Below, in pieces: positions 1 through 46,595 of a DNA stretch of 46,595 nucleotides; the stretch's first letter is position 1; each line of letters begins with the position of its first letter. Source of the DNA: an uncultured Alphaproteobacteria bacterium (GTDB taxonomy: Bacteria > Pseudomonadota > Alphaproteobacteria > CAAHEQ01 > UBA3637). The position numbers were made by a program, and so were the translations under genes. The stretch is taken from NCBI GenBank assembly GCA_944391585.1, contig CALXUD010000002.1, positions 1 through 46,595 on the forward strand. The letters run 5' to 3'. The notes under the pieces were generated by a model that saw nothing but the letters and a program-made list of their open reading frames with translations, was not told the origin of the DNA and ran no database searches.

Positions 1-1384
1 GTTGGGGGTAGAAATAGATATCGTGAAAAATCGGTTTTTTATCGAGACAGTTTTTTCCGAAGTCAAAAATAAAAAACGATTCCTTTAATAAGTGTTCCGT
101 TTCGGATGAAACAGGATGAATACGTTCTTTTAAAAAAGGGGTTTGTTCATTGCGCATGATTAATAATTTAGGATAATCGGGTAGATATAATTCTAAAATA
201 AAATAATTTTGAAGAGTGGAGGCAACAATTGTTTGGGAGGGGGAAATATTTTTTTTAATGAATTCTATGGATGCGAATAAACCTTGATCATGTTTCTTGA
301 TATAAGAAATATAAAAAGATAAAACAGATTCAATTGTTAAAATCAGTATGAGTAATAGCCAGTAGGGGCGCTTTAAAGACCCGAAGGAAAGGGCTAATAA
401 TAAAGCAAAGCTTCCCATAGAGGGAATTATATACTTCCAAATAAGGAGGGGGCGTAGCAAATAAGAGCCTAGAAAACCAATTAAAAAAGGTGTAAAAAAA
501 ATAATGAATGTATAAATGAAAAAACGATTTTCTTTAATTTTTCGTGTTTTAATAAGAAAGAAGGTATAAATGATAATTACTGACCAACATAAAATCATTA
601 AAACAGTGATGAATGTATTAAAGGGTAAAAGCATAAAGAAATAAGTATAGAAAATGCGTAATGATTGATAAGTGTGATACATTGTTATCCAAAAATCACT
701 TTGCACTCGCTGAAATTGAATACTTAAAATATAAAGGTTGGGTAGGGAAAATAAAGTGATTATTCCTGTTGTTATCCAAAACGGAAGCCGTTGTGTTTTA
801 AATGATGAAAAGAGTTGCTCAAAAAATAAAATACCGAAAGCGGCTAAAGCTGTTAAAATAACATAATAATGCGTGTACATACCCAAAATTGTGAAAATTG
901 CAAGAAAAACCCAATCGGCACGTCGGCAGGTTTTTAAAACAGAAAGAGTATATATTGAAATTCCCGTGGCAAAAAAAGTAGCCCATGTATACATGCGGAT
1001 CTCTGTTCCGATGCAAAAGGCGTAAGGTAAAAATAAAGCAGCTGCCGTGAATAAAAGAGATATTTTGTTTCCGAATAAACGTCTAACAGGGAATAGGCCT
1101 AAGGTTGCGATAGCTAATAAGCCTATTATGGAGTAAAGTTTGCCGGAAACGACACTTAATCCAAAACAAGAAAACCATAAATATAATGAAAAATAATAAA
1201 AAGGAGGTTGTGCGTCTTGCTCCAACAAAATATGCCAAATTTGTGTCGGCGTATTTTGAAGAGTTAAAAGAGTGTATTGCTCATCCAGCCAGGTATTAAA
1301 AGGATCTATTAATAAAAATTGTAAAGTTCCAAATAATAAAATTAAAGAAATGGAGATATAAACATAAAATCTATTTTGCGGCAT
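1..1384 (-). CDS. GT-C fold glycosyltransferase, ArnT/PMT-like (family 39/83 type); partial, C-terminus runs off the window
   Basis: This ORF is absent from the supplied track. Hand translation of the minus strand from the ATG at 1384-1382 (MPQNRFYVYISISLILLFGTLQFLLIDPFNTWLDEQYTLL...) stays open for about 461 codons down to position 2. The product is a very hydrophobic multi-pass protein with an acidic WLDEQY motif after TM1, as in GT-C enzymes. It lies next to a GT2 polyprenol-phosphate sugar transferase gene. Confidence 0.6.
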   Translation of the reverse strand, partial: MPQNRFYVYISISLILLFGTLQFLLIDPFNTWLDEQYTLLTLQNTPTQIWHILLEQDAQPPFYYFSLYLWFSCFGLSVVSGKLYSIIGLLAIATLGLFPVRRLFGNKISLLFTAAALFLPYAFCIGTEIRMYTWATFFATGISIYTLSVLKTCRRADWVFLAIFTILGMYTHYYVILTALAAFGILFFEQLFSSFKTQRLPFWITTGIITLFSLPNLYILSIQFQRVQSDFWITMYHTYQSLRIFYTYFFMLLPFNTFITVLMILCWSVIIIYTFFLIKTRKIKENRFFIYTFIIFFTPFLIGFLGSYLLRPLLIWKYIIPSMGSFALLLALSFGSLKRPYWLLLILILTIESVLSFYISYIKKHDQGLFASIEFIKKNISPSQTIVASTLQNYFILELYLPDYPKLLIMRNEQTPFLKERIHPVSSETEHLLKESFFIFDFGKNCLDKKPIFHDIYFYPQ

Positions 1385-1494
1385 GGTCAAAACTCAATGT
1401 AATTAAATAGGGTAAATACATTCCGAAAAGGGAAAATAAAAAGAGTTTAATCCAAATAATAGAAGATATTTATATTGATTGATAAAATGGAACA

Positions 1495-2238
1495 TCAGGT
1501 ATCCTTTTTCATTAATTTAGTTAATTGAGTGCGATGGAAAGATAATTTTAAAGTATTTAAAATGGCTTCTTTAAAGATATTTTGGCTCATTTTAGATGTC
1601 CCGTTAATGCGATCATGAAAGATAATCGGAGTTTCTTTTATACGGCTTTTTAAAAGGATATGACGGAATTTCATTTCAATTTGAAAACAATATCCTTTTG
1701 ATATAATCGTTGGGAGATTTAAGCGGAGTAGATTTTCTCGTTTATAGCAATTAAAGCCACCGGTTAAATCGCGCACCTTTGTTAAAAGTAGAATTTGGGC
1801 GTATAAACAACCGCCGCGTGATAAAATCCGCCGTCCTAATCCCCAGTTGACAACGCCACCGCCTTTAACATAACGTGAACCGATGACCAGATCATTGTTT
1901 TCAATTTCTTTAAGCAGGATGGGTAGGTATTTTGGATCGTGAGAAAAATCAGCATCCATACTGATAAAAACATCGTAATCTTTTCCAAGTCCCCATGTGA
2001 ATCCTTGAATATATGCCGTTCCCAACCCTAGTTTCCCAGGTCGGCGCATTAAATGCAATTGACCTTTAAAGGTGTTTTGTTCAATATAGGTTTCAACGAT
2101 ATAGGCCGTCCGATCCGGTGAGTTGTCATCAATTACCAATACATCCGTATCCGGAACGATTTTAAAAATAGCCTCTAATAATTCTGCAATATTTTGAGCT
2201 TCGTTATAAGTTGGAATAACAATGAGGGATTTAAGCAT
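1495..2238 (-). CDS. GT2 polyprenol-phosphate glycosyltransferase (DPM1/ArnC/GtrB-like)
   Basis: Motifs present: LIVIPTYNEAQNI, VLVIDDNSPD and ISMDADFSHDP (DxD). The internal start MLKSL at 2238 is preferred: it has a GAGGAAAT RBS and an 8-nt overlap with the upstream gene. The track ORF extends to 2265. Confidence 0.85.
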   Translation of the reverse strand: MLKSLIVIPTYNEAQNIAELLEAIFKIVPDTDVLVIDDNSPDRTAYIVETYIEQNTFKGQLHLMRRPGKLGLGTAYIQGFTWGLGKDYDVFISMDADFSHDPKYLPILLKEIENNDLVIGSRYVKGGGVVNWGLGRRILSRGGCLYAQILLLTKVRDLTGGFNCYKRENLLRLNLPTIISKGYCFQIEMKFRHILLKSRIKETPIIFHDRINGTSKMSQNIFKEAILNTLKLSFHRTQLTKLMKKDT

Positions 2239-2959
2239 ATATTTCCTCTTGATAATAAATATCACCTTTTAATTCAATACATTTGATGACATCGCAATGC
2301 TGTTTTTTGGGAAAAGTGATTGCTTGTAAAAATGAGTGAGTATAGGGAAAAAAATTGATGTGTAAATCAAAAGTATATTTATAAGGACGTTGCATGGGAA
2401 CAACGATAATTAAGCGTTTTTTTGCAACTCGGCGGAGTTCTTGCATGCAGGCAGGAATATCGCGAACATGTTCCAAACAATGTGTGCAAACAACCGTATC
2501 AAATGTCTTATCTGCATAAGGTAAATTTTCAACAAAAGCTTCTTCAAAATGAACTCGGGGATACTTATGGCGCACCTCCGGATCAATAATCATATCCGTT
2601 GCCGATACGGTGTAATTTTTTTCAGCAATTTTATTAGCCAGATAGCCGCGACCCGTGGCAACTTCCAATACAGATGAACCTGCAATATTTTCAATGATTG
2701 TTTGTATGGATTCTTTGTTGCAATCAGTTTCACGGTCGATATTTGCATGTGCAACTTTGGCATAAATAGCCTTATATTCTTCATCAGTTAAAAATGGGGC
2801 TTTTTCTTTAAAATTCATAAAATCTAAGGCGGCATCTTTATATAAAATACCAATTAAAATGCGCATGAGTGTTTTAGAATCTCTTAAAATAGGGGGTAAT
2901 AATTGATCTAAAACAAAACGAATTTTGTTTGTAAGGTTTCTGTTAAGGATGGACATCAA
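2231..2959 (-). CDS. class I SAM-dependent methyltransferase
   Basis: SAM motif I VLEVATGRGYLA is present, together with a Methyltransf_11-like DTVVCTHCLEHV segment. Confidence 0.75.
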   Translation of the reverse strand: MMSILNRNLTNKIRFVLDQLLPPILRDSKTLMRILIGILYKDAALDFMNFKEKAPFLTDEEYKAIYAKVAHANIDRETDCNKESIQTIIENIAGSSVLEVATGRGYLANKIAEKNYTVSATDMIIDPEVRHKYPRVHFEEAFVENLPYADKTFDTVVCTHCLEHVRDIPACMQELRRVAKKRLIIVVPMQRPYKYTFDLHINFFPYTHSFLQAITFPKKQHCDVIKCIELKGDIYYQEEIYA

Positions 2960-3034
2960 TTTCCTCGCATTGATTATATTATGGTATTCCTTTTATATGG
3001 ATTTTACAATATTCTGTCAATAAAAAGTTTGTGA

Positions 3035-3063
3035 TTGTAAAAAAGTGATTGCTTTTTAAAATA
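3035..3063 (+). promoter_or_regulatory. sigma70-like promoter candidate for sodB
   Basis: TTGTAA (3035-3040), a 17-nt spacer, then TAAAAT (3058-3063), about 40 nt upstream of the sodB ATG. The spacer region contains the direct repeat GTGATTG twice. Confidence 0.35.
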
Positions 3064-3103
3064 GTTGTTCTTAAATTAGGGAGGAAAGATAAAGGAGAAA
3101 TTT

Positions 3104-3700
3104 ATGATTGATATGAAAAAACTGCCCTTTGAAATGAATGCGTTGGAGCCGTATATCAGCGAACGCACCTTTTCGTTTCATTATGGAAAACATTATGCAA
3201 CGTATGTGAAAAATACAAATGATTTAATTTTAGGAACAGATTTAGAAAATGCCACATTGGAGGATATTGTTTTAGCAACGGCCGGAGATGCGTCTAAGAC
3301 AGGTTTATTTAATAATGCGGCACAAGCTTGGAATCACGAATTTTTTTGGAACAGTTTAACAGGCAAAGAGGAAAATAAAGTGATTCCGGAAGTGTTAATG
3401 CGTCAGATTTTAAAAGATTTCGGTTCGCTTGCCGTTTTGTTGGAGCAATTCAAAAAAGCCGCTGTAGGTCAATTCGGCAGTGGGTGGACTTGGCTTGTAT
3501 TTGAAAAAGATAAATTAAAGATTATTTCAACCAGCAATGCGTTTACTCCTTTGACAACAAATGATCAAGTTCCCTTATTGTGTATTGATGTATGGGAACA
3601 TGCTTATTATTTGGATTATCAAAACCGGCGAGTGGACTTCGTAGAAGGTATATTAAATCACTGTTTGAACTGGTCTTTTGCAGCACAGAACTTTGTTTAG
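3104..3700 (+). CDS. sodB: Fe/Mn superoxide dismutase
   Basis: FHYGKHYATYV and DVWEHAYYLDYQNRR metal-ligand motifs are present. An AAAGGAGA RBS lies upstream. Confidence 0.95.
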   Translation: MIDMKKLPFEMNALEPYISERTFSFHYGKHYATYVKNTNDLILGTDLENATLEDIVLATAGDASKTGLFNNAAQAWNHEFFWNSLTGKEENKVIPEVLMRQILKDFGSLAVLLEQFKKAAVGQFGSGWTWLVFEKDKLKIISTSNAFTPLTTNDQVPLLCIDVWEHAYYLDYQNRRVDFVEGILNHCLNWSFAAQNFV

Positions 3701-3707
3701 TTCTTGT

Positions 3708-4313
3708 TTAAGTTCTACAAGGGCCACTTGTTGCTCCATCTGTACGATAGGTTTCTCCTGTTTCTGGATCGCATGCATGACAGCATCCATCAGCTGCACT
3801 TGGGCAGACCCAATCAGCACAGAGGTCAACCTTAGGCTCATCATTCGTTTCATTCGAAGAAGTATTTTCACCCAAATTAGGGGTAAATAAAAACTCCATT
3901 TGAATGTTATCTGTGCAATTTTCGGCAGATGTTAATTCGGATTGTGTTTGGGCATTTTGTATTTTAAATGGAACAGACCAATGGCTGTTTATGATTGCTG
4001 AACACATATCTTGATCAACATTTAAAAGCGAAATATAAAAATTACCACCAACAGTTGCTATATAATCACTTTCAAAAGAAATTTCTGCGTATTGATCACG
4101 AGAAAGAGTTAGTGTTTCTCGTTTATTAAGGGCTTGTGTTGAAAGATAAAGGCTTTCAATGGTAAGCCCATTAATAATTTCATTTATTTTATTTTTTTCC
4201 ATGGCTGTGCGGTATCCTGCAATCCCACCAACGGATAAAACCCCGATAATTGCTAAAACGCCCAACATTTCAACCATTGAACGACCACATTGATTTTTGT
4301 TTGTTAAATGCAT
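3708..4313 (-). CDS. type IV pilin-like protein (prepilin-type N-terminal domain) with a Cys-rich C-terminal tail
   Basis: N-terminus is MHLTNKNQCG|RSMVEMLGVLAIIGVLSVGGIAGY: a short basic leader, Gly, Glu at +5 and a hydrophobic helix. The start at 4313 is chosen for its AAAGGAAT RBS and because it avoids overlap with secA. The track ORF extends to 4358. Confidence 0.7.
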   Translation of the reverse strand: MHLTNKNQCGRSMVEMLGVLAIIGVLSVGGIAGYRTAMEKNKINEIINGLTIESLYLSTQALNKRETLTLSRDQYAEISFESDYIATVGGNFYISLLNVDQDMCSAIINSHWSVPFKIQNAQTQSELTSAENCTDNIQMEFLFTPNLGENTSSNETNDEPKVDLCADWVCPSAADGCCHACDPETGETYRTDGATSGPCRT

Positions 4314-4336
4314 GATAAATTCCTTTCTAATCTTTT

Positions 4337-6988
4337 TCATTTTAACGCGCCGCAGCAATGTTTATATTTTTTTCCACTGCCGCAAGGACACGGCTCATTA
4401 CGTCCAATTTTCCGTGTAGGAAATTCAGAAGGATTTTCCCCATTCGGAGAATTTATTAAAGAATTGTCCTCAATTTGTTCGGTTTCTTCTTGATTGGTTT
4501 GAGTATTTTGAGGGGCTGGTTCCCGAAACTCAAAACGCGCATTACATAAGAGAGTGGTAATGCGTTCCCGCACGCGGCTCAACATATTTTCAAACAAAAG
4601 AAAAGATTCTTTCTTATATTCGTTCAACGGATTTTTTTGACCGTAAGCCCGCAAGCCAATAGATGTGCGCATAAAGTCAATTGTTTGTAAATGCTCTTTC
4701 CATAATTGATCAATGGTTTGAATCAAGAGGCTTTTTTCAAATTGAGCCCGCATTTGCGGTGGCAGCATTTTCATTTTTTCTTCCGTTGCCATATCTGATT
4801 TTTGAATTAACCGATCTAAAGCTTCTTGCGTATTCATACCGGGTTCTGTCGCCCACGATTTAAACGGAATATCCAAACCGAGCATTTGGGCAGATTTGGT
4901 TTTTAAGGCATCTATATCCCATTCGGCCGGAATAGATTTTTCCGGTGCGGCAGTGTAGACCATTGAATAAATGCAATCGTGGCGCATATCTTTAATGACA
5001 TCTGCAACAGAATCTGCTGCCATCAATTCTTTACGTTGTTCATAAATAACCTTACGCTGATCATTCATCACATCATCATACTTCAACAGATTTTTGCGGA
5101 TATCAAAATGATATGCTTCTACCTTTTGTTGCGCTTTTGCAATTGCTTTACTGATCCATGGATGGACAATGGCTTGGCCGTTGGGCATACCGAGTGTTTT
5201 TAAAATAGAACCAATCCGATCAGAACCGAAAATACGCATCAAGTCATCTTCCAAAGAAACATAGAATCTGCTGAGTCCCGGATCGCCTTGACGACCGGAC
5301 CGGCCACGCAACTGATTATCAATGCGGCGACTTTCATGGCGTTCAGAGCCTAAAACATATAGTCCGCCCGCTTCCAGAGCAATACGTTTTCCTTCCGCAA
5401 TTTCGGCTTTGACTTTGTCCGTGAGAAGTTGTTCATCCATTTCCGGATTTTTTTGTTTTTCTTCTTCAAAGCGGACGGCAAAATTACCTCCCAGCTGAAT
5501 ATCCGTTCCGCGTCCGGCCATATTTGTTGCGATTGTAACCGCCCCCGGTACGCCGGCTTGAGCAATGATAGACGCTTCTTGTTCATGGTGGCGGGCGTTT
5601 AATACATTAAACGGAATATTTGTTTTTTCTTTTAACAAGCGAGCCAATAGTTCAGATTTTTCAATAGATGTTGTCCCAACTAAAATCGGTTGTTTACGTT
5701 CATGTGCGGCTTTGATTTCCTCAATAATGGCATCGTATTTTTCGGCAGCGGTTCTATAAATCACATCGTGTTCATCTTTACGCGCCAGCGGCAAATTGGT
5801 TGGAATTTCGATAACTTGCAAATGATAAATGTCATCGAATTCTCCCGCCTCGGTCATGGCTGTTCCCGTCATCCCCGCTAATTTCGGATATTGGCGGAAA
5901 TAATTTTGGAATGTGATGGAAGCAAGCGTTTGGTTTTCCGGTTGAATGGGAACATGTTCTTTTGCTTCAATGGCTTGATGCAAGCCATCAGAATAACGAC
6001 GACCGTCCATCATTCGTCCCGTGAATTCATCAATGATAATTACTTTATTATCTTTCACAATATAATCACGGTCTTTTTCAAATAAGGTGTGCGCTTTTAA
6101 GGCCTGTTCAATATGATGTACCAAAGCAATGTTGGCTAAATCATATAAAGATCCTTGCATAATGCCGGCAGCGTTTAAGGCATCTTCTAAAAAGGTGGTG
6201 CCTGCTTCCGTTAAGGTAACGTTGCGGTGTTTTTCATCTTTTTCATAATGTTCCGGTTTCAAGGATTTCATAAATCCGTCAATTGTTTGATAGGTAGTCG
6301 CGGAGTCTTCAGCCTGACCCGAAATAATCAAAGGCGTTCTGGCTTCATCAATTAAAATAGAATCCACTTCGTCTACAATGGCATAATGAAACGGGCGTTG
6401 AACCATTTCATCCAATGAAAAGCGCATGTTATCTCGCAGGTAATCAAACCCCAGCTCGTTATTGGTGGCATAAGTAATATCGCAATTATAAGCATCTTTA
6501 CGAGCATCCGGCTCCATTTCATGTGTGATGCAAGAAACGGTTAAGCCCAAGAAACGGTAAAGTTGTCCCATCCAGCCGGAGTCGCGTTTGGCCAAATAAT
6601 CATTGACCGTTACAACATGGACACCTTTGCCCGTTAAGGCATTTAAATAAACCGGCAACGTGGCAACAAGCGTTTTCCCTTCCCCTGTTTTCATTTCGGC
6701 GATTTGGCCGTTATTTAAAATAATCCCTCCAATCAATTGGACATCAAAGGGGCGCATGCCAAGAACGCGTTTGGAAGCTTCCCGCACGGTGGCGAATGCT
6801 TCGGGCAGCAGGTCATTTAAGGATTCGCCAGCTGCAAGGCGTGATTTAAATTCAGTGGTTTTAGCTTGCAATTCGGCATCGGATAGTTTTTCAAAATCCG
6901 GCTCCAGAGCGTTAATTTTAGCGATTGTTTTTTTGTATTTTTTCAAGTATCTGTCGTTTGCTGATTTAAATAAATTTTTGAAGTTCAT
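4337..6988 (-). CDS. secA: preprotein translocase ATPase SecA
   Basis: 883 aa. Motifs: [14 protein letters not shown] (Walker A), [18 protein letters not shown] (DEAD motor), and the C-terminal zinc finger [14 protein letters not shown]. Confidence 0.98.
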
Positions 6989-7062
6989 AGTCTATCCTTA
7001 TGTCTAATCATATGTATTTATTGAACATACGTTTTTTTTGAAAAAATGTCAAGGAAAACGCT

Positions 7063-7812
7063 TTATTTTTCCAATAATTTTCGGATATCGGAAGCAGCTG
7101 GTGTATTCGGAAAGAGCGTTAAAAGGGGTTGTTGAGCGCGCACCGCTTCTTTCACATGTATATCGCGACGAATAATGCCCTGCAAAACGGGTTGAAAATG
7201 CAAAAAGTGGGTGCAGGTTTTTTGTAGTGTTTCAAAAGTGCGTAAGCCTTCTTTTTCCGAATCTGCGGAATTGACAATAACGCGTATGTCCGTTTGAGGA
7301 CTTGTTTCCAATTGACGTTTTATAAAAGCATAAGCGTCACTGAGAGAGGCGGGGTCATCCGTACAAATAACATAAACTAAAGAGGCTGTTTCAGCCAGTA
7401 ATTGAATTGATTTTTCAAGACCGGATCCCAAGTCCACAATCACGGCATCGTAGTGTGTTGCCAGTAGCATTAAATCATCATGAATTTGTTGGAGTTTTTC
7501 AACAGGTAGGTTGATTAAACTTTGATGTCCGGAACGGCCGGTAATCAAATCTAAACCGGTTTGAAAATCATGAGTGATGATTTGATTCATTGCTTTTTGA
7601 CCGCTGATGAGTTCTGATAAATCGTGTTCGGGAGAGAGTCCTAGTTGGATATCTATATTTGCCAGGCCGAAATCGCCGTCAAAGAGTAAGACTTTTTCCC
7701 CTTGTTCGGCTAATGCATGGGCATAAGTGATGGCTAACAGTGTTTTGCCCACTCCACCTTTCCCGGAGGCAAAAGCAATGATGGGACAAGAAGAGGAAGA
7801 AAAAGAGTTCAT
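7063..7812 (-). CDS. flhG: MinD/ParA-family ATPase FlhG (flagellar number/placement regulator)
   Basis: Deviant Walker A SGKGGVGKT is present. The gene lies immediately downstream of flhF with a 4-nt overlap. Confidence 0.8.
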   Translation of the reverse strand: MNSFSSSSCPIIAFASGKGGVGKTLLAITYAHALAEQGEKVLLFDGDFGLANIDIQLGLSPEHDLSELISGQKAMNQIITHDFQTGLDLITGRSGHQSLINLPVEKLQQIHDDLMLLATHYDAVIVDLGSGLEKSIQLLAETASLVYVICTDDPASLSDAYAFIKRQLETSPQTDIRVIVNSADSEKEGLRTFETLQKTCTHFLHFQPVLQGIIRRDIHVKEAVRAQQPLLTLFPNTPAASDIRKLLEK

Positions 7813-8708
7813 ATGCGTTCTCCCAGTAAAGCGGCTAATTGTTGCGGGGTCGGAGCGCTAAAGGCTTCGGTTAGGGAAGCACTTTGACCAAAAGCGGCAA
7901 AGGGCAGGTTGTTTTGAAAGGCGGCAGCCAGCAAATTGCCAAAATAACGGCTGGTATCCATTTGAGTGGCAATCAGTCGGTTGGCCCCGATTTGGGCAAA
8001 AGCAGTGGCGATATCGGCAGATTCCATAACATCCAGACCGGCAGGCAGTGTGAGTAAAAATTCAACACCGTGTGCCGTTTTTTTGAGTTGTTTTAAAAAA
8101 GCTAAATCCGTTTCGGATAAGTAAGAAATTCCCATTGTATCTATCAGAATAAAATTATAATGTCGACGGGTCGTTTCTAATGTGTTATTAAGCGTATTTA
8201 AATCATTAAGTGGCAGGAACGGGATTTGGGCAATTTTGCAAAAAGAAATCAGTTGTTCGCGCGCACCGGCTTTCACAACGTCTGTGGTTAAAAGGCAAGG
8301 ACTTAAGTGATTAAGTTTCGCTTGCAAAGCCAGTTTGATTAAAGCCGTTGTTTTGCCGCTGCCATGGGGACCGACAAGAGCATAAATTCGGTTTGTTTTT
8401 TGGAGAGAAAGAGGCGCAAAATCAAAAGTAGATTGCAAAAACGATTCTAACGTATCAGCGTTTGTTTGAGCCAATAAACGGTCAATTAAATCAGTCGGCA
8501 GATGATGCCTTTTCAAAAGTTCTTTTAAATCGGTATTTTGGTGAGGTATTAAAGGAACATCCAATTCCGTTTCAATGGCGGTAATCAATTTCACTGAGCC
8601 GTCAGGGAGACGATGAGAAGAAATAATCAAAACATTTTCGCCCAATTCTGTTCGGATTTTATCCATAACAGTTGGTATATTAGGACCAAAGAATGTTTTG
8701 AGTTTCAT
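7809..8708 (-). CDS. flhF: flagellar biosynthesis GTPase FlhF (short form, 299 aa)
   Basis: SRP-type GTPase motifs LVGPHGSGKTT and LIDTMG are present. The N-terminus MKLKTFFGPNIPTVMDKIRTELGENVLII is FlhF-like. The gene sits between fliN and flhG. Confidence 0.8.
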   Translation of the reverse strand: MKLKTFFGPNIPTVMDKIRTELGENVLIISSHRLPDGSVKLITAIETELDVPLIPHQNTDLKELLKRHHLPTDLIDRLLAQTNADTLESFLQSTFDFAPLSLQKTNRIYALVGPHGSGKTTALIKLALQAKLNHLSPCLLTTDVVKAGAREQLISFCKIAQIPFLPLNDLNTLNNTLETTRRHYNFILIDTMGISYLSETDLAFLKQLKKTAHGVEFLLTLPAGLDVMESADIATAFAQIGANRLIATQMDTSRYFGNLLAAAFQNNLPFAAFGQSASLTEAFSAPTPQQLAALLGERI

Positions 8709-8711
8709 GGA

Positions 8712-9014
8712 TTATAAAACCTCAGTCATAATAACGCCGAAGTGATCGTCTGCCAAAGTGAGTTCGCCATGCCCAATCAGGCGGTTATTGGCATAGATGT
8801 CCACCGGATCGCCCACTTTTTTATTAAGCGATAAGGTGGTTCCTTTTTTAAGATTCAATAAGTCTTGAATGGGTAAAGTGGTTTCTCCCAAGCCTACGAC
8901 GATTTGAACCGGCACTTGAGCCAAAGCATCCAAATCAGTTGCTGGTTCGGATTGTGTTTGTTGGAGTGTTTTTTGTGTGATGCGTTGTAATTCCAAGCGT
9001 TGTTGTGCATTCAT
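8712..9014 (-). CDS. fliN: flagellar motor switch protein FliN (SpoA domain)
   Basis: 100 aa. The C-terminal segment VPVQIVVGLGETTLPIQDLLNLKKGTTLSL...PVDIYANNRLIGHGELT is typical of FliN/SctQ-C. Confidence 0.85.
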   Translation of the reverse strand: MNAQQRLELQRITQKTLQQTQSEPATDLDALAQVPVQIVVGLGETTLPIQDLLNLKKGTTLSLNKKVGDPVDIYANNRLIGHGELTLADDHFGVIMTEVL

Positions 9015-9018
9015 GGTG

Positions 9019-10917
9019 TTAATCCTTTAAGGTAATTTTATGTGTCGCTTTTAATTCTTGCGCCAATTTTAACAAATCCAATTGGGCTGTGTCAATTTGA
9101 TTGATACGTACGACACCCAGTTGCGCAATTTCTTTAGTTAAATCTGCCCAAATACGTGGCGACATATTGCGTGAAAATGCATCTTTAATGTTATCTGAAG
9201 CCCCTTTTAAAGCCAAAGCGACTGTTTCTTTCGGGGCGGCTTTTAACAAGGTTTGAATAGATGCATCATCCCAATTGGCGAGGTGTTCAAAACTGAAGAT
9301 ATGTTCCGAAATCTGTTGGGCTGTTTGAGGGGCAGATTGATAGAGTGTTTCCAAAAAACGATCTTCCGTCTCTTTATCCATTAAGCTGAGAATACCGGAC
9401 AACTTTTCCGAGCCGGTTTGAGGAGTATGTTGGCTATAAGATGTACGCAAGCGTTTTTCAAGTGTTTCTTCAATCATTTTTAGTGTATCTGAATCTGTTG
9501 GACCAGTGTGTGATAGATGTTCAATAACACTATCCCGTTTTGTTTTAGGCAATAAAGAGAGGATATCGCCTGCTTGCTTGTTTGATAAGTGGTAAAGAAT
9601 AACCGCCAGAATATGTGGAGATTCCGATTCCAACAAAGGCAATAATTGAGGTGCTGAAAGATGTTCCAACTTTTCCCAGATTGTTTTCCCCGCGACCGGA
9701 AAATCTATTTCTTTAAGCAAGCGGTCGGCTTTGTCTGTCGGTAATGTTTTTTGCAAAACGGAACGTGTGTTTTCTTGTGTGTTGATCAGGTCGGGGGTTT
9801 TAGTGGATTCTTTTAAAAACTGTTCGGCAATTTGGTTAACGGTTTGAGCGGGGATATGCCCCAATGTTCCCATGGTGCGAGAAATTTCAATCATTTCGGA
9901 ATCGGTTAAACGTAGGAAAACAGATTGGATAATTTCTTCTCCCAAGGCTAGCAATAAAACAGAAACGCGATATAACCCCGTGTTGCCATGTGTATCTGCC
10001 GGCTGAGTCAACCAGTTGCGCAGGCGTTGAATTGCCGGTTCCGGTGTCGTTAAAAACAGGTGATAGGTTTTATCTAACGGGGTTTTATTTTCTCGGTGGA
10101 CAAAGCGGGTGGTTGGGGTAATCGCTGAAAGAGGGGCGGGGGTCATGAGTTGTTTCATCATCGGGCGGATAAAATAAAACAAAATCAAAAGGGATAAAAG
10201 GGTTAAAATCCCTAAAAAGATGGCAGAAAAAATAATTGATGCCGGCCAATTTTTCCAAAATGGGGCGCTTTCACTGAAAGGCAGGTTAATGACTTCCAAT
10301 GTATCGCCACGTTCTTTATCAAAGCCGGTGATAGATTGGATTAAATTAGTGTACACTTGCATTTCGGTGGATGAACGGGGATGGTAAATGGCGGTTTTAA
10401 GGGATGTTGATTGCATAGTGCCGTCTATTAAAACGGTGATGGAGAGTTTTTTGATTTGTTCAAAACTGTTATGGCGCGTAATTTTTTGGGTGGAAAAATC
10501 GTATTGTGTTGTTTGTGTGTAAAGGTCATTACCTTTATTGTCCGTTCCATTTTCGGAAATAGTGGCAAGTTTTATCACAGACGTTTCCGGTATCAGTAAA
10601 GATTGATCATTTGTTTCTTGCAATAGATTAAAATCGGCACGGACGGTCGCTTGAACCGTGTTAGGTCCGGTGATTTTTTCAAGTGCTGTTTTTATATTTT
10701 GTTCCAAATGTGTTTCATATTGGCGACGCAAAGAAGAAACCGTTGTAAAGGTGTTTTCAGCTCTTGTTTCGGTAAAAACGGAAGATGAATGTGTTTTTGT
10801 GGGTTGATTAAAAATAAATTGTTGGGTACAAAGAGCAATTATACCAACGATTCCCAGCAGAAGCAGGGAGAGAAGAATAACGCCGATAAGTCGCATAAGT
10901 TCCGCGGTTTTTGACAC
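9019..10917 (-). CDS. fused flagellar MS-ring protein FliF (truncated) and rotor protein FliG, single 632-aa ORF
   Basis: Residues 1-300 are FliF-like: TM1, then TVQATVRADFNL, KKLSITVLIDG and GFDKERGDTLEVINLPF (FliF C-terminal periplasmic motifs), then TM2. Residues from about 312 to 632 are colinear with full-length FliG: RVSVLLLALGEEIIQSVFLRLTDSEMIEISRTM, then ILAVILYHLSNKQAGDILSLLP, then ALKGASDNIKDAFSRNMSPR. The start is GTG at 10917, with an AAGGGTGA RBS. Confidence 0.8.
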   Translation of the reverse strand: MSKTAELMRLIGVILLSLLLLGIVGIIALCTQQFIFNQPTKTHSSSVFTETRAENTFTTVSSLRRQYETHLEQNIKTALEKITGPNTVQATVRADFNLLQETNDQSLLIPETSVIKLATISENGTDNKGNDLYTQTTQYDFSTQKITRHNSFEQIKKLSITVLIDGTMQSTSLKTAIYHPRSSTEMQVYTNLIQSITGFDKERGDTLEVINLPFSESAPFWKNWPASIIFSAIFLGILTLLSLLILFYFIRPMMKQLMTPAPLSAITPTTRFVHRENKTPLDKTYHLFLTTPEPAIQRLRNWLTQPADTHGNTGLYRVSVLLLALGEEIIQSVFLRLTDSEMIEISRTMGTLGHIPAQTVNQIAEQFLKESTKTPDLINTQENTRSVLQKTLPTDKADRLLKEIDFPVAGKTIWEKLEHLSAPQLLPLLESESPHILAVILYHLSNKQAGDILSLLPKTKRDSVIEHLSHTGPTDSDTLKMIEETLEKRLRTSYSQHTPQTGSEKLSGILSLMDKETEDRFLETLYQSAPQTAQQISEHIFSFEHLANWDDASIQTLLKAAPKETVALALKGASDNIKDAFSRNMSPRIWADLTKEIAQLGVVRINQIDTAQLDLLKLAQELKATHKITLKD

Positions 10918-11004
10918 AATTTCACCCTTGTTTAACCCGATAGATACTGATACACGGATTTATTGTGCCAAAAAATGATAAATTTTTCGTTAATATCCTA
11001 ACTT

Positions 11005-11292
11005 TTATTCTGTTTTCAGAAGTACTTGATGATGCAGGTGAGCTGTTTCAGGATTGAAGATCAGTAAGCGGATTTTATTGGTATCAGTTTGGGTCAAAAG
11101 GCAGGCAAAAGCACCGCAACCGGAAAAGTGTATAATTTTTTCACTTGGTTCAAGGTAAAAGGTTGTGTTGGGATTTTGCAGCTTGTGTTTTGAATGATTT
11201 TCTGTTATTTTAAAAACAATAAGTGCCAAGCCGGCAACAATCAATCCGGTCATGATGAAAACACTGGTTTTGGCAATCAAAAGCATTTTCAT
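11005..11292 (-). CDS. small membrane-anchored hypothetical protein
   Basis: 95 aa with a single N-terminal TM segment (VFIMTGLIVAGLALIVF). It lies upstream of and co-directional with the fliF-fliG fusion. No family was recognised. Confidence 0.4.
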   Translation of the reverse strand: MKMLLIAKTSVFIMTGLIVAGLALIVFKITENHSKHKLQNPNTTFYLEPSEKIIHFSGCGAFACLLTQTDTNKIRLLIFNPETAHLHHQVLLKTE

Positions 11293-11308
11293 GGAAAGTC
11301 CTTTCTGA

Positions 11309-12310
11309 ATGAGTGAAACAGAATTTAACAGTATACCAGATGACGTTATTTGTCAAAGTCAATTCAAAACAGACCCCGTTTTAAAAGAACAGGCCGGTGA
11401 ACGATTAGATAAATTTTTAGTCAAAAGTATTGGGCAGTTATCTCGCAATCAGTTTATTCGCTTGATTGAAACGGATCAAGTGATGGAAATGACGCATCAG
11501 CAGGTTATTTCGGAAGCTGATTATCGCGTGAAGGAGGGGGACTGCTTTGAAGTACATTTGCCAAAAGCTGTGCCGGCGGAGCCCGAACCCGAAAAAATTA
11601 AATTGGATATTTTATATGAAGATGAAGATTTATTGGTTGTAAATAAACCGGCAGGCTTGGTGGTTCATCCGGGAGCCGGTAATTATAACGGGACTCTTGT
11701 TAATGCCTTGTTGGCTCATTGTGGCGATTCTTTGTCCGGTATTGGTGGCGTAAAACGTCCGGGGATTGTGCATCGAATTGATAAAGATACCAGCGGGATT
11801 TTGGTTGTTGCCAAAAATGATTTCGCGCATGTGCGCTTATCAGAGCAATTTTCAGCACATACGATAGAACGAGTTTATCAAGCGGTTGTTTGGGGGCATG
11901 TGCAGCGGCTGAGTGGTGTGGTTTCCGGGAATATCGGTCGATCTCGCACCAATCGTCAAAAAATGGCGATTGTGAAAGTTGGCGGTAAGCCCGCAACAAC
12001 ACATTATGAGCGTGTGGCGGTTTTAGGGGGTGGGATTGCAACACATATTCAATGTGTATTGGAAACAGGTCGCACGCATCAGATTCGGGTGCATATGGCT
12101 TCTATCGGGCATTCATTGGTTGGAGATGCGGTTTATGGTGTGGTGCCGAAATCAGCGCCGGCGTTTGCTCGGTTTTTCCCGCGTCAGGCTTTACATGCCG
12201 GTTTTTTGGCGTTTCAGCATCCCAGAACATTGGAGCGATTGGCTTTTGAAGTGGATATGCCGTCTGATATGCAACATTTGTTAGCAGATTTTGAGGCATT
12301 ATCTGTTTAA
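11309..12310 (+). CDS. rluD: 23S rRNA pseudouridine synthase, RluA family (RluD-like, with S4 domain)
   Basis: The N-terminal S4-like segment is followed by LVVNKPAGLVVHPG and the HRIDKDTSGILVVAKN catalytic Asp motif, plus GRTHQIRVH. Confidence 0.9.
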   Translation: MSETEFNSIPDDVICQSQFKTDPVLKEQAGERLDKFLVKSIGQLSRNQFIRLIETDQVMEMTHQQVISEADYRVKEGDCFEVHLPKAVPAEPEPEKIKLDILYEDEDLLVVNKPAGLVVHPGAGNYNGTLVNALLAHCGDSLSGIGGVKRPGIVHRIDKDTSGILVVAKNDFAHVRLSEQFSAHTIERVYQAVVWGHVQRLSGVVSGNIGRSRTNRQKMAIVKVGGKPATTHYERVAVLGGGIATHIQCVLETGRTHQIRVHMASIGHSLVGDAVYGVVPKSAPAFARFFPRQALHAGFLAFQHPRTLERLAFEVDMPSDMQHLLADFEALSV

Positions 12311-12339
12311 AAAAACGCCCTCTTTTAAAGGGCGTTTTT
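12311..12339. terminator. bidirectional rho-independent terminator between convergent rluD and the PPIase gene
   Basis: The stem AAAAACGCCCT / AGGGCGTTTTT encloses a 7-nt loop and is flanked by A and T runs. Confidence 0.8.
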
Positions 12340-12354
12340 GTTGAAAAGGCAGAT

Positions 12355-13302
12355 TTACAACGCCGGTTTCAAAATTTTTACATTTTGTGTTTGGCGTTCT
12401 TGAGCCAAAATGTTTTGCAAATTTTGAGCGGCAAAAATTTGTTGCAATTCTTCCCGAACCGTTTCAAAGCTTGGTGGTGTGGCTAAGCGTTTGTCTTGAA
12501 CCTGAACAATATGCCATCCCATCGGTGTTTTAATCGGGTCAGAAATATCACCCTTTTTCATTTTAAACACGACATCGGCAAATTCCGGAATCATCATGTT
12601 TTTTGTGAAATAACCTAAATCACCACCATTTTCTTTTGCCAAAGAATCAGAAGCGACTAATTTTTCAAAGTCAGCACCGTTTTTCAACTGTTGTTGAATT
12701 TTTTCGGCTTCCGCTTTTGTTTTAACCAAGATATGGCGTGCTTTGATTTCATCTTGTTTTGGATAGTTATGTATTTCCTGAATATAGATTTCACGCAACT
12801 TTTCTTCTGTCATCAATTTATCCAATTGATCGGCAATATAAGCTTGTGACAGGATTTGTTCCCGTGCGCTGTTTAAGGCTTGTTGTACGTTTTCCTGATT
12901 TTCAATTCCGGATTTTTCTGCCGCGTTAATGATAACACGCATATTGACCATGGAGTCTAATAAACGCGGATAAATCACCTCAAACGGAACACCGGCTAAT
13001 TGGGGCATGGACTCGGCAAATTCGCGCACCTCAGACAAACGGATATCGGTTCCGTTAATAGTTGCAACAACCGGATTTTCGGGCGCTTTGGGCGCCGGTT
13101 TGAATTGGTTGTAAAGCCGTGGTAAAAAGTCAATGGATATAAAAATAAAAACAATCAAAATGCCGATAATGGCCGCTCCGACAAACGGATGACGCCAGCT
13201 GCAATAAGAGCATTTTGCGGATTTGACAACCGGTGCGGATTTTGTTTTTTCCGATTGAACAGGGGTTGATTTTGAAGATGTTTTTTTCTTTTTTTGAACC
13301 AT
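12355..13302 (-). CDS. membrane-anchored parvulin-type peptidyl-prolyl isomerase (SurA/PrsA-like)
   Basis: An N-terminal TM segment is followed by the rotamase domain IKARHILVKTKAEAEKI...GGDLGYFTKNMMIPEFADVVF...TPMGWHIVQV. Confidence 0.85.
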   Translation of the reverse strand: MVQKKKKTSSKSTPVQSEKTKSAPVVKSAKCSYCSWRHPFVGAAIIGILIVFIFISIDFLPRLYNQFKPAPKAPENPVVATINGTDIRLSEVREFAESMPQLAGVPFEVIYPRLLDSMVNMRVIINAAEKSGIENQENVQQALNSAREQILSQAYIADQLDKLMTEEKLREIYIQEIHNYPKQDEIKARHILVKTKAEAEKIQQQLKNGADFEKLVASDSLAKENGGDLGYFTKNMMIPEFADVVFKMKKGDISDPIKTPMGWHIVQVQDKRLATPPSFETVREELQQIFAAQNLQNILAQERQTQNVKILKPAL

Positions 13303-13363
13303 AATTTTCTCCTTTATTTTGAATGATACTTTTAATATAAAAATGTTTTTTTAAAAAAGCAAT

Positions 13364-13789
13364 TTATTTATTTTTAAATTGTTCTTGATGTAGGCGTTTG
13401 GAAAGTTCGCCCAAAAAGCCTTGTGCTAAAGAAGGATGTAAGGAAAGCATTTGATATAACTGATCGGACGGAATTCTTAAAACAGTGGTACGCTCCATCG
13501 CAATGACATCGCACGGAAACGGCAGGGGATTTAAAACGGTTGTTTCGCCAAAAAATTGACGAGCTTCCAAATCAGACAAAATCGTTTTGTCTTGTTTTAA
13601 TTGCACGTGGCCGCTTACGATAATATAAAGGAATTTATTGACTTGTCCTTCAGATAAAATGATTTCTTTTTCTTTAAAGCTTTTTTCTTCACTGACGTTG
13701 ATTAAATCCGCCAGGGCCATTTCGGAGGCTTTTTCAAAAATAGAAACATTTTTTAAGACAAGAACTTTTTCAAAAGTAATGGACATCAA
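13364..13789 (-). CDS. stand-alone cyclic nucleotide-binding domain protein
   Basis: 141 aa with a cNMP-binding beta-roll pattern (EIILSEGQVNKFLYIIVSGHVQL...FFGETTVL...VIAMERTTVLRI). Confidence 0.7.
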   Translation of the reverse strand: MMSITFEKVLVLKNVSIFEKASEMALADLINVSEEKSFKEKEIILSEGQVNKFLYIIVSGHVQLKQDKTILSDLEARQFFGETTVLNPLPFPCDVIAMERTTVLRIPSDQLYQMLSLHPSLAQGFLGELSKRLHQEQFKNK

Positions 13790-13796
13790 GAACTCC

Positions 13797-16565
13797 TTAT
13801 TTTAACATCAATTCCAAATTTTGGTGAGTGAGAGCCGCTGTCGGAATATCCAAGAGCAAGGCGTGTCGTTTTTCGGCATTCGGTTCTAAACGCCCAAGTG
13901 CATAGATAGCGGCTTCTAAAATCATCGGGTCTGTTTTTTTCAACGCTGTTTTAACGGCGGGTAAACCATGTGCATCACCCAGTCGGCGTAAGCAATAGAG
14001 AGCGTTGGCTTGAATCCAAGGTGGCATGATAAAAGCAGGTTGTGTAATCAATGCTCCAATGGATTGTGTAATTTGCGGAATGGAATGGTATTGCACCTCT
14101 GCCGATTTTACCGGATGGGTTGGATATAAAATCAGGGGTTTGATTTTTTGATATAACCGATGAGGAAGAAAATCCTGAATGACTCCTAAAGCTGTTGGGT
14201 AAAGAGCATAATCCGCTCCTTTCAGAATTTGAACGGACTGATAAAACAAAGGATGTGGTTTTAACAAAAGCAATTGATATAAAATGAGCAGGCGCGTGTC
14301 CGCAATATCTTCTTCAATCCCTTGACGCAGGTATTTAAAGGCCTCTTCGGTTTCGTGAGTGGGCGGAGTTCCGAATAGTTCCAAAAAGCGAATCCAAAAT
14401 TGAATGCGAGAGATATCTTTCTTTATACTTTTTTTCAACACTTTTTTTCGCGCGCTTTGAACCCATATAATACCGTTATTGAATAGAGTTGTTAAAATAG
14501 TTTTGCGCAATTTTTGATTAGGGATATTTAAGGAGCGTAGCAGTAATTGTTTCCCTTCTCCACTGTTTAAAGCGCCTAAAAATAAAATCAAAGTGTGTAG
14601 TCGCTGTGCCGGAATATCAGTTTGATTCAGCATTTTTTCCAACATCGGAAAAGCTCCTTTGCCATAATTTTTCAAAGCAGTCAAGGCAGCTTCCTTTAAT
14701 TCAAATTGATCTAATGCCCGAAAAATAAAAGACAGCGTTTGCGGATGGCGGACAAGGCCTGCCGTCAGTAAGGTTTGGTTTAAAACATCTGTGTCGGATG
14801 ATTGGGATAAATGTGTTAGAAGGCGCGCATAGCCTGGATTGGGAGCTGCAGACATAATGAAAAGAGCCAACAATTGATCATTTTTCTTTTTGGAAAAAAC
14901 AAGTTTTTGAAGACCGTCCATTGCCAAAAGCGTATAAGTACCTCCAAGTTTTAAAAAGCCGATTAAGGCACCGGGTTTTAAATTTTTGTCATCCAAGTAA
15001 GCGGTTAATTTTTCCAATTGTTTATGATTTTGTGTATTGCCAGCCCATTGAATCAAAACGCGTAAAGCGGTTTGACGGACTTGTTTATCCGGATCTTTTT
15101 GAAGAGTGTTTTCTAAACTTTTTTGCCATTGAGAAGCATTTTCCAATCGCTCCATACGCAGTAAAACAAAGCGTCGGATTTGAGGATTTGGGTGTTTGAG
15201 CGATTTTAAGAGATATTTTTTATATTGCGGATGTCGTGATTCTTGCAAAACGCGTAGGAAGTAAATGACATCATCGGTGTTATTACTTTTTAATTGCTCC
15301 AAAACATAAGGTAATAATTTGCTGGTGGAAATCATCAACGGACTACCGCGCCAGAAACGGGTTTTGAATGAACGTAGCAAAATCGTGGAATAAATTTGAT
15401 TTGTTTTTAAAATCAACAGAGCGAAGAAAAAGCTGAATAATCCAAGATAAGCTGCGATTAAAAATGGGCTTTCAAAAAAGAAGAAAAAGATTGCGCTGAG
15501 CATAAATCCGGCTGGTTCAATGATAAGAAGGCGTAGTTTTTTAAGGCGGATTTTATGTGCCAATGCGATGGGACGCGGCAAAATTTTAAAATAAGCATCA
15601 ATATAGAAATAGGCTGTCAGATGGAATAGGGTATATCCCAAAAATAAGGCTGGAAGATTTATGATAAATAAACTGACGGCAGAACCAACGGCGGCGCTGA
15701 TTAAAAGGGTGAGACCTAATGTGGTTGTATACAAATAATGGCTTTGACGCAATAATATGACGGTTATCAATCCGATACCGCCAAAGGCAAGCCAAAAAAG
15801 AGATAAGTAAGAAGAATAATCGGTTGTTTGAAGAGATAAAAGAGTGTAAAAGCCAATATCCATAGCGCTTTTAAGAACCATAAAAACAAAAGCGGTAAGG
15901 CAGATAAAACGAATCAGCTTTTTGCCAAGGGCTCCTTGAGCTCCGCCTTGTTTTTTTACAAAAGTTTCATTAGCGATGGGATTTAAATAGTTTAAAAGCA
16001 ATAGGCTTAATGTGGACAAAATCAGAAATGCAAGAGCATAGACCAGCAAAATATCTGTCTGGAAATGGGCTAAGCCGATGAAGCCGCCGGTTGTAAAGCC
16101 CAGCAGTTCGCATAAGAAAATTGCCGAAAATTTGAGAGAGTCAAATCGCAAAGGAATAAAGCGGACAGCCATAGACCAAAAGGCGGTTGTGAACAAAACA
16201 TAAAGCGTATATTTTATCGGAAACAGAGTGTTCAAAACTCCTTCGGCATGCGTAGAAAAAAGCATCATTCCCAATCCGATTATCAAAATTAAAAAAGACA
16301 ATATCGGTAAGCTGCCATAACTTTGTCGGCGGTCAAACAAGATAGCATAATAGCCTCCGATTGCTAACAAAAACGCAGCGCAGATTAAGTTAAAGGCAAG
16401 CGATAATGTGCCGACTTTTTCCAGTAAAAGAGTGGTAATACCGATATCATATAACGACAAACCGATTGATTTAACAAAACAAGTAAAGCCCAGCAACAAT
16501 AAAATTGTGAGACTGGAGAGCGGTAAAGAAAGTGTTTTTTCAATCAGATTACGTAAAGAGGTCAT
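13797..16565 (-). CDS. polytopic membrane protein (MFS/TLC nucleotide-transporter-like N-terminal half) fused to a C-terminal HEAT-repeat domain
   Basis: 922 aa. The first ~400 aa contain roughly 10-12 hydrophobic segments. The C-terminal half has HEAT/PBS-lyase-type repeats (HPNPQIRRFVLLRMERL, DPDKQVRQTALRVL, TDPMILEAAIYALGRL). The start overlaps the ftsY stop as ATGA. Confidence 0.55.
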   Translation of the reverse strand: MTSLRNLIEKTLSLPLSSLTILLLLGFTCFVKSIGLSLYDIGITTLLLEKVGTLSLAFNLICAAFLLAIGGYYAILFDRRQSYGSLPILSFLILIIGLGMMLFSTHAEGVLNTLFPIKYTLYVLFTTAFWSMAVRFIPLRFDSLKFSAIFLCELLGFTTGGFIGLAHFQTDILLVYALAFLILSTLSLLLLNYLNPIANETFVKKQGGAQGALGKKLIRFICLTAFVFMVLKSAMDIGFYTLLSLQTTDYSSYLSLFWLAFGGIGLITVILLRQSHYLYTTTLGLTLLISAAVGSAVSLFIINLPALFLGYTLFHLTAYFYIDAYFKILPRPIALAHKIRLKKLRLLIIEPAGFMLSAIFFFFFESPFLIAAYLGLFSFFFALLILKTNQIYSTILLRSFKTRFWRGSPLMISTSKLLPYVLEQLKSNNTDDVIYFLRVLQESRHPQYKKYLLKSLKHPNPQIRRFVLLRMERLENASQWQKSLENTLQKDPDKQVRQTALRVLIQWAGNTQNHKQLEKLTAYLDDKNLKPGALIGFLKLGGTYTLLAMDGLQKLVFSKKKNDQLLALFIMSAAPNPGYARLLTHLSQSSDTDVLNQTLLTAGLVRHPQTLSFIFRALDQFELKEAALTALKNYGKGAFPMLEKMLNQTDIPAQRLHTLILFLGALNSGEGKQLLLRSLNIPNQKLRKTILTTLFNNGIIWVQSARKKVLKKSIKKDISRIQFWIRFLELFGTPPTHETEEAFKYLRQGIEEDIADTRLLILYQLLLLKPHPLFYQSVQILKGADYALYPTALGVIQDFLPHRLYQKIKPLILYPTHPVKSAEVQYHSIPQITQSIGALITQPAFIMPPWIQANALYCLRRLGDAHGLPAVKTALKKTDPMILEAAIYALGRLEPNAEKRHALLLDIPTAALTHQNLELMLK

Positions 16566-17443
16566 GCAAAATCCTTTAACAATGAATCAGCGTATTCTTC
16601 AGCGGTAAATGCATGCAGATCATCCACCTGTTCTCCGACACCGATGGCGTAAATCGGTAGATTAAATTTTTGAGTAAGCGCCAGAAGAATACCGCCTTTC
16701 GCCGTGCCATCTAATTTCGTCATAATAAGACCATCTACGCCGATTATTTGGCGGAATGTCTCCACTTGATTTAAGGCGTTTTGGCCAACGGTGGCATCCA
16801 ATACAAGGCAGGTGGCGTGTGGCGCTGTTGGAATTATTTTTTGAATAACGGATTTTATTTTTTTTAGTTCTTCCATCAAATTGGTTTGATTATGCAATCG
16901 ACCGGCGGTATCAATCAAAACAATATCCGTGTTTGCATTAAGGGATTGTGTTAAGCCATCAAAAACAACGCTGGCCGGATCGGCATTTGGGGCGCCTGCA
17001 AAGACAGAAACGCCGATTCGCTTGCCCCATGTTTGCAATTGTTCAACGGCGCCGGCGCGAAAAGTGTCCCCCGCGATTAGGGAAACGGTTTTTCCTTGTT
17101 GTTTATAGGTAGCAGCCAGTTTGCCAATCGTGGTGGTTTTGCCGGCACCATTCACGCCAATCATTAACAGAACGAACGGATGATGTGTTTCAACATTTAA
17201 TGGGTGCGCCACCGGTTTTAGACGCGTGATTATTTGCTCTTTTAAAAAAGCGTTCAGTTGTTTTAAATCTTTGGGATTTGTTTCATCCAAAGCGGTTAAG
17301 ATTTCATCCGTTGTTAAAGATCCCACGTCAGCCATAATCAACGCTTCTTCCAAATCGGAACGTGTTTGTTCATCCATTTGTGTAAACACAAACAAAGCGG
17401 AAGTTTTTTTTAGGCCTTTTTTAAGTGTGTCCAACCACGCCAT
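16562..17443 (-). CDS. ftsY: signal recognition particle receptor FtsY (NG domain only)
   Basis: Motifs present: MIGVNGAGKTTTIGKLA, DTAGR and TKLDGTAKGG. Confidence 0.95.
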   Translation of the reverse strand: MAWLDTLKKGLKKTSALFVFTQMDEQTRSDLEEALIMADVGSLTTDEILTALDETNPKDLKQLNAFLKEQIITRLKPVAHPLNVETHHPFVLLMIGVNGAGKTTTIGKLAATYKQQGKTVSLIAGDTFRAGAVEQLQTWGKRIGVSVFAGAPNADPASVVFDGLTQSLNANTDIVLIDTAGRLHNQTNLMEELKKIKSVIQKIIPTAPHATCLVLDATVGQNALNQVETFRQIIGVDGLIMTKLDGTAKGGILLALTQKFNLPIYAIGVGEQVDDLHAFTAEEYADSLLKDFA

Positions 17444-18620
17444 CTGATTTCATTCCTTTAATTAAAAGCGAGACGATTTCGCCTTCTTTGTTCAAAATAT
17501 CTGTATATACTTTAACATAATTTTCGCAAAAGCCAACACCTGATTTTTCCAAAAGCACCTGAAGGGTTTTATTTTGAAGTGATTGGCAGAGTTTTTGATG
17601 TTGTTTTTGTCCCAGCTCTCGCAAGCGTTTGGCCCGTTCTTTTCGGATGGGAACAGCCACCATCGGCATTTTAGCTGCCGGTGTGCCTGAGCGGGCAGAG
17701 AAAGGAAAAACATGCAGGTGTGTGAGATTGGCTTGTTCAACCAAGCGCAGCGTGTTTTCAAATTGCTCTTCCGTTTCGGTGGGAAAACCGGTGATGAAAT
17801 CGGCTCCGAACGTTGTTTCAGGACGAATAGCACGTATCTGTTGCGTTAATTGAATTACATCTTCGCGGGTATGGCGTCGCCCCATACGCTTTAAAATTAA
17901 ATTATCGCCTGCTTGAATAGATAAATGCAGATGAGGCATTAAGCGTTCGTGGGACATGAGGTTGATAAAATCATTGTCCAGCGCCGCCGGATCTAAGGAA
18001 CCAAAACGCAGGCGTTTTAAGTCCGGTAATTCTGTCAACAGGCGTTTGATGAGAGATGAAAATCCGAAAGGATAAGCGGTGACGTCTACGCCGGTTAAAA
18101 TGATTTCCTGAAAGCCTAAGTTTAAAAAGCGGCGTGCTTGTTCCACGACTTTTTCAGGTGGCAGGCCTGTGTTTTTGCCGCGTGCTTGTTGTACGATGCA
18201 AAAAGTGCAAGCATGATCACAGCCTTGTTGAATTTGTAAGAAAGCTTTTGTTTTATCATCAAAGCGTTCAATCAAGGGTGGTGTTGGTAAGGTTGTTTCA
18301 ATCGGAGAAACCAAAACGGGTTGCGGTGCCGAGAAAGAAGCCGGATCTAATTTCTCGCGATTGCCCAAAACGCGGTCCACTTCCGGCATGCGAGCGTATT
18401 CTTCCGGATGTAATTGAGCAGCGCAGCCAGCAACAATAATGTAAGCCATCGGATTTTCTTTTTTTAATTTTCGGATGGTTTGACGGCATTGACGTTCGGC
18501 TTCACCTGTAACGGCGCACGTGTTAATAAGAATTACATTCTCTTTTAAAAAATGCATACGTTCTTTGATAACTTCAGATTCAAAAATGTTCAGGCGGCAG
18601 CCAAAGGTAATTACCTGCAT
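17421..18620 (-). CDS. mtaB: radical SAM methylthiotransferase, MtaB-like (tRNA ms2t6A)
   Basis: The N-terminus TFGCRLNIFESE and the radical SAM cluster CDHACTFC are present, along with a C-terminal TRAM-like region. Confidence 0.8.
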   Translation of the reverse strand: MQVITFGCRLNIFESEVIKERMHFLKENVILINTCAVTGEAERQCRQTIRKLKKENPMAYIIVAGCAAQLHPEEYARMPEVDRVLGNREKLDPASFSAPQPVLVSPIETTLPTPPLIERFDDKTKAFLQIQQGCDHACTFCIVQQARGKNTGLPPEKVVEQARRFLNLGFQEIILTGVDVTAYPFGFSSLIKRLLTELPDLKRLRFGSLDPAALDNDFINLMSHERLMPHLHLSIQAGDNLILKRMGRRHTREDVIQLTQQIRAIRPETTFGADFITGFPTETEEQFENTLRLVEQANLTHLHVFPFSARSGTPAAKMPMVAVPIRKERAKRLRELGQKQHQKLCQSLQNKTLQVLLEKSGVGFCENYVKVYTDILNKEGEIVSLLIKGMKSDGVVGHT

Positions 18621-19513
18621 TTTTTATGTTTCTTTTCTTGTTTTTGTTTTTTGTCTTGTTGTTTTTGATAGGATTTAAAGCGTGTGATTTTTACCTTTTT
18701 GATATGACGTGAATCCACATCTACCACCTGCAGGCGAATTCCGCTTGGTTGGTGAATGATGACCTCGCCCTTATGGGGCAAGCGACCGGCCAGATGGAAA
18801 ACGTAGCCGCCGATGGTGTCAATATCTTCCGGCAGTTTTTCTTGGTCAATAAAATCACCCGTAATGATTTCAATGTCTTTTAAATCAGCTTTAGCATCGG
18901 CTAAAATAGTTGTCTCATTCGGCCTTGAAATCAATTCTGTTTGATCCAATGCGTCGTGTTCATCTTCAATTTCGCCCACAATCACTTCCAATAAATCTTC
19001 CAGCGTAATCAGACCGTCTGTGCCACCGTATTCATCTACAACAACAGACATTTGAATTTTCTTTGCTTGCATTTCACGCAGCAAATCCAAAGCGCGGATA
19101 GAGGCCGGAACAAACAAAATGGAATGGTTGATAATATCATTTAAGCGGACATCCTGATTTTGTAAGTAGGCACACAGATAATCTTTTACGTGCAAAATCC
19201 CGATGATGTTATCCAATGTTTTATTATAAACCGGCAGACGTGTGAATTTATCGCGGATAATCAGCGCTTTTAAATCAGAGGGGGTAATCGTATCGGGAAT
19301 GCCAACGATGTCCACACGCGGAATCATCACTTGGCTGGCGCGTACGTCCTTCATCTTGAAAAGGTTTTTGAGCAACAGTAATTCATGTGAATCCACCAGA
19401 ACTTTATCTCCGCGCTCTTCGCGTTCGTCCATTATTTCTTCAACGGTTTCCAGAACCTCTTCTTCTTCCGGATGTTTGATAAAATGTGATTTGAGTGTTT
19501 GTAAAAAAGTCAT
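18611..19513 (-). CDS. corC: CBS-pair / CorC_HlyC domain protein (CorC/TlyC/YbeX family)
   Basis: The gene sits in the conserved miaB-phoH-ybeY-corC order. A CBS-pair region is followed by a transporter-associated C-terminal domain and a lysine-rich tail. Confidence 0.85.
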   Translation of the reverse strand: MTFLQTLKSHFIKHPEEEEVLETVEEIMDEREERGDKVLVDSHELLLLKNLFKMKDVRASQVMIPRVDIVGIPDTITPSDLKALIIRDKFTRLPVYNKTLDNIIGILHVKDYLCAYLQNQDVRLNDIINHSILFVPASIRALDLLREMQAKKIQMSVVVDEYGGTDGLITLEDLLEVIVGEIEDEHDALDQTELISRPNETTILADAKADLKDIEIITGDFIDQEKLPEDIDTIGGYVFHLAGRLPHKGEVIIHQPSGIRLQVVDVDSRHIKKVKITRFKSYQKQQDKKQKQEKKHKKCR

Positions 19514-19515
19514 TT

Positions 19516-19977
19516 TTAATCCTTATAGGGATCTGAAAATCCCAATTGTTGCATCAGTTTTGTTTCTAATTTTTCCATTTTTTGAGCTTGTTTTTCTTGA
19601 AGGTGATCATAGCCCAACAAATGAAGTGTTCCATGAATAAGCAGATGGGTAAAATGTGCCTTAAAAGAAAGATGCATTTCGTTTTTTTCTTTTAAAAGGG
19701 TGTCATAGCTCATCACGATATCGCCAGCCATCCAAGGGGCACCTTTAATCGGTTTATCCGGGCTTTCAAATGACAAAACGTTGGTTGGTTTATTTTTTTT
19801 ACGATATTTTTTGTTCAGTGTTTGTATGGTCTTATCATCGGTTAATGTAAGCGATATTTCCGAAGGTTCATGATGTGTTTGCCAAACAAAATTAACAACA
19901 TGTGTTGCGTATTTGCGAATGTTCCAAATGCGCAGATAAAACCGTTTATCGGCAATGTTTATATCTAATGTGGGCAT
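19516..19977 (-). CDS. ybeY: rRNA maturation endoribonuclease YbeY
   Basis: The HGTLHLLGYDH zinc motif is present. The start MPTLDINI at 19977 is preferred because it has a GAAGGA RBS and lies 1 nt after the phoH stop. The track ORF extends to 20004. Confidence 0.9.
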   Translation of the reverse strand: MPTLDINIADKRFYLRIWNIRKYATHVVNFVWQTHHEPSEISLTLTDDKTIQTLNKKYRKKNKPTNVLSFESPDKPIKGAPWMAGDIVMSYDTLLKEKNEMHLSFKAHFTHLLIHGTLHLLGYDHLQEKQAQKMEKLETKLMQQLGFSDPYKD

Positions 19978-19978
19978 G

Positions 19979-20914
19979 TTATCCTTCTTTACGAGCTTGA
20001 TCATACGCTTTTACAATTTTGGAAACCAATCCGTGGCGTACAACGTCTTTTTCCGTAAAAGTAATGAACGCAATTTCAGGTACGTTTTTCAAAATGTTAA
20101 TAGCATCATTTAAGCCGGATTGAACCCCACGCGGTAAATCGGTTTGTGTTAAATCGCCGTTGATAACCATACGCGATCCTTCTCCTAAACGGGTTAAAAA
20201 CATTTTCATTTGCATGGCGGTTGTGTTTTGAGCTTCATCCAAAATAACCATGCTATGAGCTAATGTGCGGCCGCGCATATAAGCAAGTGGCGCAATTTCA
20301 ATTTCGCCTGATTCCAATTTTTTTTCAACAATATCCGCGGGTAGCATTTCATACAGTGCATCATAAAGTGGGCGCAGATAAGGATCAATTTTTTCTTTTA
20401 AATCACCAGGGAGAAAACCCAAATTTTCACCGGCTTCCACTGCTGGGCGTGTTAAAATAATACGATCAACCGTGCCATCCAACATGGCAGAAACGGCTTT
20501 AGCCACCGCTAAATAAGTTTTCCCCGTTCCGGCGGGACCGATACCGAACACCATTTCATGTGTATTCATTGCTTCAATGAAAGCGCCTTGCGTTTCAGTG
20601 CGTGGATTGATGTGTTTCTTTTTGGTGCGCAATGTTAAATCAGATGCCCGATAGGTATCTTTTGTGTTCAAAGCGTTCTCAATATCATTTGTGTTAATAT
20701 CGCTCATGGTTTTTGCCCTTTCGTATAAAAAATCCAAAATTTTAAGTACTTGCTGAATGGCAGCGACGTCTTTATGGGTTAATGTCAGCGTATTGCCTCG
20801 ATGTTGGATTGAAACGCCGGTTTTTCGGGTGATTTCAATAAAATTTTCATCTAATGGGCCGGCCAGTTTTTGCAAGACGGCATTATCAGCAAATGTTTTT
20901 TGTTTTTGTATCAT
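19979..20914 (-). CDS. phoH: PhoH-like ATPase (YbeZ)
   Basis: Walker A GPAGTGKTYLA and Walker B VILDEAQN are present, with KH-like N-terminal context. Confidence 0.9.
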   Translation of the reverse strand: MIQKQKTFADNAVLQKLAGPLDENFIEITRKTGVSIQHRGNTLTLTHKDVAAIQQVLKILDFLYERAKTMSDINTNDIENALNTKDTYRASDLTLRTKKKHINPRTETQGAFIEAMNTHEMVFGIGPAGTGKTYLAVAKAVSAMLDGTVDRIILTRPAVEAGENLGFLPGDLKEKIDPYLRPLYDALYEMLPADIVEKKLESGEIEIAPLAYMRGRTLAHSMVILDEAQNTTAMQMKMFLTRLGEGSRMVINGDLTQTDLPRGVQSGLNDAINILKNVPEIAFITFTEKDVVRHGLVSKIVKAYDQARKEG

Positions 20915-22260
20915 GCGTTTAGTATATCAGGAATTAGAGTTCCTGACAAGGAAGAAGCGGTAGCTGAAGTTATTTTTACCGGTAAAATTTGTCCAATCAA
21001 AGAATTGGGTGCTTCCACGTGTGTGTTTTGCATATAAGGTGTCCAGCCCATCCATTGGCCGGATTTGGCGCCTTTTGTTGTAAATAAAACAAAAATGGTT
21101 TGTCCGACAAAGCGTTTATTAAAGGCTTTTTGTTGTTCCAGTAAAAGTTTTTGCAAGCGGGCGAGGCGTTCTTTTTTGACCGATTCCGCAATTTGGTTTT
21201 TCATCAAAGAAGCCGGTGTGCCCGGGCGGGGCGAGTATTTAAACGAATAGCTTTGTGCATATTGAACGTGTTGAGCAATCGCTAATGTTTGTTCAAAATC
21301 AGCGTCCGTTTCGCCGGGGAATCCGACAATAAAGTCAGATGAAATGGCGATATCCGGGCGCGCCGTGCGGAATTTTTGAATAATTTCCAAATAACCGGCA
21401 ACTGTATATTGACGGTTCATGGCTTTTAAAACCGTGTCAGAACCTGCTTGAATCGGTAAGTGGATATAAGGCATCAATTTATCAATTTCCCGATGAGCAT
21501 TGATAAGATTGTCCGTTATTTTAGAAGGGTATGAAGTTGTGTATCGGATGCGTTCCAATCCCTTGATTTTTGAAACCTCATAAATCAAATCGCCTAAATC
21601 CATTTCGTTTTTTTGCTCATAATCAAGCCCGTGCCAGCAGTTAACGTTTTGACCGAGAAGCATGATTTCTTTAGCTCCGTTTTGCACCAATGCGCGTGCT
21701 TCTTCCATGATTTCCGACAAAGAACGTGAATACTCGCATCCGCGTGTGTAAGGCACAACGCAATAAGAGCAAAAGTTGTCGCACCCTTCTTGAATGGCCA
21801 AAAAAGTGCTAACTTCAGAATGTGTGGTTTGGGGCAAGAAATCAAATTTGGAAACGGCCGGAAAATCAGCTTCAATCAGGCGGTTATGTGCCCGTAAATA
21901 TTCTGCAATCATTTGGGGTAATTTATGATAACTTTGGGGGCCGACCGCCAAATCAATGGCGTGATTTTTTTTGAAAATTTCTTTGCCTTGTGCCTGCACA
22001 ACGCAACCGGCAACAATAATCAAGGTGTCTAAGCCACGTGTGGCCCGCTTCTTTTTAATTTCGTTTAAGCGGCCAACTTCGGAAAATAATTTATCGGCAG
22101 CTTTTTCCCGAATATGGCAAGTGTTGAGAAGAAGGATATCCGCCTCTTCTTTGCAATCGGTTTGATGGTAGCCCAATTGTTTTAGAGCATCTGCTATTCG
22201 GTTAGAATCATAGACATTCATTTGACAGCCGAATGTTTTAATATATAGGTGTTTTTTCAT
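20911..22260 (-). CDS. miaB: tRNA-2-methylthio-N6-dimethylallyladenosine synthase MiaB
   Basis: Motifs present: IKTFGCQMNVYDS, the radical SAM cluster CDNFCSYCVVPYTRG, and a TRAM C-terminus. Confidence 0.95.
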   Translation of the reverse strand: MKKHLYIKTFGCQMNVYDSNRIADALKQLGYHQTDCKEEADILLLNTCHIREKAADKLFSEVGRLNEIKKKRATRGLDTLIIVAGCVVQAQGKEIFKKNHAIDLAVGPQSYHKLPQMIAEYLRAHNRLIEADFPAVSKFDFLPQTTHSEVSTFLAIQEGCDNFCSYCVVPYTRGCEYSRSLSEIMEEARALVQNGAKEIMLLGQNVNCWHGLDYEQKNEMDLGDLIYEVSKIKGLERIRYTTSYPSKITDNLINAHREIDKLMPYIHLPIQAGSDTVLKAMNRQYTVAGYLEIIQKFRTARPDIAISSDFIVGFPGETDADFEQTLAIAQHVQYAQSYSFKYSPRPGTPASLMKNQIAESVKKERLARLQKLLLEQQKAFNKRFVGQTIFVLFTTKGAKSGQWMGWTPYMQNTHVEAPNSLIGQILPVKITSATASSLSGTLIPDILNA

Positions 22261-22970
22261 TTTTGCTGAAGACTTTCAATTTTTTCTTTAAGGTGATCCA
22301 TAGCTTGTTTTGCGCTAAAAGCATCCGGTTGACCGGTTGATGGGAAAACAACTTGTTGAAATTGGGTGTATTCGGTTGGCGTGAGGACACTTTGTGCCGC
22401 ATCCAAAAGTTTTTTGGATTTAAAGGTTTGAACTTCCTGTAGGGCCTTTTTTTTCTTCACATCCGATAGGGTGGAAGCGTATTCTTTTAAGTGTTTAGAT
22501 GCGGTTGGATCTTCTTTGGTGTTAGAAGGATAGTACCATTTTTGTTCAGAGGGTTCATTGGCTAAAAGCAAGAGGGCGTAAGGCGTGATTTTAAGGGATT
22601 TAAAACCGGTCAGGGAACCGCTTTGTATCATATTTTCAACCGTGCCATAATAATCCAAAATTTGTTGACGGGTCAGTAAATCTTTATCCAATGTCAACAA
22701 AAGAAGCGCCAATTCAGTTTGAGCAACGGCGTTGCCGTTATCTGCCGCAAGATGGTAATAAAATAAAGATTGTGTGGTGTTTTTTTGGCGGTTATAATAA
22801 CGTGCCAGCATCAGTTGGGTTTCATCATCATTTTGAGCCAGAGCGCATTGTGTGTAAAACGGTAAGGCCGTTTCCAGTCCGTTTTTACGGGCGGCAGTGT
22901 CTCCCAACGGGCAAAAGGCGTTGGCGTTCAGGGTAATTAAAAGACAGAAAACAAAAAGTGTTTTTTTCAT
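22257..22970 (-). CDS. secreted Sel1/TPR-like repeat protein
   Basis: A signal peptide (MKKTLFVFCLLITLNANA) is followed by Sel1-like segments (LARYYNRQKN...YYHLAADNGNAVAQTELALLL). Confidence 0.55.
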   Translation of the reverse strand: MKKTLFVFCLLITLNANAFCPLGDTAARKNGLETALPFYTQCALAQNDDETQLMLARYYNRQKNTTQSLFYYHLAADNGNAVAQTELALLLLTLDKDLLTRQQILDYYGTVENMIQSGSLTGFKSLKITPYALLLLANEPSEQKWYYPSNTKEDPTASKHLKEYASTLSDVKKKKALQEVQTFKSKKLLDAAQSVLTPTEYTQFQQVVFPSTGQPDAFSAKQAMDHLKEKIESLQQK

Positions 22971-23764
22971 TTGAAAACAATGTCCATGCGTTTAACCGTG
23001 TCCGGTACCGGTGTGATTTCAGTGTAAAATGGCAGGGTGCTTTTTGCCATAATCTTTTTTTGAATTGGAATGACTTCTTGCGTGTAGATCAATGTATTGG
23101 CCGCGTCATATAATTCAATCCAGAAAGAATGTGTCGGTTGCGTTTGGTTTGCCGGATTATAAAGGGCCCCTTGAACCAAGAGACGTAAGCCGTTTTGTTG
23201 ATCCGGTACAACTCTGAATGAGGTGTCAATCACTTCCAAAGCCGGTGTGGCAACGGGAGTCGTTTGTGGGATTTCCTTTTCTAAAAAAATGGATTGTTTT
23301 AATGTATCCGGCATCAGGAATAAAACAGCCATTATCAACATAACCAGCACCGCTAAAAGCAGAATAATCCAAAACAAGGGGCTGGATTGACGCTGTTCAG
23401 ACACCGGTTTGAATTCTTCAGGAACGGAAAGAAGTGGAGCGTTTTGGGAGGCGGATTTCGGCGCTGTTGTATCCTGCGTTTTTAGTTCGGGAGGCAAGGG
23501 CTCTTCTTTTTCCGAAAATGTCGGTTGAATTTGAGATAAAACGCTTTTTGTTTCTTGTGTGGATATTCCAGACGCAGCGATGTCCGTATCGGTGTTTAAG
23601 GTTTCTGGTTCCGACTTTGGGGAAGCAGATGTATCAGAAAGGGTGGAGGTCGGCGTATATTTGAAAACATGATTGCACCCAGAACAGCGCAACGGCTGGC
23701 CCGGCTTAATGAAAGAGGCATCTATGTCAAAAATGGCGCCACATTTTTCGCATTTGATGAACAT
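22967..23764 (-). CDS. MJ0042-type zinc-ribbon protein with a TM segment and a DUF3426-like C-terminal domain
   Basis: The N-terminus is MFIKCEKCGAIFDIDASFIKPGQPLRCSGCNHVF. It is followed by a low-complexity linker, one TM segment and a beta-rich C-terminus. Confidence 0.65.
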   Translation of the reverse strand: MFIKCEKCGAIFDIDASFIKPGQPLRCSGCNHVFKYTPTSTLSDTSASPKSEPETLNTDTDIAASGISTQETKSVLSQIQPTFSEKEEPLPPELKTQDTTAPKSASQNAPLLSVPEEFKPVSEQRQSSPLFWIILLLAVLVMLIMAVLFLMPDTLKQSIFLEKEIPQTTPVATPALEVIDTSFRVVPDQQNGLRLLVQGALYNPANQTQPTHSFWIELYDAANTLIYTQEVIPIQKKIMAKSTLPFYTEITPVPDTVKRMDIVFK

Positions 23765-23849
23765 TTATCTTTTCCTTTGTTTGAAAATAGTGTAAAAGAA
23801 GTATATATGATTTTAAAAAAAGATACAAGTGAATAGAGGGATTTTTTAA

Positions 23850-24596
23850 GTGATTCAATCTAATAAATTAACAAATCCGGTTGCAGAATTTAATGGCGTT
23901 TTTTTGCGCTATCCCGGTGGACATGATGTATTGAAGGAAATTCAGCTGACGCTGGAGCCGGCTTCATTTCATTTTTTGACAGGGGAAAGTGGTGCGGGTA
24001 AGACATCTTTATTGCGGTTGCTTTATTTAAATCATTTGCCGTCTAAAGGTCGGATACGTCTGTTTGGTCAAGCGGTGGACACCTTGAATCGTCGGCAACG
24101 CACCTTGATTCGTCGCAAAATCGGGGTAGTATTTCAGGATTTTCAATTGTTGGAACATTTGAATGCGTTTGACAATGTGGCTTTGCCGTTACGGATTGAA
24201 GGTGTGCGCGAATCCGAAGTGAAGCGGCATGTAACTGAATTATTGGCTTGGGTAGGATTAGAAAAACAATTACTGGCCTATCCCGACACCCTATCTGGCG
24301 GAGAAAAACAGCGTATTGCGATTGCGCGGGCTGTTATTAATCGGCCTCAATTGTTGTTAGCAGATGAGCCGACCGGCAATGTGGATGATGAGCTTGCTAA
24401 ACGGCTTTTATATTTGTTTTTGGAATTAAACAAGTTAGGAACAACGGTTGTGATTGCAACGCATAATAAACAACTGATTAAACATTTCGGATTTCCCGAA
24501 TTGCATTTAAAAGAGGGACGGTTGGAAGTTATTCCGGAAAACAAGTATATGGATATGGCGATGAAGTTATTTGCGCGGGGGGAAAAGCATGATTAA
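23850..24596 (+). CDS. ftsE: cell division ABC transporter ATPase FtsE
   Basis: Walker A GESGAGKTS, signature LSGGEKQR and Walker B LLLADEPTGN are present. The start codon is GTG. ftsX follows. Confidence 0.9.
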   Translation: MIQSNKLTNPVAEFNGVFLRYPGGHDVLKEIQLTLEPASFHFLTGESGAGKTSLLRLLYLNHLPSKGRIRLFGQAVDTLNRRQRTLIRRKIGVVFQDFQLLEHLNAFDNVALPLRIEGVRESEVKRHVTELLAWVGLEKQLLAYPDTLSGGEKQRIAIARAVINRPQLLLADEPTGNVDDELAKRLLYLFLELNKLGTTVVIATHNKQLIKHFGFPELHLKEGRLEVIPENKYMDMAMKLFARGEKHD

Positions 24597-25479
24597 AAAA
24601 GATATTCCTTTCAGAGAAGACACCGCAAAATATTTTTTACCATGGATGAGTTTTTTGATGGTTTTTATTGCCGTTTTAGCATTGACCGGCGGGTTTAAAA
24701 TTCAAAATATTTTGAATACATGGCAGATCGGCGTATCCGGTTCCATGACGGTTCAAATTCCGGCATATGATGCGCAGGGTAAATCTCGTGAGGCTGTTTT
24801 GGATGAGGAAATTGAACAGGTTTTAACAATCTTGCGCTCCAGTGAGGGGGTTCTTGGTGCAGAAGTGGTTTCGGACGAACAGATGAAAGCATTGATGGAG
24901 CCGTGGATGGGGGGCGAATTGGATATTCAATTATTGCCGCTGCCTAAGTTGATTGATGTGTCGGTGGATGCTCAAAATTTACCGAATTTAACCACGATTA
25001 AAAGTGAGTTGGCAAAGCAGGTCCCTTCGGCTGTTTTAGATAGTCATCGAATTTGGCTAGATTCTCTATTGAAGATTATTCATATGGTGATTGAATTGAT
25101 TTCATTTGTGTTGGTTTTGTTGATTTTAACGGCAACTTTTACGGTGATGTATTCCACAAACGCCAGTTTGTCGGTGCATCAGCCGGTTATTGCTTTGATT
25201 CACATGATTGGCGCCGGTGATTTTTATATTGCCATTCAGTATGCATATCGGAATTTAAAATTGATTTTTGCCGGTGGGTGTTTCGGATTACTGGCGAGTA
25301 TAGGATTGGTTTTTCTGATTTCTTACTTTACACGCTATTTGTTTGTTGATTTTTATCCAAATGCGGTGTTGGATACACTGCAATGGGGATTGATTCTTTC
25401 TGTGCCGGTATGGGTTGGGATCTTGGGATTTATTACAACATACTTGACGGTTTTAAAATACCTGAAACGGTTTTTATGA
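24589..25479 (+). CDS. ftsX: cell division permease-like protein FtsX
   Basis: The topology is TM1, a periplasmic domain, then three C-terminal TM segments. The ATG at 24589 overlaps the ftsE stop by 8 nt. The track ORF starts at 24571. Confidence 0.8.
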   Translation: MIKKDIPFREDTAKYFLPWMSFLMVFIAVLALTGGFKIQNILNTWQIGVSGSMTVQIPAYDAQGKSREAVLDEEIEQVLTILRSSEGVLGAEVVSDEQMKALMEPWMGGELDIQLLPLPKLIDVSVDAQNLPNLTTIKSELAKQVPSAVLDSHRIWLDSLLKIIHMVIELISFVLVLLILTATFTVMYSTNASLSVHQPVIALIHMIGAGDFYIAIQYAYRNLKLIFAGGCFGLLASIGLVFLISYFTRYLFVDFYPNAVLDTLQWGLILSVPVWVGILGFITTYLTVLKYLKRFL

Positions 25480-26060
25480 TGATTCATATAAAACAATTTA
25501 TCCTTTATACAGTTGGTGTGATAGTCTTGCTTTGGGGTATTGGATTTTGTGGGTTTTGTTATTATGCCATAACACTTAAATATTCATCAGATACCCCAGT
25601 GGATGCCGTAGTCGCGTTGACAGGTGGTGCTGATCGGATTCAAACAGCTGTTCAAAAATTGAATGAGCGTGGGTTAAAAGATTTATTGATTTCGGGTGTG
25701 AATAAGTCTGTACCTCCCGATGAAATATTAAAACATTTACAGGTATCAAAAGAATGTCAGCCAACATTAGGCTATTGGGCTGAAAACACGGCTCAAAATG
25801 CGGTGGAAGTGTCGGATTGGGTATTAGAAAATCACTTTCATTCTATTTTATTGGTTACGAGCTTTTATCATATGCCGAGAGCGATGTTTGAAATTTTAAA
25901 GCATAATGAAGAGTTGATTATTGTGCCGTATTCGGTTTTCCCAAAGAGTTTTAATAATTCAGTGGAATGGGTTCGGACAAAATATGCTTGGTTTTTATTT
26001 TTAGAATATAATAAGTTTATTGCGGTTCATTTAATGTCAGTGATAAGGAGTTTTTTGTGA
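25476..26060 (+). CDS. DUF218 (YdcF/ElyC/SanA-like) membrane-anchored protein
   Basis: The start MMIHIKQF at 25476 overlaps the ftsX stop (ATGA). An N-terminal TM segment is followed by DAVVALTGGADRIQTAV...LLISGVN. The track ORF starts at 25383, inside ftsX. Confidence 0.7.
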   Translation: MMIHIKQFILYTVGVIVLLWGIGFCGFCYYAITLKYSSDTPVDAVVALTGGADRIQTAVQKLNERGLKDLLISGVNKSVPPDEILKHLQVSKECQPTLGYWAENTAQNAVEVSDWVLENHFHSILLVTSFYHMPRAMFEILKHNEELIIVPYSVFPKSFNNSVEWVRTKYAWFLFLEYNKFIAVHLMSVIRSFL

Positions 26061-26803
26061 TGCGGTGTATGTTGCAATGGGTGCGTTCTATATTATTTCA
26101 GATTATTTTTTACAGCTGGACGGCGTTGTTGTGTATTTTATTTATCCCAACCTTATTGATGGGGCGCAAAGCAGCCTATTTAATGCCATATTGTTGGACA
26201 AAATCCGTTCCGTTTATTTTAAAATGGGTGTGCGGGATTCGGATTGAAGTGAAAGGATTGGAAAATTTGCCGAAAGAAAATGGCTACATTATCGCTTCTA
26301 AACATCAATCGGCTTTGGAAACATTGATGTTCCATCCGTTTGTGCCAAATGTTTTTTTTGTGTTAAAGCGAGAATTATTATGGTTGCCGATTGCGGGATT
26401 ATATGCCTGGCGCACAGATTGTGTTGGAATTAACCGTTCCGGTGGGGCTGTGACAATGCGTAAGATGTTAAATGATGTTCAAAAAAATTTAAAAAAAGGA
26501 TTGAATCTGGTTATTTTCCCAGAAGGAACCAGAACCAAACCCGGCACAAAAAAACCGTATAGTCCGGGGGTGGCTTTATTATATGAGCAATGCCAAGTAC
26601 CAGTGGTGCCGGTTGCGGTTAATTCCGGTTATTTTTGGCCGAAAAATTCAGTGAGAAAATATCCCGGAACAGCTGTGATTGAGTTTTTAAAACCGATTCC
26701 AATTGGGCTGCATAAGCGGGCTTTTATGAATGAATTATATGACCGGATTGAAGAACGTCAGGATTTGTTTGAAGATCCGTTTAAGGAGAAAGCTAAATGC
26801 TAA
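26057..26803 (+). CDS. plsC: 1-acyl-sn-glycerol-3-phosphate acyltransferase
   Basis: The acyltransferase motifs ASKHQSALE (HX4D-type block) and VIFPEGTRT are present. Confidence 0.85.
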   Translation: MMRCMLQWVRSILFQIIFYSWTALLCILFIPTLLMGRKAAYLMPYCWTKSVPFILKWVCGIRIEVKGLENLPKENGYIIASKHQSALETLMFHPFVPNVFFVLKRELLWLPIAGLYAWRTDCVGINRSGGAVTMRKMLNDVQKNLKKGLNLVIFPEGTRTKPGTKKPYSPGVALLYEQCQVPVVPVAVNSGYFWPKNSVRKYPGTAVIEFLKPIPIGLHKRAFMNELYDRIEERQDLFEDPFKEKAKC

Positions 26804-35096: not shown

Positions 35097-36676
35097 GGTT
35101 GCCTCCGATATTGTTGATATAACCGATTACGCAATAAACGAGAGGGATCTTCTTGAATGCGGTTAAAAAGTTGTTGTGTTTCTTGGTCGGTTGTGGGCTG
35201 ATTTTGAATTTCTTCAGCGGGCACTTGTGTGGATTCATTTTGAGCGTTCTTCGGTGTTTCTTGCGTTGATTGAGGTGTGGTATTTTCGCTTGATTCCGGA
35301 TTATTTTGAGAATCAGATTCGGCTGATTGTTGACTGGTATTTGTTTTGTTTTCAGGAGTGTTTTGTGTATCGGTTTGTGTATCAGTCGAATTTTGAGAAT
35401 CGGATTGAGTTGATTGTTCGGATTGTTCATCGGGTTGACTTTGCGAGTCGTTTTCTGAAGTGTTTTGGTTTTGATTTTCGGTATCAGATGAAGAATTCGA
35501 AGCAGAATTTTGAGGAAGCTGTTTTTCCAGATATTCTTTGTTAAATAACGCATCTGCGTGATATGGGTTTAAGGTGAGCGCTTGTTCATAAAGTTTAATC
35601 GCCTCTTGAATTTGACCGGAAAAAGCCAGCACATTGGCGGCATTATAAAGAGCATCGGCATCGGTTGGGTTATAAAATAAATCATATGCTTGTTGGTAGT
35701 TTTGATTTTGAAAGGCTTTGAGCGCTTCTTGTGCTTTAAAATATGCTTGTTGATCCGGTCGGTAAAAAGGATTGGCCTGAGCTGTTCCAGTAAGAGTCAA
35801 TAAAAGAATAAAGAGATAATTTTTTCGGAATAAATACAGTAAAAACGGTATGGAAATAAGAACTATAAAAATTCCGATGTCTCGAAAGGTTTGAACTTCC
35901 TGTGCTTGAATCGGTGTGCCGGATTCAGAAAGAGGGGTGGCGTTTATCAAGGCATTGATATCCGAATCGTCTGCCGTCAAAGCGTGCGTGGGGATTTCAT
36001 TTTGAAGAGGGGGGAGAGATTGAGGTGTTTGAGGCACGAACAACAGAGCCGTTTTAAAGGGGCTTTTTTGGATATATTGGTTAAGTGCTATTGGTTCAAA
36101 ACCGCCGGCGGTTATCAATAAAATACGACCGGTTTTTAAATTCAGATTATTTAAAAGACGTTCGGCGGTTTCAAAGCCTTTAAGCGGATTATTTTGCGCG
36201 GTTGGCAAAATATCGGCGCCTAAAGAGGGAATCATTGTGCGCAGGATATTTTTATCTTGTGTTAAAGGTGTTAGAACGTATCCTTTGGAGTCATATAAAA
36301 CCAATGCAACTTGTTCATCTTTTAATTTATTCAAAATATCGGTTAGTTTGGCTTTGACTTTAATCAGTTGATCGCCCGAGCCGATGGAATTTAAATCTAA
36401 AATAATGACCGTGCTGTTGGTGTTTAAATAAGCCGGTGTGGTCGTTTGAAAGGCAGGGCCGGAAAGGGCTAAAACCCATAAGCTCCAAAGAAGAGTGAGT
36501 AAAGCGAATCTGTTTCGGTGAGTTTGAGAAGATGATTTTTGAACCAACAGATAAGGTAATAAGCGAGCGTCAATCCATTTCTTCCACGGATTATTAAGTT
36601 GTCCCTTTTTAGTCAGGAAAAGCAATAACAGCGGTATAATTCCTAAAATTAAAAATATCGGACGCAAGAAAATCAT
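35093..36676 (-). CDS. VWA-like plus TPR protein (BatB/BatC-like fusion) with an acidic S/T/Q/N low-complexity region
   Basis: An N-terminal TM segment is followed by a VWA-like domain with a degenerate MIDAS (ILDLNSIGS), a second TM segment, TPR repeats (YNAANVLAFSGQIQEAIKLYEQALTLNPYHADALFN), and then about 114 aa of low complexity. Confidence 0.6.
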   Translation of the reverse strand: MIFLRPIFLILGIIPLLLLFLTKKGQLNNPWKKWIDARLLPYLLVQKSSSQTHRNRFALLTLLWSLWVLALSGPAFQTTTPAYLNTNSTVIILDLNSIGSGDQLIKVKAKLTDILNKLKDEQVALVLYDSKGYVLTPLTQDKNILRTMIPSLGADILPTAQNNPLKGFETAERLLNNLNLKTGRILLITAGGFEPIALNQYIQKSPFKTALLFVPQTPQSLPPLQNEIPTHALTADDSDINALINATPLSESGTPIQAQEVQTFRDIGIFIVLISIPFLLYLFRKNYLFILLLTLTGTAQANPFYRPDQQAYFKAQEALKAFQNQNYQQAYDLFYNPTDADALYNAANVLAFSGQIQEAIKLYEQALTLNPYHADALFNKEYLEKQLPQNSASNSSSDTENQNQNTSENDSQSQPDEQSEQSTQSDSQNSTDTQTDTQNTPENKTNTSQQSAESDSQNNPESSENTTPQSTQETPKNAQNESTQVPAEEIQNQPTTDQETQQLFNRIQEDPSRLLRNRLYQQYRRQP

Positions 36677-37707
36677 GTTCGCATCCTTTCATAAAAAACA
36701 AAAAATAAGAAAAATAAAGCCAGCATTAAAGGAATAAAAAAAAGTTCCCGTTGTGGGCGCACAGAGGAAGCGGCTTGCGGTAAGGGTTCCAATTGGTTCA
36801 ATGTTTGATAAATTTCATTTAATTCCCCCGAAGAGCGCGCTCGAAAATAGAGACCCCCTGTTTTTTGCGCAATTTGTTGTAATGTTTCTTCATCTAAATC
36901 AGATGACGGATTAATAGCTTGCAGACCAAAAAATGTTTGAATCAATTGTTTTTCGGCACCGACACCGATGGTGTAGATTTTAACTTGTTCCTTTTGAGCG
37001 AGTTCGATGGCTTTATCAAGCGGTAATTTCCCAACATTATTATAGCCATCGGAGAGTAAAATTAAAACTCGTTTATCCATGGGAGTTTGGTTTAAGTTTT
37101 TAACACCCAAGGCAATAGCATCTCCAATCGCTGTCATTTCACCGGCGATGCCAATCTCGGCTTCATCAAACAGAGAGGCCGTTGTTTTGGTATCTAAAGA
37201 AAGTGGAACGAAAGTATAAGCCTCAGAGCCAAATAAAATTAACCCTAAATTATCTCCGAGCCGATTTTGAATAAAGTCTTTGACAATTTGTTTTACGATA
37301 GAAAATCGAGTTGTCGGTTGATTTTGGATGGATAAGTCGGTTTGTGCCATGGAGCCGGATGTATCAATCGCCAGCAAGATATTGCGACCGGATTGTTCAA
37401 AGGGAGTTGTGGTATTGGAAACCCAAACGGGGCGTGTTAAAGCGAAAATAGCAAAAATCCAAGCAAATATTAAAAAAACAGGTATGTGTTTGGAGGGTGT
37501 TTGCGACAAAGCGGGGGCATATTGTTTCAAGCGGTTTAAAAACGGTACCATGAGGGCGGCGGCAGAAGAGGTGGGGGCGGCCTTTCCTTTTTGTCCAAAA
37601 CGCATCAAAAAAGGAAGGGGAAGCAATAAAAAAGAAATGGGCCACAACAATTCTATCATGTTGTTTAATATAATCAGAAGAGGCTTAAAAAGCAATGGGA
37701 TTTTCAA
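36673..37707 (-). CDS. batA: VWA domain membrane protein (BatA-like)
   Basis: The MIDAS motif LLAIDTSGSM is present, flanked by N- and C-terminal TM segments. The track start at 37707 is TTG with no RBS, so the ATG at 37659 (MIELLWPISFLLLPLPF) may be the real start. Confidence 0.7.
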   Translation of the reverse strand: MKIPLLFKPLLIILNNMIELLWPISFLLLPLPFLMRFGQKGKAAPTSSAAALMVPFLNRLKQYAPALSQTPSKHIPVFLIFAWIFAIFALTRPVWVSNTTTPFEQSGRNILLAIDTSGSMAQTDLSIQNQPTTRFSIVKQIVKDFIQNRLGDNLGLILFGSEAYTFVPLSLDTKTTASLFDEAEIGIAGEMTAIGDAIALGVKNLNQTPMDKRVLILLSDGYNNVGKLPLDKAIELAQKEQVKIYTIGVGAEKQLIQTFFGLQAINPSSDLDEETLQQIAQKTGGLYFRARSSGELNEIYQTLNQLEPLPQAASSVRPQRELFFIPLMLALFFLFFVFYERMRT

Positions 37708-37730
37708 CAGAGAAGAAAAGAAGGGGATAA

Positions 37731-37769
37731 AAAAAACATCCGGCTTAAAAAACCGGATGTTCTTTTTTT
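37731..37769 (-). terminator. rho-independent terminator downstream of the pilin gene
   Basis: The stem AACATCCGG / CCGGATGTT (37735-37743 and 37753-37761) is flanked by A and T runs. It begins about 17 nt after the pilin stop codon. Confidence 0.75.
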
Positions 37770-37785
37770 ATTCAACAATCAAAAA

Positions 37786-38169
37786 TTAGTTGTTTTGGAA
37801 GTTGAATGTAACTTTGTTAGCGTTGACAGTAGCGCCACTTTGTTCCAAAATGTCGCGAACGTCATTATCATCAACTGTTACTTCTACAGCACCGTTAGCT
37901 GTGTAAGCTTTCATTGTGTTTGTGATGTTGTTGCCATTGCCTAAACCAGCATCATTGAAGTTAACTTCTGTAACTGCGGAGTTGGATTGACCACGAGCAT
38001 AAGCAATCACGGACAATTTAGCAGCTGCATCTGTGATGTTGTTTGCTGTGTTACGATTCATTGCCATTGTGTAGCCAGCGATACCGCCGATGGACAACAC
38101 ACCGATGATTGCCAACACACCTAACATTTCAACCATTGAACGGCCTGATTCTAATTTTGTCATTTTCAT
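37786..38169 (-). CDS. type IV pilin-like protein (short, 125-127 aa, no cysteines)
   Basis: The N-terminus is MKMTKLESG|RSMVEMLGVLAIIGVLSIGGIAGY: a prepilin-like leader, Glu at +5 and a hydrophobic helix. RBS spacing favours the second ATG at 38163. The gene has its own terminator and a long upstream intergenic region. Confidence 0.75.
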   Translation of the reverse strand: MKMTKLESGRSMVEMLGVLAIIGVLSIGGIAGYTMAMNRNTANNITDAAAKLSVIAYARGQSNSAVTEVNFNDAGLGNGNNITNTMKAYTANGAVEVTVDDNDVRDILEQSGATVNANKVTFNFQNN

Positions 38170-38500
38170 AATCCTTTTATAAAAAAATTAAACAACGAAA
38201 AACATTGAATTTTCAACGTTTTCCCTTTTACATAAAACACGTTAGACCATTTTTTTTGACTTTGCAAGAACTTTTTTACTAAAAAATAGTTAATTTTAAA
38301 GGGGTTGTAGGTTTTTTTAGTAAATTATTTAAAAAAAATAAATTTTATCTTTTTTTTGAGGAGAAATGAAACGGTTTAAAGGCATATAAAATAAAAGGGT
38401 ATTTATTAAATAATAAAGTAGGAAAAGGATAAATAACAAACCGTTTCAAAAATTGATATGAAAAAATTTTCTTTATATTCTTCAAGTGTTCTTATAAGAT

Positions 38501-38535
38501 AAAAAACGCCCCGATGTTGGGGCGTTTTCAAAAAA
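38501..38535 (-). terminator. rho-independent terminator downstream of the RND pump gene
   Basis: The stem AAAACGCCCC / GGGGCGTTTT encloses a 6-nt loop and is followed by a T-run on the minus strand. Confidence 0.8.
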
Positions 38536-38541
38536 GGCTAT

Positions 38542-41500
38542 CTATTTTTTCTTTACCGACTTTTTAATCGTTTTTTTCATTTTTTTCAATGAAACGGATG
38601 CGGGTTTTTGAACACTTTGTTTTGCGTTCACTTCAAAAGAAACTTCTTTGCGTTCACCCCAGAAATATTCTGTTATTTTTTGGAACAAGACATACAAAGA
38701 GGGGACAAAGAAAATCCCAACGAAAGAAGCCATCGCCATTCCACCGAAGATAGAAGAGCCAATTGCGCGGCGGGCCATTGCCCCAGCTCCAACAGCGGTG
38801 ACCAGCGGTAAGAAGCCTAGCAATGAGGAAATAGCTGTCATCATAATTGCACGGAAACGCATGTAGGCCCCGTTAATGGCGGCTTGTTCTATAGAAACAT
38901 GTTCCTTTTCACGTTGATCTTTTGAAAATTCAACTAGTAAAATAGCGTTTTTCGCTGCAATTGCAATCAACACTATCATGCCGGCTTGAGCATATAAATC
39001 GTTTGTGATATTACGCACGAACAACAGTAAAGCGGCACCAAACAAACCGACCACGATGGAAATCATCACCGGGAACGGAATCATCCAGCTTTCATACAAG
39101 GCAACCAAAAATAAGTAAGCAAACAAGAAAGCCATACCGAAAATTAAGAAAACTTGTGCGCTGGCTTCTTTTTCTTGCAGAGCCATCCCCGTCCATTGGT
39201 ATTGATAACCCGATGGTAAAATTTCTTTGGAAAGGCGTTCCATTGCGGCCATTGCCGTTCCAGAGCCTTTCCCGTCTGCTGGAGAACCGGTAATTTTTAC
39301 AGAACGATAATTATTATAGCGCTGAATGCTTTGGGCCCCAACAGTTCGTTCTACTTGGACTAAGGAACGTAAAGGAACCATTTCTCCTTTATCATTGCGA
39401 ATGTTAATTTTAAAAATATCATCTAATGTTCGTCTTTCCATAACATCCCCTTGAACGTTCACTTCCCAAGTGCGTCCATAAAGGTTAAAATCATTAACAT
39501 ACGACCCGCCTAACATAGTTTGCATTGTTGAAAAAACATCCGCTATACTAACGCCCAACGCATATGTCTTTTCTCGATCAATAATCAGACGAACCCGAGG
39601 TGAATCCGTTGTGTAAAGAGTCATAACATGGGATAAATCGGGATCTTTATTGGCTGCTGCAATTAATTCATTCGCTGTAGCTAAAATTTGCTCCGGAGAA
39701 TCACCTTGAGTACTTTGTAAGATATATTCAAAATCCGATGTCATGGAAATCCCCATGATTGCCGGCATATTGAACGGGAAAACGCGTGCTTCCTTAATAT
39801 CTGCCGTGCGCATATAGGTTTGTGCAATAATGGAGTTGATATCTAAACCCGCTTCTTCGCGTTCTTTATAAGGTTTTAATTTTACCGCAAAGAAACCGCT
39901 GTTAGAATTTTGTGTGCCGGACATAATTCCATAACCTGTAATGGATAAGTACCCATCCACACCCGGAATATCTTTAAAGCGATCAGCCACCATTTTCATC
40001 ACTTCTTGTGTGCGATTCCAGCTGGCACCGGAAGGCAGTTGCACTTCCATTAAAAAGGCTCCTTGGTCCTCAGCCGGCAAAAAGCCGCTGGGAGTTTTCG
40101 AATAAAAGAAATAAGCCCCAAAGCCAAAGCACAACATAACCACAATGACCCACTTAAAGTGTGGGACTAAACGGGAAACCGTATTCCCATATTTTTGGCG
40201 GGTAAATTCCACAACATCCATAGCTTTTTGAATCAACTTAAAGGGTTTTTGATTAGGACGCATGATAATGGTTGAAATTGCCGGGCTGAGAGTCAAAGAG
40301 TTAAGCCCCGAAATGACCATGGCAGAGGCGATGGCGATTGCAAACTGCCGATATAAAATTCCTGAAATCCCAGGTGTGAATGCAACCGGGACAAATACGG
40401 CCAATAAGACGAGGGTGATTGCAATAATCGGTGCCGTAATGCGGTCCATCGATTTTTTAACGGCTTGAGCCGGTTCTAAGTCAGGGTTCTCACTCATCAC
40501 CGTTTCTACGTCTTCTACCACAACGATGGCGTCATCCACAACGATACCAATGGCCAGAACCAATGCCAATAAGGAAATTGTGTTTGCAGAAACACCAAAA
40601 ATACTCATCCCGATAAAAGCACCGATGAGCGAAACCGGAATGGCTAATGTAGGAATCAATGTAGCGCGCCATGTACCAAGGAATAAATAGCTGACCAAAA
40701 CAATTAAAACAAAAGCCTCAATGATTGTTCGGATGATTTCCTGCATGGAGCCTTGCACAAATTCTGCATTATCAAACAAGGTATGTACTTTAATATCTTG
40801 AGGCATTTTTGCCTGCAATTCATCCATCTTGGCTTCAACTCCTTTTGCGACTTCCATCGCATTTGAGCCGGAAGCTTGGAAAATAGCTATACCGACAGAA
40901 GGTTCGCCATTATAACTTGAACGTAATTCCTGTGATTTAGCTCCCAATTCAATTCGAGCAACATCTTTTAAGCGCAAATAAGAACCATCTTTGTTTGCCC
41001 GGATAATAATATTTTCAAACTCGGAAACGTTTGTTAAACGGCCTTGTGTCGTTAATGAAAACTGAAATTGTTGATCCGGTGTCGAAGGCATAACTCCTAT
41101 ACGTCCGATAGGAGCTTGGAGGTTTTGAGTTTTAATAGCTGTTAAAACATCATTCGTTGAAAGTTTTAGATTCTTTAATTTATCATTATCTAACCAAATG
41201 CGCATGGAATAATCTAGGTTAGAGAAAACCATTACTTCTCCAACGCCCTTCACTCGTGCGAGTTCATCTTTGACATTAATTGTTACATAGTTTGTTAAAA
41301 AAGTGTCTGTATAGGCTGGATTCTCAGATGAAATGGCAAAAATCTGCAACATGGAAGACATACGAGATTGTACATCAATCCCTTGTTGTATAACTTCATC
41401 AGGTAAATTACTTTCTACTTTCTTTAATCGGTTTTGAACATTGACGGTGGCAATATCTGGATCTGTCCCCGTATTAAATGTAACAGTCAGATTATAAGAA

Positions 41501-41760
41501 CCATCATCATTGGAAGTTGAGCTCATGTAAAGCATATCTTCAACACCGTTTACGGCAGATTCTATTTGCTGCGCAACCGTTGATTCCACAACATCTGAAC
41601 TCGCTCCCGGGTAAGTAGCTGAAACGGATACGGAAGGAGGGACGATATCTGGATATTGTTCGACCGGCATCGCCGTTAAGGCCAAAAAGCCAGCCAAAAC
41701 AATCACAATGGAGATCACGCTCGCTAAACGGGGGCGTTTAATAAAGGCATCTGCAATCAT
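38542..41760 (-). CDS. RND efflux transporter permease (AcrB/MexB family)
   Basis: 1072 aa. The N-terminus [49 protein letters not shown] is typical of the family, as is the 12-TM layout with two large periplasmic loops. Confidence 0.95.
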
Positions 41761-41784
41761 GGGTTCTCTCCTATTTATTCAACA

Positions 41785-42933
41785 TTATTCAGCAGCGTTT
41801 GTTGTCTGTTGCGGGTCAGATTCGGTCTGAAATTGTGGTGTGACGGTTGTTCCGGCCGTAATTTTTTGGAATCCTTCCGTGACGATTGTTTCGCCGGCTT
41901 TTAAACCGCTGATAATTACAATTTCATAATCAGGTAATTCCAAACCGGTTTTAACCGTGCGTTTTTCAATTTTATTATCTTTATTAATTACATAAACAAA
42001 TTCGCCTAACATATCTCGCTGAACGGCGCGTTGCGGAACGATTAAATCCCGACGTGCGGTATGTGCTTTTAAAACAACACGACCATATTGTCCGGAAATG
42101 AGTTCGCCCTTTGGATTAGGGAATTGTGCTTTTAATTTCAATGTATTCATTGCTTCATCCAGTGCATTATCTACAAAATTGATTTTTCCTGGTTCGGCAT
42201 AAGGTTTACCATCAGCCAAGATAAATTCAACGTCTACGCCGGTTGCCCCCATGAATTGTTCTTGCAATAATAACAATTGATTTTCGCTGACTGAAAACAC
42301 TGCTTCAATCGGATTAATGCGTACAATTTGCGCCAAGGCACCTGAAGAGGGGCCGATTAATTCCCCGACAGAATACATAGCTTCCCCGATTTTACCATCC
42401 ATTGGGGCAATAACATCAGTATATTCCAAATCTTTTTTCGCTAAATCCAGTTTTGCTTTTGCTTGATTGATTTCGGCTTTGGATGCTTCAAACTGTGCTT
42501 TAACCTCATCCAGACGAGCTTCGGATACGTCTTTTGTTTTAAACAATTTTAAAGAACGGTTGTATTGTGCTTGTGTATTTTTAAGTTGCGCTTCCGCTTT
42601 ATTCAGATTGGCTTCGGCATCTCGGACATTGGCTTCAAAATTGGCTTTTTCGATAACGAATAAGACTTGCCCTTGTGTGACCATATCCCCTTCTTGGAAT
42701 AAACGTTCTTGGAGAAATCCTTCTACGCGAGCGCGTAAAGCCACTTTATCTTTCGCTTCAATTTTAGCCACGAAGCTTGTTTCAGGGAATACTTCTTTTT
42801 CCTGAACAACCAATGCCGTAACGGCAGTGGGTTGGACTTGAGGTGTGGCGGGCGTTTGCGCCTTTTGAAAATAAAAATAAATACCCGCGCCGATGAGAGT
42901 GATAATAATCAGGAAAAGAAATAGTTTTTTCAT
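41785..42933 (-). CDS. RND efflux periplasmic adaptor (membrane fusion protein)
   Basis: It has an N-terminal anchor, a coiled-coil hairpin (ANVRDAEANLNKAEAQLKNTQAQY...KAEINQAKAKLDLAKKDL), and barrel domains. It lies upstream of the RND permease. Confidence 0.9.
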   Translation of the reverse strand: MKKLFLFLIIITLIGAGIYFYFQKAQTPATPQVQPTAVTALVVQEKEVFPETSFVAKIEAKDKVALRARVEGFLQERLFQEGDMVTQGQVLFVIEKANFEANVRDAEANLNKAEAQLKNTQAQYNRSLKLFKTKDVSEARLDEVKAQFEASKAEINQAKAKLDLAKKDLEYTDVIAPMDGKIGEAMYSVGELIGPSSGALAQIVRINPIEAVFSVSENQLLLLQEQFMGATGVDVEFILADGKPYAEPGKINFVDNALDEAMNTLKLKAQFPNPKGELISGQYGRVVLKAHTARRDLIVPQRAVQRDMLGEFVYVINKDNKIEKRTVKTGLELPDYEIVIISGLKAGETIVTEGFQKITAGTTVTPQFQTESDPQQTTNAAE

Positions 42934-43029
42934 TGCTTTCTCCGTTAAAATAATCTATTTTCAAGTTATATAGCATTATTTTAAAAAGACCTCAATACTT
43001 TTTTCAAAAGAGGACCGAAAAGAAAAAAA

Positions 43030-44046
43030 ATGAGAAAAAAAGAAAATCAAATGCTTCTGGAACGTGGCCCCGGCTTATTAAATCGGACGCTTCAAAAAGA
43101 GAAAAAAAGAAAAACCAGCGGTGTGGCGTCGGCGTTTGTTGTGGATAACAAAGGAGAGGGGTTGCGGGTTTTTGTGGCTGGCGGATCGCGCTCGGGGAAT
43201 AATCCGATTTATGCACAGGAAGCGTTTTTATTGGGAGAAAAAATCGGGCAGATGGGGTATCGATTGGATTTTGGATTATCATCCCGAGGGATTATGGGTG
43301 CTGTTGCAAAAGGTGTGTTAAGTGCTTGGGTGCGACGGGGGCGGAGAGTCCAGAATCCAATTAAAGGGATTACGACAAAAGAGTATTTATCGCTGTATCA
43401 AAGTGATCGGGTGATTGATGAAATTTCCGATATTATTGTGGCAAGGACATTAGAAGAGCGCAAAAAGCAATTATTGAATGCGGATTTTGTTATTTTTGCG
43501 CCTGGTGGTGTTGGAACGTTGGATGAGTTGGTTTATGATTGTGTGGCAATGCAGGACGGATTTTTATCGTTTAAGCCATTTATTTTATTTAATGTAGAGG
43601 GGTTTTTCCATCATTTGTTAGAATTTTTAAAAGAAATTCATTTAAAGCAATTTGCTGATGCATTGCCGTTTATTGTGGTGGATAATAGTGTGGAAGCCGG
43701 TATCGCATTTGATTTATTGACGCATTATTATGTTGGGAAAAGAACAAAAAAGCAAGCATTGAAACGAGTGGAAAAAATTATTTATGAACTTCCTTATTTT
43801 ATTCAAAAATGTCGAGACAAATATTCGGTAGCGGATATTATTCAGCATAATCAAATAATTTTGAAAAAAGGCTCTCGAGAAGAAAAAAATGCGTTAAAAA
43901 TGGAAATTGAAAAGGCTTATTTGAACAAAGAAATTGAGCGAATGTATAACCGGTTGGCCAAATCAGGAAAAGATACGGCGGTTGTCAGTGATAAATTGAC
44001 GGATTTAAAGAAACGGAGTGTAAAAAAGAAAAATGGAATTTATTAA
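43030..44046 (+). CDS. LOG / TIGR00730-family Rossmann-fold protein with N- and C-terminal extensions
   Basis: Motifs VFVAGGSRSGNNPIYAQEAFLLGEKIG and FAPGGVGTLDEL (PGGxGTxxE) are present. At 338 aa the protein carries about 120 extra C-terminal residues that are predicted to be helical and charged. Confidence 0.7.
   Translation: MRKKENQMLLERGPGLLNRTLQKEKKRKTSGVASAFVVDNKGEGLRVFVAGGSRSGNNPIYAQEAFLLGEKIGQMGYRLDFGLSSRGIMGAVAKGVLSAWVRRGRRVQNPIKGITTKEYLSLYQSDRVIDEISDIIVARTLEERKKQLLNADFVIFAPGGVGTLDELVYDCVAMQDGFLSFKPFILFNVEGFFHHLLEFLKEIHLKQFADALPFIVVDNSVEAGIAFDLLTHYYVGKRTKKQALKRVEKIIYELPYFIQKCRDKYSVADIIQHNQIILKKGSREEKNALKMEIEKAYLNKEIERMYNRLAKSGKDTAVVSDKLTDLKKRSVKKKNGIY

Positions 44047-46595: not shown

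Follow-up and report, generated by a model that had tools for sequence, protein, structure and literature searches.

A natural FliF-FliG fusion with an RBM3-only FliF in uncultured Alphaproteobacteria: a possible FlhF/FlhG-placed ring module that has outlived the flagellum

Introduction

What is the use of a flagellar rotor whose membrane-ring protein and switch protein are made as one chain, and whose ring has lost half of its periplasmic part? The question arises from a 46,595-nt stretch of DNA (hereafter the window) in which a preliminary description had reported a single uninterrupted 632-aa ORF coding for a FliF part followed by FliG. We find this ORF on the minus strand, free of internal stop codons (Table 1). 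The dismantling and reuse of molecular machines is far less documented than their building, and here the first assembly module of a polar flagellum apparently lives on in a compact and strongly conserved operon although the export and axial components are gone. What survives is the S-ring domain of the MS ring, FliG, the FlhF/FlhG pair that does the positioning and, in some cases, FliN.

Results

The fusion gene and its family

The gene callers' version of the fusion has 625 aa and begins at an ATG seven codons downstream of a GTG. We favor the GTG as the start because it lies 5 nt downstream of a Shine-Dalgarno-like GGGTGA and because the N-terminus MSKTAE is almost invariant among orthologues (K3, T4, A5 and E6 nearly so). 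An internal start giving a free FliG was considered and rejected, as the stretch of the fusion from past aa 256 up to aa 342 contains no Met.

Fusion loci were found by an alignment-based profile search of genome contigs; a single-protein query gave none. GTDB matches that covered residues ~60-632 (L005-L080) were rejected as fusions, since each of them has fliF and fliG as two ORFs. The orthologues form 16 clusters at 90% identity, are 35-100% identical to the window protein and have a common architecture, which is kept by those at 35-78% identity; clustering at 50% identity adds ~35 more representatives of the family. About 70 columns of the family alignment are invariant, and the majority fraction per region is 0.55-0.70 in the folded domains versus 0.24-0.38 in the linkers. 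With its domains conserved, its linkers not, and its many clusters, the fusion is real and under selection.

An error could nevertheless mimic such a gene, since fliF and fliG lie in frame, one stop codon apart, in 33 of 74 canonical loci. A functionless, decaying flagellar relic would in turn suit the loss of genes around the cassette and the stepwise disappearance of FliN and the ring domain from some lineages. Both readings, relic or assembly/frameshift artefact joining two genes, are largely refuted and we regard them as very improbable. The identical protein is encoded on 15 contigs from several independent assemblies, and dozens of clusters, reaching down to 35% identity, have intact ORFs whose conservation tracks the domain boundaries. 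The operon is tightly packed, its genes overlapping, and all members share a deletion of RBM1/RBM2 that an error cannot explain. The assembly or frameshift error that the preliminary description had considered is thus excluded, and the fusion that it had proposed to look for in related genomes turns out to be that of a large conserved family.

Table 1. Features of the fusion gene and of its operon in the window; aa positions refer to the protein concerned.
Feature	Position	Strand	Evidence and remarks
FliF'-FliG fusion gene	9019..10917	(-)	632 aa, GTG start, internal stops absent
Conserved cytoplasmic N-terminus (MSKTAE...) and TM1, aa 1-37	10807..10917	(-)	AlphaFold helix 2-37
Periplasmic RBM3 and beta-collar domain, aa 59-215	10273..10743	(-)	PF08345, Foldseek, phmmer
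TM2, aa 226-258	10144..10242	(-)	AlphaFold helix 226-258; hydrophobic SIIFSAIFLGILTLLSLLILFYFI
FliF C-terminal FliG-binding helices (predicted), aa 280-303	10009..10080	(-)	Invariant F288, W302
Complete FliG with derived torque helix (R588, W590, K595, E596), ESPH for EHPQ	9028..9981	(-)	Pfam, 8umd_B
FliN-like protein, 100 aa, conserved N-terminal peptide and SpoA domain	8712..9014	(-)	PF01052 1.5e-21
Short FlhF-like SRP-type GTPase, 299 aa, N-terminal FID and NG domain	7809..8708	(-)	TIGR03499 1.2e-33
FlhG/MinD-type ATPase, 249 aa	7063..7812	(-)	CbiA/MinD family matches; 4-nt overlap with flhF stop
Small conserved membrane protein, 95 aa, N-terminal TM, CxxxxC	11005..11292	(-)	Homologues in relatives; upstream

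The FliF part keeps RBM3 and lacks RBM1 and RBM2

Two transmembrane segments, supported by the AlphaFold helices (Table 1) and by the hydropathy of family members, bracket a periplasmic span of ~188 aa. This agrees with the layout described earlier (TM1, about 190 periplasmic residues, TM2), and the motifs quoted with it (KKLSITVLIDG, GFDKERGDTLEVINLPF, LYRVSVLLLALGEEII and ALKGASDNIKDAFSRNMSPR) are all found in the ORF. In the AlphaFold model residues 38-58 are disordered, residues 59-211 adopt an RBM fold with a long beta-hairpin, the FliF C-terminus forms two helices (280-290 and 292-303) and FliG follows after residue 303.

The N-terminal part is related to FliF. The Pfam family YscJ_FliF_C (PF08345) matches aa 124-214 (6.6e-18; 66 bits versus a cutoff of 23.8), and in Foldseek the periplasmic domain aligned along the full length of the RBM3/collar chains that have been solved for FliF of Salmonella and Vibrio (E ~2e-9). 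The matches to the RBM3/collar chains 8ftf, 7d84, 6sd1 and 8z4d had E values of 2e-9 to 6e-8, alignments of 155-163 columns and target TM-scores of 0.56-0.60. With phmmer, aa 60-305 of the fusion correspond to canonical FliF from about residue 230 to the C-terminus, and the alignments extend to the final residues of canonical FliF (e.g., target residues 246-566 of 566 in L005). A Pfam search of the fusion returned no match to PF01514, the RBM1/RBM2 family, and the NCBIfam fliF profile (TIGR00206) matched at positions 338-440 of 555 only (40.4 bits versus a cutoff of 129.75). NF004606 ('type III secretion system protein'), probably a Chlamydia family, scored 16.7 bits, a negligible value beside its cutoff of 297. 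The fusion lacks RBM1 and RBM2 and keeps RBM3, the collar, TM2 and the FliF C-terminus; the missing periplasmic half is indeed that of the N-terminal ring-building motifs, as had been supposed.

RBM1 and RBM2 make up the inner ring, in which the export gate is housed, and in real flagella the rod is encircled by RBM3 and the collar. Some family members have gone further: in P0058 and P0061 the two TM segments are no more than 10 and 20 residues apart, so that the ring domain is lacking, and P0058 lies in the same rluD / fusion / FlhF / FlhG / SecA locus. The RBM3/collar domain is well conserved in the window's lineage, a point against the explanation by exaptation that is discussed below.

The FliG part has all three domains and an altered surface

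The preliminary description had called the FliG complete, and this holds for its domain content. Pfam FliG_N (PF14842; 313-405), FliG_M (PF14841; 424-494) and FliG_C (PF01706; 524-630) all score above the gathering threshold, and the part aligns with Salmonella FliG (8umd_B) at 1.5e-33 over residues 8-320. It does not hold for the stator-facing residues, which are derived, as the EHPQ motif also appears to be in the window's subclade. The FliG equivalog profile TIGR00207 stays below its cutoff (188.2 versus 226.7), and identity to canonical alphaproteobacterial FliG is 25-34%.

We compared the torque helix and motifs of 20 fusion members with those of 75 canonical FliG proteins, with positions in Salmonella/E. 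coli numbering. All 75 canonical proteins have R281 and an acidic residue at both 288 and 289. This charged set (R281, D288, D289) is not kept among the 20 fusion members: D288 is replaced by K in every one and R281 by A in 13, and the window's FliG has R, K and E at 281, 288 and 289. K264 is invariant and position 297 still basic in the 20 closest members. The altered helix is itself strongly conserved (W590, K595 and E596 of the fusion), and A283 has become W in 31 of 36 members of the wider family. The FliM-binding EHPQR motif of FliG_M reads E-S-P-H in the window and E-Y-P-Q in a gut clade, the latter like most canonical Alphaproteobacteria; the R160 column holds R in 14/20 fusion members. 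Judged from these alignments, EHPQ appears degenerate in the window's subclade.

The fusion heads an operon with fliN, flhF and flhG

The fusion gene heads a tight operon in which genes for FliN, FlhF and FlhG follow, closely packed and overlapping. The FliN-like gene begins 4 nt past the fusion stop and its product scores 83.5 bits with TIGR02480 (cutoff 84.05). FliN orthologues are present in nine of the twelve fusion loci; FliN is dispensable in some lineages. FliN normally requires FliM, and no FliM was seen at the fusion loci.

FlhF is encoded in 12/12 clustered fusion loci and also in L093. The window protein scores 117.3 with TIGR03499, below the cutoff of 174.15, and the best PDB match of its NG domain is FlhF 8r9r (5.9e-15). 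A profile of the N-terminus of the family's FlhF proteins matches the structure of the FliG-interacting domain (FID) 9en1 at 3.5e-8; this domain is kept. The window's FlhF has the P-loop, DTMG and TQMD motifs; in several relatives the G3 glycine is lost or the G3 motif degenerate, and the B-domain linker is almost gone in the cassette. FlhG is found in L093 and in 11 of the 12 loci, the remaining contig breaking off within flhF. The protein carries the deviant Walker A motif KGGVGKT and groups by clustering with FlhG from canonical flagellar loci. In the window it has an N-terminus of ~10 residues with no recognisable FlhF-activating DQAxxLR and stops straight after the last core helix, with no C-terminal membrane helix. 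Given the degenerate FlhF G3 of several members and an FlhG in the window without a recognisable activator motif or membrane helix, the canonical FlhF/FlhG cycle may not operate here.

Directly upstream of the fusion lies the gene for a 95-aa protein with no Pfam or NCBIfam match. Its homologues occupy the same position in L081, L088, L090 and L091, and L093 has a 98-aa gene in that position; the protein is a possible fifth member of the module.

The locus is a canonical operon with three genes removed

In 29 flagellated alphaproteobacteria the canonical order is fliF-fliG-fliH-fliN-sigma54 activator-flhA-flhF-flhG, and the order of the cassette is the same minus exactly fliH, the sigma-54 activator and flhA. 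The surroundings differ as well. Within ~10 kb of 76 canonical fliF-fliG loci we counted genes for FliH-like proteins at 61, the sigma-54 activator at 59, FlgD at 54, FlhA at 47, FlgE at 37, FlgL at 27, and FlgK and FliI at 25 each. By contrast, no other flagellar gene lies within ~10 kb at any of the 12 fusion loci, each from a different genome, be it for the export gate (FlhA/FlhB/FliPQR), ATPase complex, rod, hook, filament or stator, and there is none in the rest of the window or in the 10 kb beyond its right end. Flagellar genes are often scattered in Alphaproteobacteria, and those for rod, hook, export and stator may sit in other parts of the genome. Genes for rRNA and tRNA are absent from the window.

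A scattered gene set would leave room for a working rotor: the fusion could form an RBM3-only MS ring with the upper C ring of a derived but real flagellum, turned by a co-evolved stator. The three FliG domains, the FliF-C helices, RBM3/collar, FliN, FlhF and FlhG are intact and conserved, as are K264 and the basic residue at 297 in the closest members, and the conserved changes of the torque helix could reflect co-evolution with a divergent stator. Engineered full-length FliF-FliG fusions, moreover, build rings (PDB 8z4d) and sustain motility in Salmonella. Yet such a flagellum would have no RBM1/RBM2 for its export gate. Its fliH, flagellar activator and flhA have been deleted from an otherwise colinear operon, and the cassette has no other flagellar gene near it in 12 genomes. 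The acidic pair that all 75 canonical FliG proteins possess has been lost, EHPQ appears degenerate in the window's subclade, and relatives with the same locus do without any periplasmic domain. We therefore consider a derived flagellum unlikely, though it is the strongest of the rivals.

Two neighbours were considered as partners. Tol-Pal genes lie directly upstream of the cassette in L089; as this is one context only, we treat it as coincidence. A gene for a VirD4-type coupling protein is found in the window at 28949-31171, and a link to the cassette was rejected for want of synteny in relatives. The latter gene would fit the idea that the ring is the scaffold or gate of a different machine of the envelope, for instance a secretion system, by analogy with the Chlamydia fusion, which has been proposed to work with the injectisome, or with the SpoIIIAG ring of the sporulation channel. 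SpoIIIAG shares the RBM3 fold, the organism with the Chlamydiaceae fusion is not flagellated and its flagellar proteins interact with T3SS parts, and a conserved small periplasmic protein is encoded directly upstream of our fusion. But VirD4 stands 18 kb off, no secretion genes are linked to the cassette at any locus examined, and the members without a periplasmic domain would be unable to form a periplasmic channel. A secretion scaffold is in our view a distinctly poor prospect, less probable than a derived flagellum.

Discussion

We give roughly even chances to the explanation that the cassette is an exapted flagellar initiation module: a FliF'-FliG membrane ring placed by FlhF and FlhG, and not a motor. 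It would be the reduced descendant of the alphaproteobacterial fliF-fliG-fliH-fliN-flbD-flhA-flhF-flhG operon, retaining no proteins but those with which the assembly of a polar flagellum begins, for a use other than motility. In the mechanism that we propose, the FID of FlhF would bind FliG-MC of the fusion, probably together with the N-terminus/TM1 region, and FlhF would insert or localise the fusion at a defined site, probably the pole. There the RBM3/collar domains would oligomerise into an S-ring-like periplasmic ring, and the covalent link to FliG would give a 1:1 FliG ring beneath it. FlhG, the MinD-type ATPase, and FliN in those lineages that have it would dock on this platform or regulate it. 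The output would be spatial information, for example as a polar landmark or as a control, dependent on FlhG, over division or some other polar process, and would exclude rotation and type III export; the landmark or division role, which may apply, is drawn by analogy. The domains, their conservation, the make-up of the operon, its colinear loss of genes and the altered FliG surface are observed; the ring, the contact of FlhF with FliG, the location and the output are inferred. Against this explanation count the chance that further flagellar genes are scattered over the genome, the well-conserved RBM3/collar, a FliN with no FliM seen, and the departures of FlhF and FlhG from their canonical motifs.

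The more specific reading carried by our title is held somewhat more tentatively: an organelle-like, rotor-only ring module, made of an RBM3-only FliF in covalent fusion with a re-surfaced FliG and placed by FlhF/FlhG, that could serve as a polar landmark or division regulator, widespread in uncultured Alphaproteobacteria and outliving the flagellum. The suggestion in the preliminary description that the reduced structure is used for something other than swimming fits the operon losses, the bare neighbourhoods in 12 genomes, the lost torque charges and the ring-less relatives, short of proof.

If exaptation is the right explanation, the cassette would clearly exemplify a flagellar sub-complex turned into an independent machine. 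Being obligately 1:1, the fusion would be a natural experiment on MS-ring to C-ring stoichiometry; it would also offer a minimal RBM3-only ring for structural work, a natural test of the roles of FlhF/FlhG apart from flagellum making, and a second, independent natural FliF-FliG fusion beside that of Chlamydia. NCBI names each of the three family members that have a source name 'hypothetical protein', so recognition of the family corrects their annotation. The operon context (FliN/FlhF/FlhG), the size of the family, the derived FliG and the Chlamydiaceae precedent are absent from the preliminary description.

Comparison with known systems

A FliF-FliG fusion as such is not unprecedented, since a natural one of ~330 aa has been published from Chlamydiaceae (Bergeron, bioRxiv 10.1101/023564 / PMC4768692). 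It is the only published precedent that we found and is differently built; a literature search on natural fusions in endosymbionts, Holosporales or Rickettsiales, or on CT719 with FliG, returned nothing relevant. Both are natural single chains in which two TM segments enclose a shortened periplasmic region, and the chlamydial protein likewise belongs to a lineage with few flagellar genes, in which a non-motility role is suspected. However, it has RBM2 and a second RBM-like domain in place of the SpoIIIAG-like RBM3, and its cytoplasmic part is FliG_M-like only. The window protein, unlike it, has RBM3/collar without RBM1/RBM2, the FliF-C helices and FliG N, M and C, and is in an operon with FliN, FlhF and FlhG.

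In the engineered Salmonella and Vibrio fusions, the C-terminus of FliF is joined to the N-terminus of FliG at 1:1, as here. These proteins form MS rings (PDB 8z4d/8z4g; PMC10941966; PMC6079021) and those of Salmonella support motility, according to earlier work as cited in 10.1101/023564. They differ in having full-length FliF (RBM1-3; 945 aa for 8z4d) and canonical FliG inside complete flagellar systems.

The likeness to SpoIIIAG (5wc3) is at the fold level only: an N-terminal TM precedes an RBM3-type domain with a beta insertion, and RBM1/RBM2 are lacking. Foldseek matched the periplasmic domain to it at 6e-4, and NCBIfam spore_III_AG gave a weak 3e-5. SpoIIIAG, a Firmicute sporulation protein, has no second TM and no cytoplasmic FliG.

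The canonical operon of Hyphomonadaceae, Inquilinaceae, Acetobacter, Roseospirillum and others has the retained genes in the same order and orientation, and FliN, FlhF and FlhG of the cassette cluster with its proteins. There, in contrast, FliF (512-632 aa) and FliG are separate, and fliH, the sigma-54 activator, flhA and many more flagellar genes are present.

A counterpart with the same protein set is the polar FlhF-FliG-FliF recruitment module of Shewanella and Vibrio with FlhG, whose FID, FliG-MC and FliF-C elements all have an equivalent here. Experimentally, the FID of FlhF binds FliG-MC and still allows FliG to bind FliF-C (PMC11236974), and in Vibrio FliF's 108 N-terminal residues, TM1 among them, pull down FlhF (10.1101/2023.01.12.523874). 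That module is the first step of a complete flagellum and passes on to FliM/FliN; in the cassette FliM is unseen, the FlhF B-domain linker nearly gone and the FlhG activator motif not recognisable. [quoted passage not shown] By analogy only, this sets a precedent for a spatial, non-motility role of FlhG and flagellar proteins.

The fusion gene and its family

The preliminary description proposed a natural FliF-FliG fusion with a shortened periplasmic region, encoded by a single uninterrupted reading frame; our ORF call bore this frame out, and the four peptide motifs quoted there were all found in its translation. A Shine-Dalgarno-like GGGTGA lies 5 nt upstream of the GTG start codon. Automatic gene callers chose an ATG seven codons downstream (625 aa), but we favored the GTG because the N-terminal sequence MSKTAE is almost invariant across the orthologues. 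There is no methionine for a separate FliG start between residues 256 and 342.

Fifteen contigs of independent assemblies (ENA ERZ28614030, ERZ28613881 and ERZ24773298; Logan ERR4096267) encode exactly this protein, and the same four Pfam domains occur in sixteen 90%-identity clusters (35–100% identity, 598–664 aa), which shows that the fusion is not an assembly product. These clusters align end to end with ~70 invariant columns; the folded domains are conserved (majority fraction 0.55–0.70) while the linkers are not (0.24–0.38). Searching 1.8 billion 50%-identity representatives exhaustively with an HMM added ~35 more of 440–663 aa matching both halves; the fusion recurs as a family. We consider it very improbable that the gene is a functionless relic or an artefact. 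NCBI labels its members of the family "hypothetical protein [Alphaproteobacteria bacterium]", and SecA relatives of the window organism bear the same organism label. The GTDB representatives with the fusion (loci L001–L004) comprise MAGs of Alphaproteobacteria from the gut of sheep, roe deer and buffalo, together with the MAG "SGB_4816".

In other lineages, the representatives P0060, P0071, P0078, P0083, P0085, P0087, P0135 and P0141 (787–920 aa) apparently join a full-length FliF (RBM1-3) to a canonical FliG, either as real fusions or as gene-calling or read-through artefacts. Another representative, P0084 (996 aa), has a FliM/FliY-like N-terminus (TQDEIDELL), a long repeat region and then apparently two FliG_C-like segments, and may be a FliM-FliG chimera.

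Genes of the cassette (window positions) and elements of the fusion protein (residues)
Feature	Position	Strand	Remarks
FlhG/MinD-type gene, 249 aa	7063-7812	-	4-nt overlap with FlhF-like gene
FlhF-like gene, 299 aa	7809-8708	-	3 nt after FliN-like gene
FliN-like gene, 100 aa	8712-9014	-	4 nt after fusion gene
FliF'-FliG fusion gene	9019-10917	-	uninterrupted ORF, 632 aa, GTG start
Small membrane protein, 95 aa	11005-11292	-	between rluD and fusion gene; N-terminal TM, conserved CxxxxC; no family match
Helix (TM1)	residues 2-37		AlphaFold model
Disordered stretch	residues 38-58		AlphaFold model
Alpha helix	residues 59-83		AlphaFold model
Very long beta-hairpin	residues 88-164		AlphaFold model
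Alpha helix	residues 183-197		AlphaFold model
Beta strand	residues 206-211		AlphaFold model
Helix (TM2)	residues 226-258		AlphaFold model
Disordered linker	residues 259-279		AlphaFold model
Two helices	residues 280-303		AlphaFold model
FliG fold	residues 314-624		AlphaFold model

Domain anatomy of the fusion protein

Pfam detected YscJ_FliF_C (aa 124–214), FliG_N (aa 313–405), FliG_M (aa 424–494) and FliG_C (aa 524–630), all above gathering scores; the RBM1/RBM2 family did not match the fusion protein. Only positions 338–440 of the 555 of the NCBIfam fliF profile were covered, and phmmer aligned canonical FliF from residue ~230 to the C-terminus with fusion residues ~60–305. We modeled the protein with AlphaFold from 16 orthologues (mean pLDDT 75.6). 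In a Foldseek search of the PDB its periplasmic domain matched, over their whole extent, the solved RBM3/beta-collar chains of FliF from Salmonella and Vibrio (including 8ftf, 7d84, 6sd1 and 8z4d; E 2e-9 to 6e-8, 155–163 columns, target TM-score 0.56–0.60), with SpoIIIAG (5wc3) as a weaker match. Therefore, RBM1 and RBM2 have been deleted while RBM3, the collar, TM2 and the FliG-binding C-terminus were kept, in agreement with the earlier proposal that the N-terminal ring-building motifs are the missing part. F288 and W302 in the FliF-type C-terminal region are invariant in the orthologue alignment, and the junction between the FliF C-terminus and FliG measures 11 residues.

The FliG torque-helix surface

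The FliG half had been described as complete. This holds for its N, M and C domains but not for its stator-facing charges, which are derived. We mapped FliG positions through an alignment with Salmonella FliG and compared them with 75 canonical FliG sequences, all of which carry R281 and an acidic residue at both 288 and 289. In the fusion family D288 is replaced by K (20/20), D289 by E (19/20) and R281 by A (13/20), with R kept in the window's subclade, where ESPH stands in place of the canonical EHPQ/EYPQ. Across the wider family, 31 of 36 representatives carry W instead of A283, and most of the canonical charges have been lost. The torque helix, altered as it is, is among the best-conserved parts of the family, which suggests that it serves a conserved partner other than a canonical stator. 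The fusion departs from FliF in RBM1/RBM2 and from FliG in the stator-facing charges, and the cassette proteins stay under the equivalog cutoffs of NCBIfam for FliF, FliG, FliN and FlhF.

Gene neighborhood and comparison with canonical loci

The cassette is flanked by housekeeping genes (rluD divergent upstream, secA downstream), and the remaining window and 10 further kb past its right end also hold housekeeping genes. We found the same cassette in every orthologous locus examined, with FliN missing from some lineages (L090, L091, L093). The 95-aa upstream protein has the same position in L081, L088, L090 and L091, with a 98-aa gene at that spot in L093, and may be part of the module.

In one lineage only (L089, protein P0015; 6532-13820), the cassette follows immediately downstream of ybgC-tolQ-tolR-tolA?-tolB and points the same way. 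Locus L092 (P0030), on a 5.9-kb contig, has another kind of reduced cassette: dksA, an RBM3-only FliF-FliG fusion whose torque helix is canonical (R...DD), a 120-aa ORF, FliN and a degenerate FlhG-like protein, without FlhF; it may have been reduced independently or stand at an intermediate stage. Elsewhere in the window, a 922-aa protein with HEAT-repeat matches only (13797-16565, minus strand) has ftsY and a cNMP-binding protein on either side and is conserved at this place in L081, L082 and L084; it is split into two ORFs in L083, which suggests a frameshift in that assembly. In the minus-strand region 27902-32239, three ORFs without family matches flank a type IV coupling protein of the VirD4/TraG type (28949-31171).

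For comparison, we retrieved 76 other GTDB loci with the family profile (L005–L080), clustered all their ORFs and named the recurrent families by Pfam. fliF (512–632 aa) and fliG were separate ORFs in all 76. Among the 74 loci having both genes, 33 had them in the same frame with an open spacer and a single stop codon between, so one stop-loss mutation (or read-through) would yield a full-length fusion. Within ~10 kb the canonical loci encode FliH-like proteins (61), a sigma-54 activator (59), FlgD (54), FlhA (47), FlgE (37), FlgL (27), FlgK (25) and FliI (25), none of which was found in the same context of 12 fusion loci; there, the only flagellar genes were FliN (9), FlhF (12) and FlhG (11). 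The cassette is colinear with the canonical order fliF-fliG-fliH-fliN-activator-flhA-flhF-flhG (29 canonical loci including FlhF) minus fliH, the activator and flhA, the parts removed being export-related and flagellum-specific regulatory. In the canonical flagellar locus L031, from a long-read MAG, the FliF ORF (9971-10966) has only 332 aa and matches from RBM3 onward, which could reflect a sequencing-error frameshift or another short FliF.

According to the main rival reading, the flagellum is derived yet functional, with its remaining genes elsewhere in the genome; this seems rather unlikely to us. Two relatives bear on it: in P0058 (440 aa) and P0061 (451 aa) the two TM segments are separated by only 10 and 20 residues, respectively, which leaves no ring-building domain, and no protein lacking a periplasmic domain can serve as an MS ring around a rod. 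P0058 nevertheless occupies the orthologous locus (rluD / TM-TM-FliG / FlhF / FlhG / SecA). This is the strongest single indication that the conserved function of the family lies in a membrane-anchored FliG acting with FlhF and FlhG.

FlhF, FlhG and FliN partners and a proposed role

The FlhF-like protein is short but has retained a conserved N-terminal domain whose profile matched the crystallized FliG-interacting domain of FlhF over its full length (9en1, 3.5e-8), and the best PDB match of its NG domain is FlhF (8r9r). The FliG-interacting domain binds FliG-MC, FliG in complex with FlhF can still bind FliF-C but not FliM/FliN, and the hand-over is modulated by FlhG (Dornes et al., PMC11236974). 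FlhF also binds the N-terminal 108-residue part of FliF, which contains TM1 (Fukushima et al., 10.1101/2023.01.12.523874), a region conserved in the fusion family. Substitutions that hint at altered nucleotide cycles occur among the FlhF and FlhG orthologues of L003, L004, L086, L089, L090 and L091: DxxA/S replaces the FlhF G3 motif DxxG in four of them (L086, L089, L090, L091), and in the gut clade G or R takes the place of the signature lysine in the deviant Walker A of FlhG. The window's FlhG has no recognizable N-terminal DQAxxLR-type motif and no C-terminal amphipathic helix; FliN of the family carries a conserved N-terminal peptide.

Most economically, the cassette can be read as what survives of a polar flagellum's initiation module, with a positional rather than mechanical output; we give this reading about an even chance. 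The anatomy, conservation, colinear gene loss and derived FliG surface are shown by the data, and ring formation, the contacts, localization and function are inferred. FlhF would place and nucleate a FliF'-FliG ring in the membrane, RBM3 and the collar would supply oligomerization, and the covalent link would fix a 1:1 FliG ring. FlhG, together with FliN in lineages that have it, would dock on this platform or regulate it. By analogy, the suppression of polar division by FlhG with motor and switch proteins in Campylobacter jejuni (PMC3228812) is a documented precedent for such an output. A scaffold for another envelope machine is decidedly unlikely and, like a relic or artefact, less likely than either this initiation module or a derived flagellum.

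Comparison with known FliF-FliG fusions

A natural FliF-FliG fusion as such already has precedent in the non-flagellated Chlamydiaceae, where a ~330-aa protein keeps RBM2 and a second RBM-like domain but only a FliG_M-like domain (Bergeron, bioRxiv 10.1101/023564), and full-length fusions have been engineered for Salmonella and Vibrio. Our literature search found no published description of an RBM3-only fusion family. The family described here is set apart from the Chlamydiaceae and engineered proteins by having RBM3 alone, the FliF-C peptide, a complete FliG and a torque helix that has been re-surfaced, and by sharing an operon with FliN, FlhF and FlhG.
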